Shown here: positions 1-64,000 of the stretch, in pieces | Layout of the letters: each line of letters opens with the position of its first letter | Numbering within the stretch: the first letter of the stretch is position 1 | Source of the DNA: Paracoccaceae bacterium | GTDB lineage: Bacteria > Pseudomonadota > Alphaproteobacteria > Rhodobacterales > Rhodobacteraceae | NCBI GenBank assembly: GCA_021741245.1 | Contig: JAIOYF010000004.1 | Location: 350,990-414,989 of the forward strand | Length of the DNA stretch: 64,000 nt | Direction: 5' to 3' | Made by a program: the position numbers and the translations under genes | The notes under the pieces: generated by a model | Told to the model about the DNA's origin: nothing | Seen by the model: the letters and a program-made list of their open reading frames with translations, nothing else | Databases searched by the model: none

Positions 1-80
1 TCTCCTCCAAAACCCAAGGCCGACGGGCAGTTAAAAGGTATCACCCTGCACTCTTGCACTGGATCGCATAAGGGACGCGC

Positions 81-440
81 TTACATGAACCCGAGTTCGA
101 GCCGGGCCTCATCGCTCATCATTTCCATGCCCCATGGCGGGTCAAAAGTCATGGCGACATCAACGTGTTTCACACCCGCCAAAGGTTCCACGGCATCTGC
201 AACCCAACCCGGCATCTCGCCCGCAACGGGGCAGCCCGGCGCGGTGAGGGTCATGGTGATCTGCACCGCATTCTCGGCATCGATCTCGATGGTATAGACA
301 AGGCCCAAGTCAAAGATATTCACCGGAATTTCCGGATCAAACACAGTGCGGCAGGCATCGACGATCTGCTCGTACATCGGATGATCGGTGGTCGAAGGCT
401 TGATCAAGGGGGCGCCTTCAATTTTCGCTTCGGTGTTCAT
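81..440 (-). CDS. SUF-type Fe-S cluster assembly protein (DUF59/MIP18, SufT-like)
   Basis: ORF 81..560. Motifs DPEIPVNIFDLGLVY and LTAPGCP are typical of DUF59. The ATG at 440 (MNTEAK) is preceded by GAGG and gives the usual ~120 aa size. Confidence 0.75.
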   Translation of the reverse strand: MNTEAKIEGAPLIKPSTTDHPMYEQIVDACRTVFDPEIPVNIFDLGLVYTIEIDAENAVQITMTLTAPGCPVAGEMPGWVADAVEPLAGVKHVDVAMTFDPPWGMEMMSDEARLELGFM

Positions 441-602
441 CTGTGCCTCGCGCTGTATCTGACCAAATATATAGGGAATTTGTTGCCCTGCGTCCAGTGT
501 CACCGGGCCGGGCGACCAAATTCCTTGATATGGCAGGCAGGTCAAGTATTTACGCGCCAAAGTTGAGACGAACCCTTGGGCATGAAGCAGCGCCGATCCG
601 GC

Positions 603-1010
603 TTATGGCGTGGGAGTTGGGCCAATAAGATCCCAGCGATTGCCGAACGGATCGCGCCATACTGCCACGCGGCCATAGGGTTCGTCGCGCGGAGTTTCCT
701 CAAAAATCACGGCAGCGGCCTGCATGCGGCGATAGTCGCGATTGAAATCATCGGTTTGCAAGAACAGCCAGACGCGCCCGCCACCCTGCTGACCAATGGC
801 CGCCTTTTGCGCATCGGTCGAGGCTTGCGCCAGCACGATACGGGCCCCGCCACCCGTGGGGGCAACGGTGACCCAGCGCTTGTCGCCCTGATCAATGTCT
901 TCGGTCAGATCGAACCCCAAGGACCCGCAATAAAAGCGGATCGCACTGTCATAATCGGGGACAAGGATGGAAACGGCCGCAAGCCTTGGGCCAGAAGGCG
1001 CCTGCGTCAT
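603..1010 (-). CDS. VOC (glyoxalase/bleomycin resistance/dioxygenase) family protein
   Basis: 135-aa ORF with a VOC-like pattern ([13 protein letters not shown]...[13 protein letters not shown]). Its start overlaps the bpt stop by 4 nt. Confidence 0.7.
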
Positions 1011-1849
1011 TCGCGGCCAGACCTCGCCTCGGGCAGATTGATCCGTGCCACCTGTTCGGCGATCGGGTCCATCGACAGTGGGTGTAGTTCCGCGCCATGC
1101 CCGCGTGGATCGCCCAACTCTTGCCAGCGCCCGCCCTTGTAGATTTCAAGCGCTGAAAAGCTGGATTTGTAGCCCATCTTGCGGCTGCCCGGCACCCAAT
1201 AGCCAAGGTATACATAGGGAAGACCCGCCTCTCGCGCGATGGCGATATGGTCAAGAATGACATAGGTCCCAAGGCTAAGGTCGGTCAGGTCCGGGTCATA
1301 AAAGCTATAGACCATCGACAGCCCGTCATCGAACACATCCGTCAGGCATACGGCAGAAAGCGCCCGGTTGCGGCCCTTGTCCCCGGCTTGGGTGCTGTAT
1401 TCGATCACCCGCGACTTTATCGGCGTCTCTTCGATCATGGCGGCGAATTCAAAGATATCCATATCCGCCATGCCACCATCAGCGTGCCGCGCATCAAGAT
1501 AGCGACGGAACAAGGCAAACTGGTCTTCGGTCGCCCAAGGGCTGGTGGCGTTGCGCCGCAGGTCGCCGGCTTTCTTCAAGACCTTACGCTGGGTTCGGTT
1601 CGGCTCAAAATCCGCAACACGGATCCGGGCGGAAAGACAGGCCGAACATTCGGCACAAGAGGGGCGGTAAAGCACATTCTGACTGCGACGAAACCCTTGC
1701 TTGGACAACGTGTCATTCAATCGTTGGGCGTGCTCTCCTTGCAGCGCGGTGAATAGCTTTCGTTCCATCCGGCCCTCAAGATAGGGGCAAGGTTGCGGAG
1801 CCGTCACGTAGAACTGGGGCGCAATGGGAAGCGTGTGTCGCATAGGCAC
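1007..1849 (-). CDS. bpt: Aminoacyl-tRNA--protein transferase of the Bpt/Ate1 family (aspartate/glutamate leucyltransferase)
   Basis: 280-aa ORF. N-terminal CPYL...E and CxxC-containing ATE_N-like region ([10 protein letters not shown]) followed by an ATE_C-like region (YVYLGYW). Confidence 0.8.
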
Positions 1850-1948
1850 CGTTAAATGGCAGATTGGGCAAGGTTAGCAAGGCCCGTGCCGTCCGCCAAG
1901 AACGGAAATTGGCATGCTCCACATCTTTTGATTGCACTGGCAGATAAT

Positions 1949-2395
1949 TTACCGCTGCGGACTGTTGATGGCGACCGTTCCAAGGACATGATCACTCAGA
2001 CCCTGACCTCGGGCCGAGATCAGCATAAGGGTGACCGACAAGAGTTGCGGCATAACAAAGGCCATTGAGAGCGAATAGCCCAAGGTATGCAAAAAGGCAG
2101 TCGCTGCGTCAAAACGCTGGCCATTGCGATCCAGAAACTCGATATTCATCAGCCGCATGCCCCATGTGGCCGAGCGCCCGGTCAGCGTGATCCAGCGGTA
2201 AAGAAAGCCCACTACCAAAAACAGTCCCGGCAAAAAGAACAGAGCCGTAAAGGCGGTGAAGGGCACGATCAGAGCGGTGACGATCAAGATCAACACCATA
2301 TCCATCGCCCAAGCGAGAAAACGTTTTGACACGACGCCATCATAAAAAATGGCGTGGCGTTCAGGGTCTGGTTGCATCATGGCTGGGGAATACAT
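1949..2395 (-). CDS. RDD family membrane protein
   Basis: 148-aa ORF with hydrophobic segments and the RDD-family layout (FLAWAMDMVLI..., final LSDHVLGT). Confidence 0.65.
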   Translation of the reverse strand: MYSPAMMQPDPERHAIFYDGVVSKRFLAWAMDMVLILIVTALIVPFTAFTALFFLPGLFLVVGFLYRWITLTGRSATWGMRLMNIEFLDRNGQRFDAATAFLHTLGYSLSMAFVMPQLLSVTLMLISARGQGLSDHVLGTVAINSPQR

Positions 2396-2462
2396 CTTTG
2401 CGACGGCCTTTCAAAGGGTCAGAGCGAAACAAACATAGGCCGCTCCGGATTTTTGGGAGGAA

Positions 2463-2489
2463 AGGGCGGCCCCAGCATGGGGCCGCCTT
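2463..2489 (-). terminator. GC-rich hairpin downstream of the DUF2852-like gene
   Basis: 9-bp perfect stem GGCGGCCCC / GGGGCCGCC (2465-2473 / 2479-2487) with a 5-nt loop, extendable by A-T and G-U pairs. It lies 12 nt past the stop. The U-tract on the minus strand is weak (CUUUCC). Confidence 0.45.
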
Positions 2490-2500
2490 GGTCGCTTGCC

Positions 2501-2962
2501 TCAATATTCGCCACGCGGGCCGTCTTCGTTGGCAGCACGGTTGCCCTTTGCGCGGTCATCCATAAAGCTGTCGAACTCCGACTTGTCCTTGGCTTCGCGC
2601 AGACGCTGCAAAAAGGCCTCGAACGCTTCTTGCTCTTCTTCAAGGCGGCGCAGCGTATCGGCCTTGTAGGAATCGAACGCGGTGTTGCCCGAGGGGCGGC
2701 TTGCCGCGTGCATCGCCCAATGGCGTGACTTTCGGGCGGCACAGGATGATCTGAACATGTCTTTGCTCCAGCGGTTTGTGATGGTCATATAGGCGACAAG
2801 GGCAAGGCCCACGGGCCAGAAGAAGATAAAGCCAAGCACCATGGCAGCGATCCAGGCCTTGCGGCCCTTGGCGTCCATCCAAGCTTCGGCAGCACGCAGC
2901 CGCGCGGTGAAGCCGCCCGAGTCACGGGCCGTGGATGTGGCAGTGGCAGGATAGGTGTTCAT
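2501..2962 (-). CDS. DUF2852-like membrane protein
   Basis: ORF 2501..2986. C-terminal FDSYKADTLRRLEEEQEAFEAFLQRLREAKDKSEFDSFM resembles DUF2852. The ATG at 2962 has a GGAGA Shine-Dalgarno 7 nt upstream, whereas the ATG at 2986 has none. Confidence 0.65.
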   Translation of the reverse strand: MNTYPATATSTARDSGGFTARLRAAEAWMDAKGRKAWIAAMVLGFIFFWPVGLALVAYMTITNRWSKDMFRSSCAARKSRHWAMHAASRPSGNTAFDSYKADTLRRLEEEQEAFEAFLQRLREAKDKSEFDSFMDDRAKGNRAANEDGPRGEY

Positions 2963-2986
2963 CGGGGTTTCTCCGTTCGGTTGCAT

Positions 2987-3005
2987 ATGTGAATGTCTTT
3001 CACAT
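2987..3005. promoter_or_regulatory. Palindrome ATGTGAA-N5-TTCACAT upstream of the DUF2852-like gene
   Basis: Perfect 7-bp inverted repeat read directly from the sequence. It contains TGTGA-N7-TCACA, a CRP/FNR-like half-site pattern with a non-canonical spacer. Confidence 0.3.
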
Positions 3006-3081
3006 GAACGAAGATGCGTATGCCCCTCTGGCAGTTCAAGAGGTGATGTAAAACAATTTTACATTTTTTCGCTGGTCGCCT

Positions 3082-3549
3082 TCAGGCGGTGAACTGCCCG
3101 ATCGCTGCTCCAGAGGCCGTCAACAGCTCTGCCGGGGCACAGGCAAAGATATGGCGCGGCGTGCCTGCGGCGGCCCAAATCGTTTCAAACGCCATCAGAC
3201 GCGGGTCCATCCACGTGGGGCAGGGCGTCAGGTGGCCGATGGGGGCAACGCCGCCGATGGCAAATCCCGTCACGGCGCGGACGGTGGCAATCTCGGCCCG
3301 GCCGAGGGCTTCGCCTGCCAAGGCACTGGCGCGTGCCACGTCCACCTGATTGCCGCCCGCAGTCAGAAACAGGAAAAGCTGACCGCTTTCCCCCTGAAAC
3401 AGGATGGATTTCACGATCTGATCAAGGGCACAGCCCGCGGCCTCTGCGGCTTGTTGGGCCGTGCGGGTTTCGGCCGGCATTTCCACAGGCGATGCAGCCA
3501 GTCCGGCCGCGTTCAGGGCCGCGATGACGCGGGCAAGGCTTTTTGACAT
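3082..3549 (-). CDS. YbaK/EbsC-type aminoacyl-tRNA editing deacylase domain protein
   Basis: ORF 3082..3612. Has the YbaK-like core (KSILF...LFLFLTAGGNQVD...TGFAIGGVAPIGH). The ATG at 3549 (MSKSLAR) gives ~155 aa. Confidence 0.75.
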   Translation of the reverse strand: MSKSLARVIAALNAAGLAASPVEMPAETRTAQQAAEAAGCALDQIVKSILFQGESGQLFLFLTAGGNQVDVARASALAGEALGRAEIATVRAVTGFAIGGVAPIGHLTPCPTWMDPRLMAFETIWAAAGTPRHIFACAPAELLTASGAAIGQFTA

Positions 3550-3679
3550 ATCGCGTCCTTGTAAGGGTCGGGGCTTTTGATCCAACAAACGCGATTGCCC
3601 CGCCAAGAGCAAGGGGCACAGCTGGGGTCCTTTGGGGCCAATTGACCTCCCGCTCAGGCCACGTCACAGTGGCCGTATC

Positions 3680-6478
3680 ATGACCATATTTGCCAATCGC
3701 CTGACCCGCCAGCCCCGCGCCTTTGACCCTGCCGCCGGGGAAGAGATTTCCGCTGAATTCGCCGATCTGGGGCCAGAATTGGCGGCTCTGCTTGGGTCAA
3801 CCGCAGGGTGCAGCCCCTATTTGCGCGGGCTGATGCGCAAAGAGGCGGTGTGGCTGCGTGCGGCCCTGAGCGATCCACCCGAAACGGCGGTGGCAGCGCA
3901 ATTGGCACAGCTAACGGAGGTTGCGCTTGATGGCCTGCCCGATGCCCTGCGGGTGGCCAAAAGGCGGGTTGCGCTGCTTGCGGGGTTGGCCGATTTGGGG
4001 GGCGTCTGGCCGTTGATGACGGTCACGCAAACGCTGACCGATCTGGCAGATGGTGCCGTCAATCTGGCCATGCGCGCCCTTGTGGCCGAAGAGGTCCGCC
4101 GGGGCAAACTGCCGGGGGCAGGGCCCGATGATGTGGCCACGGCAGGTGGGATGGTCACCCTTGCCATGGGCAAGATGGGCGCGGGGGAATTGAACTATTC
4201 CTCGGACATCGACCTGATTTGCCTCTTTGACGAAACCCGCTATCCGGGGGCCGAGCAAGAGGCCCGCGCCGCCTTTATTCGTGTCACCCGCAAGATGGCT
4301 GCGATGCTGTCGGATCTGACCGCCGAGGGTTATGTGTTTCGCACCGATCTGCGCCTGCGCCCTGATGCCAGTGTGACGCCCGTTTGCCTGTCGATGGCCG
4401 CCGCCGAGGCCTATTATGAAAGCGTGGGCCGCACGTGGGAGCGCGCCGCCTATATCAAGGCGCGGCCTTGTGGCGGTGATCTTGCGGCGGGGCAGCGGTT
4501 CTTGCGCATGTTGACCCCGTTTATCTGGCGCAAACATCTGGATTTCGCCGCCATTCAAGATGCCCATGACATGCGTCTGCGGATCCGTGATCACCGGGGG
4601 TTGCACGGCCCCCTTGCGGTCGAGGGGCATAACATGAAGCTGGGGATGGGGGGGATTCGGGAGATTGAGTTCTTTACCCAGACCCGGCAGCTGATTGCCG
4701 GGGGGCGCGATCCCGACCTGCGGGGCAGAACCACCATAGGGGGGCTGTCTGCCCTTGCGCAAAAGGGTTGGGTGCCGCCTGATGTGGCGCAAGAGTTGAC
4801 GACCCTTTACACCGCACACCGCGAGGTCGAGCATCGTCTGCAAATGGTGGGCGATGCGCAAACCCACGATATTCCAAGCACGCCCGAAGGTGTGGCGCGG
4901 ATCGCGGCCTTTTGCGGACAAGATGACGCGGCGTTTCGCAAGGATTTGCTGGACCGACTTGCGCGGGTGGATGTGCTGACTGACGGCTTCTTTGCGCCGG
5001 GGCAGGTGGAAGCCGCGCCCGAGATGGACCCCGCCACACGCCAGATCGTCGAGGGCTGGCAGCATTATCCCGCCCTGCGCTCAGACCGCGCCCAAACGAT
5101 CTTTCGGCGCCTTCGGCCACAGCTATTGAAACAACTTGCCCGCGCCGCCCATCCGGATGAGGCACTGCGCGCCTTTGACGGATTTTTGGCGGGGCTGCCC
5201 ACGGGTGTGCAAATCTTTTCGCTGTTTGAGGCGAACCCGACCCTTGTCGAACTGATCATCGATATCGCGGGCACCTCGCCGCAACTGGCCTTGTATCTGT
5301 CGCGCCATGCGGGTGTTCTGGATGCCGTGATCGGGGGCAGTTTCTGGGCTCCTTGGCCGGGGCTGGGCGCATTGGTGGCAGAGCTTTCGGCGCAACTGGA
5401 GGCTGTGGGCGACTATGAGAAAAAGCTCGACACGGCCCGCCGCTGGAAGAAGGAATGGCACTTCCGCATCGGGGTGCATCATCTGCGCGGCCTGATTGAC
5501 GCGTTCGAGGCGGGCAAATCCTATGCGGATCTGGCCGAGGCGATCATCAAGGCCCTCTGGCCCGTGGTCTGCGATGAGTTTTCCCGCCGTCATGGCCCGC
5601 CACCGGGTCGAGGGGCAGTTTTGATGGGTATGGGGTCACTGGGGGCGTCGCGGTTGAACGCGGCCTCGGATCTGGATCTGATCGTGATCTATGACCCGAT
5701 GGGCGTGGAGCAGTCTGATGGGCCCAAGCCCTTGGCCACGCGCCCTTATTTTGCGAGGCTCACGCAAACAATGGTCACGGCGCTGACCGCCCAGATGCCC
5801 GAAGGACGGCTTTATGAGGTGGACATGCGCCTGCGCCCCTCTGGTCGGCAAGGGCCGGTAGCCACCAGTTTGCAGAGTTTTTGCAGCTATCAAGAAACCG
5901 AAGCCTGGACATGGGAGCATCTGGCCCTGACCCGTGCGCGGGTCTTGGTCGGGGACGCGTCCCTTGGCGCGGATGTCGAGGCGTTTCGCCGAACCTTGTT
6001 GCGGGCAAAGGGGCAGGGGGCCACGGTCCGTGCCGATGTTGCCGCGATGCGAGAGCGGTTGCAGGCCGCCAAACCCGCCAAAGGCAGTTGGGAGGCAAAG
6101 AACGGCCCCGGTCGTTTGATGGACATCGAACTTTGCGCCCAGATGGCCTGCCTGATCGCAGGCAGCCCCGCCCGCGGGGTTGAGCGGCAAATTGCGGCGG
6201 GGGCGGCGGCTGGGGTGTCGCAATCGGATCAGTCTGCGCTCTCGTCGGCCTATAGGGTGCTTTGGCAGTTGCAATGCGGTGCACGGCTGCTATCCGAAGG
6301 CACGATTGACTTGGATGCCATCGGAGAGGGCGGTCGCGCCTTTTTGCTGCGCGAGACGGGGCAGGCCAATGCGCAAGACCTTTCAGCGCATCTGGATGAG
6401 GTGACAGCCCTTGCCGAGGCTGTGATCGCAGCACAGGTTAAGGGGGCAGAGGAATGGGGAGACGGGCCGTGCGTGTAG
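3680..6478 (+). CDS. glnE: Bifunctional glutamine synthetase adenylyltransferase/adenylyl-removing enzyme
   Basis: ~930-aa ORF with two nucleotidyltransferase modules (GKMGAGELNYSSDIDLI and MGSLGASRLNAASDLDLIVIY), each followed by a GlnE-type helical domain. Confidence 0.9.
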   Translation: MTIFANRLTRQPRAFDPAAGEEISAEFADLGPELAALLGSTAGCSPYLRGLMRKEAVWLRAALSDPPETAVAAQLAQLTEVALDGLPDALRVAKRRVALLAGLADLGGVWPLMTVTQTLTDLADGAVNLAMRALVAEEVRRGKLPGAGPDDVATAGGMVTLAMGKMGAGELNYSSDIDLICLFDETRYPGAEQEARAAFIRVTRKMAAMLSDLTAEGYVFRTDLRLRPDASVTPVCLSMAAAEAYYESVGRTWERAAYIKARPCGGDLAAGQRFLRMLTPFIWRKHLDFAAIQDAHDMRLRIRDHRGLHGPLAVEGHNMKLGMGGIREIEFFTQTRQLIAGGRDPDLRGRTTIGGLSALAQKGWVPPDVAQELTTLYTAHREVEHRLQMVGDAQTHDIPSTPEGVARIAAFCGQDDAAFRKDLLDRLARVDVLTDGFFAPGQVEAAPEMDPATRQIVEGWQHYPALRSDRAQTIFRRLRPQLLKQLARAAHPDEALRAFDGFLAGLPTGVQIFSLFEANPTLVELIIDIAGTSPQLALYLSRHAGVLDAVIGGSFWAPWPGLGALVAELSAQLEAVGDYEKKLDTARRWKKEWHFRIGVHHLRGLIDAFEAGKSYADLAEAIIKALWPVVCDEFSRRHGPPPGRGAVLMGMGSLGASRLNAASDLDLIVIYDPMGVEQSDGPKPLATRPYFARLTQTMVTALTAQMPEGRLYEVDMRLRPSGRQGPVATSLQSFCSYQETEAWTWEHLALTRARVLVGDASLGADVEAFRRTLLRAKGQGATVRADVAAMRERLQAAKPAKGSWEAKNGPGRLMDIELCAQMACLIAGSPARGVERQIAAGAAAGVSQSDQSALSSAYRVLWQLQCGARLLSEGTIDLDAIGEGGRAFLLRETGQANAQDLSAHLDEVTALAEAVIAAQVKGAEEWGDGPCV

Positions 6479-6738
6479 AAGAAGCTGACCGCAAGGGACT
6501 TGTTCGCGAAAGCTATGCCATCGAAGGCATCTCTTATGCCGAATGCCGGTCCATCTTTGTTGATTGGGCGCTCAGCGTACCAGTCGGCGTGGATACCAGT
6601 GATGCGCTGCGATCCGTGATCGCGCATTACGCCTTGGATCGGCCTGACCACCCGATGAGCCGCGTTCTGACCGAGGCACTGGTCCCCGCAGAGGCCCCTC
6701 GCCGCAAAGGCGGACGCGCCGCGCGCGTCGGGCTTTAG
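6454..6738 (+). CDS. Hypothetical small protein (94 aa) overlapping the glnE 3' end
   Basis: Open frame with GC-rich third positions and no recognisable motif. It overlaps the glnE stop by 25 nt. Confidence 0.35.
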   Translation: MGRRAVRVEEADRKGLVRESYAIEGISYAECRSIFVDWALSVPVGVDTSDALRSVIAHYALDRPDHPMSRVLTEALVPAEAPRRKGGRAARVGL

Positions 6739-6809
6739 CCCCGCACGGCACGTATTGCCGCGACGTATCCTGCGGTCATTTGACAAGATAAACTACTGAT
6801 TTAACGCCC

Positions 6810-9800
6810 TTAGCGGCGGCGCGCAGCAAAGGGTCTTGCCGCGTTGGTCTGGCAAGCCAGCCTGTCGTTGACGGGATTGAGGTGCAGGGGAAGACTGCGG
6901 TTCAGCCCCGTATCCCGGTCCTTTTGGATGCCCGGCTTTTCATAGCGTCGTGCAGGCCTGCCATAAATGGCTGCCGTGTTTTCCTTGTGGCCCAGGCCAC
7001 CGGCCAATTGGGGGAACAGCGTCAGCAATTCGGCCAAGGCAGCAAGGTCGAGGCCGCGCAGCGCCATTGGACCGGGATAGAGGCTTTCGGTTGCGGCGCC
7101 TTCGGCAAAGACAACTTCGTGCCGGTCGAACAAGATATGCACATAAGTAACCGCCTGCGCCTTGTGGTCGATCCGCGCAACCTTGCCGCCAAGACCCGAA
7201 GCAAGGTGTTTTGCGCGGATCAACCTCCCGTTCAGCAAAAATGCATGCTGGGGCGATACGCAGATCCGACGCCTGTTGCCCAAAGCCCCCTTGCGAATGA
7301 TCACAGGCCGCAAGTTGGGATGAGCCATCAGATCGTCGGCATCAAGCTGGCGGCACCCAACCCATCGGATTGGCCGATACCCATGATCCAAGGTGCGCAC
7401 CAGATCACCGGGGCGCAGAGCGTCAACGGGAACCGGGCCGCTCACCGTCTCGATCAAAGTGCCGGGTGTAAAGCAAGGAATGCCGACCGCAGCCATCTCT
7501 TGCTTGCTGTCGATGGCTGCGGGGGAGACACCTTGCAAGACCACGCTTTCGCCGCTGGGAAAGATCAGGACCGCATCACCCGAGCCGTCGCCGACGGTGT
7601 CGCTGACCACCACATCGCGCCATGCAATAGGGTCACCGCTGGGGGTGCGCAGGTCCGAGACATCCAACTGATCAGCCGTGCGTCCTGCGCTCAACGTCAT
7701 GTCAAAGTCGGTGACCGTGTCAGCGTCGCCGCCCTGCGCCAGCACAAAGGTATCTTCGCCTGCGCCACCCGTCAGGCTGTCATTGCCATCGCCGCCCGTC
7801 AGCGTATCGCTGTCCGCGCCCCCCGACAGCACGTCGTCGCCAAGACCGCCCTCCAGCGTATCCGCGCCCGCGCCGCCAAAGGCCTGATCGTTGCCGCCGT
7901 CGCCGCGCAGCAGGTCATTGCCATCCTCACCCAGCAGGGTGTCATTGCCGTCGCCGCCATCGAGCGTGTCATCGCCCGCACCGCCAAAGATCACGTCCGA
8001 TGTGGGATGCCCGCCGCCCCAGTCGTTGCCATCATGCGCGATGATCAGGCTGGGGGTGCCGTCATCGGGGCCTTGCAGGGTGGTGTTCGACCCATCGTCG
8101 CCTGTCACCAGATGATAGGTGGTGCCGTTGAATTCGACATATTCAAAGCCGCTGATGGTATCGGTGCCATCGCGCCCGCCGACTGAGTCGGTGACGATCA
8201 GCGCGCCGCTTGGATCGTAGTCAAAGCTGTAATCGGTGACATCGCCTGAAAACACCGCCGTGTCAGAACCTGCGCCACCATCGAGACTGTCGTCGCCGAA
8301 CAGCCCCTTGACCTCGTCGTCGCCATCGCCTGCCAGAACGGTGTCATTGTTGCCGTCCGACCCGTCAAGCTGATCCCCCTGCGCGTCGATGTAGCCCGAG
8401 CCGATGCTGTCATTGCCCGAGGTGCCATCGACCACGCCGGTATACTGGATGCTCTCAATCTCGGAGAACGTCAGCGTGCCGCCGCCGCTTGCCGCGGTAA
8501 AGGTCACCACCCCTGCCTCGTTGGTGCCGCCGCCATAGGCGATGCTTTCGACATCCGCATAGTTCAGGATCAGCGTGTCGTTGTCGGTGCCTCCCTCGCC
8601 GCCCAGAACAGTATCGCCCGAAGCGCCGTAAATGACATCGGCGCCATCACCGCCCATCAGGCTGTCGCCACCCGCGCCACCCGTGAGCGTGTCGTTCCCG
8701 GCCCCGCCAAGCAGCGTATCGCTGCCATCGCCCCCAAAGAGGCTGTCGTTGCCATCGCCGCCCGTCAGGCTGTCGTCACCCGTGCCGCCATAGATCTGGT
8801 CCGCACCGGCATAGCCTGTGATCGTGTCATTGCCGTCGCCGCCATCCAGCGTGCTGGCCGCATAGCCGCCAAAAAGGGTGTCATTCCCTGCGCCGCCGTA
8901 GAAGGCCACAGCTTCCGATCCCGCGGCCATATAATCATCGCCGTCGCCGCCATAGCCCGTGTCATTGCCCGATACTGCCGAGATCGTGTCATTGCCCAAC
9001 CCGCCATACATCAGGTCGTTGCCGGCATCGCCTTGCACGATGTCATTGCCGTCGCCGCCGAAGAGCACGTCATCATTGGCGCCGCCATAGATCATATCGG
9101 CGCCACTACCGCCCGTCAGTGTGTCATTGCCTGCGTTGCCCTGCAGATTGACGGTGCTGGTGGCGATGCTGCCATCCATGCTGTCGGCCTGCGCCGTGCC
9201 GGTGATGATCTCGATCTCGCTGAACGTGCCGGACCCGCCGCCGCCGAAGGCATAGGTGCCCGCCTCAGTCCCCGTCAGGGTGACGGTGACCCCCGCGACA
9301 GTGCCGCTGAACTGCAAGAAGTCGACGTCATAGCCGGTCTCGCCGCCGACAATGCTGTCAACGCCTTCGCCGCTACCCACATCAAACACATCGGTGGCGG
9401 CACCACCGAACATGCTGTCATGGCCGCCGCCACCGTAGAAATAGTCGGTGCCCGCCCCGCCATAGAGCGCGTCTGCACCAGTGGACCCGATCAGCGTGTC
9501 GTTATAGGCCGAGCCTTGAACAGCCTCGATCCCCGAAAGTGCATCACCCGCAGCATCACCGCCCGTGCCCGTGCCCGTTGCCAGATTGACCGATACCGCC
9601 GCGCCGGACGCCGAATAATCGGCTGTGTCGAACCCCAGACCACCATCCAGAGTGTCGGCTCCGGCCCCACCAACCAGCGTATCGTCATTGTCGCCCCCGA
9701 AAAGGCTATCGGTGCCCGCACCGCCCAAAAGGCTGTCGTTGCCCGCGCCCCCATAGAGGGTGTCATTACCAAGACCGCCGTCGAGGGAATCGTTCCCGGC

Positions 9801-11603
9801 GGTGACTGTATCAGTGACCAGCACGCTGAAGTTATTGATGAAGATATCATCTGAACCCACAGCATTGGTGTAAAACGTCAGCGTGCCCGTATCGGGAACC
9901 GTTGCAGGCAGGTTTATGGTGACCGTTGTCGCGGGGCCGGTATAGGCACTTGTTTCAACAATGGTCGAAACAGGTCCGCTTGCGCCGTTCGAATAGGTGA
10001 TCGTGGCTTGGCTGCCATCGCCGTTTGGGGTGCTGATCGTGGCATAGGTGACGCCGTTGATCCGCACCTCGACCGTGGTGACACCGGCCGTTGATGCGGG
10101 CGTCGCGTCGCTCCAGGCAAGGTCAAAGGCGATCTGCGCGGCACCATTCGTGCCCGGTCCGGTTTGCAGGCCCGACACGGTGGCGTTATGGGTCAGGGTT
10201 CCTGATGTCGCGGTGGCTTCAAAAAGATAGCCGACGCCGCTGAACACGCCGCCGCCGGTCTCGCTCCACCCTGTCGTTCCTGCTGCGAAGCTGCCGTTGG
10301 TCAGGCGCTGGACCTCTCCGATATCTTCGCCGCCGGAAATCAGATCGTTCCCGTCGCCGCCAATCAAGGTATCGTTGCCGGTGCCGCCATCAAGCGAGTC
10401 GTTTCCACTGCCCCCTGTCAGCGCATCCGCGCCGCCATTGCCAAGCAAATGCACGGATGATGTATTCAGCGAAGCGTTTATGGTGTCGGCATATTCGGTG
10501 GCATCAATCGCCTCGATCCCGGCAAATGTGCCCGAGGCGTCGCCGCTGCCATTGTAATCATAGGTGCCCGCATCCGTGCCGGCAAAGGTGACGGTGACGC
10601 CATCGGTGGTCAGCCAATTGCCAAAGTCGATCCAGTCGGTATCACCACCTTCTTCGCCGCCAAAAATATAGTCCAGTTGGTGATCTTCGGTCAGCCAGAA
10701 CACATCGTTGCCGGTGCCACCGTAAAGCGAATCCGTGCCGATCCCGCCGGAAAGGTAGTCGTCGCCCGCGTCACCATAGATCTGGTCATTGTCCCCGGCC
10801 CCGATCAGGGTGTCGCTGCCGTCCCCGCCATAGACTGTGTCATCGCCGCCGTCGGTGTTCCAATCCCCAAATCTGTCGTTGCCGTCGCCGCCATAGAACA
10901 GATCATTCCCATCACCGCCAAAGGCTGTGTCATTGCCGCTTTCGCCACGGATCGTATCCATGCCGCCATCGCCATAGATCAGATCGTTGCCATATTGCGC
11001 GCGGATGTCGTCATCGCCAAAGCCGCCATAGATGACGTCAGCCAAGTTCGGGCCATAGGTGACCGTCTGTGCGCCGGTTCCGTTGATCGGCTCAAGGAAA
11101 TAGCCGTTCAGGTCCTTGAGAACCCAGTTGTGACCAACAAAGGTCGATTGCACATAGGTTTGACCGGCGCCAATTGTGGCGTAGTAAACTTGGCTCCCGG
11201 AAGCGTCGATAAAGTAAAGGTCAACTGGCCCATCGGCACTGTTGACGATGGTCAGATTGACCGCAGCCCCCGTCGAGGTGCTTGCCCAGTTTGCGATGGC
11301 CAAGAATTGACCATCGCCAAGGATTACGTCGTTTTCATTGCCGCCATAAATCGTATCTTGCCCTTGGCCACCGGTCAGATTGTCTGAACCAGCACCACCA
11401 AAGATACTGTCGTTGCCCATTTCACCCGCAACAGAGTCGTTCCCGGTGCCGCCATCGAGTGTGTCATTTCCGGTCCCACCGTAAACCAGATCAGCGCCAT
11501 CTGCCGCGTTGAGCGAGTCATTGCCGGCCCCGCCATACATCGTGTCATTGGTGAAATAGTAGGTTGCGGTGTCATTGCCGCTGGTGCCGTTATATGTGGC
11601 CAT
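6810..11603 (-). CDS. Giant RTX-type calcium-binding repeat protein with a C-terminal Hint (Hedgehog/intein) domain
   Basis: 1597-aa ORF. Many GGxGxDxL/I/F nonapeptide repeats (e.g. GGAGNDSL, GGTGNDTL) lie along the whole length. The C-terminus starts CFTPGTLIETVSGPVPVDALRPGDLV and ends HILFDRHEVVFAEGAATESL, which is Hint_2-like. GAGG sits 9 nt before the ATG. Confidence 0.9.
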   Translation of the reverse strand: MATYNGTSGNDTATYYFTNDTMYGGAGNDSLNAADGADLVYGGTGNDTLDGGTGNDSVAGEMGNDSIFGGAGSDNLTGGQGQDTIYGGNENDVILGDGQFLAIANWASTSTGAAVNLTIVNSADGPVDLYFIDASGSQVYYATIGAGQTYVQSTFVGHNWVLKDLNGYFLEPINGTGAQTVTYGPNLADVIYGGFGDDDIRAQYGNDLIYGDGGMDTIRGESGNDTAFGGDGNDLFYGGDGNDRFGDWNTDGGDDTVYGGDGSDTLIGAGDNDQIYGDAGDDYLSGGIGTDSLYGGTGNDVFWLTEDHQLDYIFGGEEGGDTDWIDFGNWLTTDGVTVTFAGTDAGTYDYNGSGDASGTFAGIEAIDATEYADTINASLNTSSVHLLGNGGADALTGGSGNDSLDGGTGNDTLIGGDGNDLISGGEDIGEVQRLTNGSFAAGTTGWSETGGGVFSGVGYLFEATATSGTLTHNATVSGLQTGPGTNGAAQIAFDLAWSDATPASTAGVTTVEVRINGVTYATISTPNGDGSQATITYSNGASGPVSTIVETSAYTGPATTVTINLPATVPDTGTLTFYTNAVGSDDIFINNFSVLVTDTVTAGNDSLDGGLGNDTLYGGAGNDSLLGGAGTDSLFGGDNDDTLVGGAGADTLDGGLGFDTADYSASGAAVSVNLATGTGTGGDAAGDALSGIEAVQGSAYNDTLIGSTGADALYGGAGTDYFYGGGGHDSMFGGAATDVFDVGSGEGVDSIVGGETGYDVDFLQFSGTVAGVTVTLTGTEAGTYAFGGGGSGTFSEIEIITGTAQADSMDGSIATSTVNLQGNAGNDTLTGGSGADMIYGGANDDVLFGGDGNDIVQGDAGNDLMYGGLGNDTISAVSGNDTGYGGDGDDYMAAGSEAVAFYGGAGNDTLFGGYAASTLDGGDGNDTITGYAGADQIYGGTGDDSLTGGDGNDSLFGGDGSDTLLGGAGNDTLTGGAGGDSLMGGDGADVIYGASGDTVLGGEGGTDNDTLILNYADVESIAYGGGTNEAGVVTFTAASGGGTLTFSEIESIQYTGVVDGTSGNDSIGSGYIDAQGDQLDGSDGNNDTVLAGDGDDEVKGLFGDDSLDGGAGSDTAVFSGDVTDYSFDYDPSGALIVTDSVGGRDGTDTISGFEYVEFNGTTYHLVTGDDGSNTTLQGPDDGTPSLIIAHDGNDWGGGHPTSDVIFGGAGDDTLDGGDGNDTLLGEDGNDLLRGDGGNDQAFGGAGADTLEGGLGDDVLSGGADSDTLTGGDGNDSLTGGAGEDTFVLAQGGDADTVTDFDMTLSAGRTADQLDVSDLRTPSGDPIAWRDVVVSDTVGDGSGDAVLIFPSGESVVLQGVSPAAIDSKQEMAAVGIPCFTPGTLIETVSGPVPVDALRPGDLVRTLDHGYRPIRWVGCRQLDADDLMAHPNLRPVIIRKGALGNRRRICVSPQHAFLLNGRLIRAKHLASGLGGKVARIDHKAQAVTYVHILFDRHEVVFAEGAATESLYPGPMALRGLDLAALAELLTLFPQLAGGLGHKENTAAIYGRPARRYEKPGIQKDRDTGLNRSLPLHLNPVNDRLACQTNAARPFAARRR
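7070..7475 (-). other. Hint_2-type autoprocessing domain (residues ~1377-1510 of the RTX protein)
   Basis: The Cys codon was verified at 7473..7475 (gca on the plus strand). The domain runs from the CF(T)PGT start to the HExV...G..ESL end motif. Confidence 0.75.
9816..10316 (-). other. Non-repeat beta-rich insertion, CBM/galactose-binding-like jelly roll (residues ~430-596)
   Basis: Starts LTNGSFAAGTTGW, an opening typical of CBM4/9-like modules. The region is Thr/Ser/Gly-rich and has no GGxGxD repeats. Confidence 0.4.
11052..11312 (-). other. VHL beta-domain-like insertion (residues ~98-184 of the RTX protein)
   Basis: Ungapped 52-residue match of residues 113-164 to human pVHL 70-121, including the GHxW(L/V)(F/L)(R/K)D signature (VGHNWVLKD against RGHLWLFRD). 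The translation was verified from the DNA at 11103..11153. Confidence 0.5.
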
Positions 11604-11616
11604 GGGTTATGCCTCA

Positions 11617-11646
11617 GCCCGAACCATGCACGCCCGAACCCTGCAC
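11617..11646. repeat. 15-nt tandem direct repeat (2 copies, 1 mismatch) in the 5' leader of the RTX gene
   Basis: gcccgaaccatgcac / gcccgaaccctgcac read directly from the sequence, 14-43 nt upstream of the start codon. Confidence 0.6.
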
Positions 11647-12132
11647 GACGGTGCGGCCATAAAATGGTCACCGCACACATCGTCCAAAAGGTTCGTCACT
11701 TTACGCATCTTTGCCCACCCAGCTTGGCGTTCCGAGTCTTGATCCGGTTCCGCCGACAGACAGCCAAGTCACCTACACCAAAACAGCTGCCCTCTCCTCG
11801 GACCGGACCATTGAAACCCGGGGCCGAATCCAACCAGCTTTGTATAAAACGGTTGGAATGACGGTCGGTTAAAGGTGAAATGAGAAATAAATTTTGGACA
11901 CTACGTCGAAATCTGCCAAAACGCCCGCCAAGGCGTGACTTTGGTGCGGTGCGGGTCGACCAAAGGCCCAATTGGGATGCAGGGCATGTCTAAATCGCTC
12001 AAATTCAGGCTGTTGCTTGTGCGGTGGCCCGTTTCAGCCGCGACCAGCCTTGCGTTTGTACAAGGGCATTGTGCAAACCGAGGTCGCTGATGTCATTGAA
12101 ACAATCATGCGGGACAGGGTGGAGTTTGACGG

Positions 12133-13017
12133 ATGCTGAAAGATCATGGCCGCTACAATTATCGCCCGATCACGGAACGGGCCGATTTCGACTGGCCCGG
12201 CGGGGCGCGGTTGGCGGTTTATCTTGGCCTGAACCTTGAACATTTTGCCTTTGGCGAAGGCCTTGGCGCAGAACTCGCCCCCGGCGGGCCGCAACCGGAT
12301 GTGCTAAACTATGCGTGGCGCGATTATGGCAATCGGGTCGGGGCATGGCGGATGCGGGATGTGTTTGACGAATTGGACCTGCCCGTCAGCGTGATCGCCA
12401 ACAGCGCCATGTATGCCTATGCGCCAGAGTTGATGGCCGCCTTTCGTGCCCGCGGGGATGAGGTGATCGGCCATGGCCGCAGCAATTCGGAACGGCAAAG
12501 CACCTTGCCCGCTGCGCAAGAAGCCGCCCTGATCCATGAGGCGACGGCTGTCTTGACCGAGGCCGAGGGGAAGGCCCCCCAAGGTTGGCTGTCCCCCTGG
12601 ATCGCGGAAAGCCTTGAGACGCCAGATCTTTTGGTCGAGGCGGGCTATGGCTACACCCTTAACTGGTGCATGGATGATCAACCGGTCTGGATGCGCACTC
12701 GGTCTGGGCCGCTTTTGTCGATCCCTTATCCGCAAGAGGTCAACGACATTCCTGCAATCGTAGCGCGCAAGGATGGGGCAGGGGCTTTTGCCGATATGAT
12801 CATCGACACGTTTGAGGAAATGCGCAGCCAATCACAGGGTCAATCCTTGGTCATGGGGATCGCACTGCATCCCTATCTTGTCGGTCAACCGCATCGCTTG
12901 CGCCACCTGCGCCGCGCGCTTAGCCATATTGCCGCGCAGCGCGATGACATCTGGCTGACACGCTGTGGCGAGATTCATCGATACTGTCGCGACAGCATTG
13001 CCGATCGGCTTGCCTAA
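12133..13017 (+). CDS. Polysaccharide deacetylase (NodB-homology, PuuE-like) family protein
   Basis: 294-aa ORF with the N-terminal pattern YNYRPI...DFDWPGGARLAVYLGLNLEHF and GHGRSN, as in divergent polysaccharide deacetylases. Confidence 0.7.
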   Translation: MLKDHGRYNYRPITERADFDWPGGARLAVYLGLNLEHFAFGEGLGAELAPGGPQPDVLNYAWRDYGNRVGAWRMRDVFDELDLPVSVIANSAMYAYAPELMAAFRARGDEVIGHGRSNSERQSTLPAAQEAALIHEATAVLTEAEGKAPQGWLSPWIAESLETPDLLVEAGYGYTLNWCMDDQPVWMRTRSGPLLSIPYPQEVNDIPAIVARKDGAGAFADMIIDTFEEMRSQSQGQSLVMGIALHPYLVGQPHRLRHLRRALSHIAAQRDDIWLTRCGEIHRYCRDSIADRLA

Positions 13018-13162
13018 CCCGACACTGTGCCAGTATGCCGTCACCCTTGAGTGCCAAAGGCTTGAGTTTGGTCGCAGGTCCAACCTGTGGCATGGGCAAA
13101 CGCGGCGGCGTGGGTTAAGGTGCAAAAATCAGCCGAATGTGGGGCCGATCCGAAAGGGTTAG

Positions 13163-14179
13163 ATGAAGCGATTTGCCTGCCCAAACTGTGGCAGTGAGGT
13201 TCACTTTGAGAACTTCGCCTGTGTCAAATGTGGTGTGCAATTTGGGGTTCATCCGCAATCGTTGCAAATGCACAGGGTGGACGCGGGAAATCAGCGGTGC
13301 CGAAACGCGCGCATTGCGGGGTGTAACTGGTTGACGCCGCTTGGCTTTTGTATTGCCTGCCAACACAATCACGTCGTCCCCGATCCAAGCATTGCCAGCA
13401 ACACCGCCCGCTGGGCTGAGATTGAATTGGCGAAACGCCAATTGATCTATGCCCTGCGGCGCTGGTCATTGCCGCATCCAACGCGGGCGCAATCGCCAGC
13501 CACGGGCCTTGCGTTTGATTTTCTGGCCGACCGTCAGAACAGCGATGGCAGCACAACGCGGGTCGAGACGGGCCATCACAACGGTTTGATCACCCTTAAT
13601 CTGGCCGAGGGCGATGATGTGCTGCGGGCTGCGCAAAAGCGTGACATGGAAGAACCCTATCGCACCGTGATTGGCCATTTGCGCCATGAGATCGGGCATT
13701 ATTACTGGGCCATGCTGGTGCGCGGCCCCGCGCTGTCCACCTTTCGCGGATTGTTTGGGGATGAACGGCGCGATTACCCGCAAGCGTTGCAGCGCCACTA
13801 TGCCCAAGGGGCCCCGGTTGGCTGGACGCAGTCCCATATCAGCGCCTATGCCTCGTCCCACCCGTGGGAGGATTTTGCCGAAACATGGGCGCATTGGATG
13901 CATATCACCGATGGGTTGGAAACCTTTCGCGCCTATGGCATCGCGCTGGATGGGCCTGCGGGCACAATCGTGCGGATTGATGAAGACCCCTATGCCACCC
14001 GCGATGTGCAGCGTATGATCGAGGCTTGGGTCACGGTCAGCGTGGCGCTCAACAGCATGAACAGAGGCATGGGGCAACCAGACCTTTACCCCTTTGTGCT
14101 TTCGGCCCGCGTTGTGGACAAATTGCGCTTTGTTCACGGGCTTATTCAGGCCGCGTCGGGAAAATTGCCTATTTTATAG
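13163..14179 (+). CDS. Zinc-ribbon plus zincin-like metallopeptidase family protein
   Basis: N-terminal CPNCG...CVKCG zinc ribbon and an HEIGHYYW (HExxH) motif mid-protein. Confidence 0.7.
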   Translation: MKRFACPNCGSEVHFENFACVKCGVQFGVHPQSLQMHRVDAGNQRCRNARIAGCNWLTPLGFCIACQHNHVVPDPSIASNTARWAEIELAKRQLIYALRRWSLPHPTRAQSPATGLAFDFLADRQNSDGSTTRVETGHHNGLITLNLAEGDDVLRAAQKRDMEEPYRTVIGHLRHEIGHYYWAMLVRGPALSTFRGLFGDERRDYPQALQRHYAQGAPVGWTQSHISAYASSHPWEDFAETWAHWMHITDGLETFRAYGIALDGPAGTIVRIDEDPYATRDVQRMIEAWVTVSVALNSMNRGMGQPDLYPFVLSARVVDKLRFVHGLIQAASGKLPIL

Positions 14180-14294
14180 GCGCTTGAGCCGGATCACGGG
14201 GGCATGTGTCGCAAAATCGGGCCAAAGTGCATAAAGCACTAGAGGAACACCGGGGCTTGTGAAAAAAAAGCAGTCCGTCTTGAAAGAACCGATC

Positions 14295-17200
14295 ATGTCA
14301 ATCCTTGCCAGCATCCACCACCTGACCCATTACAAATATGACCGGCCGGTCACGCTTGGCCCGCAGGTGATCCGCCTGCGCCCGGCACCGCACAGCCGCA
14401 CAAGGGTGGTGTCACATTCCCTCAAGGTCTCGCCCGCGAACCATTTCGTGAACTATCAGCAAGACCCGTATGGCAACTGGATGGCGCGCTATGTTTTTCC
14501 CGATCCGGTGACAGAATTCCGGATCGAGGTGGATCTGACGGCTGACATGACCGTCTATAACCCCTTTGACTTCTTTGTGGAGGCAAGTGCCGAAACATGG
14601 CCCTTTGACTACCCCGCAGACATCGCCGATGATCTGGTGATCTACCGCAAATGCGACCTGCCGGGCCCCCTTTTGCAAGGCTTTCTTGATCGTGTGCCGC
14701 GTGACCCGGTGCGCACAACAGACTTCATCGTGCGGCTGAATGCGCAGCTGGCCCAAGAGATCGGCTATGTGATCCGTATGGAACCGGGTGTGCAGACGCC
14801 CGAGGAAACCTTGGGCATCGGCAAAGGTTCGTGCCGCGATACAAGTTGGCTTTTGGTGCAGGCCCTGCGGCATCTGGGGTTTGCGGCGCGGTTCGTGTCG
14901 GGCTATCTGATCCAGCTAAAGCCCGATCTGGTGGCGATTGACGGCCCTGCAGGAACCTCGCAGGATTTCACCGATCTGCATGCATGGTGCGAAGTCTATC
15001 TTCCGGGGGCAGGCTGGATCGGGTTGGACCCGACCAGTGGTCTGCTGACCGGGGAAAGCCATATCCCGCTGTCGGCCACGCCGCACTATTCGAATGCGGC
15101 GCCAATCTCGGGCATGGCAAGCTATGCCGAGGTGACCTTTGACTTTGACATGACGGTGCAACGCGTGGCCGAACATCCGCGCATCACCAAGCCGTTTTCC
15201 GAAGAGGCATGGGCCGATCTGAACGCCCTTGGCCACAAGGTCGATGCGGCCTTGGCGGCGGGCGATGTGCGCCTGACGATGGGGGGGGAGCCGACCTTTG
15301 TCTCGATCGACGATTTTGAGGCGGGTGAGTGGAACACTGATGCCGTTGGCCCCACCAAACGCATTTTTGCCGATGCGCTGATCCGCCGACTGCAGGCGCG
15401 CTTTGCGCCGGGGGGATTTTTGCACTATGGGCAGGGCAAATGGTATCCGGGCGAAACCCTGCCACGCTGGACGTTCAGCCTCTATTGGCGACGCGATGGC
15501 AAGCCGATCTGGCACGACACCGCCCTGATCGCGCCCGAGGTGACGGGGGCCACCGTTACGCCCGCTCAGGCCAGCGCCCTGCTGGAAACCATCGCAGAAA
15601 CCTTGGGCCTGCCGGCCGACAATGTGACACCCGCATTCGAGGACCCGGCGGAATGGATCGTCAAGGAAGGCAATCTGCCCGAAAACGTCACGCCTGAAAA
15701 TTCGCAACTCAAAGACCCCGAGGAGCGTAACCGGATCGCCCGCGTCTTTGCGCGGGGGCTGACCGAACCTTCGGGCTTTGTGCTGCCAGTCCAGCGCTGG
15801 CAGGCCAAGGCGGCGCAAACCTGGGTGTCAGAGAAATGGGCGCTGCGGCGCGGGCATCTGTTCCTTGTGCCGGGGGACAGCCCCGTGGGGTATCGTCTGC
15901 CGCTGGGATCGCTGCCCTTTGTCAAGCCTGCGGATTATCCGCATGTGCACCCGTCAGACCCGTTTGATGACCGCGGCGCCTTGCCGGATTTTGCGCCCGA
16001 AACCCCCGATCAGCACAGGCAAGAGCGCGCCACCTTTACCGCATCCGAGGCCACGCAAGATGTGCGTGAACAGGCGATCTCGGATGTGGCGGGTACGGTG
16101 CGCACCGCGATTTCGGTGGAGCCGCGCGACGGGCGGCTTTGTGTCTTCATGCCGCCCGTGGAAAAGGTCGAGGATTATCTGGAACTGGTCGCCGCAGCCG
16201 AAGCCGCTGCCAAACGCCATGGCCTGCCGGTCCATATCGAAGGCTATGGTCCGCCAAATGACCCCCGCTTGAATGTGATCCGCGTGGCCCCCGATCCGGG
16301 GGTGATCGAGGTCAATATTCACCCCGCCCACACCTGGGGCGAGGTGACGGCCACCACCGAGGCCGTCTATGAAGAGGCGCGACAATTGCGTCTTGGGGCC
16401 GACAAGTTCATGATCGACGGCAAGCACACCGGAACCGGTGGCGGCAATCATGTGGTGGTGGGCGGTGTCACGCCCGCCGACAGCCCGTTTTTGCGCCGCC
16501 CCGATCTGCTGGCCAGCCTGATCCTCTATTGGCAGCGTCACCCCAGCCTGTCTTACCTGTTTTCGGGCCTGTTCATCGGCCCCACCTCGCAGGCGCCGCG
16601 CATTGATGAAGCGCGGATGGACAGTCTTTATGAACTTGAGATTGCACTGTCGCAAATCCCGGTGCCGGGGCAGGGTGCGGCGCCTGCGCCGTGGCTTGTG
16701 GACCGGCTGTTGCGCAATCTTTTGGTCGATGTGACCGGCAATACCCATCGGGCCGAGATCTGCATTGACAAGCTCTATTCCCCCGATGGCCCCACAGGCC
16801 GCTTGGGTCTGGTGGAGTTTCGCGGGTTCGAGATGCCGCCCAACCCGCGCATGAGCCTTGCCCAGCAGCTTTTGATCCGGGCAATCATTGCGCGCATGTG
16901 GGCCAGCCCGATCAAGGGCAATCTGACCCGTTGGGGCACGACGCTGGCGGATCGCTTTATGCTGCCGCATTTCGTCTGGACCGATTTTCTGGATGTCTTG
17001 GCCGATCTGCGCGAACACGGCTTTGATCTGAACCCGGATTGGTTCAAGGCGCAGGCCGAATTCCGTTTTCCCTTCTGCGGGGAAACCACGGTCGAGGGCG
17101 TCACGCTGGAACTGCGCCAAGCCTTGGAGCCATGGCATGTGCTGGGCGAAACCGGGGCGATTGGTGGCACGGTGCGCTATACCGACAGCTCGGTTGAGCG

Positions 17201-17612
17201 GTTGCAGGCCAAGCTGACCTGTGCCGATCCGGGCCGCTATACCGTCACCTGCAATCAGCGCCAATTGCCGATGCAGGCGGCAGGGGCAGGCGTGTCGGTC
17301 GCGGGGGTGCGCTACAAGGCGTGGCAACCGCCCCTTGCGTTGCACCCGGTTTTGCCAGTGAACGCGCCGCTGACCTTTGACATCTATGACACATGGAACG
17401 GGCGGGCCTTGGGGGGATGCACCTATCACGTCAAGCACCCCGGCGGGCGCAGCTATGATACCTTTCCGGTCAACAGCAATGAGGCAGAGGCGCGGCGGCT
17501 TGCCCGTTTTGAAGCGCGCGGTCATACTGCGGGTTCCTATGAGCCGGTTCCCGAAACCCCGCACCCCGAGTTCCCGATGACCCTAGACCTGCGCCGCGCG
17601 CCCCGGCAGTGA
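14295..17612 (+). CDS. Large transglutaminase-family protein (N-terminal transglutaminase core plus DUF2126-like C-terminal region)
   Basis: Cys-His-Asp transglutaminase motifs are present ([13 protein letters not shown]; [23 protein letters not shown]). The ATG at 14295 is preferred over the upstream GTG at 14259. Confidence 0.8.
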
Positions 17613-20005
17613 TGCCCCAAAGAATGCAATCCAAATGTGTCGATACCCAGCTTTTCGCCCGGTATCGGCCTCTTCCGGGTGTGCCCGACGAATTGGCAGA
17701 TGCCAAGGGCGCGATGCGGGCTGTCTGGACGGGCCTGATCGCGCATATGTCCGGCCTGACCGAGGCCGAGATGGGCGATGCTTTCGCGCGCGGTGATCAG
17801 CATTTGGCGGATACGGGCGTATTCTTTCGCAAGTATGGCACCAATGCCGATGTGGGCCGCGATTGGCCGTTCAGCCCCGTGCCGATCATTCTGCCCGAGG
17901 CCGAGTGGCGCGGGATCGAGGCGGGCCTGATCCAGCGCGCCGATTTGCTGGAACAGGTGGTGGCCGATCTTTACGGTGACAACCGTCTTGTGGCCAATGG
18001 CCATTTGCCCGCCAGCCTGATTGCCCAAAACCCCGAATGGCTGCGCCCCATGATCGGGGTGCGGCCACGCTCGGGGCATTTCTTGCACTTTGTGGCGATC
18101 GAGATTGGCCGTGGCCCCGATGGCCGCTGGTGGGTCTTGTCTGACCGCACCGATGCCCCCTCGGGCGCGGGCTTTGCGCTTGAGAACCGGGTGGCGGCCT
18201 CGCGCGTGTTTCCGGACGTTTTCCGCACGGCCAATGTGCACCGTCTGGCCGGGTTTTTCCGATCGTTTCGCGACGCACTTGAAAAGCAGCGCGGGGATCT
18301 TGCCTCACGCGTGGGGATATTGACGCCGGGGCCCCTGACCGACACCTATTACGAACAGGCCTATATCGCCCGCTATCTGGGCATGACCTTGCTGGAGGGC
18401 GAGGATCTTTGTGTGGAAAATGGCCAGTTGCGGGTGCGCACGGTCGAAGGGTTGGCCCCCGTCGATGTGCTGTGGCGGCGGATGGATGGCATCTGGGCTG
18501 ATCCGCTGGAATTGCGCGAGGACAGCCAGCTTGGCACGCCGGGGCTGATGTCGGCGGTGCGCCAAGGCCATGTCAGCATGGTCAATGCCTTGGGCGTGGG
18601 GGTGTTGGAAACGCAGGCCTTGATGGCGTTCTTGCCCAAGATTTCACAAGTTCTGACGAGAAGGCCACTGTTGTTGCCGAACGTGGCCACATGGTGGTGC
18701 GGTCAAGCCAGTGAGTTGGCCCATGTGCGCGCCCATGCGAACCGCATGATGATTGGCCCGGCCATGGCAACGCGGATGCCCTTTGATTCGGGCGCGCCGC
18801 ATGCGGTGGGGGGGCAGATGCGCGGGGCGGATCAGACTGACCTGAACGCATGGCTGACCCAGAATGCCGCTGGATTGGTGGGCAAGGAATTGGTGACCCT
18901 GTCGACGACGCCTGTCTATGAAAACGGCGCCTTGGTGCCGCGACCGATGACATTGCGCGCCTTCTTGGCCCGCACCCCGAATGGGTGGCAGGTGATGCCC
19001 GGCGGCTTTGCCCGCATCGGGGCCAGTGCCGATACCTCCGCCATTTCGATGCGCAACGGTGGCTCGGTTGCTGATGTCTGGATCGTGGGCGACAAGCCCG
19101 TTGAGGCCGTGACCATGCTGGTGGCGCAAAGCGCGCCTTTTGTGCGGGCAAAGGCCGGACCCTTGCCCAGCCGTGCGGCCGACAACCTGTTCTGGCTTGG
19201 CCGTTATGTGGAGCGGACCGAAGGCCTGTTGCGCCTTGTGCGCGCCTATAACAGCCGTCTGGATGAGGCCGCGACCGCCCCGCTTTTGGCCACGATCCAT
19301 GCCCGCCTGAACGCCTATGGTGTCGACGTGACCGAAGCCTTTCCCAAGGGTGTCACCAGCACGCTGGCCTCGGCGGTTCACAGTGCCAGCCAGATCCGCG
19401 ACCGCTTTAGCGTGGATGGTTGGGCAGCGCTGAAGGATATGGAAAAATCAATGGCCCGCATCGCCAAGACGACCGAGGTGGGCAGCGACGCGGCCTCGGT
19501 CATGAGTGTGATGTTGCGCAAGATCGCGGGCTTTTCGGGCCTTGTGCATGAAAACATGTATCGCGCGGCGGGCTGGCAGTTCCTGACCATCGGGCGGTCG
19601 ATGGAGCGCGCGGCGATGATGACCGAGCTTTTGGCCGAGACGACCGGCCCGCGTGCTGCGGCGGGAGGGCTTGATCTGACGATCGAAGTGGGGGACAGCA
19701 TCATGGTTCACCGCCAGCGCTATGCCGTGTTTACCAGTCGCGAAAGCGTTATTGACCTGTTGGCGCTGGATGAAAGCAACCCCCGCTCGGTCCGGTTTCA
19801 TCTGGATGTGATTGCCCGCAGGACAGACGACCTTGCTCCCCTGCGCCCCCCCGGTCACATGAAGGGGTTTGTCGCCGCCGTTGCAGCCCTGCAGGACGAA
19901 ATGGCGGCACATTCGGTCTATAGCCTTGATCAAAAGGCGCTTTTGGCAACGCATGGGCAGATCTTGAACCTGTCAACGGCACTGCATGCCACATTCATGC
20001 ACTAG
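17612..20005 (+). CDS. Circularly permuted type-2 ATP-grasp protein fused to an alpha-E domain
   Basis: ~797-aa ORF. The family was recognised from its overall pattern (YYEQAYIARYLG, LVEGEDL-like LLEGEDL, C-terminal FWLGRYVERTE typical of alpha-E). Its ATG overlaps the upstream stop (TGATG). Confidence 0.75.
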   Translation: MPQRMQSKCVDTQLFARYRPLPGVPDELADAKGAMRAVWTGLIAHMSGLTEAEMGDAFARGDQHLADTGVFFRKYGTNADVGRDWPFSPVPIILPEAEWRGIEAGLIQRADLLEQVVADLYGDNRLVANGHLPASLIAQNPEWLRPMIGVRPRSGHFLHFVAIEIGRGPDGRWWVLSDRTDAPSGAGFALENRVAASRVFPDVFRTANVHRLAGFFRSFRDALEKQRGDLASRVGILTPGPLTDTYYEQAYIARYLGMTLLEGEDLCVENGQLRVRTVEGLAPVDVLWRRMDGIWADPLELREDSQLGTPGLMSAVRQGHVSMVNALGVGVLETQALMAFLPKISQVLTRRPLLLPNVATWWCGQASELAHVRAHANRMMIGPAMATRMPFDSGAPHAVGGQMRGADQTDLNAWLTQNAAGLVGKELVTLSTTPVYENGALVPRPMTLRAFLARTPNGWQVMPGGFARIGASADTSAISMRNGGSVADVWIVGDKPVEAVTMLVAQSAPFVRAKAGPLPSRAADNLFWLGRYVERTEGLLRLVRAYNSRLDEAATAPLLATIHARLNAYGVDVTEAFPKGVTSTLASAVHSASQIRDRFSVDGWAALKDMEKSMARIAKTTEVGSDAASVMSVMLRKIAGFSGLVHENMYRAAGWQFLTIGRSMERAAMMTELLAETTGPRAAAGGLDLTIEVGDSIMVHRQRYAVFTSRESVIDLLALDESNPRSVRFHLDVIARRTDDLAPLRPPGHMKGFVAAVAALQDEMAAHSVYSLDQKALLATHGQILNLSTALHATFMH

Positions 20006-20015
20006 GGGCGGCGCG

Positions 20016-20894
20016 GTGATTTTCGATATCAAACTACAAATAGCCTATGAATATGCCAACCCGGCGGTGGGGGGGCGGCATGTCGTTTGCGTGATGCCTT
20101 TGGGCCTGACAGCAGGTCAAAGCGTTCAATCCGCCCAGCTTACGATCGACCCCATTCCGCAAGAGCGGTTGGACAGGGTGGATTTCTTCGGAAACGCCGT
20201 GACAGAGTTCAGCTTTCGTGGTCCGCACGACAGCGTGTCACTCACCATGCGGGCACGGGTGATGCGTGACGGTCTGGTGCCATCAGTTGCAAGTGCGGTG
20301 CCGCTGGATGCCTTGGCGCGCGAATTGGCACAGTGTCGGGATGTGGGGCCGAATGCGCCGCTGCATTTCTTGGCCCCCTCATCGCGCGTGCCGATTGATC
20401 CCGCCATGACCGCTTTTGCCACCGCGCTTGTGCGCCCGGGTTTGACCGTGGCCGAGGTGGTGATGGCCGTGGGCAGCGGCTTGTTCCGTCATATGCGGTT
20501 TGACCCCACCGCGACAAAGGTCGACACCCCTGCGACAGAGGCTTTTGCCAAGGGGCGGGGGGTTTGTCAGGACTTCTCCCATATCATGATCGCCTGCTTG
20601 CGCGGCATCGGCGTTCCGGCGGGCTATGTCAGCGGCTATCTGCGCACCCTGCCTCCGCCCGGAAAACCAAGGCTTGAAGGGGCGGATGCCATGCATGCTT
20701 GGGTGCGCGCATGGTGCGGCCAAGCGACAGGGTGGGTTGAGTTTGATCCCACCAACAACTGCTTTGCCGGCGGGGATCATATCGTTGTCGCCCATGGTCG
20801 CGACTATTCTGATGTGGCCCCGATCAAGGGCACCATGCGCATCGCGGGCGGTCAGAAAAGCCATCAAGCAGTGGATGTCATTCCACTAAACTGA
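20016..20894 (+). CDS. Transglutaminase family protein (Bact_transglu_N plus transglutaminase core)
   Basis: Motifs GRGVCQDFSHIMI and AMHAWVRAW...WVEFDPTN. The GTG at 20016 lies 10 nt after the preceding stop. Confidence 0.8.
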   Translation: MIFDIKLQIAYEYANPAVGGRHVVCVMPLGLTAGQSVQSAQLTIDPIPQERLDRVDFFGNAVTEFSFRGPHDSVSLTMRARVMRDGLVPSVASAVPLDALARELAQCRDVGPNAPLHFLAPSSRVPIDPAMTAFATALVRPGLTVAEVVMAVGSGLFRHMRFDPTATKVDTPATEAFAKGRGVCQDFSHIMIACLRGIGVPAGYVSGYLRTLPPPGKPRLEGADAMHAWVRAWCGQATGWVEFDPTNNCFAGGDHIVVAHGRDYSDVAPIKGTMRIAGGQKSHQAVDVIPLN

Positions 20895-20957
20895 GTGTGC
20901 CTGATCTGTGGCGACGTGCCTTATGGCAAGGTTTGCGCCTTGAGAAAGACCCGCCGT

Positions 20958-21599
20958 TCAGGATCGCAGCGCCTTGGCCTCTGCGGCAAGGGTGGTGATC
21001 TTTGCCCAATCGCCTGCGACCATCGCGTCTTTGGGCGCAACCCAAGACCCGCCAACGCAAAGGATGTTCTTGAGGCCAAGGTAATCTGGCGCTGTTTTCA
21101 GACCAATGCCACCTGTGGGACAAAAGCTGACCTGAGGCAGGGGGGAGCCGATGGATTTCAGGAATGCAGCCCCACCTGATTGTTCGGCGGGAAAGAATTT
21201 TTGCACCGTGAACCCCAGTTCCAGAAGCGCCATGATTTCCGATGCCGTGACAGCACCGGGCAACAGCGGCAGGTCAAATTCACAGGCCGCGTCGATCAGG
21301 GCAGGGGTGGAGCCGGGCGAGACGCCAAAGGTGGCACCAGCCTCTTTCGCGGCCTTTACATCGGCGCGTGTCAGCAAGGTGCCCGCGCCAACATGGCCGC
21401 CCGGAACCTCGGCCATGATGCGGATCGCGTCAAGCGCGCAGGGGGTGCGCAGGGTGACTTCCAGCGCAGGCAAGCCGCCTGCAACCAGCGCCTCGGCCAG
21501 CGGTCTGGCGTGGGCGATATCATCAATCACCAAAACAGGGACAACAGGCGCAAGGCGGCACACCTCAAGCGCGCGGGCAGATTGTTCGGTTGGGGTCAT
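20958..21599 (-). CDS. eda: 2-dehydro-3-deoxy-phosphogluconate (KDPG) aldolase
   Basis: 213-aa ORF with the KDPG aldolase pattern (LEVTLRTP, GAGTLL, KFFPAE, FCPTGGI). It lies downstream of edd. Confidence 0.9.
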   Translation of the reverse strand: MTPTEQSARALEVCRLAPVVPVLVIDDIAHARPLAEALVAGGLPALEVTLRTPCALDAIRIMAEVPGGHVGAGTLLTRADVKAAKEAGATFGVSPGSTPALIDAACEFDLPLLPGAVTASEIMALLELGFTVQKFFPAEQSGGAAFLKSIGSPLPQVSFCPTGGIGLKTAPDYLGLKNILCVGGSWVAPKDAMVAGDWAKITTLAAEAKALRS

Positions 21600-21681
21600 G
21601 GCGCAAACCTTTCAACAGGCGATAAGACAAAGGGCAGGTGCCCTTGGCAGGGATAATTTTCAAGCCGAAAACGGAGGTCGT

Positions 21682-23487
21682 TCAGACAACCACACTCGCC
21701 CCGGTATCGGCAGAGCCCACGTTGCGCCGGAACGCCTCGAACAACTCGCGCCCGATGCCATGGCTGTTGGCCGACAGGTCCGCGGTGACGGGGGCACGGT
21801 TTTCGAAATCCGGGGCCAGAACCATCAACGTGCCCTCAATCGCATCAAGCCGCACGATGTCACCATCGCGCAGGCGGGCAAGGGGGCCGCCCTTGGCTGC
21901 CTCGGGCGAGACGTGGATGGCGGCGGGCACCTTGCCACTGGCCCCAGACATCCGGCCATCAGTCACCAGCGCAACCCGCAACCCGCGATCTTGCAGCACC
22001 GACAGGGTCGGGGTCAGCGAGTGCAACTCGGGCATGCCATTGGCACTTGGTCCCTGAAAGCGGACGACAACCACGGTGTCCGTGGTGAATTCACCAGCTT
22101 TAAAGGCGGCTTTCACATCGTTCTGATCGTGAAAGATGCGAACCGGGGCCTCGATCACATGGCGCTCGGGAGCCACGGCCGAGACCTTGATCACCCCGCG
22201 CCCAAGGTTGCCAGACAATTGCTTTAGCCCACCCGTGGTGGCAAAGGGCGCATCTGCCGGGCGCACGATCTTTTCATTAAGCGAAGTGGTGGGGCCCGCC
22301 TGCCAGCCAAGTTTGCCTCCCGACAATGTGGGTTCCTGACGATAGGCGGACAGATCGTCGCCTATGATGGTCTTTGCATCGGCATGCAAAAGCCCGGCAT
22401 CCAGCAACTGACCGATCAGGAATTGCAGCCCGCCTGCGGCATGGAAATGGTTCACGTCCGCCAAGCCGTTTGGATAGACCTTGGCCATCAGGGGCACAGC
22501 TTCCGAAATATCGGCAAAATCCTCAAGGTCCAGCATCACGCCCGAGGCGCGCGCCATGGCGGGCATATGCAGCACAAGGTTGGTCGACCCGCCCGTGGCC
22601 ATCAGACCGACAAGGCCATTCACATAGGCGCGTTCGTCCAGAATTTCGCCTGCGGGGCGGAAGTCATTGCCAAGCGCGGTGATCTGGGCCGCACGTTCGA
22701 CCGCCGCCGATGTCAGCGCCTCGCGCAGCGGAGTGCCGGGGTTGACGAAACTTGCGCCGGGCAGGTGCAGGCCCATGAACTCCATCAGCATCTGGTTGGT
22801 GTTCGCCGTGCCGTAAAAGGTGCAGGTGCCGGGGCCATGATAGCTCGCCATCTCGGCGGCCATCAGCTCCTCGCGGCTGGCCTTGCCTTCGGCAAAGCGG
22901 TTGCGCACCGCCGATTTCTCATCATTGGGAATACCCGAGGGCATTGGGCCCGCAGGCACAAAAACGCTGGGGATATGGCCAAAGGTGCCGGCGGCGATGA
23001 TCAGGCCCGGCACGATCTTGTCGCAAACGCCAAGGTAAAGGGCGGCGTCGAAGGTATTGTGGCTAAGGGCAACGCCCGCCGCCAATGCGATCACATCGCG
23101 CGAAAACAGCGACAGCTCCATCCCGGGCTGGCCTTGGGTCACGCCGTCGCACATGGCGGGCACGCCGCCTGCCACCTGTGCGGTCGCGCCTGCCTTGCGG
23201 GCGGCTGTGCGGATCAGATCGGGATAGCGTTCAAATGGCTGATGGGCCGACAGCATATCATTATAGGCCGTCACAATGCCGATATTGGGCGCGCGTGTTG
23301 TGGCAAGCGCATTCTTGTCCTCATGCGTTGCGGCAAAGGCATGGGCCTGATTGCCGCAAGAAAGATGGCTGCGGGCAGGCCCATTGGTGACAGCTTGATG
23401 CATCCGGGACAAATAGGTTGCCCGTGTGTCGCGGCTGCGTTCACGGATACGGTCAGTCACGCGTGCGATCGTGGCGTTCAGCGACAT
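21682..23487 (-). CDS. edd: Phosphogluconate dehydratase
   Basis: 601-aa ORF of the IlvD/Edd family ([17 protein letters not shown]) with Edd-type length. It is paired with eda. Confidence 0.9.
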
Positions 23488-23532
23488 GTGTGGCCCCCAT
23501 TTCTACCTGTTGGCGTGTCTTTAACAGAAAGC

Positions 23533-23544
23533 GTTAGCGCTAAC
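23533..23544. promoter_or_regulatory. Perfect 12-bp palindrome GTTAGCGCTAAC upstream of edd
   Basis: Read directly from the sequence, 46 nt upstream of the edd start. It has the shape of a LacI-family operator. Confidence 0.3.
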
Positions 23545-23720
23545 AAGAACGGCTGGCCCTCAGATGGCGAAATGTCGCGCGCCCAAAAACCGTGGTCATC
23601 CGATGCGATGCGCTGTGGGTCTTGGGCATAGAGATAACAGCCTTTCGTACGATTTTAGACGAATTTCGACCATGATTACCCGATATATCTCGCAAAATCC
23701 GGGCGAAACCCCATGAGGAA

Positions 23721-24404
23721 ATGACGATGAAACGTGTTTTGTTCCCAATGATGGCCGCAGCGATCCTCTTGTCTGCCTGCGCTGGTGAAATTCCGGCGTC
23801 ACGCTCTGTTTCCGATCTGACTTTGGCCGCATCGAATGGTGAGGTACTTGCGCAGGGCCCCGCACAGAAGGTTCTGACGGGTCACTATGTGATCAAGGAT
23901 GTCCGGATCACGGTGCCGCAAACGCTGCGCGTGTCCGAGGCAAATGTCTTCTATCCGATCGCCGATATCGTCTGGCGTGGGGAACCGATTGGAAACCGTC
24001 ACAAGCAGGTCAGCGCGATTTTCGCTGATGCGGCAGCGGCGGCATCCAAACACCTGACAAGTGGCCCATCGGTGATCGTTGAACTGGAGGTTACCCGGTT
24101 TCACTGCGTGACCGAGAAAACCCGCTACACCATTGGCGGCACGCATTCCTTGCATTTCAACCTGACGGTTCGCGATGCAGCCACGGGCGAGGTGCTAGAG
24201 GGGCCACGTGCAATTGTTGCCGATGTGAAGGCGGCGGGAGGTGCGCAGGCGGTGGCCGAAGAGCAGATGGGGCGTACCCAGCGCGTTGTCGTGGTGGAAC
24301 AGCTTGCCGCTGCCTTGCGTCGTGCGCTGTCGGCCGAGGTTGACGCAGAAATGATCATGAGCCGTGGTTTGGTTGATCCCCAAAGCCTTGCTGTGCAGTT
24401 CTGA
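23721..24404 (+). CDS. Putative lipoprotein of unknown function
   Basis: Signal peptide with lipobox (AAAILLSAC). GAGGAA sits just upstream of the ATG. Confidence 0.65.
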   Translation: MTMKRVLFPMMAAAILLSACAGEIPASRSVSDLTLAASNGEVLAQGPAQKVLTGHYVIKDVRITVPQTLRVSEANVFYPIADIVWRGEPIGNRHKQVSAIFADAAAAASKHLTSGPSVIVELEVTRFHCVTEKTRYTIGGTHSLHFNLTVRDAATGEVLEGPRAIVADVKAAGGAQAVAEEQMGRTQRVVVVEQLAAALRRALSAEVDAEMIMSRGLVDPQSLAVQF

Positions 24405-24458
24405 CGATCCGGCGCCTTTCGCGTTTGAAGGGCATTCCACAAGCAATCGATCTGAGAT

Positions 24459-25709
24459 ATGGGGAGGTGCATGATGACCTCTCCCCTTTCGCATGGCGAA
24501 CCCGAAGATCTTCCGCAGCCGCATGGACGTGCTGTGGTGCGTATGAAACCCAAGGCCGAGGCGCGGGCAATCCGACACGGCTTTCCTTGGGTCTATGCTG
24601 ATGAGCTTGTGACCGACAGGCGTACCCAATCGCTGAATCCCGGCACGCTTGCGGTGCTGGAGGATGGCGAGCGCAGGCCCTTGGGTCTGGTGACGGTGAA
24701 CCCGAAATCCAAGATCATCGCCCGCATGATCGACCGCGATATCGAGGCGGTGATTGACGAGGCGTGGTTCACCAAGCGGTTGCAGCGCGCGTTGCAGATG
24801 CGGACCACCCTGTTCGACCAACCCTATTACCGCCTGATCCATGCCGAGGCCGATGGCCTTCCCGGTGTGGTGATCGACCGCTTTGGCGATGTGGCCGTGG
24901 TCCAGCCCAATGCGGCATGGGCCGAGGCGCATCTGGCGCAGCTTGTGGCGGCCCTTCAGGCCGTGACGGGTGTCTCCACCGTGGTCAAGAATGGCTCGGG
25001 CCGCTCTCGCGTGCTGGAGGGGCTGACCGAAGAGATATCGGTGATCGCAGGATCGATGGACGCCCCGGTTCAGGTCGCGATGAATGGGGCCATCTATCTG
25101 GCCGACCTTTTGGGCGGACAAAAGACCGGGATCTTTTACGACCAGCGCCCCAACCATGCCTTTGCGGCACGGCTTGCGCCGGGTGCGCGGGTGTTGGACG
25201 TGTTTTCACATGTCGGCGGCTTTGGTCTGGCATGTCTCGCGGCGGGGGCTACAAGTGCCTTGGCCGTAGACGGATCGGCCCCGGCGCTGGCCTTGGCCGC
25301 ACAGGGTGCGGCGGCGATGGGGGTGACGGATCGGTTCACCACCCGCCAAGGCGACGCCTTTGACGTACTGGAGGCCTTGGCGGTTGAGGGTGCGCAGTTC
25401 GATTTGGTGATCTGCGATCCGCCTGCCTTTGCGCCGTCAAAACCTGCGATGGTGGCGGGCCTGCGCGCCTATGAGCGGGTGGCCAAACTGGCCTCGGCGC
25501 TGGTCGCTCCGGGGGGCTATCTGGTGGTGTGTTCGTGCTCGCACGCGGCGGATCTGCAATCGTTCCGCAATTCCAGTGCGCGTGGCATCGGCCGGGGTGG
25601 ACGGGCAGCGCAATTGCTGCACACAGGTCAGGCCGGGCCAGATCACCCGATGTTGCCGCAACTGGCGGAAAGCGGCTACCTTAAGGCCCTGTTCTTCCGG
25701 CTGGATTGA
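24459..25709 (+). CDS. rlmI: Class I SAM-dependent rRNA (cytosine-C5) methyltransferase, RlmI-like
   Basis: PUA-like N-terminus (HGFPWVYADEL), then a methyltransferase core (VLDVFSHVGGFG, ICDPPAF). The start codon is uncertain. Confidence 0.8.
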   Translation: MGRCMMTSPLSHGEPEDLPQPHGRAVVRMKPKAEARAIRHGFPWVYADELVTDRRTQSLNPGTLAVLEDGERRPLGLVTVNPKSKIIARMIDRDIEAVIDEAWFTKRLQRALQMRTTLFDQPYYRLIHAEADGLPGVVIDRFGDVAVVQPNAAWAEAHLAQLVAALQAVTGVSTVVKNGSGRSRVLEGLTEEISVIAGSMDAPVQVAMNGAIYLADLLGGQKTGIFYDQRPNHAFAARLAPGARVLDVFSHVGGFGLACLAAGATSALAVDGSAPALALAAQGAAAMGVTDRFTTRQGDAFDVLEALAVEGAQFDLVICDPPAFAPSKPAMVAGLRAYERVAKLASALVAPGGYLVVCSCSHAADLQSFRNSSARGIGRGGRAAQLLHTGQAGPDHPMLPQLAESGYLKALFFRLD

Positions 25710-26257
25710 TGAAGGCGGTTCTAGACGCCTGCGTTCTGTATCCGACGGTTCTGCGCGAGATATTGATGGGCTGTGCAGCAGCGGGGCTATATACCCCGCT
25801 GTTTTCCGAACGTATCTTGCGCGAATGGACACGGGCCACGGCCAAGCTTGGCCCCGCAGCGCAGGTGGTCGCTGAAGGCGAGGCGGTTAGCCTGCGCGCA
25901 TCCTTTCCCAAGGCCATCGTGCGCGAACATGCCAATATTGAGGCGCGGCTGAGCCTGCCGGACCCTAATGACGTCCATGTTCTGGCTGTTGCGATTGCCG
26001 GACACGCGGATTGCATCGTGACCTTCAACGCCCAAGATTTCCCACGCCATCTTTTGGCCGAAGAGGGGATTGATCGGCGTGATCCTGATGGGTTCTTGTG
26101 GGAATTGTGGTCGCATCATCCCCAAGACGTGGGCCGGGTTGTCGCGGCGGTTCATGCCACCGCATGCCGGCTGTCGGGCGAAGAGTTTACCCTGAAATCC
26201 TTGCTCAAACGGGCCAAGTTGAACCGCTTGGCCAAGGCGCTTCAGTCGGGAACCTGA
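25709..26257 (+). CDS. PIN-domain protein (orphan, no adjacent antitoxin seen)
   Basis: N-terminal VLDACVLYP acidic motif and DVHVLAVAI. Its ATG overlaps the rlmI stop (TGATG). Confidence 0.6.
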   Translation: MKAVLDACVLYPTVLREILMGCAAAGLYTPLFSERILREWTRATAKLGPAAQVVAEGEAVSLRASFPKAIVREHANIEARLSLPDPNDVHVLAVAIAGHADCIVTFNAQDFPRHLLAEEGIDRRDPDGFLWELWSHHPQDVGRVVAAVHATACRLSGEEFTLKSLLKRAKLNRLAKALQSGT

Positions 26258-26934
26258 CGCCAACGCGCCTCCGCCGCCTCAATCGCGCGGATGCGGTCTG
26301 CGGTTTTGGGGTGGCTCAGCAACCACGCCGGAATTCCCTCGGCATGATTGGCGGTCAGCGCACCCAGCTTGCGAAAGAGGGATTTTTGCGGCTCTACCCC
26401 GATCCCGGCTTTGACCAGAAGAGCGCTGGCATAAGCGTCTGCCTCAAACTCATCACGGCGCGACATGCGGGCCATCAGCGCGGTTGAGATCAGATTGGCA
26501 ATCCACACGCCCAAAATGGGCACAAAACGGCTGAGCAGCGCCGAAAGCATCACGAAAACTGCGTTCTGTCCGGTGAAATCAATCATCCGCCGACGGGTAT
26601 GGCCAAGGGCGACATGGCCCAGTTCATGTGCGATCACGCTGGCCAGTTCCTCGGCCGAAACCTCGCCCCGCGCCTTGCGGTTCAGGAACCCGCGCGTGAG
26701 GAAAATCCGGCCATCCGGGGCCGCAAGACCATTGACCGGCTCCACCTCGAACACATTGACCTTGATCTGCGGCAGGTCAAGCGCGCTGGCCATCCGTTCG
26801 GTCAGCCGCAGGATCGACGGATCGGTCAGGGGTTGGCTTTGCGCATCCAGCATGCGTGAGGTGCGCCATACCGAAAAGCGCCACATCAAAAGCGCGTATC
26901 CAATGGCCAGCAAAAGGGGGGTCAGTTTCAACAT
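26242..26934 (-). CDS. M48 family zinc metallopeptidase
   Basis: HELGHVALGH (HExxH) plus downstream EFEAD, with an N-terminal TM segment. Confidence 0.8.
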   Translation of the reverse strand: MLKLTPLLLAIGYALLMWRFSVWRTSRMLDAQSQPLTDPSILRLTERMASALDLPQIKVNVFEVEPVNGLAAPDGRIFLTRGFLNRKARGEVSAEELASVIAHELGHVALGHTRRRMIDFTGQNAVFVMLSALLSRFVPILGVWIANLISTALMARMSRRDEFEADAYASALLVKAGIGVEPQKSLFRKLGALTANHAEGIPAWLLSHPKTADRIRAIEAAEARWRQVPD

Positions 26935-26949
26935 GAAGGGAATATGGGG

Positions 26950-27567
26950 TCAGGATTGCGGTTTGGAAAGACCTGCGCGTTCACGTCGCGCCAGCGCCAA
27001 AAGCCACGCGCCAAGGCCAAGGACGGCTGTGCCCGTGGCCACCAGACCAAGGATCGACCCCAGCATGTCAGACGCCGCCGAAAGATTGCCCGCAAACATG
27101 CTGCCCATAAAGACATAAAGGCCACACCAGACCAATTCGCCCAGCACGCCCCACAGGGTAAAGCGCAACCAGTCATGGTGCATAGCCCCGGAAATCAGGT
27201 TCACATAGGGCCCAAGCGGGCTGAACAACCAGCGCGACAGAAACACGGCGATGCCGCCACGGGTCTGCATCGTGGTGCGGGCCTTGTCGATGATGCGGGC
27301 GCGGGCAGGGGCCTTTGCCACCCGGTCCAGCAGCGGTGCGCCGCCGTGGCGTCCGGCCAAATAGCCCATCTGATCGCCCGCCACTGCACCCGACAGCGCC
27401 GCAACAATCACCTGCCACAGCACCAGATCACCCGCCGCCGCAAACCCCCCCGCCGCCAACATGATGATCGAGGCGGGTATCGGCAGGGCAAGGCATGAGG
27501 CCAGCGTCGTGACCCCGATGAGCCACAGCCCATAGGTGGGCACAAGGGCCAGCAGCCATTCCGTCAT
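26950..27567 (-). CDS. DedA/SNARE-associated family membrane protein
   Basis: 205-aa polytopic ORF with a DedA-like pattern (GDQMGYLAGR, FLSRWL). Confidence 0.7.
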   Translation of the reverse strand: MTEWLLALVPTYGLWLIGVTTLASCLALPIPASIIMLAAGGFAAAGDLVLWQVIVAALSGAVAGDQMGYLAGRHGGAPLLDRVAKAPARARIIDKARTTMQTRGGIAVFLSRWLFSPLGPYVNLISGAMHHDWLRFTLWGVLGELVWCGLYVFMGSMFAGNLSAASDMLGSILGLVATGTAVLGLGAWLLALARRERAGLSKPQS

Positions 27568-27908
27568 GGTGCCTTGCCACGTTCAGCCTGCATCTCGGCA
27601 ATGGTCTGCTCGACAAGGCTTATCACGTCAGACACAGGCACGCCACGGTCGCGGGCGATCTGTTCAAGGGTAAAGGGCTTGCCCTTTTCAGGGACGGGCA
27701 GCCCTGCGCGTTGGTCCATCTCGCGCGGATCTAACCCCCAGCTGCGCCCGACATACCCCATGGTCATCCACGGCTCGACCGCCACATTGCGATGCTGGGT
27801 CCAATAGACCGCGCGATAAGCGATCCGCCCGGCCAGAAACAGCGATGCAGCAAGGGCCAGCACAAAGGCAAAGACAAGAATGGGGTGGCGTCTGGCAAGG
27901 CCGATCAT
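27564..27908 (-). CDS. Hypothetical single-pass membrane protein (114 aa)
   Basis: One N-terminal TM helix. ATGA overlaps with both neighbours indicate translational coupling. Confidence 0.5.
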   Translation of the reverse strand: MIGLARRHPILVFAFVLALAASLFLAGRIAYRAVYWTQHRNVAVEPWMTMGYVGRSWGLDPREMDQRAGLPVPEKGKPFTLEQIARDRGVPVSDVISLVEQTIAEMQAERGKAP

Positions 27909-29086
27909 CGTAATTCCCTTATCCCCCGGCCAATCCCGTCAAGCGTCATGGGCACCATGCGCTGGCCAAAGATCTGCTGGATAAGTCGCGTCGACTGGGT
28001 GTAATGCCAATGCGCCTCGGCCACGGGATTGATCCACAGGTGGTTGGGCCATTGCTGACAGGCGCGTTCCAACCAGACCTGACCGGCCTCGGGGTTCCAA
28101 TGTTCATTGGCCCCGCCGGGGTGCAAGATTTCATAGGGTGACATGCTGGCATCCCCCACAAAGATGCATTTGTAGTCGCTGCCATAGGTGCGCAAAACCT
28201 CCCACGTCGGGGTCTGCGCATCCCAACGGCGGTGGTTGTCGCGCCAGACGCCTTCATACAGGCAGTTGTGGAAATAGAACGGGACAAGGTGCTTGAACTC
28301 GGCCCGCGCGGCACTGAACAATTCCTCCATCACCTTGATATAGGGGTCCATGCTGCCGCCCACATCGAGGAACAGCAGCACCTTGACCGCATTGCGCCGC
28401 TCGGGCCTTGTCTGCACGTCAAGATAGCCATGGTCGGCGGTGGCGCGGATAGTGCCATCCAGATCCAGCTCATCCGCAGCCCCATCGCGCGCCCATTTGC
28501 GCAGACGGCGCAGCGCCACCTTTATGTTGCGGGTGCCTAATTCGACCTGATCATCAAGGTTGCGAAATTCGCGTTTGTCCCAGACCTTGACCGCGCGCTG
28601 GTGGCGGGATTGGTCTTGGCCGATGCGCACGCCTTCGGGATTGTAGCCATAGGCGCCAAAGGGGCTGGTGCCGGCCGTGCCCACCCATTTGCTGCCACCC
28701 TGATGACGGCCCTTTTGTTCCTCAAGCCGCTTGCGCAGGGTCTCCATCAACGCGTCAAAGCCACCAAGAGCCTTGATCGCGGCGCGTTCCTCGGCGCTCA
28801 GGTGTTTTTCGGCCAGCTTTTCCAGCCAATCCTTTGGCAGATCGACGGCCTGCAGGACCTGTTCCGGGGTGATTTGTTCAAGCCCCTGAAAACTATGCGC
28901 AAAGGCACGGTCAAAGCGGTCAAGGTGGCGCTCGTCCTTGACCATGACGGTGCGCGCCAAATAGTAAAAGCCATCGACGTCATAGGTTACCAGACCCGCC
29001 GACATGCCCTCAAGAAAACTCAGGTATTCGCGCAGCGATACCGGGATGCCTGCCGTTCGAAGGGTTTCGAAAAAGGGCAGGAACAT
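27905..29086 (-). CDS. VWA domain protein (CoxE-like partner of a MoxR ATPase)
   Basis: 393-aa ORF with a CoxE-like N-terminus (FFETLRTAGIPVSLREYL) and a VWA MIDAS-like LLFLDVGGSM motif. Confidence 0.8.
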   Translation of the reverse strand: MFLPFFETLRTAGIPVSLREYLSFLEGMSAGLVTYDVDGFYYLARTVMVKDERHLDRFDRAFAHSFQGLEQITPEQVLQAVDLPKDWLEKLAEKHLSAEERAAIKALGGFDALMETLRKRLEEQKGRHQGGSKWVGTAGTSPFGAYGYNPEGVRIGQDQSRHQRAVKVWDKREFRNLDDQVELGTRNIKVALRRLRKWARDGAADELDLDGTIRATADHGYLDVQTRPERRNAVKVLLFLDVGGSMDPYIKVMEELFSAARAEFKHLVPFYFHNCLYEGVWRDNHRRWDAQTPTWEVLRTYGSDYKCIFVGDASMSPYEILHPGGANEHWNPEAGQVWLERACQQWPNHLWINPVAEAHWHYTQSTRLIQQIFGQRMVPMTLDGIGRGIRELR

Positions 29087-29092
29087 CTTGGG

Positions 29093-29263
29093 TTACACCG
29101 CCAACATGCGATCCAGAAAGATCGTCACAAACATGCCCGTAAGCGCAAAGCAAATGCCAAAACCGGCTGCATATTGCAAAAGGTCCAGCGTATTCCCTCC
29201 CCGCTTTTTTGCCAGCCCGGCCCCAAAGATGGCCCCGAAAACCAGACCTGCCAAAACAATCAT
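29093..29263 (-). CDS. Unlisted 56-aa two-TM micro-protein
   Basis: Hand translation gives MIVLAGLVFGAIFGAGLAKKRGGNTLDLLQYAAGFGICFALTGMFVTIFLDRMLAV. AGGGG sits 8 nt upstream of the ATG. The stop is 6 nt before the VWA gene start. It falls below the 60-aa cut-off of the ORF track. Confidence 0.45.
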   Translation of the reverse strand: MIVLAGLVFGAIFGAGLAKKRGGNTLDLLQYAAGFGICFALTGMFVTIFLDRMLAV

Positions 29264-29320
29264 GCGCCAAACCCCTGCGTTATTCCTGCGGGGGCCTGTC
29301 CGGGCGAAGGCCCGGCCGTA

Positions 29321-30703
29321 TTACCCCCGACGCCCGCGCCGGGCCAGTGCGGCAATATCTGCCATACGTGCGCGGACCTGAGCATCTGAGCCAAAGGCAT
29401 AGCGCGCCCAGCTCTGACTGTCGAGACGTGCCGCCCGTGCTTCGCTGCTGCGTCCTGTCGCATCCAGTGCCTCGGAACGAATGGCCAGCATCGTGGCCAG
29501 AAGCGAGGCATTCTGGAACTGGCGCACAACTTTGATGCTGCGATCCGTCAGGGCGATGGCGTGATCAAATTGACCGGACGACAGGGCAAAGGCGGCCAAT
29601 TGCATATCGACATGGGCGGCGTGGATTTGCCCACCGGGTTGGGTGCGCCAGATCCGCGCGGCCTCGGTGTAGCTGGCGATTGCGGCGGGCAGGTCGCGAC
29701 CGGTCTGGGCGCGGCCAAGGGCGAAGTAGCTGAAGGCCAACCGACCATCGCGCCAACCTTGGGCCTTGGCAATGCTGAGCATGCGTTCCGCGGCGATCGG
29801 GCGGGCCGCCGCACTGCCACGAGAACCGAACGCCTCTTCGGCGGCCGAGATCCAGACGCGTGGGCTAAGCTGGCGGGCAGCACCTGCGCGGCTTTGACCG
29901 GCTGGGTTCAGGCGGGCGAGGATCCCGGGCAGGCGGGCAGCAACCTCAGCTTCATTCATGCCCGAGCGCAATTCAGGTGAATAATGGGTGCGCAACATCA
30001 GCATATCAAAGCCGGTCAGCACGGCATGAAAGTTGTCATCGTTGAACACCGAATCCGACAAGCGGAACAGGTCATTCAACGGGCCCATGGCCTGGGCCAA
30101 CTCCTCATGCAGGCAATCGCGGACTTCTTGCGGGCTGGTATCAGATGGCACGAACACGGCCACCTTTTCGCGCCGCGAAATTCTGGTCCAGTCAACCGCA
30201 ACCGTGCCGCGTGCCTTCATATAGGCATTAAAGGACGAGACATTGGGCACCACAAAACATGCGGCTGACGGAACCGCCCGGCGCAGATCAGACTTGGGGC
30301 GGAAATCAATGGTGATCGACCCCTGTCCGCCAGTGACCACGCTGACATTCAACCCGGCTTCCCTTTGAAAGCGGGAAACGACCTTGGCCAGTTCCGACCG
30401 TGCCGCAGGGGGCACGTCGCCTGTCATGGCAATGGTAATGGGCCCCTCAAACCGCGTCAGCACCGGCAGGGCGCGGCCACTTTCCATTCGGAATTCAAGG
30501 TCGAGAAAATCTGAAGCCATCTCGATATTCGAGCGGTTTGCCCCCACGGCAGGGCCGGACGCAAAGGTCTGCACGCTGGCATAGCCTTGATCCGTGATCG
30601 GGCTGTCAAGGTCGGTCTTTGACACCTGTGCCGTTGGTGTTGCGACACAGGCCGAGAGAACCGTCGTCAGCAAAAGGCTGGCAAGCATTGGAATTAGGCG
30701 CAT
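29321..30703 (-). CDS. Lipoprotein with a DUF2927-like N-terminal domain and a TPR-like C-terminal region
   Basis: Lipobox LLTTVLSAC. The central region resembles DUF2927 (RDCLHEELAQAMGPLND). The C-terminus is helical and repeat-like. Confidence 0.6.
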   Translation of the reverse strand: MRLIPMLASLLLTTVLSACVATPTAQVSKTDLDSPITDQGYASVQTFASGPAVGANRSNIEMASDFLDLEFRMESGRALPVLTRFEGPITIAMTGDVPPAARSELAKVVSRFQREAGLNVSVVTGGQGSITIDFRPKSDLRRAVPSAACFVVPNVSSFNAYMKARGTVAVDWTRISRREKVAVFVPSDTSPQEVRDCLHEELAQAMGPLNDLFRLSDSVFNDDNFHAVLTGFDMLMLRTHYSPELRSGMNEAEVAARLPGILARLNPAGQSRAGAARQLSPRVWISAAEEAFGSRGSAAARPIAAERMLSIAKAQGWRDGRLAFSYFALGRAQTGRDLPAAIASYTEAARIWRTQPGGQIHAAHVDMQLAAFALSSGQFDHAIALTDRSIKVVRQFQNASLLATMLAIRSEALDATGRSSEARAARLDSQSWARYAFGSDAQVRARMADIAALARRGRRG

Positions 30704-31268
30704 ATGAGTGGCAGCTCTGATGCGAGGGGGGGTGCGCAGACACCCCCGGTTTCAAGTGGCCTTGGTCCGCCGGGCAGATCCGGCTTTCCAAGGAACGGCT
30801 TCGTCTACGGGATCCCCCCAGACCCCGCCCCCCATCCCACGGCACATCGCTGCGCCAGTTGGGTGGAGAGAGTCTTTGGATGGTTGGCGCAGCCCCCGCT
30901 GCACCCGTCATCCCGCCAATTGCAAAAAGCCACGTCTTGCCCCCAAACCGCCCGTCGCCAACGCGAACCGGATCGTTTTCTGGGCGGGTGGCGACAGGAG
31001 CCATGAACGAAACCTTGATGCAGATCGGACTATGCTTAATCAACTTGGTCCGAATGTCCGCAAAGGGGCAGGTCTGTGTCAATGATGTGGATTCTTGTGC
31101 CGCCGCCCGAGTCTACCCATGGACAGGGCATCAGGGCAAACCACTCGATTTTCTCCTCTGCGCTCGCGAAATATTACTCTATATTACGGAAAAGTATGTA
31201 TGCGTTACCGCATTGTGTCAGAACTGTGGCTAAACCACGGCAACTACGCCCAATTTAGCACGGATTGA

Positions 31269-32108
31269 TCAACGATTCGAACGTGCCATAAAGGCAAGTC
31301 GTTCAAACAAGTGAACATCCTGTTCATTCTTCAAAAGTGCCCCGTGCAATCTTGGCAATTGCGCCTTGCCATCTCGGCGCAGGTCTTCGGGCGACAGGTC
31401 CTCGGCCAAAAGCAGTTTGAGCCAATCCAGAACCTCGCTGGTGGACGGCTTTTTCTTGAGTCCCGGCATGTCGCGCAGCTCAAAGAATTGCGTCAGGGCC
31501 GTTGTCAGCAGGGCGTCCTTGATCTGGGGAAAGTGCAGTTTGACGATGGCGCGCAGGGTGTCGGCATCGGGAAAGCGGATATAGTGAAAGAAACACCGGC
31601 GCAAAAAGGCGTCGGGCAGTTCCTTTTCATTGTTCGAGGTGATGATGACCACCGGGCGATGGCGGGCGCGGATCGTCTCACCCGTCTCATAGACATGGAA
31701 CTCCATCCGGTCGAGTTCTTGCAACAAATCGTTGGGAAATTCGATATCGGCCTTGTCCACCTCATCGATCAAAAGCACGACGCGGGCCTCGGTCTCAAAC
31801 GCCTGCCAGAGTTTGCCTTTGCGAATGTAGTTGCGCACATCATTCACCCGCGGATCGCCAAGCTGGCTGTCGCGCAGACGGCTGACGGCATCATATTCAT
31901 ACAGACCCTGCTGTGCCTTGGTCGTTGATTTTACATGCCATTCGATCAGCTCCATCCCAAGGGCCGCCGAAACCTGCCGGGCCAATTCCGTCTTTCCGGT
32001 CCCCGGTTCCCCTTTGACCAAAAGTGGACGTTGCAGGGTGACAGCCGCGTTGACTGCAACCGTGAGGTCATCCGTGGCGACGTAGCTCTCGGTAGAGGAG
32101 AATTTCAT
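31269..32108 (-). CDS. MoxR-like AAA+ ATPase
   Basis: Walker A GEPGTGKT, Walker B LLIDEVDK, and MoxR-type length. The ATG at 32108 (MKFSSTE) was verified. Confidence 0.88.
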   Translation of the reverse strand: MKFSSTESYVATDDLTVAVNAAVTLQRPLLVKGEPGTGKTELARQVSAALGMELIEWHVKSTTKAQQGLYEYDAVSRLRDSQLGDPRVNDVRNYIRKGKLWQAFETEARVVLLIDEVDKADIEFPNDLLQELDRMEFHVYETGETIRARHRPVVIITSNNEKELPDAFLRRCFFHYIRFPDADTLRAIVKLHFPQIKDALLTTALTQFFELRDMPGLKKKPSTSEVLDWLKLLLAEDLSPEDLRRDGKAQLPRLHGALLKNEQDVHLFERLAFMARSNR

Positions 32109-32225
32109 TTCTGCAGCTTCCCTTGGGCCTGATTCCGGCAAACCTAGTGTGGTCCAGAAAATGTCGCAACGCCTAGTGACAAGGGGTTGAAAAAGGGCTA
32201 GTTGCAGCCCCAACAGGAGTGCGCC

Positions 32226-32699
32226 ATGTCAGATGCCCACCTGGCAGCCCCTTCGGTATTTGAGGAGAAAGCTGCTATGAAGCCAGAAATGTTCCTTCCG
32301 GATGATTACCGTCCTGCCGAGGGGGAACCCTTCATGAACGAGCGGCAGCTTGAATATTTTCGCCGCAAGCTGGTGATATGGCGGCAAGAGCTGCTGGATC
32401 AAAGCGCTGAAACCATCGACAACCTGCAAGAGAGTGCACGAAGCGTGCCAGATCTGGCGGATCGCGCAAGCGAGGAAACCGATCGGGCCTTGGAGTTGCG
32501 GACGCGCGATCGCCAGCGCAAGTTGGTGGCCAAGATCGACGCGGCGCTGCGTCGGATCGAAAATGGCGAATATGGCTATTGCGAAGTGACGGGGGAGCCG
32601 ATCAGCCTCAAGCGGCTGGATGCGCGCCCAATTGCGACCATGACACTCGAAGCCCAGGAAAAGCATGAGCGCCGCGAAAAGGTGCACCGCGAAGACTGA
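32226..32699 (+). CDS. dksA: RNA polymerase-binding transcription factor DksA (Cys-poor variant)
   Basis: Coiled-coil tip DLADRA (DxxDxA) is present. The C-terminal region YGYCEVTGEPISLKRLDARP retains only 1 of the 4 zinc-finger Cys. Confidence 0.85.
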   Translation: MSDAHLAAPSVFEEKAAMKPEMFLPDDYRPAEGEPFMNERQLEYFRRKLVIWRQELLDQSAETIDNLQESARSVPDLADRASEETDRALELRTRDRQRKLVAKIDAALRRIENGEYGYCEVTGEPISLKRLDARPIATMTLEAQEKHERREKVHRED

Positions 32700-32811
32700 C
32701 CACTGTGTCGCAGTCCAACAGGGTTGTGGCGGCGGGGTTTGAGAGGGACAGTGACGCCGGGCCGGAAGGCTCGGCGTTTTTCATATGGCGAAGGCAGGCG
32801 GGGCGTTTGGC

Positions 32812-33996
32812 ATGAGCATGATCGGGCAGCGCATCACAGTTTTGGGGGCAGGCGTGGCGGGCCTTGCCGTGGCACAGGCCTTGGCCTTGCGCGGGGCGCA
32901 AGTCACGATCCTTGAGCAAGCCGATGCCATTCGTGAGGTTGGCGCAGGCCTGCAGGTCAGCCCCAACGGCGCTACGGTGTTGCGTGCCCTTGGCCTTGGC
33001 CCGGCGCTGGAGGCGGTGTCCCTTCGGGCAACCGCCGTGGAATTGCGCGACGGGCTTGACGGCGATGTTGTGACCCGGCTGGACGTGGGACGCCTACGGC
33101 CACAAGATGGCTACCATTTCGTTCACCGTGCCGACCTGATTTCGTTGCTGCTAAAGGGCGCGCGTGAGGCTGGGGTTGAGCTGCGGCTTTTGCAAAAGAT
33201 TGATCAGATTGATCTTTCAGGCCAGCAGCCCCGCTATGTCACCGCCTTGGGCGACGAGGCCGAGGTGGACTTTCTGATCGGCGCGGATGGTCTGCATTCA
33301 CCCTTGCGTCAGGCCCTGAATGGCAAGGTAGCGCCCTTCTTCACCCGGCAGGTCGCGTGGCGCGCCCTTGTGCCCTGCGAGGCGGGTGCAGAGCCCGTGG
33401 CCGAGGTGCATATGGGCCCCGGTCGACATCTGGTGAGCTATCCGCTGCGCGGCGGCACGCTGCGCAATATCGTGGCCGTCGAGGAACGCAATCGTTGGGT
33501 CGAAGAGGGCTGGAGCCTGCGCGATGATCCGATGGAATTGCGATTGGCGTTCGAGGAGTTTTCGCCCCGCGTGCGTGGCTGGCTGGATCAGGTCGAGGAT
33601 GTCTGGCTGTGGGGCCTGTTCCGCCATCCGGTCGCAAAGCGCTGGTTTGGGGTGCAGCCTGAAGGGGCTGCGGTTATCTTGGGGGATGCGGCCCATCCGA
33701 CACTGCCGTTCTTGGCCCAAGGGGCCAATATGGCGCTGGAGGATGCTTGGGTTCTGGCGGCCTCGCTGTCGGGGGCCGATACGATTGCGGCGGGGCTTGC
33801 CGCCTATCAATCCCAGCGCGCGCCCCGCACGGCAAGGATTGTCGAGGCGGCAAATCGCAATGCCCGCGCCTATCATTTGCGCGGACCGGTGCGGTCTGTG
33901 GCGCATCTTGGCCTGCGTCTTGGGGGCTGGATGGCCCCGGAACTGGCGTTGCGCCGATTCGATTGGCTTTATCATCATGATGTTACGGTTGGTTAA
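32812..33996 (+). CDS. FAD-dependent aromatic-ring monooxygenase (salicylate hydroxylase/UbiH-like)
   Basis: GxGxxG (VLGAGVAGLA), DG motif (LIGADGLHS) and GDAAHPTLPFLAQGANMALED. Confidence 0.8.
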   Translation: MSMIGQRITVLGAGVAGLAVAQALALRGAQVTILEQADAIREVGAGLQVSPNGATVLRALGLGPALEAVSLRATAVELRDGLDGDVVTRLDVGRLRPQDGYHFVHRADLISLLLKGAREAGVELRLLQKIDQIDLSGQQPRYVTALGDEAEVDFLIGADGLHSPLRQALNGKVAPFFTRQVAWRALVPCEAGAEPVAEVHMGPGRHLVSYPLRGGTLRNIVAVEERNRWVEEGWSLRDDPMELRLAFEEFSPRVRGWLDQVEDVWLWGLFRHPVAKRWFGVQPEGAAVILGDAAHPTLPFLAQGANMALEDAWVLAASLSGADTIAAGLAAYQSQRAPRTARIVEAANRNARAYHLRGPVRSVAHLGLRLGGWMAPELALRRFDWLYHHDVTVG

Positions 33997-34097
33997 GTAC
34001 ACAGGAAGGCAATGGCGTGGGTCTTGGCGATTGCCAAGCCGGGGAAAAGCGGAAACTCTACGGCCAACGTGAACCCGGGGCGCACAGCTTGACAAAA

Positions 34098-34778
34098 GTG
34101 AATACGGACAAACCTTCGTTGCTCATCCTCGATTGTGATGGGGTCTTGATCGACAGTGAGATCATCAGCGCCCGGATGCTGATTGAGGAACTGGCCGGCC
34201 TGGGGGTGGCGATTGACCTTGGCTATGTTGCGAAACATTTCCTCGGGCGCAGCTATCCCACGGTGATGGCCCAGATCCGGCGGGAATTCGGGCTGGAACT
34301 CCCCCCGGAATTCGAGGCGCGCTACCGCGAAAGGCTGCTTGCAGCCTTTGAGGCGCAGTTGCGGATCATGCCACATGTGGCCGAGGTGATCGCGGATCTG
34401 GGCGTTCCGGCCTGTGTCGCGACATCCTCCAGCCCGCGCCGGGTGGAATCCTCGCTGCGGCTTGTTGGCCTGTGGGATCGCTTGGGGGCCGTCACCTTTA
34501 CCGCCTCGCAGGTGGAGCGGGGCAAGCCCGCGCCCGATCTGTTCTTGTTTGCCGCCGCCCGCTTCGCTGTGCAGCCCGAAGAGTGTCTGGTGATCGAAGA
34601 CAGCTTGACGGGCATTCGGGCAGGGCTGGCTGCGGGGATGAAAGTCTGGCGTTTTACCGGTGGCAGCCATATGGGGCCCGACACGCCACCAGAACCCGAA
34701 GATGCCATACCCGACCTAAGGTTTGCGTCCTTTGCCGATTTCTATCAGATTGCCCCCCAACTCAAGAGGCAGCAATGA
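34098..34778 (+). CDS. HAD-superfamily hydrolase (beta-phosphoglucomutase-like subfamily)
   Basis: DCDGVLIDSE motif I and a C-terminal VIEDSLTGIRAG motif. A GTG start at 34098 is proposed. The stop overlaps the smoC start (ATGA). Confidence 0.7.
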   Translation: MNTDKPSLLILDCDGVLIDSEIISARMLIEELAGLGVAIDLGYVAKHFLGRSYPTVMAQIRREFGLELPPEFEARYRERLLAAFEAQLRIMPHVAEVIADLGVPACVATSSSPRRVESSLRLVGLWDRLGAVTFTASQVERGKPAPDLFLFAAARFAVQPEECLVIEDSLTGIRAGLAAGMKVWRFTGGSHMGPDTPPEPEDAIPDLRFASFADFYQIAPQLKRQQ

Positions 34779-35731
34779 GCCGTATCGAAACCGAACCCAC
34801 CTTGCTGGATGATGCCGCCCGGGCGGGCTGGATGTATTATGTCGGGGGGATGACGCAAGATCAGATCGCGGCGGAACTGGGCATCAGCCGTCAGCGGGCG
34901 CAGCGACTTGTCAGCCGGGCCATGATCGAAGGGCTGATCCATGTGCGGCTTAATCACCGCATCGGGGCCTGTCTGGATCTGGAGGCCGCATTGCGGGATC
35001 GTTTTGGCCTTGATCGTGCGCGGGTGATGCCATCCTTGGGCGCGGGTGCCGATCCGGTGCCTGCGATTGCCAGCGCCGCCGCGGCGGAGTTGGAGCGGTT
35101 CTTGCGCATGCCCGAGCCTTTGGTCATTGCCTTGGGAACCGGGCGGGCGATGCGGGGGATGGTCGATGCCTTGACGCCGATGGAGGCAGAGCAGCATCGT
35201 CTGGTGTCCTTGATCGGCAATATCGCGCCCGATGGCTCTGCCAGCTTTTTTGATGTTGTGATGCGGATCGCAGACAAGGTTCATGCTCCACACTACCCGA
35301 TGCCGGTGCCTGTGATCAGCCCCACACCCGAAGAAAACGCCGCCTTTCATGCCCTGCCACCAGTGCGCAAGGTGGTTGATCTGGCACAGCGGGCCGGGGT
35401 CGTCTTTGTCGGGGTGGGCCAGATGTCGGACGATGCACCGTTGTTGGCCGATGGCTTTGTGACTCGGGACGAGTTGGACGAGATGCAGGCGGCCGGTGCC
35501 GTCGGTGAAGTCGCGGGTTGGGTGTTTGATTCGGAGGGCGTCTATCTGGATGTTGGCACGAACCGCCGCACCGGAGGGGTCCGGGTAACGCCGAATCTTG
35601 ATCGCCCCTCGGTTGGAATTGCTGCGGGTGCATCCAAGGTCGCGGCAATTTTGGGGGCCTTGAAGTCCCGTATTATCAACAGTCTCGTCACGGACGAGCC
35701 CACCGCAAAGGCCCTTTTGGCCCGTCGCTGA
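34775..35731 (+). CDS. smoC: SorC/DeoR-type sugar-binding transcriptional regulator
   Basis: HTH region (MTQDQIAAELGISRQRAQRLV) plus a sugar-binding domain. It sits directly upstream of smoEFGK-smoS-mtlK, as in R. sphaeroides. Confidence 0.75.
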   Translation: MSRIETEPTLLDDAARAGWMYYVGGMTQDQIAAELGISRQRAQRLVSRAMIEGLIHVRLNHRIGACLDLEAALRDRFGLDRARVMPSLGAGADPVPAIASAAAAELERFLRMPEPLVIALGTGRAMRGMVDALTPMEAEQHRLVSLIGNIAPDGSASFFDVVMRIADKVHAPHYPMPVPVISPTPEENAAFHALPPVRKVVDLAQRAGVVFVGVGQMSDDAPLLADGFVTRDELDEMQAAGAVGEVAGWVFDSEGVYLDVGTNRRTGGVRVTPNLDRPSVGIAAGASKVAAILGALKSRIINSLVTDEPTAKALLARR

Positions 35732-35769
35732 TCCATCCCGACCAATGCAGTTGCGGCGGAAGAGGGGGG

Positions 35770-35798
35770 TTGACGCATTTATCCTTTCGTGAATAATT
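35770..35798 (+). promoter_or_regulatory. Putative sigma-70 promoter of the smo operon
   Basis: TTGACG (35770-35775), a 16-nt spacer, then AATAAT (35792-35797), in an AT-rich patch ~50 nt upstream of smoE. Confidence 0.35.
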
Positions 35799-35805
35799 GC
35801 TCATT

Positions 35806-35829
35806 AAGCGATGAAATGCTCAATCGCTT
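35806..35829. promoter_or_regulatory. Inverted repeat AAGCGAT-N10-ATCGCTT between the promoter and the smoE ribosome-binding site
   Basis: 7-bp perfect arms read directly from the sequence. It is a candidate operator for the adjacent SorC-type regulator. Confidence 0.3.
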
Positions 35830-35845
35830 CTTAGGGAGGTTACAT

Positions 35846-37159
35846 ATGAAAATGACGCTTCGCGCGCTGCTCGGCGCGACGGTTTCGTTTACCTTGGCGG
35901 GTGCCGCCATGGCCGAAACCACCATCACGGTTGCCACTGTCAACAATGGCGACATGATCCGTATGCAAGGCCTTATGGACGATTTCTATGCCAAGCACCC
36001 CGACATCAAGGTCGAGTGGGTCACGCTGGAAGAAAACGTCCTGCGCCAGAACGTCACCGCAGATATCGCCACCGGCGGTGGTCAGTATGACGTGGTCACC
36101 ATCGGCACCTATGAGGTTCCGATCTGGGCCAAGCAGAACTGGTTGGAAAGCCTGAACGATCTGCCAGCCGATTATGACATCGACGACCTGCTGCCGGCCA
36201 TCCGCGGCGGTCTGACGGTTGACGGCAATCTTTACGCCTCGCCGTTCTATGGCGAGTCGTCCTTTGTGAACTACCGCAAGGATCTGGCCGAAAAGGCTGG
36301 CGTCACTATTCCTGACGCGCCCACTTGGGACGACATCAAGGCCGCTGCGGCCGCGATGACTGACACGGATGCCGGCATCTATGGCATCTGCCTGCGCGGC
36401 AAGGCAGGCTGGGGCGAGAACATGGCCTTCCTGACCACCATGGCCAACAGCTATGGCGCGCGTTGGTTCGATGAAAACTGGAACCCCCAGTTCGACCAGC
36501 CAGAGTGGAAAGCGGTCATGACCGACTATGTCGAGTTGTTGACCAAATACGGTCCTCCGGGCGCATCGAACAACGGCTATAACGAGAACCTGACGCTCTC
36601 GTTGCAGGGCAAGTGCGCCATGCGCATGGACGCCACGGTTTCCGCCGGTTCGTTGACCGATCCCGCACAGTCCGAGTTTGCTGATCAAGTCGGATTTGCT
36701 TTGGCACCCGACATGGGCCTTGGCAAGCGCGCGAACTGGCTCTGGGCTTGGTCGCTGGCTATCCCTGCGTCCTCTGACGCCAAGGATGCTGCCAAAACCT
36801 TCGTGAACTGGGCAACCAACAAGGACTACATTGCCTTGGTCGCCTCGAAGGAAGGCTGGCGCAATGCACCTCCGGGAACGCGCACGTCGCTTTACGCCAA
36901 CGCGGAATATGCAGCGCTGCCGTTTGCCAAGATGACCATCGACTCGATCAACGCGGCTGATCCGACCAATCCGTCGGTCAAGCCAGTGCCGTATGTTGGC
37001 GTCCAGTTCGTGGCGATCCCCGAGTTTGCGGGTCTGGCCACGTCGGTTGGCGAAATCTTCTCGGCCGCTCTGGCAGGTCAGAAGTCGGTTGATGATGCTC
37101 TGGCAGAGGCGCAGGCCCTTGCTGTCAGCGAAATGACCTCGGCTGGCTACATCAAGTAA
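35846..37159 (+). CDS. smoE: Sorbitol/mannitol ABC transporter substrate-binding protein
   Basis: Signal peptide (ATVSFTLAGAAMA), SBP family 1 pattern, GGGAGG Shine-Dalgarno, and operon context. Confidence 0.85.
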   Translation: MKMTLRALLGATVSFTLAGAAMAETTITVATVNNGDMIRMQGLMDDFYAKHPDIKVEWVTLEENVLRQNVTADIATGGGQYDVVTIGTYEVPIWAKQNWLESLNDLPADYDIDDLLPAIRGGLTVDGNLYASPFYGESSFVNYRKDLAEKAGVTIPDAPTWDDIKAAAAAMTDTDAGIYGICLRGKAGWGENMAFLTTMANSYGARWFDENWNPQFDQPEWKAVMTDYVELLTKYGPPGASNNGYNENLTLSLQGKCAMRMDATVSAGSLTDPAQSEFADQVGFALAPDMGLGKRANWLWAWSLAIPASSDAKDAAKTFVNWATNKDYIALVASKEGWRNAPPGTRTSLYANAEYAALPFAKMTIDSINAADPTNPSVKPVPYVGVQFVAIPEFAGLATSVGEIFSAALAGQKSVDDALAEAQALAVSEMTSAGYIK

Positions 37160-37170
37160 GATTGGATAAT

Positions 37171-37231
37171 CCGGACGGTCCCCAGCCGTCCGGGTTTCCC
37201 ATCGTCCCCCGCACTTCCCAAGGAGCGGGGG
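37171..37231 (+). promoter_or_regulatory. Two intercistronic GC hairpins after the binding-protein gene
   Basis: CCGGACGG/CCGTCCGG (37171-37193) and CCCCCGC/GCGGGGG (37206-37231). Neither has a strong U-tract. Confidence 0.4.
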
Positions 37232-37291
37232 ACTTTGCCCGACACATCCCTTGGCACCCGGCACTCTCCCCAACTGCATAGGAGATACAAA

Positions 37292-38164
37292 GTGGCAACC
37301 CAATCCTCACGCACCGCAGCCCGATTGATGGTCGCACCCTCTGTCATCTTGCTGTTCATATGGATGATTGTTCCATTGAGTCTGACAGCCTGGTTTTCGT
37401 TCCGGATCTACCGCCTGCTATCCCCTGAGCGGAACGGCTGGGCTGGGATCCAGAATTACAAATGGTTCTTTAACTCTCCCGATTTCTGGTTGGCCATTTC
37501 CAATACCTTGTTGCTGGTCGGCGGTGTGCTGACCATCACGATCGTTCTGGGTGTTTTGATTGCCCTTTTGATAGATCAACCGGTTTGGGGGCAGGGTCCC
37601 TTGCGCATTCTGGTGATCTCGCCATTTTTCGTTATGCCTCCAGTTGCCGCCTCGATCTGGGAAAACCTGTTCATGCACCCCCAGAACGGTATGTTCGCCT
37701 CGGCGGCGATCGGGCTTGGGATGAAGCCGATCCTGTTTCTGGAAAGCTATCCCATGGCATCGGTGATCTTTATTGTGTCTTGGGAATGGTTGCCTTTTGC
37801 CACACTTATCTTGTTGACCGCGCTGCAATCCATGTCGTCGGAACAGCTTGAAGCGGCCGAGATGGACGGGGCGGGGGCATTCAGCCGGTTCTGGTATATC
37901 GTGTTGCCGCACATGAAGCGCGCCATCACGGTCGTCATCTTGATCCAGACGATCTTCCTTCTGGGGATTTTCGGCGAGATCTTCACGACCACCCAAGGCG
38001 GACCCGGTTCTGCCTCTACCACGCTGCCCTACATGATCTACAAGCAGGCTGTGATCGCCAAGGATATCGGGCGTGCGGCGGCTGGCGGGATCATCGCTAT
38101 CATCCTTGCCAATATCGTTGCCTACTTCCTCATGCGAAGCATGGGAAAGAACCTCGACGCCTGA
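37292..38164 (+). CDS. smoF: Polyol ABC transporter permease
   Basis: MalF/CUT1-type permease. The GTG at 37292 is preceded by GGAGA. Confidence 0.8.
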   Translation: MATQSSRTAARLMVAPSVILLFIWMIVPLSLTAWFSFRIYRLLSPERNGWAGIQNYKWFFNSPDFWLAISNTLLLVGGVLTITIVLGVLIALLIDQPVWGQGPLRILVISPFFVMPPVAASIWENLFMHPQNGMFASAAIGLGMKPILFLESYPMASVIFIVSWEWLPFATLILLTALQSMSSEQLEAAEMDGAGAFSRFWYIVLPHMKRAITVVILIQTIFLLGIFGEIFTTTQGGPGSASTTLPYMIYKQAVIAKDIGRAAAGGIIAIILANIVAYFLMRSMGKNLDA

Positions 38165-38179
38165 ACGACGGAGTTTCCC

Positions 38180-39010
38180 ATGGCCCGCTCAGTTACCCCT
38201 CGCCGCAAGATCCTGTTCACGCTGGCCGCCTGGTCGGTGGCACTGCTGATCTTCTTTCCGGTTCTTTGGACGATCCTGACAAGCTTCAAGACAGAGGCAA
38301 GCGCAGTGGCCTCACCGCCGCAACTGTTCACCGCGGACTGGACGCTTGAAAACTATGCCGAAGTTTGGGGGCGGTCAGACTATCCGCGCTTTTTCTGGAA
38401 TTCGGTGGTTATCTCGGTGGGATCCACTCTGCTGGGTCTGATCGTCGCCATTCCTGCGGCATGGGCCATGGCCTTTGTGCCTGGCAGGCGGACAAAAGAC
38501 CTGCTGATGTGGATGTTGTCGACCAAGATGATGCCTGCAGCGGCAGTTCTGATCCCCATGTATCTGATCTTTCAGCGCACCGGTTTGTTCGACACGCGCT
38601 TTGGTCTGGTGATGGCATTGATGCTGATGAACCTGCCCGTGATTGTGTGGATGCTTTACACCTATTTCAAGGAGATCCCCGGCGAGATCCTTGAGGCTGC
38701 GCGGATGGATGGGGCGTCTTTGCGCAACGAAATCTTGTATGTGCTGACACCCATGGCGGTGCCCGGCATCGCCTCGACCATGCTTTTGAATATCATCCTC
38801 GCGTGGAACGAAGCGTTCTGGACCATCACCTTGACCACGACCAAGGCCGCCCCCTTGTCGGCCTTTATCGCCAGCTTTTCCGCCCCTCAGGGCCTGTTCT
38901 ACGCAAAACTGTCGGCGGCCAGCACCATGGCCATCGCACCAATTCTCATCCTTGGCTGGTTCAGCCAAAAGCAACTTGTCCGGGGCCTGACCTTCGGCGC
39001 GGTTAAGTGA
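38180..39010 (+). CDS. smoG: Polyol ABC transporter permease
   Basis: MalG/CUT1-type permease containing an EAA-like loop (EAARMDGAS). Confidence 0.85.
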
Positions 39011-39017
39011 GGCAAAA

Positions 39018-40016
39018 ATGGGCAAGATCACGTTAAAATCCGTCAAGAAATCCTTTGGTGAGGTGGATGTCATTCCGGGCATCGACCTGAACATCGAGGA
39101 TGGAGAGTTCGTCGTTTTCGTCGGGCCATCGGGCTGTGGCAAATCCACGCTTTTGCGGTTGATCGCTGGGCTGGAGGATACCACAGCAGGCATCATTTCG
39201 ATTGACGGCACCGATGCGACCGACCTGCCACCGGCCAAGCGCGGCCTTGCGATGGTGTTTCAGTCCTATGCGCTTTATCCGCATATGTCGGTGCGCAAGA
39301 ACATTGCTTTTCCGCTGAAAATGGCGGGGATGTCGGCCGAGGAACAGGCCAAGCGTGTGGACCACGCCGCGAAAATCCTGAACCTGTCTAGCTATATCGA
39401 CCGCAAGCCGGGCCAGCTTTCGGGCGGGCAGCGTCAGCGCGTCGCCATCGGCCGGGCCATCGTGCGGGAACCTGCGGCGTTCTTGTTTGACGAACCCCTG
39501 TCAAACCTAGATGCCGCATTGCGCGTCAACATGCGGCAAGAGATCAGCGAACTGCACCAAAGTCTGAAAACCACGATGATCTATGTGACGCATGATCAGG
39601 TCGAGGCGATGACGATGGCCGACAAGATCGTGGTGCTGAATGCAGGCCGGATTGAACAGGTCGGCAGTCCGCTGGACCTGTATCGCGCGCCCGCCAATCT
39701 GTTCGTGGCGGGGTTCATCGGCAGCCCGAAAATGAACCTGATCGAAGGGGCCGAGGCGGCAAAGCATGGCGCAAAGACCATTGGCATCCGGCCCGAACAT
39801 ATTGATGTGACACCGGATGGCGCATGGCAGGGTGTTGTCGGCCTGTCCGAGCATCTGGGGTCTGATACCTTCCTCAAGGTGAACGCGGGGGATTTGGGCA
39901 CTTTGACTCTGCGGGCGAGTGGCGAGGTAAATTTTCATCATGGCGACATGATCCGCTTTGCGCCACAAGCCGGAAAAATGATGCGTTTTGGCACTGATGG
40001 AAAGTTGATGGCATGA
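39018..40016 (+). CDS. smoK: Polyol ABC transporter ATP-binding protein
   Basis: Walker [10 protein letters not shown], signature LSGGQRQR, Walker B FLFDEPLS, and a MalK-like C-terminal domain. Confidence 0.9.
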
Positions 40017-40783
40017 GGCTCTTGGGTAAATCGGCTCTGATCACAGGGGCTGCACGGGGCATCGGGCTGGAATTCGCCCGCGCCTATCTTGCCGAAGGGG
40101 CAACCGTCACCATCGCAGATATCAACGGTGATGCTGCAACGTCGGCGGCCAAGTCGCTGGGCGAAAGGGCCCATGCGGTGCAGATGGATGTCACCGATCA
40201 GACCAGCATTGAGGCCGGATTTGCCCAAGCCGTCGATCAGATGGGCAAATTGGATATCTTGATCAACAATGCCGCGCTGTTCAGCGCCTGTCCGATCACT
40301 GAGATCTCTCGCGCCGATTATGATCGCCTGTTTGCGGTCAATGTTTCGGGCACCTTGTTTTGCCTCCAAGCGGCGGCACGGCAGATGATTGCCCAAGGCC
40401 ATGGCGGCAAGATCATCAACATGGCCTCACAGGCTGGACGACGGGGCGAGGCGCTCGTTGCCGTCTATTGCGCGACAAAGGCCGCCGTGATCAGCCTGAC
40501 GCAAAGTGCCGGGATGAACCTGATTTCCCACGGTATCAACGTCAACGCGATCGCGCCCGGCGTTGTCGACGGGGAACACTGGGATGGTGTCGACGCCTTC
40601 TTTGCCAAATATGAAAACCGTCCCTTGGGCGAGAAGAAGCGCGTCGTGGGCGAGGCCGTGCCATTCGGGCGTATGGGCACCGCGCAGGATTTGACCGGAA
40701 TGGCAATCTTTCTTGCCACGGATGAAGCAAAATACATCGTCGCGCAATGCTATGGCGTCGACGGTGGGAATTGGATGGCCTGA
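40013..40783 (+). CDS. smoS: Short-chain dehydrogenase, sorbitol dehydrogenase-like
   Basis: TGAARGIG cofactor motif and YCATKAA catalytic motif. ATGA overlap with smoK. Confidence 0.8.
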
Positions 40784-40784
40784 C

Positions 40785-42230
40785 ATGAATACCCACACTC
40801 CCACGGTTGCGCTTCCGACCTATGATCGCCGTCGCCTGACCCCCGGCATTGTCCATATTGGCTTGGGAAACTTTCACCGCGCCCATATGGCAGTCTATCT
40901 CGATGATCTGATGAACATGGGCGAGGCGCAGGATTGGGCGATCCTTGGCGCCGGAGTGCGCGACGGGGATGCCCGGATGCGCGATGCGCTTTTGACGCAA
41001 GACTGCCTGTCTACGGTGATCGAGTTGGACCCGACAGGAAAGCGCGCGCGCCGCGTCGGGTCGATGATTGATTTCCTCCCCGTTGAGGCCGATAGCGCCG
41101 CCCTGATTGCGGCCATGGCCCGGCCCGAGATCCGCATCGTGTCACTGACCGTGACCGAGGGCGGTTATTTCATTGCCGCCGCCACCGGGGCGTTTGATCC
41201 CACAGCACCCGATATCGCCCATGACGCGGCCCATCCCGGCGCACCTGTCACGGCCTTTGGGGCCATTCTCGCGGCCCTGCGCCTGCGGCGCGAGGCGGGC
41301 ATCGCCCCCTTTACCGTGATGAGTTGTGACAACCTGCCCGGAAATGGTCATGTGACGCAGGCGGCGGTTGTTGGCCTTGCCCGTCTTTCTGACCCCGATT
41401 TTGCCGATTGGGTTCAGGCCCATGTGGCCTTTCCCAACGGCATGGTTGACCGGATCACCCCGGCCACAGGTCCGCACGAACGCGCCCTTGCCGTGGAGTT
41501 TGGCCTGAACGATCCGGTCCCCGTCACCTGTGAGCCGTTTCGGCAATGGGTGGTGGAGGATCATTTCCCCGCCGGACGCCCGGCTTGGGAAAAGGTGGGC
41601 GTGACCTTTACCCCCCACGTCCATGCCTATGAGGCAATGAAAATCCGTATCCTGAACGGCGGCCATGCCATTATCGCCTATCCCGGTGGTCTGATGGATA
41701 TCGATTATGTGCATGAGGCGATGCGCCACCCCCTGATCACGGGCCTTTTGGACAAGGTTGAGCGCGAAGAGGTCATCCCCTATGTCGCCCCGGTGCCAAA
41801 CACCGATCTTGGGCAATACTATGACACCATCCGCGAGCGGTTCTCAAACCCTGAGGTGGCCGATACCGAACGCCGCCTTTGCCTTGATGGCTCCAACCGC
41901 CAGCCCAAATTCATCGTGCCGTCGTTGCGGGATGCCTTGGCGGCGGATGGTTCGATTGACGGGCTGTGCCTCGTCTCGGCCCTTTGGTGCCGTTACTGCG
42001 CGGGCACGACCGACAGCGGCACGGTCATTGCGCCCAATGATCCAAACTGGGATCAGCTTCAGGCCCTCGCGATTGAGGCGCGCCAGTCCCCGGCAGTCTG
42101 GCTTGGCATGGCTGCAGTTTACGGTGACCTTGACCAGAACACCCGATTACAAGAGCGCTTTGCCCATTGGCTGAACATGCTTTGGGCCGAGGGCACCGAA
42201 GCCACGCTTGAAACCTATCTCGCGTCCTGA
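40785..42230 (+). CDS. mtlK: Long-chain mannitol 2-dehydrogenase family protein
   Basis: N-terminal IVHIGLGNFHRAH motif and ~480 aa. It is the last gene of the smo operon. Confidence 0.85.
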   Translation: MNTHTPTVALPTYDRRRLTPGIVHIGLGNFHRAHMAVYLDDLMNMGEAQDWAILGAGVRDGDARMRDALLTQDCLSTVIELDPTGKRARRVGSMIDFLPVEADSAALIAAMARPEIRIVSLTVTEGGYFIAAATGAFDPTAPDIAHDAAHPGAPVTAFGAILAALRLRREAGIAPFTVMSCDNLPGNGHVTQAAVVGLARLSDPDFADWVQAHVAFPNGMVDRITPATGPHERALAVEFGLNDPVPVTCEPFRQWVVEDHFPAGRPAWEKVGVTFTPHVHAYEAMKIRILNGGHAIIAYPGGLMDIDYVHEAMRHPLITGLLDKVEREEVIPYVAPVPNTDLGQYYDTIRERFSNPEVADTERRLCLDGSNRQPKFIVPSLRDALAADGSIDGLCLVSALWCRYCAGTTDSGTVIAPNDPNWDQLQALAIEARQSPAVWLGMAAVYGDLDQNTRLQERFAHWLNMLWAEGTEATLETYLAS

Positions 42231-42305
42231 CCCTTTGTTGGGTGCAGAATATCTTGCGGGCGTCCGGGGGGCAAAACCCCCGGCGCTTGCGATCTGGCAC
42301 CGGTC

Positions 42306-43379
42306 TCAACTCCTGAAAAGACGCGCTGCTATCGGGGCCAGCAAGATCACCAGAATGACGCGCAGCAGATGGTGCGTAACGACATAGGCCAGATCAGCGC
42401 CTGCGATGATGGCAATCACCACCATCTCGGCCTGACCGCCCGGCAAAAAGGCCAAAAAGGCATCCAAGGCCGGAGCAACCCCCGTCAAATGCACAAGCTC
42501 AAAGAACCCAAGCGAGATCAACGCCAGCAGCGCCGCATAGATCAGCCCCGCGCCCACATCCACACGCAACTCGCGCCATGTGATCCCGGTATATTTCACC
42601 CCCACGGCAATGCCGATAAAGAATTGCGCGGCCCAGATGATTTCGGCCGGGGGGCGGGTGGTGATGACGCCGGTCAGCGAAAGCGTCGCGGTCAGGATCA
42701 TCGGCCCAAGGATGGACGCGCCAAAAAGGCCGATCCGCTCGGCCAGTTTCCAGCCCGCAACGCCGGCAAAGACCATCAGTGCTATCTGAACCGGGTCCAT
42801 CTCGGACGCAGGGCGTCCGGGCGGCTGGCTCAGATCAACGCCCCAATAGGCCACCATGACCAACGGGGCCACGGTCACGATCACCAAGACCCGCGTGGCA
42901 TGGATCAGGGACAGCGCTCTTGGGTCGCCCCCGGCCTCTTCGCCGAAAATCAACATGTCCTGCAAACCGCCCGGCATGGCGGCATACCAGGCTGTCGGAT
43001 GATTGAAGCCAAAGACATAGCGGAACAGCGGATAGCCAATTGCCCCGATCAGCACGATGAACAGCGGCACAAAGGCCAAAGACAGGGCAAAGTCTGGCAG
43101 ATGCCCTATCGTCGCAGGCGTGATGGACGAGCCGACCGCCACCCCCAGAAAGGTGCGCATAAAAGTGCCAAAGGTGCCCGCATCCGCCATCCGAACGCCC
43201 AAAAGGGCTGCCGCCAGACAGGCCGCCATCGGGCCCAACAACAGGGGAAGCGGCAGGTGCAGCAGCCAAAACGCCGCCCCACCAGCCCCTGCAATGGCAA
43301 AGGTGAGAACACGGGGCAGGGTGATCAGGCGCACAAAGGGCTCTCGTCCAAGGGAAGTTCTTCCAGCAGGCAGGCCCAT
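42306..43379 (-). CDS. AbrB-family (putative ammonia monooxygenase-like, PF05145-type) duplicated membrane protein
   Basis: Polytopic ORF 42306..43406. The start is uncertain: TTG 43406, ATG 43379, or GTG 43334 with GAGAG upstream. Confidence 0.6.
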   Translation of the reverse strand: MGLPAGRTSLGREPFVRLITLPRVLTFAIAGAGGAAFWLLHLPLPLLLGPMAACLAAALLGVRMADAGTFGTFMRTFLGVAVGSSITPATIGHLPDFALSLAFVPLFIVLIGAIGYPLFRYVFGFNHPTAWYAAMPGGLQDMLIFGEEAGGDPRALSLIHATRVLVIVTVAPLVMVAYWGVDLSQPPGRPASEMDPVQIALMVFAGVAGWKLAERIGLFGASILGPMILTATLSLTGVITTRPPAEIIWAAQFFIGIAVGVKYTGITWRELRVDVGAGLIYAALLALISLGFFELVHLTGVAPALDAFLAFLPGGQAEMVVIAIIAGADLAYVVTHHLLRVILVILLAPIAARLFRS

Positions 43380-43642
43380 TGCGCGCCATGCATGTCGCGG
43401 TCCCAACGGCTGCCCTGCACGACAGGGCGCGGGATCGAAAACTTGATCACATGCAGGTCGGCAATATCAAAGCGTTTGACCAGTTGTAGCGGCGTGTCGA
43501 AGAGCCGCGCCACCTGTTCGGTTTCAATCCGGCGGGTCATTTGGGCATAAACCTCGGCAGAGCCGCAAAACACATCAATGGTCACCCAAAACGGCCCTGC
43601 ATTCTTGGACCGCACTTTCAACACCTGTTCGCCCAGCGTCAT
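43325..43642 (-). CDS. DUF4387-like small protein (partner of AtuA-like proteins)
   Basis: 105-aa ORF whose start overlaps the AtuA-like stop by 4 nt. The sequence pattern GPFWVTIDVF...DLHVIKFSIPRP is as I recall it for DUF4387. Confidence 0.6.
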   Translation of the reverse strand: MTLGEQVLKVRSKNAGPFWVTIDVFCGSAEVYAQMTRRIETEQVARLFDTPLQLVKRFDIADLHVIKFSIPRPVVQGSRWDRDMHGAQWACLLEELPLDESPLCA

Positions 43643-44997
43643 GCGCCCACCTCTGTCACCACAAGGCGAAAGGCCGCCATCGGATCGTCCAAGGTCATCA
43701 CATGGTTAAGCGCGAATTCGTAAAGCGCGCCACGATCTGTGGTGGCGGGGGAATAGGGGAACGCAAAGGTCGGCAATTCCTCATCCTCGGTCAGGGGATA
43801 GTGCAGCACAAAGGGGTTGATCAGTTTGCCAATCTCGGCCGCCTCTTCTTGGGTGCGGGCGGTGACGATGCCCAAAACCCCAACCTCAACCGGATCCCCG
43901 CTGCGATTTTCTTGCCCGCCAAGCGCGCTGTCAACGCCGATCAGCCGGAATTCCAAGGTATAATGCTCGGCTGCAAGACCCATTCGGGTAGCAATCGCCC
44001 CGTTCAGATAATACGTCAGCTTTTCCACCCAAGCCTTTGCATTTGAAACATAATGATGGCTGCGCAGAACGGCGATGATGGTGGTTTGATACCCCGCCAC
44101 ACGCGCGCCTTCCAGCTTTACCGTATAGCGGCCCGGCACCCAAGCCGATCCTTCGACACGCACCCGCCGCGCGTCCAGGGCCCGGTAACGCGCATCTGTC
44201 ACATCCAGATGTCCACCGGGTTCATACAAGATAAAGGGGTCGGTATTTTCATAGAGCATATGGGCCGAAACAGAATGGGGCGTGCACAGGGCGGCCTCGT
44301 GCATCGCCTCAACGGTAAAGCCACTCGCGTCAAAATCCACCACGATCACGCCCGAGGTCGGGTTGGTCGAACACAGCGCCCCACATTCCGCGATCTTGGC
44401 GCCGTGCCACGCGGCCCCCGCATGATCGCCGCGCATCAAAGGCAGGGCTGCGATGGTGGCGGTGTCGGTGGTGCGCCCGGCAATGATGATATCTGCCCCG
44501 GTGTTCAGCGCGGCCTGCACCTGTTCGGCCCCGGCCAGTGCCACGATATTGGTCATTGCCGCGATGGCGGCGGCATCAATGGCGGGTGCGGGCGTCAGGG
44601 GGGAAATCTGCCCGTCTTGCAGCGCTTTCGCCACCCGGTCTGCAGGCTGGCTGGAGTAAAGCCGGGCCACGCTGACCCTCTGGCCCAGTTCGGCGGCCAG
44701 CTCGCAGGTGATGTCATACATCCAATCCACCGTTGCATCGGCCCCACAGGTGCCCGCCGTGCCGATGATGAGGGGAACCCCCGCCGTTGCCCGCGCCTGC
44801 ATCAGGTCGCGCCATTCGGATTTCGTGGCGGCGCGGGCGTATTTCGACTGCCCCGCCCCAAGGGAAAAGGGCCCACTGTCCGTGGACCCCCCATCAATGG
44901 CGATGATATCGGGACGCATCGCCACACCGCGGGCCAGCGCCCCCCGATCAAATCCAAGGCCAAGAACGCCCGAAGGCACAAGCACGCGGGTGGGCAT
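43639..44997 (-). CDS. AtuA-like (DUF1446, acyclic terpene utilisation family) protein
   Basis: 452-aa ORF. The N-terminus GVLGLGF...IAIDGGSTDSGP is typical of the family. Confidence 0.65.
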   Translation of the reverse strand: MPTRVLVPSGVLGLGFDRGALARGVAMRPDIIAIDGGSTDSGPFSLGAGQSKYARAATKSEWRDLMQARATAGVPLIIGTAGTCGADATVDWMYDITCELAAELGQRVSVARLYSSQPADRVAKALQDGQISPLTPAPAIDAAAIAAMTNIVALAGAEQVQAALNTGADIIIAGRTTDTATIAALPLMRGDHAGAAWHGAKIAECGALCSTNPTSGVIVVDFDASGFTVEAMHEAALCTPHSVSAHMLYENTDPFILYEPGGHLDVTDARYRALDARRVRVEGSAWVPGRYTVKLEGARVAGYQTTIIAVLRSHHYVSNAKAWVEKLTYYLNGAIATRMGLAAEHYTLEFRLIGVDSALGGQENRSGDPVEVGVLGIVTARTQEEAAEIGKLINPFVLHYPLTEDEELPTFAFPYSPATTDRGALYEFALNHVMTLDDPMAAFRLVVTEVGA

Positions 44998-45009
44998 GGG
45001 GAGTCTCCG

Positions 45010-46533
45010 TTAATCGCTGGTCAGGTCGTCTGTGACGGGAAGCGTGGGCTTCTTCAAGACCGTGCGCAAGAAGATCGGCGCAACAAAGCCAAGAACCGCT
45101 GCCAACCACAGGCCAATCGCGATGGGTGAGGAGAAGAGATAGGTCCAGTCCCCATCTGACAACACCATGGCGCGGCGCAGGTTGTCCTCCATCGAATTGC
45201 CCAACAAGATGCCAAGGATGACGGGCACCGTTGGGATATCCAGCTTGCGAAACACCCAGCCCATCACGCCAAAGGCCACCATGAGTTGCATGTCAAAGGC
45301 AGAGCCTGTCAGCGAGAATATCCCGACAAAGGCCACCATCGTCACACCGGGCAACAAGATCCAGCTTGGCACCTGCAGGATTTTCACAAACACCTTCACC
45401 ATCGGCACGTTCATCACCAACAGCACAAAATTGGCAATCAACAGCGCCGCGATCAGGCCCCAGACAACTTCGGGTCGTTCTGAAAACAACAGCGGGCCGG
45501 GGGTGATGTTCAGCGTCAGCAGCAGGGCCAAAAGCACCGCCGTTGTGCCGGACCCCGGCACGCCCAGCGTCAGCATCGGGATCAGTGCGCCCCCGGCGGC
45601 AGCATTGTTGCCCGCCTCGGGTGCGGCTACACCACGCGGGTTGCCGGTGCCAAAGGTCTCTTTATCCTTGGCCGTGGCCTTTTCCGCCATATAGGCTAGG
45701 AACGAGCCAAGCGAGGCCCCAGCACCCGGCAAAATCCCGGCCAGAAAGCCAATGCCCGATCCGCGCAGCATTGCCCAGCGGGTGGACCACAGCTTGGCCC
45801 AATCGACGGTGATCTTGCCCAGTTTGACGCCAATGGCGCTGTCGCGGCCATGGGTTTCGATAAAGTGGAACACCTCGGCCACGGCAAACAGGCCGACGAT
45901 GGCAACAAGGAAATCGACCCCGTCCATCAGATGCAATTCACCAAAGGTAAAGCGCGGCATGCCTGTTGTCTTGTCCAGACCGACCATGGCGATGCCAAGG
46001 CCGATGGCGGCGGCGATTGCCGATTTGGCCTGATTGTTCGAGCCGATCCCGCCAAGGGTGCAAAAGGCCAGCATATACAGGGCGAAATACTCGGCGGGCC
46101 CGAACTTGAACGCCACGCGTGCCAACATGGGCGCCATCAGCATCAGGCCAATCGTTGCCAAAAACGCACCAACAAAGGACGCCACACCCGAAATCACCAG
46201 CGCGTCAGAGGCATAGCCCTGCTTGGCCATGGGATATCCGTCAAGGCAGGTCATCATCGCTGGTTCATCGCCGGGAATATTGAGCAAGATCGAACTGATC
46301 CGCCCGCCATACATGGCCCCGTAATAGACCGATGTCAGCATCACCAGCGCGGAGATCGCATCAAGGCCCATCGAAAAGGAAATCGGAATCAACAGCGCCA
46401 CGCCGTTTGACGGGCCAAGGCCCGGAAGCGCGCCGATGATGGTGCCGACAAAACAGCCAATGATGGCCAAAAGCAGGGTCCATGGGGACAGCGCGATGCT
46501 GAACCCCAAGGCAAGGTTGGTCAGAAGATCCAT
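45010..46533 (-). CDS. tctA: Tripartite tricarboxylate transporter large permease
   Basis: 507-aa polytopic ORF with TctA pattern (GALPGLGPS, GILPGAGAS). Confidence 0.88.
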   Translation of the reverse strand: MDLLTNLALGFSIALSPWTLLLAIIGCFVGTIIGALPGLGPSNGVALLIPISFSMGLDAISALVMLTSVYYGAMYGGRISSILLNIPGDEPAMMTCLDGYPMAKQGYASDALVISGVASFVGAFLATIGLMLMAPMLARVAFKFGPAEYFALYMLAFCTLGGIGSNNQAKSAIAAAIGLGIAMVGLDKTTGMPRFTFGELHLMDGVDFLVAIVGLFAVAEVFHFIETHGRDSAIGVKLGKITVDWAKLWSTRWAMLRGSGIGFLAGILPGAGASLGSFLAYMAEKATAKDKETFGTGNPRGVAAPEAGNNAAAGGALIPMLTLGVPGSGTTAVLLALLLTLNITPGPLLFSERPEVVWGLIAALLIANFVLLVMNVPMVKVFVKILQVPSWILLPGVTMVAFVGIFSLTGSAFDMQLMVAFGVMGWVFRKLDIPTVPVILGILLGNSMEDNLRRAMVLSDGDWTYLFSSPIAIGLWLAAVLGFVAPIFLRTVLKKPTLPVTDDLTSD

Positions 46534-46545
46534 CGAAAACTCCGA

Positions 46546-46986
46546 TCAGCCCATCAGGGCGGGCGGCAGGCCCTTTAGGCCAAGGCCGAGGATGACTTTG
46601 AACAGAACGTAAAGCCCGATGCCAAGGCCAAGGCCCGACAGGGCCGCCGGAACCGGGCGCGGGTTGATCTGATAGCTGAGCAGACCCGCGACGATGACCG
46701 TTGGCAAAATAAAGCCAAGCGGGCGGATCATCAGCGCGTAGGCAACCAGCAAGACGACTGAAAAGGCCATCTTGGCCAGCATCACGCCGCGTGGCCAATC
46801 GGCGTTTGGATCAGGCCGCAGGATCAGTGACAAGGAACACAGCATCACAACGCCCGCCACAAGATAGGGAAACACCCTTGGCCCAACCGGGTCAGACATG
46901 AAGGAGGTCTGGATGCCCATGGCGCTGAGGATATACCCCAGCGCCAGAACCATCATGAACAGACCGAAAATCCGGTCTGCATGCAT
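46546..46986 (-). CDS. tctB: Tripartite tricarboxylate transporter small membrane protein
   Basis: 146-aa, 4-TM ORF lying between tctC and tctA. Confidence 0.75.
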   Translation of the reverse strand: MHADRIFGLFMMVLALGYILSAMGIQTSFMSDPVGPRVFPYLVAGVVMLCSLSLILRPDPNADWPRGVMLAKMAFSVVLLVAYALMIRPLGFILPTVIVAGLLSYQINPRPVPAALSGLGLGIGLYVLFKVILGLGLKGLPPALMG

Positions 46987-47951
46987 TACTGGATAACCCC
47001 GATTTCTTTGGACAGGGCAACTGTTTCCACGATCACGCCATCAACCCACGATTGGAAATCGCCACCAACTTTGACAAAGGGGGCCAGACCGTTTTCGGTC
47101 ATCACCTTTTGCCACTCGGCGCTGTCGGCCACCTGCTGCAACTTTGCCGCCCAAGCGTTGAACTGATCGTCCGAGATGCCCTTTGGCACATAGAGACCAC
47201 GCCAGTTCACGGCGACCACGTCAAAACCCTGCTCGCGGGCGGTCGGGATATCCTCGAACCCGGGAACCCGCTCTTCGGTCAGAACGGCGAGCGCGCGCAC
47301 ATCACCCGATCTGATAAAGCCCACGATTTCCGACATGTCGCCGGTCATGGCTTGGGTAAAGCCGCCAACGGTCTGGGTGATCGCATCCGCGCCACCATCC
47401 ACGCCGATGTATTTGATCTTGGTGATGTCGTCGAACCCGGCGGCCTTCATGACCTGCAGCGGCTTCATGTGGTCAAAACCACCTACGGCAGAGCCACCGG
47501 CAAAGGCGACGGAACCCGGATCAGCCTTGATCGCGGCAACCATATCGCCAAGGTTTTTCAGCGGGCTGTCCTTGGCCACAACGATCACGCCCGGATCGCC
47601 ACCGATGGCACCCAAGAACCGCACCTGATCGGCGGTGGCGCCGGCAAAGGCGTTCTGGGCCAGACGGGTCGTGGTCGCGGATGAGGCTGCAACGATCAGA
47701 TCGGCGTCGTCGTTGCGGTCGGTCACCACATAGGTAAAGGCCACGCCACCACCGGCACCGGCCATATTGGTCACAACCATGGGTGCATCAATCGCGCCCA
47801 GCTCTTGCATGATGCGGGCCACTTGACGGCAGGTGAAATCCCAGCCGCCGCCGGGGTTGGCAGGTGCGATGCATTCAGTGGCAAGGGCCGAGGTGCTGGC
47901 GGCCAGCAAACCAAAAGCGCTCAGCGCCAGCGCGCGGGTTACAGTCGTCAT
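46986..47951 (-). CDS. tctC: Tripartite tricarboxylate transporter substrate-binding protein
   Basis: Signal peptide MTTVTRALALSAFGLLAASTSALA and a Bug/TctC-like pattern. The ATG at 47951 has a GGAGGA Shine-Dalgarno. Confidence 0.85.
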   Translation of the reverse strand: MTTVTRALALSAFGLLAASTSALATECIAPANPGGGWDFTCRQVARIMQELGAIDAPMVVTNMAGAGGGVAFTYVVTDRNDDADLIVAASSATTTRLAQNAFAGATADQVRFLGAIGGDPGVIVVAKDSPLKNLGDMVAAIKADPGSVAFAGGSAVGGFDHMKPLQVMKAAGFDDITKIKYIGVDGGADAITQTVGGFTQAMTGDMSEIVGFIRSGDVRALAVLTEERVPGFEDIPTAREQGFDVVAVNWRGLYVPKGISDDQFNAWAAKLQQVADSAEWQKVMTENGLAPFVKVGGDFQSWVDGVIVETVALSKEIGVIQ

Positions 47952-48037
47952 GGGTATCCTCCCTGGATATATGTATGGGCAGCCCGACACTCCTCCGCGT
48001 CTTGAGGGCTTGCAGGGGGGATACAAAGCTGGAAAGC

Positions 48038-48055
48038 TGACACGAACCTGTCACG
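48038..48055. promoter_or_regulatory. Direct repeats TGACACG / TGTCACG with 11-nt periodicity in the tctC-tctD intergenic region
   Basis: Read directly from the sequence. The spacing fits an OmpR-family response-regulator site. Confidence 0.25.
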
Positions 48056-48102
48056 CCCAAATAAAAATGGGTGCGCCATGGCCGGGCCTTTGGGGAGGGC
48101 AG

Positions 48103-48768
48103 ATGCGGTTCTTGTTGGTCGAGGATAATGCCGAGCTTTCGGCCTCGGTCGCGGCACGGCTTGGGCTGGAGGGACATGGCGTTGACCGTGCAGGCACCTT
48201 GGCCGAGGCACAGGAGTTTTTGGCCGTTGTCACCTATGATCTGATCTTGCTTGATATCATGCTGCCGGATGGGGATGGCCGCGATTTTCTGGCACGCCAC
48301 CGCCGGGCCGAACGGGAAACGCCGGTGATCGTGATGACTGCACGCTCTGCCGTGTCTGACCGGGTGGATGCCTTGGATACCGGGGCCGATGACTATATCA
48401 CAAAACCCTTCGATTTCGCCGAGTTGGAGGCCCGCTGCCGGGCCGTCTTGCGGCGCAAAGGTGGGGCTGCACAAACCCAACGCAGCTTTGCCGACCTGAC
48501 CTTTGATCCGCTTGCCGCGACCCTGACCATCGCGGGCGAGGTGCGCGACATGCGCTCACGCGAGGTGCGGTTGATGGAACTGTTCCTCAACGCGCCGGGG
48601 CGCATCTTGTCAAAAGAGCATCTGGTGGACCGATTGTTTTCCTTTACGGAATCCGTGACCGACAATGCGATTGAGGTTTACGTGGGCCGCTTGCGCAAGA
48701 AACTGGTGGGCAGCCGTGCGCGCATAGAAACGGTGCGCGGTCTGGGCTACCGGCTGACCGATGGCTGA
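48103..48768 (+). CDS. tctD: OmpR-family response regulator
   Basis: Receiver domain (LLVEDN...DLILLDIMLPDGDG) plus a winged-helix output domain (VRGLGYRL). Confidence 0.85.
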   Translation: MRFLLVEDNAELSASVAARLGLEGHGVDRAGTLAEAQEFLAVVTYDLILLDIMLPDGDGRDFLARHRRAERETPVIVMTARSAVSDRVDALDTGADDYITKPFDFAELEARCRAVLRRKGGAAQTQRSFADLTFDPLAATLTIAGEVRDMRSREVRLMELFLNAPGRILSKEHLVDRLFSFTESVTDNAIEVYVGRLRKKLVGSRARIETVRGLGYRLTDG

Positions 48769-50140
48769 GGGCGTACGGACGCCTTCATTGCGGGCGCGCT
48801 TGGTCTGGCAGCTTTTGCTGTTGGCGGCGGCCTTGGCGCTGATCCTTTATGTCGCTGTCCGGGTCGGGGCCGAGCGGGCATCGGAGGCGACGCTTGACGC
48901 GGTTTTGGGGGCCGCCGCGCAGACCATGGCCGAAGAGATGCGCAGCGCCGAGGGTGGTTTGGTGATTGATCTGGCGCCGGGCACGTTTTCGATGCTGGCG
49001 GCCATGGGCGAAGAGAGGATTTTTTACCGCGTCGATGTCGCGGGCCAGACCGTGACCGGGTATGAGGATCTGCCCCTGCCTGTGGCGCTGCCGTCCGCCC
49101 TTGCGCCCACCTTTTACAGCGTGCCCTTTCGCGATGCCGAAATCCGGGTGGCTGCCGTTGTTCGGGCGCTGCGGATCGACGGGCGCAATGCGCCTGTGCT
49201 GGTGCTTTTGGGGCAAACGCGCGAGGGGCAGGGGGCGATTGCAAATCAACTGGGCAATCGCGCAGCGGCGCTTGGCCTTGGGGTGTTTTTGGCGGCAATC
49301 CCGCTGTCGCTGTTTCTGGCGCGGGGGCTCTTGCGCCCGATCGACCGGCTGGCCGAGGCTGTGGGGCGGCGCGGCGCGCATGATCTGCGGCCCGTGCGCC
49401 ATCCGGCCCCGGTTGAGCTTGTGCCGTTTGTGACCGCCCTGAACAGTTTCATCGGCAGATTGCGCGGCACCTTGAACCAGACCGAAACCTTTATCGCCGA
49501 AGCGGCGCACCATGTGCGCACGCCCTTGGCCGTGATCCGCAATGAGGCTGAACTTGCCCTGCGGCAATCGGGCGAGGAAGAAACCCGCGCCCGATTGCGC
49601 GGTTTGATCCGGTCTGCCGATGATGCCGCGCGGTCCACCGGGCAGTTGTTGGATCATGCGACGGTTCTCTACCGTGCCGGGCAGGCCGAGTGGGCCCCGG
49701 TTGATCTGGCGGTGCTGACGCAAGAGGTCGCCACGCGGTTGGAACCGGCGGCGGGGATGAAGGATATAGGCCTGAAATTGACCATCGCGGGCCCCTTGCC
49801 TGCGGTCGGGGACGCTGTGCTGATCGAGGCCGCGCTGCGCAACATCCTCGACAACGCCATCAAGTATTCCGAGGCGGAAACGCTGGTCGAGGTGCAGGCC
49901 CAAACCATTGGCCAAATGGCCGTCATCACGGTGTCTGACCGAGGGCGGGGGCTGAGTGGGGTCACCCATGACCGGCTGAAACGCCGGTTCCGGCGCGGCA
50001 CGAATGTGGCCGATGTGGCAGGCTCGGGCCTTGGTCTCACGATTGTGGACGAATCTGCCATTGCCATGGGCGGCAGCTTTGAACTGAAAGAACGGGACGG
50101 AGGTGGCACATGCGCAAGCTTGTCTTTGCCCTTGGCGTGA
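48761..50140 (+). CDS. tctE: Sensor histidine kinase
   Basis: Two TM segments, an H-box (EAAHHVRTPLA), and N/G boxes (NAIKYS, GSGLGLTIV). It overlaps tctD by 8 nt. Confidence 0.85.
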   Translation: MAEGVRTPSLRARLVWQLLLLAAALALILYVAVRVGAERASEATLDAVLGAAAQTMAEEMRSAEGGLVIDLAPGTFSMLAAMGEERIFYRVDVAGQTVTGYEDLPLPVALPSALAPTFYSVPFRDAEIRVAAVVRALRIDGRNAPVLVLLGQTREGQGAIANQLGNRAAALGLGVFLAAIPLSLFLARGLLRPIDRLAEAVGRRGAHDLRPVRHPAPVELVPFVTALNSFIGRLRGTLNQTETFIAEAAHHVRTPLAVIRNEAELALRQSGEEETRARLRGLIRSADDAARSTGQLLDHATVLYRAGQAEWAPVDLAVLTQEVATRLEPAAGMKDIGLKLTIAGPLPAVGDAVLIEAALRNILDNAIKYSEAETLVEVQAQTIGQMAVITVSDRGRGLSGVTHDRLKRRFRRGTNVADVAGSGLGLTIVDESAIAMGGSFELKERDGGGTCASLSLPLA

Positions 50141-51144
50141 TTTTGCTGGCCCACGTGGGGCCAAGTGGCGCCTTGGCCTTTGAGGTGGAGGCCGAGGTGC
50201 ATTTTGGCCCGACGGATGCGCGGCAGATTGCCGTGCTGTCGACGACCGATATCGCCATTCTGTCGCCCGTGATCACCGCCTATCTTGACCGCAACCCCGA
50301 TCTTGGGCTGCGCTATGTGATGGCCTCCAGCCAAGAGGTTTACCGCGCCATCGCGGATGAGGGGGCTGAATTTGATCTGGTGATCTCCTCCGCCATGGAT
50401 TTGCAGATGAAGCTGGCCAATGACGGCAAGGCCCTTTCCCTGCCAGCCGAGGCCCTTTCGAACCAGCCGGGGTGGGCGCGTTGGCGCAATCTGCTGGTGT
50501 CGGTGGCGCAAGAGCCTGTGGTGCTGATCTTGTCGGACAAGGCGCTTGCCCCCGGTCAAGAGGCCCCGCGCACAAGGCGTGATCTCATTGCCTTGCTGCG
50601 CGACCATGAGGGGCAGTTTCGCGGCAAGGTGGGCACTTATGATCCGGCCGTTTCGGGGGCGGGCTATCTGTTTGCGGCGCAAGATGCACGGCTTTCCGAT
50701 ACCTTCTGGCGGCTGGCAGAGGTGATGGGGCGCTTGGACGCGCAGCTTTATTGCTGTTCGTCGGAGATGATTGATGATCTGCGGTCGGGCCAACTGCTGG
50801 TCGGCTATAACGTCCTTGGCTCTTATGCCCTTGCCCAAGGGACCCAAGGCTATCAGGTGATCGAGCTTGAGGATTTCACCCTGACCTTGCTGCGCACGGC
50901 CCTTGTGCCACACCAAGCCGCCAATCCCACCGGGGCCTTTGATCTGCTGCAGTTCTTGCTGTCAGCGCAGGGCCAAGACCTTGTCGCCAAGGGCGCAGGC
51001 CTGCCAGCGGTGGAGGCGGCGGCCTTTGACCGCAAGCCACATTTGCGGCCCATCCGGCTTGATCCGGGGCTATTGGCGAATCTTGACCGTGTGACGCGCG
51101 CCAGATTCCTTGAGGAATGGCGCGCCGCGATGGAGCAGCCCTAA
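50110..51144 (+). CDS. Orphan periplasmic substrate-binding protein (ferric/PBP2-like)
   Basis: Signal peptide MRKLVFALGVILLAHVGPSGALA. GGAGG sits 6 nt upstream of the ATG, inside the tctE 3' end (31-nt overlap). Confidence 0.7.
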   Translation: MRKLVFALGVILLAHVGPSGALAFEVEAEVHFGPTDARQIAVLSTTDIAILSPVITAYLDRNPDLGLRYVMASSQEVYRAIADEGAEFDLVISSAMDLQMKLANDGKALSLPAEALSNQPGWARWRNLLVSVAQEPVVLILSDKALAPGQEAPRTRRDLIALLRDHEGQFRGKVGTYDPAVSGAGYLFAAQDARLSDTFWRLAEVMGRLDAQLYCCSSEMIDDLRSGQLLVGYNVLGSYALAQGTQGYQVIELEDFTLTLLRTALVPHQAANPTGAFDLLQFLLSAQGQDLVAKGAGLPAVEAAAFDRKPHLRPIRLDPGLLANLDRVTRARFLEEWRAAMEQP

Positions 51145-51803
51145 ACCCGCCCTGCCATTTGCGCCAACGGCAAAGCCAGCCGCGCCGCTGCGGCCACGCC
51201 GTCGATCAGTACAAGTTGGGTGCCCTTTGACAACTGTGGCACAAGGGCGGCCATGCCTGCACATCCCAGAACAACCGCGCTGATGCCATCCTCTGCCTCG
51301 GCAAAGGCCAGTTCTTCGGCCAGACGGGCCATGGCGGGCGGGGCTGCCTCTTCCACCTCCAGCACTGGCAGGTTTGACGGGCGGACCCGCGCACATATCC
51401 CGCCAAATCCGTAGCTTGCGATGTTTTCTTCAATCACGGGAACCGAGATGGGCAGGGTGGTCACAACCGAAAAGCGGTGGCCCAAAAGGGCAGCCATGTG
51501 AAAGGCGGCTTGACCGATGCCAATCACCGGGCAATGCGTTGCCGCACGGATTTCGGCAAGGCCTGTGTCGTCAAAACAGGCGATCACGATGCAATCCACA
51601 TCCTGTGCCTTGGCCTGTGCCAACAGACCCAAGACGCCCACCACCGCCGCCTCGCCATCGGCGGGGCCTTGAATTGCCGGGGGGCCTGCGTGGTTTGTCC
51701 AGCCCAGCACTTCATGTTCGGGCGTGGCCGCGCGGGCGGTTTCGGCGATGGACTCTGTCATCGCCACTGTCGAATTGGGGTTGATGAACAAAAGCCGCAT
51801 CAC
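51141..51803 (-). CDS. Asp/Glu/hydantoin racemase family protein
   Basis: Two catalytic-Cys motifs are present (IVIACFDD and VVLGCAGM). ~220 aa. Confidence 0.8.
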   Translation of the reverse strand: MMRLLFINPNSTVAMTESIAETARAATPEHEVLGWTNHAGPPAIQGPADGEAAVVGVLGLLAQAKAQDVDCIVIACFDDTGLAEIRAATHCPVIGIGQAAFHMAALLGHRFSVVTTLPISVPVIEENIASYGFGGICARVRPSNLPVLEVEEAAPPAMARLAEELAFAEAEDGISAVVLGCAGMAALVPQLSKGTQLVLIDGVAAAARLALPLAQMAGRV

Positions 51804-52636
51804 ACGCCCTTGCCCGCATCTGACCCGGCCTTTGCCTGCCTGCGTTGGGTCAGCCGCAGGGTCAGCAGGAACACCCCGATGATGGCAAAGGAAAAGACCG
51901 TGGTCAGCGTTCCCAGCGCAAAGATCACCGGGGTCGTCACATTGGTCGTCATCCCGTAAATCTCCAGCGGCAAGGTGTTGTAGCTGCCCGAGGTCAGCAA
52001 GGTGCGTGCAAATTCGTCATAGCTGAGCGTAAAGCCAAACAGCGCCACCCCGATCAGTGAGGGCGCGATGATGGGCAAGACCACATGGCGCAGGGTTTGC
52101 CACGGGCTTGCACCTTGGTCGCGCGCTGCCTCTTCAAACGCGGGATCGAAGCGGTTGAAAATCGCGAACATGATCAACAGGCCAAAGGGCAAGGTCCATG
52201 TCAGTTGTGATCCAAAGCCGCTGGTGGCCCAGTGCACGCCAAGCCCACCTTGCGAAAACATCAGACCCACGCCAAGGCTGATCAGGATCGACGGGATCAC
52301 AAGGCTGGCCACCACGAGTTGGAACAAGATGCCCGACCCTTTGAACTTTTTGCGAAACGCAAGCCCCCCCATGACCGAGACCACCACCGTTGTGACCATG
52401 ACCATCAGGCCAAGCGCAAATGAGCGGCGGAAACTGCCCCAGATATCCCCCACAGCCTGTTCCTCGAACAGATCGCGGAACCAATGCAACGAGGTGCCGC
52501 GCATCGGAAAGGTAAGCCCGCCCTGCGGGCCCTGAAACGACAAGATGCCGATGGTCAATGTTGGCCCGTACAGGAACAAAAGGAACAGCCCGAACACAGC
52601 GGACAGGATGTAAAAAGACCGGGGACGCTCGCTCAT
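51800..52636 (-). CDS. ABC transporter permease (PotC-like)
   Basis: 6-TM permease with an EEAARDQGAS EAA loop. Confidence 0.8.
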   Translation of the reverse strand: MSERPRSFYILSAVFGLFLLFLYGPTLTIGILSFQGPQGGLTFPMRGTSLHWFRDLFEEQAVGDIWGSFRRSFALGLMVMVTTVVVSVMGGLAFRKKFKGSGILFQLVVASLVIPSILISLGVGLMFSQGGLGVHWATSGFGSQLTWTLPFGLLIMFAIFNRFDPAFEEAARDQGASPWQTLRHVVLPIIAPSLIGVALFGFTLSYDEFARTLLTSGSYNTLPLEIYGMTTNVTTPVIFALGTLTTVFSFAIIGVFLLTLRLTQRRQAKAGSDAGKGV

Positions 52637-53521
52637 TCACAGCTCCTTGCGGATATCGACAAGACGCAACAGCGCCGAGATCATCAAAAGCACCGTAATC
52701 AACAAGATCACCGCCGTGGCCGAGGCCGAAGGGTATTGCAACAGCGCGATATCGTTGGAAATCAATCTGCCCACATTGGCCGACTGGCTGCCCGACATCA
52801 GACGCACGGTGATGAAATCGCCCATCACAAGCGTCAACACAAAGATCGACCCGATCATGATGCCCGGCTTGCACAGCGGGATGATGACATTGGTCAGGGT
52901 CTGGAACCCGGTGGCGCCGGCATCATTCGCGGCCTCCAGCAGGCTGCGGTCAATGCGCATCATGGTGTTGAAGATCGGCACCACCATGAACAGCGTGTAC
53001 AGGTGAACAAACGCCAAGATCACGGCAAAATCGGAAAACAGCAGCCACTCCAGCGGCTCATCAATCACTCCCCATGACAGCAAGGCAGAGTTTGCGATGC
53101 CGTTGCGTCCCAAAAACGGGATCCAACTGATCATGCGAATGATGTTCGATGTCCAGAACGGCACCGTGCACAGCAAAAAGAACACGGTCTGCCAGGTTTG
53201 CGAGCGGATGTGAAAGGCCAGGTAATAGGCAATGGTAAATCCGATGACCAAGGTGATGGCCCAAGTGATTGCGGCATATTTGAACGTGTTGAGGAACACC
53301 GTGTAAGTCACGGAAGATCCAAACAAAAACTCATAATTCTCAAAGCTGAAGGCGGGAATGATCGAAAACTCGGTCGCCTGCCAAAAGCTGACCACGACGA
53401 TCAGGCAGATGGGCAGGATCAAGAACAGCGCCAGCACAAGGGCCAAGGGGGCCGCCAAGAGCCAGCCCGTCAGGTTGTTCGATTTCAAGATGTTGGCTTT
53501 CGAAAGAGCGGCCATGCGCAA
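52637..53521 (-). CDS. ABC transporter permease (PotB-like)
   Basis: 6-TM permease with an LEAANDAGAT EAA loop. Confidence 0.8.
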   Translation of the reverse strand: MRMAALSKANILKSNNLTGWLLAAPLALVLALFLILPICLIVVVSFWQATEFSIIPAFSFENYEFLFGSSVTYTVFLNTFKYAAITWAITLVIGFTIAYYLAFHIRSQTWQTVFFLLCTVPFWTSNIIRMISWIPFLGRNGIANSALLSWGVIDEPLEWLLFSDFAVILAFVHLYTLFMVVPIFNTMMRIDRSLLEAANDAGATGFQTLTNVIIPLCKPGIMIGSIFVLTLVMGDFITVRLMSGSQSANVGRLISNDIALLQYPSASATAVILLITVLLMISALLRLVDIRKEL

Positions 53522-53589
53522 GTCCTTTGGGATAGGTTGGCGGGGGCCAAAAGGGGAAAAAGGCCCCCGCCGCCGTTACATCGCAGGGC

Positions 53590-54855
53590 TCACGCCGCGA
53601 TGAATTCGTTCCATTTGCGCACCATGTACTGGTTTTCGTCCATGACGGCGTTCCAGCAGGCCACGGCACCCATACGGTCATAGAACGATCCGCCGTCGCG
53701 CGTGTCGCCAGCACCGGCCAGTTTGTCGCCAAACGGGTTGGTGATGTCGCCAGCGGCGGCCTTGCCTTCGAACCAATAGCCCCACTCGTCGGCGCTCATG
53801 AATTCCTTGGAGGTTTCTGGCACGGCCGAGTAATAGCCCTGACGCATCAAGAAACCGCCAACCCAGCCCGAGAGATACCAGTTGATGTATTCATAGGCCG
53901 CATCCAGCGCCATGCCCGACAGGTTGGCCGACAGGCCGATGCCGCCACCCCATGATCGATAGCCCTCTTTCAGCGGTTGATAGACGCATGGAATACCACG
54001 CGACTTTACGGCCGTGATCGCAGGCGACCACATCGACTGAATAACGACCTCGCCCGAGGCCATCAGGTTGACGCTTTCATCGAAAGACTTCCAGAAGGCG
54101 CGGAATTGCCCGGCTTTCTTGGCCTCAGTGAAGATGCCGATGGTCTTGTCGATCTCTTCTTTGGTCATGTTGCCTTTGTCGGCATAGCTGATTTCGCCCA
54201 TGGCTTCGCAGACCATGGCCATGTCCATGATCCCGATGGACGAGATATCAAGGATAGAGGCTTTGCCCTTGAATTCCGGGTTCAACAACTCGGCCCAGCT
54301 TTCAATCGGGCGACCGATCAGGTCGGGGCGGATGCCCAGTGTATCGGCGTTATAGATTGTCGGGATCAGGGTCATCCAACCGGATTCCTCGGCGACGAAA
54401 TCCTTGCCACCCGGACCGGAGGTAAAGCCCACGCTGTGCGGGGCGGTGCCTTGGGCGATTGTGCTTTCCGGTGTCAGTTTGCCATCGCGGAAGATGCCAA
54501 CGATCTTGTCGTAGTTCTTGATTTTGCTGGTATCCATCGCCTGCAGGTTGCCTGTTGGCCAAACCTTTTTGCAGATCCAGTATTCGATATCGGCAATGTC
54601 AAAGCTGTCTGGCTGGGTTGCTGCGCGCTGTGTCACGCTGTCAGAATCCAGTGCCGTCATTTCCAGCGTAAAGCCCAAGTCCTCTTTGACCTTGGTGGCC
54701 ACTTCATTGAGGTTCGACACGCCTGTGCCGAACTGGCGCAGGGTGATGTCCTTGATCTCTTGCGCCCAGATCATCGGTGCCGGAAGGGTGGATGCGGCAA
54801 ACGCGGCGGCCCCTGTTTTCAGAAGCGAGCGGCGGCTGTATCTTATCTTGCTCAT
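53590..54855 (-). CDS. Extracellular solute-binding protein with a Tat-type signal
   Basis: SRRSLLKTGAAAFAAS twin-arginine leader and a PotD/PotF-like fold pattern. Confidence 0.8.
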   Translation of the reverse strand: MSKIRYSRRSLLKTGAAAFAASTLPAPMIWAQEIKDITLRQFGTGVSNLNEVATKVKEDLGFTLEMTALDSDSVTQRAATQPDSFDIADIEYWICKKVWPTGNLQAMDTSKIKNYDKIVGIFRDGKLTPESTIAQGTAPHSVGFTSGPGGKDFVAEESGWMTLIPTIYNADTLGIRPDLIGRPIESWAELLNPEFKGKASILDISSIGIMDMAMVCEAMGEISYADKGNMTKEEIDKTIGIFTEAKKAGQFRAFWKSFDESVNLMASGEVVIQSMWSPAITAVKSRGIPCVYQPLKEGYRSWGGGIGLSANLSGMALDAAYEYINWYLSGWVGGFLMRQGYYSAVPETSKEFMSADEWGYWFEGKAAAGDITNPFGDKLAGAGDTRDGGSFYDRMGAVACWNAVMDENQYMVRKWNEFIAA

Positions 54856-54879
54856 TCTTTTTTTCCTTTTCCTGTTGGT

Positions 54880-55857
54880 TCATGCGTTGAGGGGATGGAG
54901 AAGTTTTTCATCCCAAGCGAGGCGGATGGCATCGCCGGGCGATTTCGGATCGGCAAAGAAAATGGCCTCGGGGATCAGGGCCAGAACGTCTTGATCCCCT
55001 GCCGCGCGGGCGTTCAGGGCCACATGCGCGCCTTGATATTCGACGCTTGTCACCACGGCCTCATGCCCCTCAGCGTCCAGACGCACTGCATCGGCGCGAA
55101 TGGCAAAGCGGCCCCGTGGCAGCGACAGCACATTGTGACCGCCCATGAAACGGGCAACAAATTCTGTTTTGGGGGCGTTGAACACCTCACGTGCGGGTCC
55201 GGCCTGTTCGATCTGGGCCGCATTCATGACCACGATTTCATCAGCCAAAGCCAAAGCCTCGTCCTGCCCATGGGTGACGTGGATAAAGCTGATCCCCAAT
55301 TCGCGTTGCAGCTTTTTCAACTCGGCCCGCATTCTGATGCGCAAGAAGGGGTCCAGCGCCGACAGCGGTTCATCCAGCAACAGAACCTGCGGCCCCGTGA
55401 TCAGCGCCCGTGCCAAGGCGACGCGCTGTTGTTGCCCGCCCGACAATTGTGCCGGAAGGCGCGCGGCAAAGGCCGACATATCCACCAGTTCCAGCATTTT
55501 GCCTGCCGATGCGTGGCGGCTGGCGGCATCGACGCCTTTCATCTTCAGGCTGAAGGCCACATTATCCAGCACAGAAAGATGCGGGAAAAGCGCGTAATTC
55601 TGAAACATCATTGCCGTGCCACGTTTGGCCGGGGGCAGGGCAGAGATATCTTTGCCCGACAACAAAATTGCCCCGTCGGTCACGGTTTCATGGCCTGCGA
55701 TCATCCGCAAGGTCGAGGACTTGCCGCAGCCCGATGGCCCAAGAAGGCAAATATAGCTGCCTGCGGCAAACAGGTGGCTGACGTTGTCAACGGCAACAGC
55801 GCCACCCGCATAGCGCTTTGTCACATGGACAAGTTCAAGGTCGTGTCCGCTTCGCAT
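54880..55857 (-). CDS. ABC transporter ATP-binding protein (PotA-like)
   Basis: Walker [10 protein letters not shown], signature LSGGQQQR, Walker B LLLDEPLS. The ATG at 55857 has an AAGGA Shine-Dalgarno. Confidence 0.85.
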   Translation of the reverse strand: MRSGHDLELVHVTKRYAGGAVAVDNVSHLFAAGSYICLLGPSGCGKSSTLRMIAGHETVTDGAILLSGKDISALPPAKRGTAMMFQNYALFPHLSVLDNVAFSLKMKGVDAASRHASAGKMLELVDMSAFAARLPAQLSGGQQQRVALARALITGPQVLLLDEPLSALDPFLRIRMRAELKKLQRELGISFIHVTHGQDEALALADEIVVMNAAQIEQAGPAREVFNAPKTEFVARFMGGHNVLSLPRGRFAIRADAVRLDAEGHEAVVTSVEYQGAHVALNARAAGDQDVLALIPEAIFFADPKSPGDAIRLAWDEKLLHPLNA

Positions 55858-55865
55858 GATGTTCC

Positions 55866-55901
55866 TTTTCGCGCTGACAATCCCATGGAAAAGCGCGAAA
55901 A
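55866..55901. promoter_or_regulatory. 10-bp perfect inverted repeat TTTTCGCGCT-N16-AGCGCGAAAA abutting the ABC ATPase ribosome-binding site
   Basis: Read directly from the sequence. On the minus-strand mRNA the 3' arm runs straight into the AAGGA Shine-Dalgarno. Confidence 0.4.
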
Positions 55902-56003
55902 CGGGCGACCGCAAATAAATCCGGGAGCAAAGCCTCGATGTTTGTCTATTGCTGAAATCTTGGGCTATTGGATACGAGTGGATGCGTAAAATGTGCGCAA
56001 GAC

Positions 56004-56011
56004 TGTATACA
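56004..56011. promoter_or_regulatory. TGTATACA palindrome (GntR/FadR-type GT-N-AC core) in the divergent promoter region
   Basis: 8-bp perfect palindrome located between the ABC operon and the GntR gene. Confidence 0.25.
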
Positions 56012-56100
56012 ACTTTGTGTTCAGGTTAATCACGCCCGGCATTGCTTGCCGTTTTTTGAACTTCCGATCATGACTCACCCAAGACACAAAGGATATCACG

Positions 56101-56790
56101 ATGAGCGACGCTGTCAGCGCCATGGATGGGACCAGCATTACGGTGGCAGGGCGTCTGGCTTTGGCGATCCATGAACATCGTCTGCCTCCGGGCACAAAGC
56201 TGATTGAGGATGAGGTGGGCGAAATCTTTGGTGTCAGCCGCACCGTTGTCAGGTCAGCCTTGCAGCAATTGGCGCATGATCGGCTTGTCACCATGCAAAA
56301 GAACCGTGGCGCGCATGTGGCCCAACCCACGATCCGCGAGGCGCGTGAGGTGTTTGAGGCGCGCTCTTTGCTGGAGCCACGCACCGCGCGATCTGCGGCC
56401 GCGCGGTCCACACCCACGGATATTGCCCGCCTGCAGGCCCATATTGACGAAGAGCATCTTGCCATTCACGCGGGCGATTCTGGCCGGGCACTTCGGCTTT
56501 CGGGCTTGTTTCATGTCGAGATCGCCCGCATTGCCGATCAAGACACCATTGCCGCCTTTATTGCGCAGTTGGTGGCGCGGTCATCTTTGATTATTGCGCT
56601 TTATTGGCAAAAGCGAACGGCCCTGTGTGAAAGCCATGCCCATGACGCGCTGCTGCGAGCGCTTGCCGATGGCAAGGCGGGATTGGCCGAAGATCTGATG
56701 AAGGGGCATTTGCTGGACCTCGTCTCATCGCTTGATTTGCGAGGTGCGGCGGCGGCCCCGACCAGCCTCAAGGATGCGCTGCGGCCGTGA
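56101..56790 (+). CDS. GntR family (FadR/FCD subfamily) transcriptional regulator
   Basis: Winged HTH (EDEVGEIFGVSRTVVRSALQQL) plus a helical FCD-like C-terminal domain. Confidence 0.85.
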   Translation: MSDAVSAMDGTSITVAGRLALAIHEHRLPPGTKLIEDEVGEIFGVSRTVVRSALQQLAHDRLVTMQKNRGAHVAQPTIREAREVFEARSLLEPRTARSAAARSTPTDIARLQAHIDEEHLAIHAGDSGRALRLSGLFHVEIARIADQDTIAAFIAQLVARSSLIIALYWQKRTALCESHAHDALLRALADGKAGLAEDLMKGHLLDLVSSLDLRGAAAAPTSLKDALRP

Positions 56791-56822
56791 CCATCGGTCA
56801 TCGACGCAGCGCCCAGTCCAGA

Positions 56823-57602
56823 TCAGGGGGCAAGGGTGATCCAGACCGGCACGTGGTCCGACGGTTTGTCGCCCGCGCGTACCTCTTTATCAATGCCCAC
56901 GCCCGTCAGGCGGTCGGCAGCCTGCGGCGATAAAAGCAGGTGATCAATGCGGATGCCGTTGTTCCGTTCCCAGGCATTGGCCTGATAATCCCAGAACGAA
57001 TAATGCCCCGGCCCCTGCACCCGCGCCCGAAATGCATCGGTCAGGCCAAGATTGAGCATCTTGCGATAAGCTTCGCGTGTTTGTGGCAGATAGAGCGCGT
57101 CGTCCTTCCAGGCCTCTGGTTTTGCGGCATCTTCGGCCTGTGGGATAACATTATAGTCGCCTGCGCAGACAAACGCTTCTTCCGCCGACAGCATTGCGCG
57201 CACCCGCGCCTCCATGCGAGCCATCCATGCCAGTTTGTAATCATATTTCGGCCCTGGAACCGGATTGCCGTTGGGCAGGTAAAGACCACAGACCCGAACC
57301 GGACGCTCTGCCATGACAACCGCTTCGATCCAGCGGGATTGCTCATCACTGTCATCTCCGGGCAGGCCACGGCTGACATCTTCAAGCGGCAGACGCGACA
57401 AGATGGCCACGCCGTTAAAGCCCTTTTGACCGTGGGTTTCTACCCGGTATCCCATGTCTTCAAAAAGCTCGCGGGGAAACCCTTCATCAACGGATTTGAT
57501 CTCTTGTAGGCAGACCACATCGGGGGTTTTGGCCGAAAGCCAGCGGGGCAGGGCCTCAATCCTTGCTTTGATCCCGTTGATGTTGAACGTGGCGATGTGC
57601 AT
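56823..57602 (-). CDS. xthA: Exodeoxyribonuclease III
   Basis: MHIATFNINGI N-terminus, CLQE, and a C-terminal SDHVPV motif. Confidence 0.9.
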   Translation of the reverse strand: MHIATFNINGIKARIEALPRWLSAKTPDVVCLQEIKSVDEGFPRELFEDMGYRVETHGQKGFNGVAILSRLPLEDVSRGLPGDDSDEQSRWIEAVVMAERPVRVCGLYLPNGNPVPGPKYDYKLAWMARMEARVRAMLSAEEAFVCAGDYNVIPQAEDAAKPEAWKDDALYLPQTREAYRKMLNLGLTDAFRARVQGPGHYSFWDYQANAWERNNGIRIDHLLLSPQAADRLTGVGIDKEVRAGDKPSDHVPVWITLAP

Positions 57603-57810
57603 GGGGCCCTCCATTTGCCCTTAGGTATCGGGCATCCTCAGACCCGAAGCAAGCCACGCCACCCAAGTGGTTCCGCCAAAGAGGACCGCCTCCACAATCA
57701 AAAAGGGAGAGGTCGAAAAATAATTCAATTTAAACGGGAAAATATCTTGTCAGAATCGCTTTTGGGTTGATAGCCTGACTTCGTTAGCTGTTTACAACCT
57801 GGAGGTTATT

Positions 57811-58005
57811 ATGAATTCCAACACTGCAACTGTTCTGCGTCAAGAAACCATCGCACTCGTTTCCAAAGAAGCCGATATGCTGTCGGGTTCCGAGACGGTC
57901 ATGATGACCAGCGTCGCTTTGGACGCGATCGCTCAGCGTAGCGGTGCTGCCGACATGATCTGTGGCGCGAACGCGTTCATGATGACAAGCGTCGCTGACC
58001 TGTAA
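57811..58005 (+). CDS. 64-aa peptide with a duplicated 19-residue module (candidate precursor or scaffold peptide)
   Basis: GGAGG (57801-57805) sits 5 nt before the ATG. The product is MNSNTATVLRQETIALVSKEADMLSGSETVMMTSVALDAIAQRSGAADMICGANAFMMTSVADL. A 20-nt DNA repeat tcatgatgacNagcgtcgct occurs at 57899-57918 and 57977-57996. Confidence 0.6.
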   Translation: MNSNTATVLRQETIALVSKEADMLSGSETVMMTSVALDAIAQRSGAADMICGANAFMMTSVADL

Positions 58006-58012
58006 GCCTTTC

Positions 58013-58051
58013 GGGGACGGTCTTGCATCTTGTCGATGCAATGCCGTCCCC
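58013..58051 (+). promoter_or_regulatory. Strong intercistronic stem-loop after the peptide gene
   Basis: GGGGACGG tc TTGCATC ttgtc GATGCAA tg CCGTCCCC, i.e. 8+7 bp with a 2x2 internal loop. It begins 8 nt after the stop and has no U-tract. Confidence 0.6.
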
Positions 58052-58070
58052 AAAACATCAGAGGCAAGTG

Positions 58071-59138
58071 ATGTCCAATGTCGTATCCTTGCGGCGCGCT
58101 GAGCCTTGCAGTTCAGTGCCTGCGCACAATGAATTGATTGATCTTTTTGCCAATCGTCGTCGGGGACGGCGTGACGCTTACTGGTTGAAAGAGAATGCCG
58201 AACTCTTGCAGGTGCTTTTGGCAAGCAGGGGTTCGATGACCGAAGAACTGGATCTGTCGCCCTATGCGGGATTTATCGCATCAATGGTCGAAGATTTGCA
58301 GTTTTTCCCACAGTATTATCGGCTTTTCCTGTCAATGGCCCTTGATCTGGCAGCCCTTGGGATGCCACAGGTTCCCGTGGTAGAAATTGCAAAGTTCATT
58401 GTCGATCAGGATCTAACCGAGATTGAGCTTTCCGACAGCCACCGTGCCGAGGCGCGCTTGCTTCTGTCACGGGCGGGTCATGTTTTGCCCGGGGATGAGG
58501 AACTGGCGTTGAGGTTGGCGTCATTCGCGCGCAAAAGCGCGCTCTTTTGCCTTCCCAATCGCCAACTCGCCTATGCGCTGACGCATACCGTGTTTCACGC
58601 CTCGGATTATGGGCGCAATGCTATGTCACCTTGCGCTGATCGCAGGCTCGCGCTGATGAATGTCGGGATTGTCGCTTGGTTGGAGGACAATCTGGATCTT
58701 TTGTCCGAAGTGGTGGTCGCGCTGCGCCTTTCGGGCGAGCATGTTCCAGACGTGTGGCGTCAGGCTATCGCGCAGGCGGTGCAATCGCTTGCGGCGGAAA
58801 CCGGGCCCGAACTGGGACCATTCGATGATGCCTATCACGAATATCTGGTCCTGAATTGGGCGCATGCGATGAGCGGCGGTTCTGTCTTTGCGGCCCCTAT
58901 GGCCTCTGGTGCGCGGTATTTCCGCCGTACCAAAGGGGCTGATGCTGCCCTGCGGGATCTGTCGATCTGTTTGCTAAACATGGGGGATGGCCGCAGTCAG
59001 GATTGGGCGCGCATGCGCTGGCGCATCTGGCCAAAGCTATCAATACCGGTTCGGGCAAGGATCGAGGCAATCGAAACGCTCCCCGAATTCACCCAATTTT
59101 TCAATGGCTTTGCTCGGGTAGCACAGGTGAACACATGA
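58071..59138 (+). CDS. Hypothetical 355-aa protein, predicted helical, no family recognised
   Basis: ORF 58023..59138. The ATG at 58071 has GAGG 7 nt upstream, whereas the TTG at 58023 lies inside the hairpin. His-containing motifs: LTHTVFHASDYG and DDAYHEYLVLNWAH. Confidence 0.7.
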   Translation: MSNVVSLRRAEPCSSVPAHNELIDLFANRRRGRRDAYWLKENAELLQVLLASRGSMTEELDLSPYAGFIASMVEDLQFFPQYYRLFLSMALDLAALGMPQVPVVEIAKFIVDQDLTEIELSDSHRAEARLLLSRAGHVLPGDEELALRLASFARKSALFCLPNRQLAYALTHTVFHASDYGRNAMSPCADRRLALMNVGIVAWLEDNLDLLSEVVVALRLSGEHVPDVWRQAIAQAVQSLAAETGPELGPFDDAYHEYLVLNWAHAMSGGSVFAAPMASGARYFRRTKGADAALRDLSICLLNMGDGRSQDWARMRWRIWPKLSIPVRARIEAIETLPEFTQFFNGFARVAQVNT

Positions 59139-60067
59139 TGCGACGACTGGAAAACCCATTGGTCGCCGGCGTTTTGCTTTTATGCCTGTCGACGCTTGCC
59201 GGAACTTTGGCGGACGGAACCGTCAAGAAACTTTCGATAGAGATTGAGGCGCCACAGGTTTTCTTTCTGTCGGGCCTGATCATGGCAGGGTTAAGCTATC
59301 TGTCGGCGACGGCACGCTCCAAAATGGGGGCACGCCGAACAAGTTGTTTGCGCACATCCGAGCCGTTGTTGCTGTTTTGGCGTTGTGTGGCCACCGTGGC
59401 GGCCTCGCTCGGCTTTTTCTATGCCGTGGCGCTGATCCCATTGGCCGAGATCTTTCTGTTCGTCGGGATGATGCCGCTGATGTCAGCGCTGTTGTCGCGG
59501 GCGATGTTGCGCGAAACGGTCCATGCTGGCGATTGGTTTGGTCTGGCGATTGGGATGATTGGGGTTGCGATGCTGTTTCCCCATGGATTTTCGGGCCTTA
59601 CCCTAGGCCATCTTGCGGGGTTTGCTGGTGCGCTGTCGGGAACCGTTTCTCTGGTCCTGTCACGCATGATCGCACGACGTGAAATCAATGCGCTGGTGCA
59701 GGTTTTTTACCCCAATCTGGCATTGGCGATTGTGGCGATGATCTTGTTGCCTTCGGTCTGGCGGCCGATGGGTTTGTTGGTCACAGGGCAAATCATGCTC
59801 TATTCCGGGCTGCTGTTCTTGGCGCGTTGGTCGATGGTTTTGGTGATGCAGCGCCTGCGCGCGCCAGTTGCCCTGCCGCTGATGAATGTGCAATTCGTCT
59901 GGATGGTGGCTGTGGGGCTTTTGTTCTTTGGCGAGGTGCCGGCCATCGCCACGCTTCTCGGGGCTGGTCTTGTGATGGTCGCGGGTGTGGTTGCCCTTGG
60001 TGAACAGGCCCGGCTTGACCGGATCGCCGCCGCGCGCGCGCCGCGCGATGTGGTTGCCGCCGAATAG
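59135..60067 (+). CDS. DMT superfamily (EamA-like) transporter
   Basis: ~10 hydrophobic segments over ~310 aa. Its ATG overlaps the upstream stop (ATGA). Confidence 0.75.
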   Translation: MMRRLENPLVAGVLLLCLSTLAGTLADGTVKKLSIEIEAPQVFFLSGLIMAGLSYLSATARSKMGARRTSCLRTSEPLLLFWRCVATVAASLGFFYAVALIPLAEIFLFVGMMPLMSALLSRAMLRETVHAGDWFGLAIGMIGVAMLFPHGFSGLTLGHLAGFAGALSGTVSLVLSRMIARREINALVQVFYPNLALAIVAMILLPSVWRPMGLLVTGQIMLYSGLLFLARWSMVLVMQRLRAPVALPLMNVQFVWMVAVGLLFFGEVPAIATLLGAGLVMVAGVVALGEQARLDRIAAARAPRDVVAAE

Positions 60068-60103
60068 CGTCACTCCATCTGAAAGCGACACTCCACGGCA
60101 GGT

Positions 60104-60134
60104 GCCCCTCTGACAATTCTCAGGGGGGCCTTTT
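60104..60134 (+). terminator. Rho-independent terminator after the DMT gene
   Basis: Stem GCCCCTCTGA / TCAGGGGGGC (one G-U pair), loop CAATTC, followed by CCTTTT. Confidence 0.6.
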
Positions 60135-60137
60135 CGC

Positions 60138-60470
60138 TTACATCGAAAATGAGGTGCCACAGCCACAGCTGCTAGAGGCATTCGGGTTTTGAATAACAAA
60201 ACGCGCACCAATCAGCTCTTCCGTAAAGTCGATCACCGCATTTTGCAAAAACGGCAGTGAGACCTGATCGACCAGAACCTTTTGGCCGTCTTTTTCCAGC
60301 ACCAGATCGTCGCCCACCGGGTCATCAAGCCGAATGTCATATTGAAAGCCCGAGCATCCGCCGCCATCAACCGCGACACGCAGGGCCTTTTGCTGGCCCG
60401 TTGCCTCGGCGATTTCGGCCAGCCGGGCAAAGGCACGGTCGGTCACGCGGGGGGGCAGAGTAAGTTCCAT
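60138..60470 (-). CDS. erpA: Iron-sulfur cluster insertion protein (HesB/IscA family, ErpA-like)
   Basis: GGCSGFQY and C-terminal CGCGTSFSM motifs. The ATG at 60470 gives 110 aa. Confidence 0.85.
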   Translation of the reverse strand: MELTLPPRVTDRAFARLAEIAEATGQQKALRVAVDGGGCSGFQYDIRLDDPVGDDLVLEKDGQKVLVDQVSLPFLQNAVIDFTEELIGARFVIQNPNASSSCGCGTSFSM

Positions 60471-60601
60471 GGTGCGCATCCTGTAAAAGGGACCTGTGGA
60501 GTAGATATAGGCCTCGAACGGGGGTGTCGCAAGGCGATGCATGCCCTAAAGCATTTGCCGCAAGACTCTGTTCGCCTCCGGTTTATCGGCCTATAGTCAA
60601 C

Positions 60602-61831
60602 ATGAAACAATTGACCGGATCCGCAATGCTTGCGCCCTTTGCCTGCCAACCCACCGCCTCACACGGGCGACTTCACCAAGAACGGATGTCATCCTTTCGG
60701 TCTCCCTTTCAGCGTGATCGTGACCGGATCATCCATTCCAGCGCCTTTCGCAGACTGAAACACAAGACGCAGGTTTTTGTGGAGCATGAAGGGGATTACT
60801 ACCGCACCCGCCTGACCCATTCGATCGAGGTGGCACAGGTGGCGCGCACCATTGCGGGTGTGCTGGGGCTGAACACCGATCTGGCCGAGGCCATCGCGCT
60901 GGCACATGATCTGGGGCACACGCCCTTTGGCCATACGGGCGAGGATGCCATGGGCGCGCTGATGGCACCCTATGGCGGCTTTGATCACAACGCGCAGGCG
61001 CTGCGGATCGTAACGCGTCTGGAACGGCACTATGCCGATTTTGATGGCCTGAACCTGACATGGGAAAGTCTGGAAGGGATCGCCAAGCACAACGGCCCCG
61101 TCACCGGCCCCAATGCCGATGCAAAACACGCGGGCCCCTTGCCCTATGCGCTGGCCGAGGTGAATGCGGATTGGGATCTGGAACTGCACACCCATGCCTC
61201 GGCCGAGGCGCAGGTGGCGGCGATTGCGGACGATGTCGCCTATTCCCACCATGATCTGCATGATGGTTTGCGTTCGGGCCTGTTTTCGGAAGAAGATCTG
61301 ATGGACCTGCCGGTAACCGGCCCCGCCTTTGCCGAGGTGGATGCGTTTTATCCCGGTCTGGACAAGATGCGCCGCCGGCATGAGGCGCTGCGCCGGGTGT
61401 TTGGCCGAATGGTCGAGGATGTGATTGCGGTGGCGCAGGGACGACTTGATGCGGCGAAACCCCAATCGGTGGATGATATTCGCCACATGGGCACCACGAT
61501 CATCCGCTTTTCCAAGCCGCTTTACCAAGAGCTCAAGGCGATCCGCTCGTTCTTGTTTCACCGCATGTACCGCGCGCCCTCGGTGATGGCGGTGCGGGTC
61601 AAGGTCACGCAGGTGGTGCATGAGTTATTCACGGCATTTATCGCGGACCCATCGCTGTTGCCGCCCGAATGGCAAGAGGCTGTTCGCACGGCGCAAGATC
61701 AGACGGCATTGGCGCGCGTCATTGCCGATTATGTGGCAGGCATGACAGACCGGTTTGCCATTCAGGAACATGCGCGCCTGTGTGGCGGTGCCTTGATTGA
61801 AACCCACCAAGGACCAGCCTTCCCCACCTGA
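60602..61831 (+). CDS. Deoxyguanosinetriphosphate triphosphohydrolase-like HD-domain protein
   Basis: FQRDRDRIIHSSAFRRL, YRTRLTHSIEV and HDLGHTPFGH motifs. Confidence 0.85.
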   Translation: MKQLTGSAMLAPFACQPTASHGRLHQERMSSFRSPFQRDRDRIIHSSAFRRLKHKTQVFVEHEGDYYRTRLTHSIEVAQVARTIAGVLGLNTDLAEAIALAHDLGHTPFGHTGEDAMGALMAPYGGFDHNAQALRIVTRLERHYADFDGLNLTWESLEGIAKHNGPVTGPNADAKHAGPLPYALAEVNADWDLELHTHASAEAQVAAIADDVAYSHHDLHDGLRSGLFSEEDLMDLPVTGPAFAEVDAFYPGLDKMRRRHEALRRVFGRMVEDVIAVAQGRLDAAKPQSVDDIRHMGTTIIRFSKPLYQELKAIRSFLFHRMYRAPSVMAVRVKVTQVVHELFTAFIADPSLLPPEWQEAVRTAQDQTALARVIADYVAGMTDRFAIQEHARLCGGALIETHQGPAFPT

Positions 61832-61846
61832 GGGTGGGGGGGGCGA

Positions 61847-62314
61847 TCAAGCGGGTTTGCGGGCGGCCATCAACCAAAGGACGGCAAGGCCAAGCGATAC
61901 GATCACATTCCACCCCGCCATCGAGATCCCGAAAAGCGACCATGCAATTGCGTCGCAGCGGATGGGGGCGGCAATCGCGACGTTGGGGTTCAAGAGATCA
62001 CTGACGTTCAGCCCGGCAATCGAGTTGCCGCTGCACGAGGCCAGCCCCTCCCACCACATTTGTTCGACGCCAACGTGAAACATCCCCACGCCCGCTGTGG
62101 CCAAGGCGGCGAGAATGCCCAACACGGGCAAGATCCGGCCGGACAGCACCAATGCCGCAAGCATGATCACAATGGCCGCCGCATGGGGCCACCGCTGCCA
62201 CAGGCACAGTTGGCAGGGCGCAAGACCGCCAATATACTGAAAGCCAAACGCCCCCGCCAAAAGGGCCAAGGATCCAAGGCCTGCCGCGGCGACAAGTTGG
62301 TTACGGGTAAGCAT
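61847..62314 (-). CDS. dsbB: Disulfide bond formation protein B family
   Basis: 4-TM ORF with CQLC in the first periplasmic loop and a second Cys pair (SC...RC). Confidence 0.75.
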   Translation of the reverse strand: MLTRNQLVAAAGLGSLALLAGAFGFQYIGGLAPCQLCLWQRWPHAAAIVIMLAALVLSGRILPVLGILAALATAGVGMFHVGVEQMWWEGLASCSGNSIAGLNVSDLLNPNVAIAAPIRCDAIAWSLFGISMAGWNVIVSLGLAVLWLMAARKPA

Positions 62315-62934
62315 CAGATATACCTTATCAGGACAAAGCCAGCCAAGAGGGCGATGACAAACAGCGTGAACATAAGGCCTAGTCGGCGCTCAATGAAATC
62401 ACGAATGGGTGCCCCGAATTTCCACAGCAGCGCGGCCACGATAAAGAACCGCAAGCCCCGCGCCACAACCGAGGCCAAGGTAAAGACAACGATATCAAGC
62501 CCGGTTGATCCAGACAGGATCGTAATGACCTTATAGGGAAACGGGGTCACGCCCGCGATCAGCACGGCCCAAGCCCCCCATTCGTTATAGGTTTGGCGGA
62601 AGGTCTCAAAACTCCCGGTCTTGCCATAAAACTCCAGCACCGGCAGGCCGATCTGGTCGAAAAATGCAGCCCCGATCCAGTATCCCAACATACCCCCCAG
62701 AACAGAGGCAATTGTCGCGACACCCGCGATCACAAAGGCTTTGCGCGGGGCGGCAATGATCATGGGGATCATCAGGATATCGGGTGGAATCGGAAAGACG
62801 GAGCTTTCGATAAAAGCGACAAACGCAAGCAACCAAAGCGCACGGGGATGATGGGCTTGCCGGATCGTCCAGTCATAAAGGGTACGGATCATAAATGGCC
62901 TATCGGAACGCAGGATCTTTGCCGCTTGCATCAT
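62314..62934 (-). CDS. YqaA/DedA-related (VTT domain) membrane protein
   Basis: 206-aa polytopic ORF with the pattern FIESSVFPIPPD. Confidence 0.7.
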   Translation of the reverse strand: MMQAAKILRSDRPFMIRTLYDWTIRQAHHPRALWLLAFVAFIESSVFPIPPDILMIPMIIAAPRKAFVIAGVATIASVLGGMLGYWIGAAFFDQIGLPVLEFYGKTGSFETFRQTYNEWGAWAVLIAGVTPFPYKVITILSGSTGLDIVVFTLASVVARGLRFFIVAALLWKFGAPIRDFIERRLGLMFTLFVIALLAGFVLIRYI

Positions 62935-63025
62935 GACCGCAGGTCAAGGTCAAGAAGACTTCCCGTGGAGATGTGCTATGGTTAGGGTTGCGTAAGTCTT
63001 TGGTGAATAGCGTGAGGGTTTTGCG

Positions 63026-63877
63026 ATGGAATGGCGTGGTCGGCGGGGCAGCCGCAATATCGAAGATCGTCGCGGACAGGGCGGCAGCCGGGGTGCGGCT
63101 GCCGGAGGAATCGGGGGTGTCGGTCTGATCGCGGTCCTTTTGATTGGTTATTTCCTTGGCATTGACGTGACGCCTTTGCTGAACGATCCCGGTTCGACCA
63201 GTCCCACCCCCGCCGAATTGACCCAAGCAGATAAAGCCGCCGGGCAATTTGTCTCTGTCACCCTTGCCGATACCGAAGAGGTCTGGACCACAGTGTTTGA
63301 GCAGCAGTTGGGCCGCCGCTATGAACCGGCGACCTTGGTATTGTTCAAGTCAGCCACGCAAAGCCCTTGTGGTGGTGCCTCGGGGGCGACGGGGCCGTTT
63401 TACTGCCCGGCTGACAAGAAGGCCTATCTGGACACAGACTTTTTCGTGACGCTGGAAAAACGTCTGGGGGCCAAGGGCGATTTTGCCGCCGCCTATGTGG
63501 TGGCCCATGAAATCGGCCATCATGTGCAAAACGAGTTGGGGATTTTGGCAAAGGCCAATGCTGCCCGCCAACGCGCAAGTGAGGCCGATAGCAACGCCAT
63601 TTCGGTGCGGATCGAGCTTCAGGCCGATTGCCTGTCCGGGATCTGGGCGCGTGAGGCGGCGCGCACCTTTGGAAGTGTCGACAGGGGGGATCTGGAAGAG
63701 GCGGTCAACGCCGCCCGCAGAATCGGGGATGACACACTTCAATCCTCTGCCGGACAGCGCCCGATGCCACATACCTTTACCCACGGCACCTCAGAACAGC
63801 GCTCACGCTGGTTCTTGATCGGGCTGCAGTCGGGCAAACTGGCGCAATGCGACACTTTTTCTACAGACGACCTCTAA
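63026..63877 (+). CDS. ypfJ: YpfJ-type neutral zinc metallopeptidase
   Basis: N-terminal RGRRGSRNIEDRRG, a TM segment, and HEIGHHVQ (HExxH). Confidence 0.85.
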   Translation: MEWRGRRGSRNIEDRRGQGGSRGAAAGGIGGVGLIAVLLIGYFLGIDVTPLLNDPGSTSPTPAELTQADKAAGQFVSVTLADTEEVWTTVFEQQLGRRYEPATLVLFKSATQSPCGGASGATGPFYCPADKKAYLDTDFFVTLEKRLGAKGDFAAAYVVAHEIGHHVQNELGILAKANAARQRASEADSNAISVRIELQADCLSGIWAREAARTFGSVDRGDLEEAVNAARRIGDDTLQSSAGQRPMPHTFTHGTSEQRSRWFLIGLQSGKLAQCDTFSTDDL

Positions 63878-63894
63878 CCGATGCGCGCAAGATG

Positions 63895-63923
63895 TTGACG
63901 CGCCAATTTGCTGCGGATACATG
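63895..63923 (+). promoter_or_regulatory. Possible promoter for the tRNA-Leu gene
   Basis: TTGACG, a 17-nt spacer, then TACATG, ending 10 nt before the mature tRNA 5' end. The -10 element is weak. Confidence 0.25.
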
Positions 63924-63933
63924 AGGCTCAAGT

Positions 63934-64000
63934 GCCCGAGTGGTGGAATGGTAGACGCAGCGGATTCAAAATCCGCCGCCGCAAGGCTTGTCGGTTCGAG
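63934..64000 (+). tRNA. tRNA-Leu (anticodon CAA), truncated by the window end
   Basis: GCCCGAG acceptor, GUGGAAUGGUAGAC D-arm, anticodon stem-loop GCGGA-UUCAAAA-UCCGC, a long variable arm, and the start of the T-arm (CGGUUCGAG). Confidence 0.85.

Follow-up and report, generated by a model that had tools for sequence, protein, structure and literature searches.

We wanted to know whether a short segment of an RTX protein from a marine-type alphaproteobacterium is a true relative of the beta domain of human pVHL, and what such a domain could do in that setting. In the CRL2-VHL ubiquitin ligase, human pVHL recognises hydroxyproline (Hyp). It is among the best-studied protein-recognition modules, known for reading HIF hydroxyproline, and most PROTAC drugs use it as a handle. 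Its fold is usually treated as a eukaryotic feature. A first-pass annotation of the 64-kb stretch of DNA analysed here (the window; G+C 60%) had placed a VHL-like module with a hydroxyproline pocket at positions 11052-11312, that is, residues 98-184 of the encoded protein.

A VHL-like domain between RTX repeats

The VHL-like domain belongs to a 1597-aa protein encoded on the minus strand. The gene and the parts of its product are as follows, with coordinates given in the window.

6810-11603, minus strand: whole gene (ORF), coding for the 1597-aa RTX/Hint_2 protein
11346-11591, minus strand: N-terminal RTX nonapeptide block, residues ~5-86, just upstream of the VHL-like domain (GGxGxD-type repeats and Pfam RTX)
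11040-11312, minus strand: VHL beta-domain homologue, residues 98-188 (Pfam, phmmer, HMM, hhalign, AlphaFold2, Foldseek)
11112-11267, minus strand: core stretch of this domain, residues 113-164, aligned without gap to pVHL 70-121 (same register by Pfam, hmmsearch against the PDB and hhalign)
10695-11039, minus strand: second RTX block, residues 189-303, just downstream of the VHL-like domain (Pfam RTX and repeat masking)
7071-7478, minus strand: C-terminal Hint_2 domain (bacterial intein-like), residues 1376-1511 (Pfam Hint_2, E 5e-45)

In the Pfam scan, HemolysinCabind matched 29 stretches of the protein (384 bits), and tandem GGxGxD calcium-binding nonapeptides were present. Hint_2 scored 153.9 bits against a cut-off of 28.4 bits. 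At its start, the motif GIPCFTPGT carries Cys1377 at the position of the N-terminal Cys nucleophile; the domain is of a putative autoprocessing type. The 86-residue tail after Hint_2 had no Pfam match, and a Pfam scan of the remaining non-RTX segments of the protein gave nothing. The precomputed Pfam record of the protein contains RTX and Hint_2 only, VHL not being listed. The VHL-like domain, for which the family HMM gave an envelope of residues 102-186 (11046-11300), is a single copy with RTX repeats directly on either side; a second copy in the window was ruled out, none being present. The whole protein is presumably exported and extracellular.

We also looked at the genes surrounding this locus. 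Among the 40 genes scanned in the window, we found neither a prolyl hydroxylase or other 2OG-oxygenase nor genes for type I secretion (ABC exporter, membrane fusion protein). Loci of relatives were located by a profile scan of genome contigs with an 8-sequence alignment, and clustering of the flanking ORFs of 22 related loci revealed no recurrent partner; neither prolyl hydroxylases nor genes for type I secretion recurred beside them. The neighbours that did recur there (ABC transporter parts, peptidase M20 and an AsnC regulator) were each seen at 2-4 loci. Secretion may occur through an unlinked system. Scanning the window for tRNAs and Rfam families gave no hit, and the sole megablast match of window positions 1-25000 against plasmids was the edd gene, with ~79% identity to Ketogulonicigenium.

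Homology to the pVHL beta domain

The window domain was compared with pVHL both directly and through its homologues. The segment AAVNLTIVNSADGPVDLYFIDASGSQVYYATIGAGQTYVQSTFVGHNWVLKD, which the first-pass annotation had given as residues 113-164, was exact (window 11112-11267). The human sequence that it had used was correct when checked against the aligned PDB chains, and a hand count returned the same 10/52 identities (19%), without gaps and at the positions it had named. Pfam VHL (PF01847) matched the window copy in the correct register at E 0.076 and 13.5 bits, below the gathering cut-off of 21 bits, which is an operational threshold and no biological feature. Pairwise BLASTP of the domain against pVHL gave E 0.002 across 33 residues. 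The register was identical by four methods (Pfam, hmmsearch against the PDB, hhalign and BLASTP). At the level of sequence, the direct match is weak taken alone and becomes decisive once homologues are added.

These homologues are numerous. With the 91-aa domain as query, phmmer retrieved at least 896 representative proteins (clusters at 50% identity) at E<=1e-3. Pfam VHL was matched by 77 of 80 non-RTX relatives at E<=1e-4, and five relatives scanned singly against the same model scored 39-122 bits (cut-off 21). The closest relative reached 20.3 bits, and 10 of the 43 RTX-type relatives reached Pfam VHL at E<=1e-3, the best at 1.3e-8. The family HMM scored 54.5 bits against pVHL 54-160. When the profile of the RTX-embedded subfamily was aligned with human pVHL by hhalign, the probability was 90.5% and E was 1.3e-6, again in the same register. 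The profile of the non-RTX relatives found pVHL in the PDB at E 1e-12, its other matches being two designed Ig-like proteins only, at E about 1e-3. Word-indexed homologue searches returned 0 matches for the domain alone, 2 for the RTX-type profile and 2 for the non-RTX profile, and tblastn of the domain against plasmids found two small hypothetical proteins of cyanobacteria, whose neighbours were uninformative. The proposed match to the VHL beta domain is significant once homologues are used.

The fold was predicted by AlphaFold2 with an alignment, which gave seven strands at pLDDT 93 and pTM 0.84; the model obtained from the single sequence was poor (pLDDT 63) and was set aside. When the former was compared with the PDB by Foldseek, the top 50 matches were all pVHL chains, with E from 1e-5 to 1e-4, probability 1.00 and TM 0.62-0.73, in agreement with the structural likeness put forward earlier. 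No bacterial VHL-like structure was found in the PDB by this search (top 50) or by the profile search. In the predicted model, the window domain is a seven-stranded beta sandwich superposable on the pVHL beta domain. Altogether, by sequence comparison and by model, residues ~98-188 share true common ancestry with this domain.

Pfam already includes VHL beta domains of bacteria, and the literature mentions them; the window domain is thus a new, unannotated member of a known family. With a family of at least 896 representative clusters, the fold is less unusual on a bacterial protein than had been supposed. The gain of a eukaryote-type canonical VHL by transfer was rejected because there is no alpha domain and the window domain falls within a broad bacterial radiation. 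The RTX-embedded subfamily is nearly confined to Rhodobacterales. The relatives come from Marivita, Roseovarius, Cypionkella, Tritonibacter and similar genera and are of the RTX plus Hint_2 kind, with Hint_2 at the end of 26 of the 43 RTX-type relatives. Elsewhere the VHL-like domain is fused with TIR_2, RicinB, PD40, cystatin and MACPF, and lectin-like partners in relatives include RicinB_lectin_2, Laminin_G_3 and DUF642.

Conservation of the pocket residues

In pVHL, W88, Y98, S111, H115 and W117 act at the Hyp ring or hydroxyl, S111 and H115 hydrogen-bonding the hydroxyl (PMC9528729). We ranked the 81 alignment columns of 344 domains (55 RTX-type and 289 other) by conservation. The equivalent positions of the window copy are listed here with the counts in RTX-type and other domains.

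11241-11243, minus strand: N121, equivalent to pVHL N78; N in 54/55 RTX-type and 283/289 other domains; rank 1 of 81
11211-11213, minus strand: F131, equivalent to pVHL pocket residue W88; W in 41/55 and 249/289, F in 0/55 and 4/289
11181-11183, minus strand: Y141, equivalent to pVHL pocket residue Y98; Y in 33/55 (and F in 9) and 193/289; rank 17
11142-11144, minus strand: T154, equivalent to pVHL pocket residue S111; T in 52/55, and T in 240 and S in 32 of 289; rank 3
11130-11132, minus strand: H158, equivalent to pVHL pocket residue H115; H in 41/55 and 247/289; rank 6
11124-11126, minus strand: W160, equivalent to pVHL pocket and core residue W117; W in 49/55 and 254/289; rank 2

The pocket is as the first-pass annotation had described it, with Y141, H158 and W160 identical to pVHL and with T154 for S111 and F131 for W88 as conservative replacements. 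It also does not vary freely across the 344 domains, the equivalents of W88, S111, H115 and W117 ranking 5, 3, 6 and 2 of 81 and that of Y98 ranking 17. In the W88-equivalent column, the family consensus is W (84%), and F131 is a conservative yet rare change. The window copy deviates at this position from the signature N78, W88, S/T111, H115, W117, while N121, T154, H158 and W160 either match pVHL or carry the family consensus. At the core positions F76 and F119, the bacterial family varies between hydrophobic residues (V, I, L, F), and it does not conserve the pVHL peptide-groove residues F91, R107 and H110.

All five pocket residues were kept in 226 of the 344 domains, versus 150 expected under independence, and two or fewer were kept in 43, versus 8 expected. 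On these counts, the five residues are retained or lost as a set, and their correlated loss could come from shared ancestry or from a general decay of some copies instead of marking a functional unit. W117 of pVHL also belongs to the protein core, where it forms an aromatic tetrahedron with F76, F119 and F136 (PMC3688787), and N78, the top column, is structural. Part of the pocket conservation may for these two reasons reflect folding and not binding.

Possible functions of the domain

We propose that the VHL-like domain could be the target-recognition module of the repeat protein, its pocket docking a small hydroxylated ring with Hyp/Pro as the leading candidate; on sequence and model together, we give this proposal an even chance. 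The VHL-like beta sandwich is inserted as one copy between two calcium-binding RTX beta-roll blocks, which would act as a rigid calcium-dependent scaffold, and the protein ends with Hint_2. In the predicted surface pocket, F131, Y141 and W160 would form the walls, and T154 and H158 would stand where S111 and H115 of pVHL hydrogen-bond the Hyp 4-hydroxyl. The ligand would be Hyp (or Pro) in an extended peptide of an extracellular partner, candidates being collagen-like proteins or algal wall proteins rich in hydroxyproline, and the role is presumably adhesion or targeting. From the conserved residues, it seems somewhat more likely than not that the pocket binds some ligand. Hyp binding is plausible from the same residues, and the assignment of Hyp or Pro as the ligand is tentative and on the unlikely side.

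The likeness to pVHL might be fortuitous, of a kind that any generic small beta sandwich could show, as the sub-threshold direct Pfam score, the pairwise identity of just 19% and the poor single-sequence model could suggest. This is very improbable, however, given the transitive chain of highly significant matches (phmmer, Pfam, HMM, PDB profile), the identical register across four methods and the exclusively pVHL top 50 of Foldseek. A real VHL-fold homologue might also be a mere spacer or folding unit between the RTX blocks, its 'pocket' residues stabilising the sandwich. The core position of W117, the structural nature of N78, the rare W-to-F change of the window copy and the lack of a linked hydroxylase in the window and the 22 related loci all agree with this, and in 12 of the 55 RTX-type copies at most two pocket residues are left while the same architecture persists. 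We nevertheless consider a spacer unlikely: the polar, ligand-contacting His (84%) and Ser/Thr (95%) are conserved while core F76 and F119 drift, retention is bimodal (all or few) as a functional site would give, and the domain is fused with a wide range of unrelated effector or binding domains, as recognition modules are.

Carbohydrate sites typically also have aromatic walls together with His and Thr, and a functional pocket could have a ligand other than Hyp/Pro, such as a sugar or some other small hydroxylated compound carried by algal or bacterial surfaces, or a peptide motif without modification. The lectin-like fusion partners of the relatives point in this direction, as do Thr in place of Ser in ~85% of bacterial copies, the non-conserved groove residues F91, R107 and H110 and, here too, the missing hydroxylase. 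The conserved set is nonetheless precisely that of the pVHL contacts to the Hyp ring and hydroxyl (PMC9528729), and the sugar reading has no positive support from the present analysis, so that another ligand appears rather unlikely.

To return to Hyp recognition, we find in an RTX protein a divergent, unannotated VHL copy belonging to a large bacterial family in which the Hyp-contact residues are among the most conserved. That the whole bacterial VHL beta-domain family, including the RTX-embedded Rhodobacterales subfamily, consists of genuine hydroxyproline readers is, on sequence grounds, doubtful. If it were true, pocket-based Hyp recognition would be an ancient, prokaryote-wide principle and not an invention of eukaryotic oxygen sensing, and roseobacter-type bacteria would use the domain to anchor secreted RTX/Hint proteins on Hyp-rich glycoproteins of algal or animal hosts. 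Confirmed binding would suggest Hyp-based recognition in contacts of bacteria with hosts or algae and would put stable bacterial VHL-like scaffolds on offer; otherwise, the domain would be one more binding or spacer module of an ordinary Rhodobacterales RTX protein.

Comparison with known systems

The human pVHL beta domain (residues ~63-154) is homologous to the window domain, in the same gapless register and with the seven-stranded sandwich seen in the window model. The equivalents of N78, Y98, S111 (as Thr), H115 and W117 are kept, whereas Phe stands in for W88 and conservation does not extend to the HIF-groove residues F91, R107 and H110. Unlike pVHL, the window copy has no alpha domain, BC box or elongin-binding part and no ubiquitin-system context, and it lies within a bacterial protein, presumably extracellular, with RTX repeats on both sides. 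Human pVHL aligned with the relatives scanned within residues ~43-155 only, mostly 62-140. Because the alpha domain and BC box are absent from its sequence, the window domain is not a ubiquitin-ligase adaptor or cullin-2 substrate receptor.

Among prokaryotic PF01847 members are a retron type X accessory protein (PMC7736814), EMK97_00595 of Litorilituus (PMC9002001) and tandem-copy hypothetical proteins, some with signal-peptide-like N-termini. Such members were retrieved by the window domain in phmmer (E down to 1e-23, small proteins) and pass Pfam VHL. Like the window copy, they consist of the beta domain only and share the conserved N / W / T / H-x-W signature. They usually have 2-12 tandem copies and no RTX, whereas the window type is a single copy inside RTX beta-rolls, carries an invariant HNW motif and a GQW-x-AS N-terminal extension and falls mostly under the Pfam threshold. 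Fast-responding Rhodobacteraceae are reported to be enriched in RTX and Hint domains (PMC12487129). The window protein has the same overall architecture as the RTX-plus-Hint_2 proteins of this family, and differs from the architecture described for them by its VHL-like insert.

Layout of the RTX/Hint_2 gene

The first-pass annotation had proposed a VHL-like module inside an RTX protein. This protein contains 29 RTX nonapeptide stretches (HemolysinCabind, 384 bits in Pfam), and when these were masked, a non-repeat insert (residues ~95-188) was found directly flanked by two RTX blocks.

Features of the RTX/Hint_2 gene and its product
6810-11603, minus strand: open reading frame of 1597 residues
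11052-11312, minus strand: proposed VHL-like module, residues 98-184
Residues 5-86: RTX block before the insert (masking)
Residues 189-303: RTX block after the insert (masking)
Residues 1376-1511: C-terminal Hint_2 (Pfam, 153.9 bits)

The database record of the exact protein has RTX and Hint_2 as its only precomputed Pfam families, so the VHL-like insert is unannotated. Cys1377 stands at the Hint_2 start, which suggests autoprocessing, presumably as for bacterial intein-like domains. From the RTX architecture, and from this only, we infer export and a role in adhesion.

A second non-RTX insert (residues 424-600; window 9804-10334, minus strand; ~175 residues, beginning GEVQRLTNGSFAAGTTGWSETGGG) is beta-rich, and even a separate scan of it returned no Pfam family. 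Since the Pfam scan found DUF642 or Laminin_G_3 modules in some RTX-type relatives, it may be a carbohydrate-binding-like sandwich. A short spacer motif occurs three times between RTX blocks, at residues ~335-380 (window ~10464-10601, minus strand), ~768-803 and ~1030-1056 (examples: VTVTFAGTDAGTYDYNGSGDASGTFAGIEAIDAT, VTVTLTGTEAGTYAFGGGGSGTFSEIEIITGT, VVTFTAASGGGTLTFSEIESIQYTG), and none of these segments matched Pfam.

The insert is related to the pVHL beta domain

Residues 113-164 as quoted in the first-pass annotation match the translation exactly, the human pVHL sequence it used reads the same in PDB chains, and our recount returned its 10/52 identities. Taken alone, the sequence resembles pVHL marginally: the sole Pfam match of the isolated 107-residue segment was VHL (PF01847), in the register first proposed, at E 0.076 and 13.5 bits (cut-off 21 bits), and pairwise BLASTP against pVHL 54-213 gave E 0.002 over 33 residues. 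The match became significant, however, through profiles of homologues. A phmmer search of 1.84 billion representative proteins with the 91-residue domain returned 896 proteins at E<=1e-3 (140 at E<=1e-10), of which the best 150 formed two groups. The 55 RTX proteins carry a single copy, with 40-60% identity across the whole domain; of the 95 non-RTX proteins, most have 2-12 tandem copies and some begin with a signal-peptide-like N-terminus. Pfam VHL was matched at E<=1e-4 by 77 of the 80 non-RTX proteins scanned (39-122 bits in five scanned singly) and at E<=1e-3 by 10/43 RTX-type relatives (best 1.3e-8).

The RTX-only profile (alignment A1) found human pVHL in the PDB at E ~0.025, and hhalign paired the two with 90.5% probability (E 1.3e-6). 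The profile built on 45 non-RTX domains (A5) matched pVHL at E 1e-12 and otherwise, within the PDB, just two designed Ig-like proteins (E about 1e-3); an HMM of all domains scored 54.5 bits against pVHL 54-160. No relative scanned aligned to the pVHL alpha domain, so these profiles are free of canonical eukaryotic VHL orthologues. With homologues added, the four profile results agree and make a strong case for the relationship.

AlphaFold2 modelled the domain poorly without an alignment (pLDDT 63). With a 54-sequence subfamily alignment it gave a short helix and seven strands (pLDDT 93, pTM 0.84); the pVHL beta domain is a seven-stranded sandwich, residues 63-154 (PMC3688787). The top 50 Foldseek matches of this model in the PDB were all pVHL chains (E 1.3e-5 to 1.4e-4, probability 1.00, query TM 0.62-0.73). 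The insert is thus almost certainly a VHL beta domain by descent and fold, and chance similarity is effectively excluded. An N-terminal GQW...AS extension (residues 98-108, predicted short helix) is conserved and specific to the RTX subfamily.

Conservation at the positions of the pVHL hydroxyproline pocket

In pVHL, the hydroxyproline site consists of Trp88, Tyr98, His110, Ser111, His115 and Trp117; Ser111 and His115 hydrogen-bond the hydroxyl and Tyr98 bonds the carbonyl (PMC9528729). At these positions, the window domain carries F131, Y141, S153, T154, H158 and W160. We compared 55 RTX-type and 289 other domains.

Residues at pocket positions (pVHL numbering)
W88: W in 41/55 RTX-type, 249/289 other
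Y98: Y in 33/55 and F in 9/55 RTX-type, Y in 193/289 other
S111: T in 52/55 RTX-type; T in 240/289 and S in 32/289 other
H115: H in 41/55 RTX-type, 247/289 other
W117: W in 49/55 RTX-type, 254/289 other

The window copy keeps four of the five; at the W88 position, where 84% of the family has Trp, it has Phe, an uncommon but conservative substitution. The residue that separates the pocket His from the pocket Trp (residue 159, window 11127-11129) is Asn in 54/55 RTX-type copies (HNW), mostly Pro in other bacterial copies, and Leu in pVHL.

The pocket conservation expected from the first-pass reading was borne out: by entropy over 81 match columns, N78 ranks 1st, followed by W117, S111, G93, W88 and H115 (2nd to 6th), with Y98 17th. 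At F76 and F119, the true core positions, the residue varies between V, I, L and F. All five pocket residues are kept in 226/344 domains against 150 expected under independence, and two or fewer in 43 against 8; within the RTX subfamily, 35 domains keep all five (20 expected) and 12 keep two or fewer (2 expected). This joint retention and loss is suggestive only, as it fits a functional site and shared ancestry can give the same pattern. The insert might instead be purely structural: W117 is also a core residue in pVHL (PMC3688787), N78 is structural, and the pocket has decayed in 12/55 RTX-type copies. Weighing these conservation patterns, we lean towards a functional pocket.

The best-supported mechanism would then be ligand capture through this pocket by a beta-domain-only VHL homologue inserted into a repeat scaffold that depends on calcium. 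A hydroxyl would be held by T154 and H158, and a small ring would be enclosed by Y141, W160 and F131. The analogy with pVHL makes hydroxyproline, within an extended peptide, the first candidate, yet a hydroxyproline or proline ligand is a tentative assignment. Another ligand, such as a sugar, would agree with the lectin-like partner domains among relatives, with Thr in place of Ser111, and with the lack of conservation, in bacterial domains, at the pVHL groove positions F91, R107 and H110.

Genomic context and distribution

The window holds a single copy of the domain, and neither a prolyl hydroxylase nor type I secretion components were found in it. Neighbours of the RTX/Hint_2 gene are:

glnE, a YbaK-type editing protein, DUF2852 and an arginyl-transferase
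12133-13017, divergent to the RTX gene: 294-aa protein, no Pfam match
Peptidase_Mx gene and a DUF2126/circularly permuted ATP-grasp/transglutaminase cluster

The 529 bp at 11604-12132, between the RTX and 294-aa genes, contain no gene passing the codon-composition filter. A five-gene run (13163-20894, plus strand) includes a Peptidase_Mx zinc peptidase, a 1117-aa transglutaminase plus DUF2126 'amidoligase', a circularly permuted ATP-grasp plus Alpha-E protein and another transglutaminase-like protein. Its make-up suggests a conserved cluster for peptide modification or ligation, with no relation to the RTX gene. The remainder is housekeeping and transport genes.

Scanning one genome per species gave 22 related loci, each with one copy in a host protein of 279 to >2800 residues and with no recurrent neighbour gene. 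Rhodobacterales account for 19 of them (Marivita, Roseovarius, Cypionkella, Marivivens, Tritonibacter, Planktotalea, Rubellimicrobium and others) and Planctomycetia for one, where a non-RTX protein scores 29.3 bits, above the Pfam VHL cut-off. In Cypionkella psychrotolerans (GCA_001294535.1; loci L024, 9705-11981, and L025), an IS element with rve integrase genes splits an RTX - VHL-like - RTX - Hint_2 homologue into two pieces, one of 145 aa with the VHL-like domain and the other of 276 aa with RTX and Hint_2.

Across bacteria, VHL beta domains are joined to TIR_2 (phmmer hits P0024 and P0044), RicinB lectin, PD40/DPPIV beta-propellers, cystatin/SQAPI, PASTA, OmpA and MACPF, and one occurs in a retron type X accessory protein (PMC7736814). 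With so many unrelated partners and the retron protein, the domain therefore behaves as a portable recognition module. Both the fusions to TIR domains and the retron link hint at an intracellular role for some copies, perhaps in defence systems. Non-RTX proteins of 900-2000 aa (P0001-P0006, P0037, P0038, P0055, P0090) have up to about a dozen tandem domains from residue 1.

Comparison with known systems

Our literature searches brought up no work on the function or structure of a bacterial VHL beta domain, and we found no such structure in the PDB and no description of the RTX - VHL-like - RTX ... Hint_2 architecture. The window domain differs from a pVHL-type E3 adaptor, having neither an alpha domain nor a linked hydroxylase. 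By sequence, fold and signature it belongs to the VHL beta-domain family, its own Pfam score being sub-threshold, and is a divergent addition to it. The useful gain is that positions contacting hydroxyproline in pVHL are conserved, and retained together, across the family.

Follow-up and report, generated by a model that had tools for sequence, protein, structure and literature searches.

The DNA analysed in this study (hereafter the window) is a 64,000-nucleotide stretch from Paracoccaceae bacterium (assembly GCA_021741245.1, contig JAIOYF010000004.1, positions 350,990 to 414,989 of the forward strand), in which a plus-strand unit of three genes lies between xthA and erpA. An earlier sequence-only reading had proposed that this unit is a compact peptide-based system consisting of an upstream region, a small repeat peptide, a hairpin, a protein of no assignable family, a DMT exporter and a terminator. 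All six elements are present in the sequence, so the observation itself is confirmed, with two corrections: the upstream region is 196 bp rather than 208 bp, and the 355-aa protein does belong to a family, Pfam DUF6902. The features are as follows.

57615..57810 (+), AT-rich upstream region of 196 bp, with a conserved block (about 57746-57775, TTGTCA-N17-ATAGCC) and the ribosome-binding site GGAGG at 57801-57805
57811..58005 (+), gene for the precursor-like repeat peptide (64 aa)
57901..57918 (+), first core motif, MMTSVA (residues 31-36)
57979..57996 (+), second, C-terminal core motif, MMTSVA (residues 57-62)
58013..58051 (+), GC-rich intercistronic stem-loop between the peptide gene and the DUF6902 gene, with no T-tract after it
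58071..59138 (+), DUF6902 protein (355 aa), the putative peptide-modifying enzyme
59135..60067 (+), EamA/DMT-family membrane transporter (310 aa), its start overlapping the DUF6902 stop codon (ATGA)
60104..60139 (+), intrinsic-terminator-like hairpin plus T-rich tail, between the convergent EamA and erpA genes

Organization of the locus

The region upstream of the peptide gene has a GC content of 0.469, falling to 0.328 in the stretch 57700-57760, against 0.602 for the whole window. Alignment with two related loci (L001 and L010) showed conserved blocks (TTGYCMGAATCGCT..GGTTGNTAGC and TTACAACCWGGAGGTTA) in otherwise diverged sequence. A scan for sigma-70 promoters gave no consensus hit, and neither this region nor the hairpin had a match in Rfam at E<=1, so that a known RNA element was rejected; a promoter role for the region is inferred, not shown. 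The GGAGG lies 5 nt before the ATG of the 64-aa ORF, which is annotated in GenBank as a hypothetical protein (MCF8485295.1). The ORF has an N-terminal leader-like part (MNSNTA...) and contains a 48-nt direct repeat (57871-57918 and 57949-57996, 73% identity), each copy of which encodes ADM..G....MMTSVA. The MMTSVA residues are invariant in an alignment of homologues and match the family logo, and the protein ends two residues after the second motif. Homologues have 64-100 aa and 2-7 MMTSVA units. AlphaFold2 (AF2) predicted no globular fold for the peptide, only one helix (pTM 0.28).

The stem-loop begins 8 nt after the stop codon of the peptide gene and is very stable (dG -35.7 kcal/mol, z-score -5.55, with 0 of 200 shuffles folding as well), but it is followed by AAAACATC and so lacks the T-rich tract of an intrinsic terminator or attenuator. 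A hairpin at this position recurs: across 75 distinct loci it starts a median of 10 nt after the stop codon, with a mean z of -1.26 (p 6e-7) against +0.12 for a control inside DUF6902, yet four or more T residues within the next 8 nt occur in 2.7% of loci, and a T-tract follows the hairpin in only 1-3%. The hairpin at the end of the unit (60104-60129), in contrast, was identified by the terminator scan, having a 10-bp stem with 7 GC pairs followed by CTTTTCGCTT, and a fold z of -3.41.

The comparison of base composition with the flanks, which the sequence-only reading had put forward as a check on its impression that the genes are AT-rich, bore this out, although the deviation is modest: the three-gene unit has a GC content of 0.570, in the lowest 8% of same-size windows, and the 1-kb stretch 57600-58599 is the lowest in the window at 0.529.

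The DUF6902 protein and the transporter

The 355-aa protein begins MSNVV, like all its homologues, and is a full-length member of Pfam DUF6902 (PF21843; 328 bits against a gathering threshold of 27 bits, E 8.1e-98, residues 1-350 on profile positions 1-351 of 351). It also scores above the gathering threshold of DUF6895 (PF21836; 69.3 bits against 23.8, E 4.6e-19, residues 18-236), but only profile positions 10-237 of 289 are covered and DUF6902 scores far higher, so that the protein is a relative of DUF6895 and not a member. Every divergent DUF6902 member tested except the degenerate orphan, protein P0210, also matches PF21836. AF2 gave a confident all-alpha model (pLDDT 91.2, pTM 0.90), yet attempts to assign it to a known fold or enzyme class failed: Foldseek against the PDB gave no hit at E<=0.001, a profile search against PDB sequences found nothing, and no NCBIfam match reached its cut-off. 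Enzyme and peptide were not modelled as a fusion. Family-wide invariant residues are K40, E44, R84, E127, H172, D209, E213, W229, H256 and W263.

We did not reach bona fide DUF6895 members whose genomic contexts could be compared: a profile search of 1.84 billion representative sequences returned 235 clusters, of which the 150 examined look like DUF6902 members, and an alignment-based word search returned 18 proteins, all DUF6902. Literature searches for DUF6902, for the motif strings and for repeat RiPPs of Roseobacter or Rhodobacterales found nothing relevant, and we found no publication on DUF6902.

The third protein matched Pfam EamA (PF00892; 44.4 bits against a cut-off of 28.2, E 2.7e-11) in two stretches, with two EamA halves, and is hydrophobic along its whole length; the criterion for an EamA/DMT transporter, two EamA domains each of about five transmembrane helices, is fulfilled. 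It does not reach the cut-off of any NCBIfam equivalog (TIGR00950 scores 36 bits against 230), no solved structure matches it by sequence, and its substrate is unknown.

Conservation of the cassette

Co-occurrence in other genomes had been named in advance as a point on which the proposal could fail, and it did not fail there. In 77 of 80 Rhodobacterales species genomes, a plus-strand ORF made of 2-21 tandem motifs lies directly upstream of DUF6902, the three exceptions being a truncated contig, a masked stretch and a degenerate locus, and an EamA/DMT transporter follows in 65 of 80. The motif is [F/M]-x-[S/T/C/N]-x-x, for example MMTSVA in the window and FTSGS, FTSWS or FTSSM elsewhere. Across 567 motif instances in 76 proteins, position 0 is F in 79% and M in 16%, and position +2 is S in 94%. 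Repeat periods are 8 aa or 20-21 aa, and there are 22 core pentapeptide types, homogeneous within a genome and different between genera. Near-identical relatives (proteins P0009 and P0010) differ by one unit, and the ORFs reach 420 aa with 20-21 repeats (locus L041). In 47 of 76 homologues the protein ends 5 residues from the first residue of the motif, and in 18 of 76 it ends 7 residues from it, as here. Translation of the small ORF had likewise been singled out as a point of failure; there is no experimental evidence of translation, but the ORF evolves as a coding sequence, third-position changes numbering 28-34 against 6-14 at positions 1 and 2.

The cassette has xthA upstream and erpA downstream wherever the contig examined extends that far, across dozens of genera, and we saw no alternative insertion site. 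Candidate culturable carriers are Marinovum algicola DG 898 (MALG_01901), Salipiger bermudensis HTCC2601, and Shimia and Roseovarius species. The suggestion of horizontal acquisition is therefore not supported, and was rejected on synteny: the cassette shows neither a variable insertion site nor a strong compositional deviation, and is ancient and vertically inherited.

Divergent DUF6902 genes in five unrelated contexts also have a small ORF immediately upstream, even where there is no transporter, and two of these carry [F/Y]GSSC[L/M] repeats. Some of the small ORFs next to distant DUF6902 genes are, however, not repetitive and could be folded partner proteins, two of them carrying Sec-signal-like N-termini. 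One orphan DUF6902 gene (locus L094), which has neither the peptide gene nor EamA, has lost nearly all family-invariant residues (K40E, E44Y, R84A, E127Y, H172R, D209E, E213R, W229V, H256K and W263C).

Discussion

A small gene encoding tandem copies of a short peptide motif sits next to an uncharacterized enzyme-like protein and, usually, an exporter in hundreds of marine and freshwater Rhodobacterales, which looks like an undescribed pathway for making a modified peptide or peptide-derived small molecule. The interpretation offered in the sequence-only reading, that of a RiPP or peptide-derived small-molecule locus, is partly supported. Co-occurrence, coding selection, the multi-core repeat architecture, the recurrent hairpin and the homology to a family with a reported peptide-modifying member are all in its favour, and the protein did not prove to belong to a well-characterized family unrelated to peptide or metabolite processing, an outcome that would have counted against it. 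Horizontal acquisition, the hairpin as a canonical attenuating terminator and the exporter as an obligate part of the unit (it is absent from 15 of 80 loci) are not supported. The claims that the peptide is highly expressed and that the product is a small excised molecule were not examined.

Our current working hypothesis, which we hold to be somewhat more likely than not, is that this is a RiPP-like cassette of a kind not yet described. In this view the small ORF encodes a multi-core precursor, in which a leader-like N-terminus of about 25-30 aa is followed by tandem copies of a short core, [M/L/A]-[F/M]-x-[S/T/C/N]-x-x, present twice in the window as MMTSVA, with the protein ending right after the last core. 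DUF6902, with a fold that has no solved relative and a set of invariant His, Asp, Glu, Lys and Arg residues, would be the single dedicated enzyme that recognizes and modifies each core, and because it is related to DUF6895 the chemistry, which is unknown, may be a cofactor-independent backbone reaction such as epimerization. Housekeeping proteases would then release the units and, where present, the EamA/DMT transporter would export the small product. The hairpin after the precursor stop codon probably stabilizes or partly terminates the precursor transcript, so that precursor exceeds enzyme. What our analysis demonstrates is the anatomy of the locus, which is operon-like in its ribosome-binding site, hairpin, start-stop overlap and terminator, together with coding selection on the small ORF, co-occurrence, the repeat architecture, the homology to DUF6895 and the joint decay of the parts, whereas modification itself, its chemistry, proteolysis, export and the biological role are inferences. 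There is no experimental evidence of modification or of a product; processing to a mature product was not measured. The genetic criterion for a RiPP system is nevertheless fulfilled, in that a gene-encoded precursor with a conserved leader-like N-terminus and core parts lies adjacent to its putative tailoring enzyme. None of the three window proteins matched a Pfam or NCBIfam model of a class-defining RiPP enzyme (radical SAM, YcaO, LanB/M/KC/L, ATP-grasp, lasso cyclase, MNIO/DUF692, P450 and others), a dedicated protease or a RiPP-recognition element, Pfam giving above-cut-off matches only to DUF6902, DUF6895 and EamA. Fixation at one chromosomal site across a whole order is, moreover, unusual for secondary metabolism and fits a housekeeping or cofactor role, or a non-RiPP protein pair, better.

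The closest relative by sequence is the DUF6895 family, one member of which is reportedly a lasso-peptide epimerase (2026, 16:1757; cited in PMC13352647 and PMC13453073). Both are encoded next to ribosomal peptide genes, but DUF6902 is a separate Pfam family with its own C-terminal third, the substrate here would be a tandem multi-core peptide rather than a lasso peptide, and no lasso cyclase or protease genes are present. The epimerase analogy rests on a paper title only; the catalytic residues of that enzyme did not enter our comparison, and L-to-D inversion by DUF6902 was not assayed. Among multi-core RiPP precursors (reviewed in PMC7329392 and PMC11253845), those of the cyanobactin PatE type, fungal dikaritins (UstA with DUF3328 oxidases), Kex2-processed repeat proteins and plant lyciumins/burpitides likewise have one gene encoding tandem identical short cores separated by conserved spacers, with variable copy number and a dedicated enzyme of initially unknown function encoded alongside. 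None of their enzymes (PatA/PatG proteases, YcaO, DUF3328, BURP) is present here, the F-x-S-x-x core and the GDAVE-type spacer are unrelated to theirs, and the distribution is order-wide and syntenic rather than patchy. PQQ (PqqA), mycofactocin (MftA) and pantocin A (PaaP), the first two of which had been invoked in the sequence-only reading, share the use of a small ribosomal peptide as feedstock for a low-molecular-weight product and chromosomal, widely conserved genes, with a dedicated exporter in the case of pantocin A. However, there is no radical-SAM enzyme, PqqD-like recognition element or ThiF-like enzyme here, those precursors carry a single core rather than tandem cores, and no product is known.

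An alternative, which we consider unlikely, is that the repeat protein is itself the functional end product, an intrinsically disordered cytoplasmic protein that DUF6902 would bind, chaperone or modify in place, for example as a solenoid-like peptide-binding protein, with EamA only a neighbouring or loosely coupled transporter. Fixation at one site, as for housekeeping genes, the absence of EamA from 15 of 80 loci and the lack of a protease gene are consistent with this, and the best, though non-significant, Foldseek hits are TOG, armadillo and HEAT-type peptide-binding repeats. These have E-values of 0.2 or worse and TM-scores of 0.2-0.3, however, and so provide no real structural evidence. 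DUF6902 carries many invariant charged and His residues typical of catalysis, which are lost in the orphan copy, and the end of the protein exactly after the last core, units as short as 8 aa and rapid copy-number change are the signatures of multi-core precursors.

Less likely still is that the small protein and DUF6902 form a conflict module (toxin-antitoxin-like, anti-phage defence or exclusion) of which the Rhodobacterales version would be a domesticated copy. Outside Rhodobacterales the pair does sit in mobile or defence-type surroundings, for example in a P2-like prophage between the tail genes gpR/gpS and the baseplate gene gpV, next to a reverse transcriptase and a resolvase, next to Schlafen-like helicases and a Fic protein, and next to a transposase. 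Yet none of the three window proteins matched a model in PADLOC-DB 2.0, so a known defence system looks unlikely, as does a phage or plasmid origin: tblastn with the prophage-borne homologue P0282 found nothing in 50,697 phage records or 72,556 plasmids, and IMG/VR held no relative. In Rhodobacterales the cassette is syntenic and vertically inherited, unlike defence islands, tandem short cores and a DMT transporter are not features of known toxin-antitoxin or defence systems, and a bacteriocin-type RiPP as prophage cargo would fit the same contexts. That the small ORF is a regulatory leader peptide, controlling DUF6902 and EamA by attenuation or ribosome stalling, is very unlikely, since although a short ORF with a strong ribosome-binding site is followed 8 nt later by a stable hairpin, whose 5' arm a terminating ribosome would overlap, and then by the structural genes, and EamA-family proteins include amino-acid exporters, the ORFs reach a length far beyond any known leader peptide, the hairpin lacks a T-tract in 97-99% of loci, conservation is at the level of an amino acid motif that changes by genus, and DUF6902 keeps an upstream small ORF even without a transporter.

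A bolder reading, which is doubtful but not excluded, is that DUF6902 founds a new RiPP or peptide-derived-metabolite class that is part of the near-core genome of the Roseobacter/Rhodobacterales group. A single enzyme with a previously unseen fold would act on tandem F-x-S-x-x cores, possibly by epimerization or by a Ser/Thr/Cys-assisted backbone rearrangement releasing a very small product such as a D-residue peptide or a diketopiperazine-like compound. The product, exported by a DMT transporter, would then be a lineage-wide signal, cofactor or allelochemical, the genus-specific core sequences giving each genus its own variant.

For natural-product enzymology the cassette offers a minimal system of one precursor and one enzyme, in which the enzyme has no significant structural match in the PDB and the precursor repeat logo pinpoints the substrate motif, making the function of two DUF families (DUF6902 and, by extension, DUF6895) directly testable. 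Rhodobacterales, the Roseobacter group, are among the most abundant and ecologically influential marine heterotrophs, and their chemical interactions with algae and other bacteria are studied intensively. A ribosomal-peptide pathway conserved at one chromosomal locus in hundreds of their species, and absent from the literature that we could search, would be a new handle on their signalling or chemical ecology.

Anatomy of the locus and identity of its products

The plus-strand unit that the sequence-only reading had described between the minus-strand xthA-like and erpA-like genes is present as described, so that the observation itself held. Its features, together with the two flanking genes, are as follows.

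56823-57614, minus strand: xthA-like gene (Exo_endo_phos)
57615-57810: upstream intergenic region of 196 bp, GC 0.469 (0.328 in the stretch 57700-57760, against 0.602 for the window)
57811-58005, plus strand: 64-aa ORF, with GGAGG 5 nt before its ATG, containing a 48-nt direct repeat at 73% identity, each copy of which encodes ADM.xG....MMTSVA
58013-58051: 39-nt stem-loop starting 8 nt after the stop codon of the 64-aa ORF, dG -35.7 kcal/mol, z-score -5.55, with no T-tract following
58071-59138, plus strand: 355-aa ORF (DUF6902), ending inside the ATGA that starts the next gene
59135-60067, plus strand: 310-aa EamA protein
60104-60139: hairpin plus T-rich tail, closing the unit
60138-60542, minus strand: erpA-like gene (Fe-S_biosyn)

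Base composition had been named beforehand as a point to be measured against the flanks, and the unit proved to be somewhat AT-richer than its surroundings, with a GC content of 0.570; the 1-kb stretch 57600-58599 is the lowest in the 64-kb window at 0.529. No sigma-70 consensus promoter was found by scanning and no Rfam family was matched. However, within 57746-57810 a conserved upstream block, TTGTCAGAATCGCTTTTGGGTTGATAGC, and TTACAACCTGGAGGTTA are shared with two of the compared loci, L001 and L010, within otherwise diverged intergenic DNA, and the first of these could be a non-consensus promoter or a regulator-binding site. Elsewhere in the window, a 670-aa TTG-initiated ORF (53977-55989, plus strand) lies antisense to a 344-aa ORF (54880-55914, minus strand) that reads like an ABC-transporter ATPase; the former is most likely a spurious shadow ORF in GC-rich DNA.

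The 355-aa protein had been left without a family in the sequence-only reading, which had proposed homology searches as a test. It is a full-length member of Pfam DUF6902 (E 8.1e-98) and also matches DUF6895 significantly (E 4.6e-19), whereas searches against NCBIfam and PADLOC returned nothing for it. One DUF6895 member is named, in the title of a 2026 paper cited in PMC13352647, as a lasso-peptide epimerase. With a 28-sequence alignment, AlphaFold2 gave a confident all-alpha model (pLDDT 91.2, pTM 0.90), yet a Foldseek search with this model found no PDB chain at E<=0.001, the best hits being helical-repeat proteins at E about 0.2 and TM-scores of 0.2-0.3, and a profile search of PDB sequences was also empty. 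The family is small: only 235 clusters at 50% identity, out of 1.84 billion representatives, match at E<=0.001. The third protein is an EamA/DMT transporter, which passes the Pfam cut-off with two domains but fits no characterized NCBIfam equivalog and has no solved relative by sequence.

The small ORF is a real gene and encodes a multi-core repeat protein. Homologues of the 64-aa peptide exist, some of which have the MMTSVA unit expanded to 6-7 tandem copies in 92-100 aa, and two near-identical proteins differ by exactly one unit. When the window was compared with two relatives with 64-aa homologues (67-73% identical), substitutions were concentrated at third codon positions (28-34, against 11-14 at position 1 and 6-13 at position 2). 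The ORF is annotated in GenBank as a hypothetical protein in a Rhodobacteraceae/Paracoccaceae MAG. Modelled alone, it is predicted as a single helix with pTM 0.28, so it has no globular fold.

Comparative genomics of the cassette

Co-occurrence of the genes in other genomes had been set in advance as a condition on which the proposal would stand or fall. We scanned one genome per species for DUF6902. At least 505 confirmed DUF6902-encoding stretches were found which, as two search patterns were used, correspond to at least about 250 loci. All 80 loci retained for comparison are from Rhodobacterales, and they span dozens of genera, including Pseudotabrizicola, Thioclava, Roseovarius, Shimia, Sulfitobacter, Salipiger, Ruegeria, Tateyamaria, Pelagimonas and Primorskyibacter. 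In all of them, wherever the contig extends that far, DUF6902 lies downstream of xthA and upstream of erpA. The cassette is therefore ancient and vertically inherited, which rules out recent horizontal acquisition.

The gap between xthA and DUF6902 varies from about 460 to 1700 nt, and in 77 of 80 loci it holds a plus-strand ORF built of 2-21 tandem motifs, the exceptions being a truncated contig, an N-masked stretch and one degenerate locus. Across 567 motif instances in 76 distinct proteins, the logo is G(-6) D/E A V/T E M/L/A F(0) T S(+2) G/S/W/V S/L/A/M A/G P, with F at position 0 in 79% of instances and M in 16%, and S at +2 in 94%. Rarer variants (FISWS, FVSWS, FISGS, FTCGL, FPSGS, FTNWC, FCSGL) show that only position 0 (F/M/Y) and position +2 (S/T/C/N) are constrained. 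Repeat periods are 8 aa (MMTSVASS, LFTSGSTA, MFTSGLVQ) or 20-21 aa with an acidic GDAVE-type spacer, and in 47 of 76 proteins the stop codon comes right after the five-residue motif. There are 22 core types, which are nearly identical within a genome and differ between genera, while the N-terminus (M-S/T-A-Q/L-x-K ... S-L-H-D-G) is conserved like a leader. The largest precursor seen, from Puniceibacterium sediminis (L041:4675-5937), has 420 aa with about 20 near-identical GDAVEMFTSGSAP(A/S)GTKATT units, implying recent expansion or concerted evolution of the array.

The coupling between the small ORF and DUF6902 is functional and not just syntenic. Divergent DUF6902 genes outside the Rhodobacterales synteny each have a small same-strand ORF immediately upstream. 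Two of these ORFs carry [F/Y]GSSC[L/M] repeats (L101, L102), and four (L098, L104, L105, L107) carry a conserved 61-64-aa protein ending D-x-x-K/H-Y-x-F-x-x-K/R, with two paralogues each in L105 and L106. A further two (L095/L097 and L103) encode 73-90-aa proteins with signal-peptide-like N-termini; these Sec-signal-like N-termini, MKSTVIGIAICTTFSVNAMA in L095 (5757-5990) and MKTLLMTPSIALAFGLSGNAIA in L103 (246-518), are hard to reconcile with a cytoplasmic enzyme acting on them. The surrounding contexts are mobile or conflict-type, comprising a P2-like prophage, a reverse transcriptase with a resolvase, Schlafen-like helicases with a Fic protein, and a transposase. In the prophage (L107:7791-9029, Scandinavium sp., GCA_044900545.1) a 61-aa ORF plus a DUF6902 gene sit as cargo between the tail genes gpR/gpS and baseplate gene gpV, and the small protein (…TPSSVICDSDHYCFVVR) belongs to the family also seen in L098, L104 and L105. 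In the metagenomic contigs L104-L106 the divergent DUF6902 lies near a reverse-transcriptase (RVT_1) gene, and in L104 and L106 next to a resolvase, a mobile or defence-like neighbourhood; in L105 and L106 two paralogous small ORFs (61 and 64 aa) precede it.

Conversely, one Rhodobacterales-type locus (L094:5672-7005, GCA_041224595.1) keeps an orphan DUF6902 ORF between xthA and erpA but has no repeat ORF and no EamA. This copy has replaced nearly all residues that are invariant in the rest of the family, namely K40, E44, R84, E127, H172, D209, E213, W229, H256 and W263, and looks like the cassette in decay. The components decay together, and the invariant residues behave like an active site.

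EamA follows DUF6902 in 65 of 80 loci, and in most of the other loci DUF6902 directly abuts erpA. None of the non-Rhodobacterales loci has EamA. The core module is therefore the peptide plus DUF6902, and the exporter is optional. A GC-rich hairpin starting a median of 10 nt after the precursor stop codon recurs in 75 distinct loci with different sequences (mean z -1.26, p 6e-7, against +0.12 for a control inside DUF6902). As it is almost never followed by a T-tract, it is not a canonical terminator, and is more likely a transcript-stabilizing or partial-stop element.

Discussion

The sequence-only reading had interpreted the unit as a compact candidate peptide-based system whose composition suggested horizontal acquisition, and this interpretation is partly supported by our analysis, horizontal acquisition being the part that is not supported. 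The reading that we consider best supported, if only somewhat more likely than not, is an undescribed RiPP-like pathway in which a leader plus multi-core precursor is modified by a single enzyme with no solved structural relative, which is related to a peptide epimerase family, the product then being released by general proteases and, where EamA is present, exported. The gene arrangement, the repeat architecture and the co-occurrence of the parts were observed directly, whereas modification, release and export are inferred, and the chemistry is unknown. Epimerization is the only analogy with any support; the conservation of S/T/C/N at +2 is also compatible with a nucleophile-assisted backbone reaction, but this is speculation.

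Of the alternatives, a non-processed disordered repeat protein that DUF6902 binds or modifies is unlikely but survives best, followed by a conflict or TA-like pair, which is suggested by the mobile contexts of distant homologues and which we consider rather less likely still. A role for the small ORF as a regulatory leader peptide is very unlikely.

We found no paper that mentions DUF6902, the motifs or such a cassette. The logic is that of multi-core RiPP systems already described, but the enzyme family, the precursor family, the minimal gene set and the lineage-wide conservation are new. The main oddity is the order-wide fixation of the cassette at one locus, which argues for a conserved physiological role, such as a signal, cofactor or common allelochemical, rather than typical strain-specific secondary metabolism.

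Follow-up and report, generated by a model that had tools for sequence, protein, structure and literature searches.

The 64-aa open reading frame (ORF) analysed here was interpreted as a multi-core RiPP-like precursor peptide, which the adjacent DUF6902 protein modifies and a neighbouring DMT-family protein exports. A probability of about 0.6 was attached to this reading, for which there is no experimental evidence of either modification or cleavage. The original prediction was made from the window, i.e., the whole 64,000-nucleotide stretch of DNA that was analysed, and it had likened the repeated, core-like modules of the peptide to those of multi-core precursors. This likeness was supported by the adjacency of the peptide and DUF6902 genes among homologs, by variation in module number and by coding selection, while processing of the peptide remains unproven. 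Two features of a RiPP precursor were present: a small translated ORF under purifying selection, and a leader followed by repeated cores with conserved flanks.

Few marine heterotrophs are as abundant or as well studied as the Rhodobacterales (roseobacter group), which are central to algal-bacterial interactions. The wider claim, that DUF6902-processed precursors with 2 to about 21 identical cores and export by the DMT protein represent a new class of peptide natural product, or a peptide-derived signal, near-universal and vertically inherited in marine Roseobacter/Paracoccaceae, was given even odds. If true, at least 505 species representatives would make a short modified peptide, many copies of it from each transcript, as a chemical output that has gone unrecognised and could be a signal specific to each genus; DUF6902 would acquire its first function, and the newly recognised DUF6895 peptide-modifying superfamily would gain a second type of substrate. 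The system is very compact, consisting of one peptide, one putative enzyme and one transporter. Cultured carriers are Shimia thalassica CECT 7735, Pelagimonas varians DSM 23678, Puniceibacterium sediminis DSM 29052 and Salipiger bermudensis HTCC2601; since cultured type strains possess the operon, the hypothesis is directly testable.

Coding selection on the 64-aa ORF

Judged by comparison with homologous sequences, the 64-aa ORF is a real, conserved gene under purifying selection. Its translation is MNSNTATVLRQETIALVSKEADMLSGSETVMMTSVALDAIAQRSGAADMICGANAFMMTSVADL; the GenBank entry (MCF8485295.1), labelled 'hypothetical protein', derives from a metagenome-assembled genome of Rhodobacteraceae/Paracoccaceae. 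Eight 64-aa homologs of the window peptide were present in public data, without any departure from 64 codons, and gene callers predicted the ORF on independent contigs. Pairwise comparison with the DNA of six distinct 64-aa homologs produced dN/dS values of 0.04-0.22; where the window sequence departed from a homolog with 95% identity, 19 of the differences were synonymous and 4 non-synonymous. Variable columns were concentrated at third codon positions (25, 16 and 49 at positions 1, 2 and 3 respectively). The original prediction would have failed if synonymous and non-synonymous changes had been equally frequent, or if the ORF had been absent beside homologs of the downstream genes. In the event, synonymous changes were far in excess and the ORF was retained beside DUF6902 homologs (see below), so neither outcome was realised.

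The hexapeptide MMTSVA was invariant as protein in both of its copies across seven homologous DNAs, and the third positions of its Thr, Val and Ala codons varied; the DNA similarity of the two cores was therefore attributed to amino acid constraint. The antisense frame had acquired stop codons in some homologs, and an Rfam search of positions 57400-58300 (E up to 1) returned no match. A role at the RNA level had previously been left open because the ORF contains palindromes; this was not borne out, given the lack of an Rfam match, the variation at third positions and the restriction of core wobble to synonymous sites.

Organisation of the locus

The operon comprises the peptide gene, a strong stem-loop, the DUF6902 gene and a translationally coupled DMT/EamA transporter gene, and its position in the chromosome, between xthA and erpA/dgt, is fixed (Table 1). 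This order, i.e., xthA(-), peptide, DUF6902, DMT(+), erpA(-), dgt(+), was conserved in 80 loci. Among 63 full-length loci, the exonuclease III-like gene was upstream in every case, the DMT gene was directly downstream of DUF6902 in 55 and the dGTPase was syntenic in 57. The ErpA-like homolog was found in 70 of the 80 loci, and its counterpart on a homologous contig carries PF01521 (Fe-S_biosyn). The start codon of the DMT gene (ATG, 59135) overlaps the stop codon of DUF6902 (TGA, 59136-59138), and the same ATGA overlap was called on other contigs; GenBank names the product a 'DMT family transporter'.

Table 1. Positions of the peptide gene, its parts and the neighbouring features in the window
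Feature	Position	Strand	Evidence
Divergent exonuclease III-like gene (flank; boundary, outside the system)	56823..57614	-	Pfam (Exo_endo_phos)
Promoter-like block: GAATC, 13 nt, TAGCCTG	57753..57777	+	Conservation of register upstream of the peptide gene
Ribosome-binding site GGAGG, 5 nt before ATG	57801..57805	+	Sequence
Repeat peptide gene, candidate multi-core precursor, 64 aa	57811..58005	+	Translation, homologs, dN/dS, gene callers
Leader-like N-terminal segment, residues 1-19, MNSNTATVLRQETIALVSK	57811..57867	+	N-terminal conservation within clade
Module 1, residues 20-38, EADMLSGSETVMMTSVALD; core MMTSVA at 57901-57918	57868..57924	+	
Module 2, residues 46-64, AADMICGANAFMMTSVADL; core MMTSVA at 57979-57996; C-terminal end of protein	57946..58002	+	
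GC-rich stem-loop between peptide and DUF6902 genes	58013..58051	+	Folding, inverted repeat
DUF6902 protein, 355 aa, candidate peptide-modifying enzyme	58071..59138	+	Pfam
DMT/EamA-family transporter, 310 aa, candidate exporter	59135..60067	+	Pfam (EamA)
Convergent small gene, ErpA/IscA-like (flank; closes the operon)	60138..60542	-	Synteny
dGTP triphosphohydrolase (flank)	60524..61831	+	Pfam (HD, HD_assoc); NCBIfam NF002328 (E 1e-162)

Upstream of the peptide gene, GAATC-N13-TAGC(G/C)TG was found in register, approximately 35-60 nt before the ATG, at 16 window-clade loci, and a scan of this region for sigma-70 consensus sequences found nothing. The block could be a non-sigma-70 promoter or the binding site of a regulator; a promoter function is an inference. 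The ribosome-binding site was kept in 14 of 16 aligned upstream regions.

The stem-loop begins 8 nt past the stop codon of the peptide gene and lacks a U-tract. Its minimum free energy was -35.7 kcal/mol (z = -5.55), and none of 200 shuffled sequences folded as well. Of the 14 window-clade loci shown, most had a comparable GC-rich stem-loop of different sequence past the stop codon; the exception without one among the loci shown (L013) is not a member of the window clade. A scan for consensus intrinsic terminators found none, and the function of this structure as a partial terminator or transcript stabiliser, for which it is a candidate, can only be inferred for that reason. A 16-nt direct repeat (81% identical) was observed between 57888-57903, where module 1 is encoded, and 58010-58025, in the 5' arm of the stem-loop; this could in principle give alternative pairing, yet it is probably due to chance.

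Within about 5 kb of the locus there was no gene for a protease or a known RiPP enzyme, and no RRE domain. A putative neutral zinc metallopeptidase (PF04228; 63026-63877) lies 5 kb downstream. It was syntenic in only 8 of 80 loci; it was therefore rejected as a partner and is probably not the protease that releases the product. A defence or phage origin was also rejected, there being no PADLOC match and only two PHROGs families of unknown function, both of which concerned the transporter.

The peptide and its two modules

The description of the repeats in the original prediction proved accurate in most respects. Recounting from the translation confirmed that residues 20-38 and 46-64 align without gaps and with 10 of 19 identities, including MMTSVA; 19-mers begun one residue earlier (S18, S44) shared 11 of 19. 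Among 5000 shuffled peptides, the best non-overlapping 19-mer self-match was never greater than 8 (mean 4.8). The second copy does end the protein, since MMTSVA is followed only by two residues and then the stop codon, giving a C-terminus of MMTSVADL (i.e., M-T-S-V-A-D-L). The 20-mer tcatgatgacNagcgtcgct was present twice, as described (57899-57918 and 57977-57996, 78 nt apart), and repeat searches identified a 48-nt direct repeat at this spacing (57871-57918 and 57949-57996; 73% identical). Both reported palindromes, GCGATCGC (57925-57932) and GAACGCGTTC (57969-57978), were also located inside the ORF, and the window contained no further copies of the core beyond the two in the 64-aa ORF. The exception was the single cysteine (C51), to which attention had been drawn, and which was not conserved, being T, S or A in homologs. 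Within the leader, M1, N4, A6 and L9 were kept across the window clade.

In one ENA protein (P0006, 106 aa), a fragment of a short-chain dehydrogenase formed the N-terminal part and was fused to the peptide's final 48 residues. This is probably a chimera introduced by assembly or gene calling; the source contig is 647 nt long.

A family of repeat peptides in Rhodobacterales

A profile built from 30 DUF6902 proteins detected the family in no fewer than 505 GTDB species representatives, and the best 80 of these belonged exclusively to the Rhodobacterales. The expectation that similar small ORFs would lie beside homologs of the 355-aa gene was met: in a motif-free test of 154 loci, including 80 from metagenomes, a repeat-peptide ORF was directly upstream in 147. 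In a motif search, the repeat ORF ended 26-165 nt upstream of DUF6902 in 74 of 81 loci. Loci without a repeat ORF were those with masked sequence or degenerate modules, or belonged to a distant low-GC lineage. Variation in module number between genomes, the second point on which the original prediction could be checked, was extensive (2 to about 21).

Members of the family were roughly 60-420 aa in length, and the window peptide was the shortest. In total, 573 modules were counted in 74 peptides. The cores were near-identical within one peptide (mean uniformity of 0.94) and different between genera, with 19 different dominant cores between genomes; they included MMTSVA, MFTSGS, MFTSGL, MFTSSM, FTSWSGP and FTSCA, to which metagenomes added ICCSDP, MPCSN, HSSGS and FITSM. 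In the window clade, the core MMTS(V/I)A occurred 2 to 8 times. On the wider reading of a new peptide class, cores specific to each genus would point to a molecule used in lineage-specific signalling or interaction.

When the hydrophobic residue of the module was placed at position 0, the N-terminal side was characterised by G at -6 (82%), D/E at -5, V/T at -3, E/Q/G at -2 and M/L/A at -1. The core itself consisted of F/M/Y at 0, T/S/C at +1, S at +2 (95%) and two variable residues, often with A/G-P next. The shortest repeat period was 8 residues (MMTSVASS, LFTSGSTA, MFTSGLVQ), which implies a core of about six residues. In 49 of 74 peptides the sequence stopped exactly at +4, 5 residues from F/M, resulting in the terminus F-x-S-x-x-COOH. 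A, S, T and G together accounted for 53% of the residues, D+E for 12% and K+R for 3%.

In module 1 of the window peptide, positions -6, -1, 0, +1 and +2 were occupied by G, M, M, T and S respectively, in agreement with this profile. A family HMM was trained on 55 FTS-type peptides only, using their leader and first module; it awarded the window peptide 22.4 bits, while the best of 3000 shuffles obtained 8.8 bits, and residues 12-34 (the last 8 leader residues plus module 1) were aligned to the FTS-type junction. Therefore, the window peptide was accepted as genuinely belonging to the family, in minimal form. Neither Pfam nor NCBIfam contained a model that matched the window peptide or five of its relatives (NCBIfam E up to 10), and no relevant paper was found in the literature on DUF6902, the core sequences, or RiPPs in the roseobacter group or Rhodobacterales. 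The multi-core precursor is already known as a concept; there appears to be no earlier description of the peptide family, the enzyme family, the core motif or their phyletic distribution.

The extreme peptide of Puniceibacterium sediminis DSM 29052 (L028, about 3680-4940) was 420 aa long and contained about 20 near-identical GDAVEMFTSGSAP modules, as would be expected if the modules had recently been amplified in tandem or had evolved in concert.

The DUF6902 protein

DUF6902 was by far the best Pfam match to the 355-aa protein (E = 8.1e-98, 328 bits). The sole related family found was DUF6895 (PF21836), which matched residues 18-236 (E = 4.6e-19, 69.3 bits against a cutoff of 23.8). The gathering score of DUF6895 was exceeded by all 11 diverse DUF6902 proteins tested, and a permissive Pfam scan of 11 diverse members returned only DUF6902 and DUF6895 consistently. 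The superfamily is small: a profile search of 1.84 billion representatives placed it in 234 clusters at 50% identity. Neither in that search nor in a third homolog search did the matches listed contain true DUF6895 sequences, only those of DUF6902 type. One member of DUF6895 is, according to the title of the report, a lasso-peptide epimerase (Shi et al., ACS Catal 2026 16:1757, cited in PMC13352647 and PMC13453073).

The AF2 model of the DUF6902 protein was almost all-alpha (pLDDT 90.9, pTM 0.90). Foldseek identified no neighbour of this model in the PDB (best E 0.23, TM 0.31 or less), and comparison of a sequence profile with the PDB produced only noise and no solved relative. No active site could be assigned, because the fold is without a structural neighbour. 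About 50 residues were invariant across 30 DUF6902 homologs, including K40, E44, R84, H172, D209, E213 and H256. When distant low-GC members were added, K40, E44, R84, D209, E213, H256 and two Trp were still invariant, with H172, Y168 and E119/D122 nearly so. Such a pattern suits a catalyst, an activity that is inferred from residue conservation alone.

Proposed mechanism and alternative explanations

In the proposed mechanism, the 64-aa ORF would supply the substrate of a three-gene operon (peptide, DUF6902 and DMT), which is inherited vertically within the Rhodobacterales. The precursor consists of a short leader and then repeated modules, in which a presumed recognition stretch (G, D/E, x, V/T, E/Q, M/L/A) precedes a core of 5-6 residues, comprising hydrophobic F/M, T/S, a nearly invariant S and two lineage-specific residues. 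The DUF6902 protein, predicted to be cytoplasmic and all-alpha with many invariant polar residues, may bind the leader or the module flanks and modify each core. The leading guess for the chemistry involved is acid/base catalysis at C-alpha (L-to-D epimerisation), in or beside the T-S dipeptide, because the lasso-peptide epimerase of DUF6895 is the only experimental anchor available; the analogy is inferred from the title of a paper and a Pfam cross-match, and the activity is untested in any DUF6902 protein. Proteases encoded elsewhere would free many copies of one short modified peptide from each precursor, and the DMT protein would export this peptide or a smaller derivative. The stem-loop might hold the precursor transcript in excess over that of the enzyme, as is the case in many RiPP operons.

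Besides the lack of a nearby protease, RRE domain or known RiPP enzyme, the thin basis of the epimerase analogy and the absence of an assignable active site, two further features were counted against a RiPP-like system. First, the locus has a fixed core-genome position between housekeeping genes, which is unusual for specialised-metabolite clusters; PQQ and mycofactocin are sited in a similar, fixed fashion. Second, the substrates known for DMT transporters are small metabolites, not peptides.

It is possible, if unlikely, that the peptide is instead a functional, unprocessed protein, i.e., an acidic, disordered repeat protein with motifs that bind DUF6902 or some other partner without chemical modification, and that it acts as a scaffold, regulator or inhibitor. 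The acidic composition reported above is prone to disorder, the locus includes no protease or known modifying enzyme, and the top Foldseek matches, weak as they were (E above 0.2), were to alpha-solenoid peptide binders (armadillo, TOG). However, copy number differs ten-fold between close genera, the modules of each gene are near-identical, and 49 of 74 peptides end exactly where the last core ends; these features are more easily reconciled with dosage of a product that is released than with binding at a fixed stoichiometry. Furthermore, many of the approximately 50 invariant DUF6902 residues are charged or are His/Tyr, as would be more typical of a catalyst, and the coupled transporter suggests that a product is exported.

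The common C-terminus of the family recalls the FxSxx-COOH peptides of actinobacteria, whose association with a radical SAM/SPASM enzyme and a zincin peptidase has been described (PMC7159879). On this basis the peptide might be a triceptide-like substrate, with aromatic-x-Ser cross-linked by an unlinked radical SAM enzyme and DUF6902 reduced to an accessory. The F-x-S-x-x-COOH terminus of 49 of the 74 Rhodobacterales relatives is consistent with this, but the window peptide is without it; its clade has Met in place of the aromatic residue, plus two extra C-terminal residues. The two systems also differ in phylum and gene context. Neither a radical SAM/SPASM nor a zincin peptidase gene occurred among the genes flanking the peptide in the window or among those traced across the 80 loci, and no NCBIfam match was obtained for six peptides (E up to 10). 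This explanation was considered improbable.

The case was a little poorer again for a cis-regulatory leader or arrest peptide, whereby stalling of translation near the stop codon would control the stem-loop, and hence read-through into DUF6902 and the transporter. It is true that the strong stem-loop starts just after the stop codon (8 nt), that the last module always abuts the stop, that the downstream gene is a metabolite-type exporter, and that the Met-Met pairs are reminiscent of regulatory codon runs. Yet homologs extend to 420 aa and about 20 modules, which is far beyond any leader peptide, purifying selection operates along the whole peptide, and in other genera the motif is not a single-residue run but F-T-S. 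A U-tract is missing from the stem-loop, and no convincing antiterminator pairing was found, the only candidate being the 16-nt repeat of 81% identity that probably arose by chance. Attenuation leader peptides combine a very short ORF and a regulatory codon run with a terminator/antiterminator, a combination that the window system does not show.

Finally, the suggestion that the ORF is not a gene, and that its 48-nt direct repeat and two palindromes work at the DNA or RNA level, was refuted by the substitution pattern (dN/dS of 0.04-0.22 with third-position wobble), as well as being contradicted by the absence of an Rfam match, the constant 64 codons of eight close homologs and the antisense stop codons found in some homologs, and can be set aside almost entirely.

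Comparison with known systems

Returning to the interpretation of the peptide as a multi-core RiPP-like precursor, the closest comparison for its partner is the DUF6895 epimerase family, since DUF6902 proteins match the DUF6895 model and both are encoded beside a ribosomal peptide. The contexts are different in that there is no lasso cyclase, leader peptidase or RRE near the window locus, and the DUF6895 epimerase reportedly acts on a lasso peptide, whereas a tandem-repeat peptide accompanies DUF6902.

Multi-core precursors with many copies of one core have been described for fungal dikaritins (such as ustiloxin), plant burpitides and orbitides, and bacterial cyanobactins and thiovarsolins (see also the reviews PMC11253845 and PMC9233826). 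These share with the present family a leader and tandem modules, each with a conserved flank and a short core, as well as species-variable copy number and identical cores within one precursor. The enzymes concerned, however, i.e., DUF3328/UstYa oxidases, BURP cyclases, PatA/PatG proteases and YcaO, are absent from the DUF6902 locus, where the partner is an uncharacterised all-alpha protein. With respect to a cyanobactin-type PatA/PatG subtilisin protease or macrocyclase, no protease gene was found in the operon or its flanks. The repetition of one identical core about 20 times is rare among bacterial precursors.

PQQ (PqqA), mycofactocin (MftA) and pantocin A (PaaP) are produced by small, chromosomally fixed operons that convert a ribosomal peptide into a small molecule. 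The operon described here resembles them in being very short, vertically inherited and fixed in its site, and in combining a tiny precursor gene with a putative dedicated enzyme and an exporter of small-molecule type. In contrast to PqqA, MftA and PaaP, where a single core is invariant across taxa, the cores beside DUF6902 are repeated and differ between genera; this makes a universal cofactor a poorer fit than a signal or effector specific to the lineage.

Distant DUF6902 lineages

A small ORF was directly upstream of DUF6902 in four distant low-GC lineages also, sometimes with a signal peptide and a different two-fold motif. In L170 (2937-6044), L171 (3018-6062) and L089 (232-1599), this upstream ORF was 88-94 aa long, had an apparent signal peptide and contained the motifs FY[RQ]GD[FY] and DLY.G.GGAEVP. 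The pairing of an apparently secreted partner with a cytoplasmic-looking DUF6902 protein is unexplained. In L170 and L171, but not in L089, the ORF was itself preceded by a protein of approximately 540 aa without a Pfam match, the N-terminus of which resembles a membrane-bound regulator of the CadC/ToxR type. In L169 (4816-6089), the DUF6902 gene overlapped (ATGA) an upstream ORF of 62 aa that was without repeats and ended in DDDKYFAVMK, and a transposase gene was situated immediately downstream.
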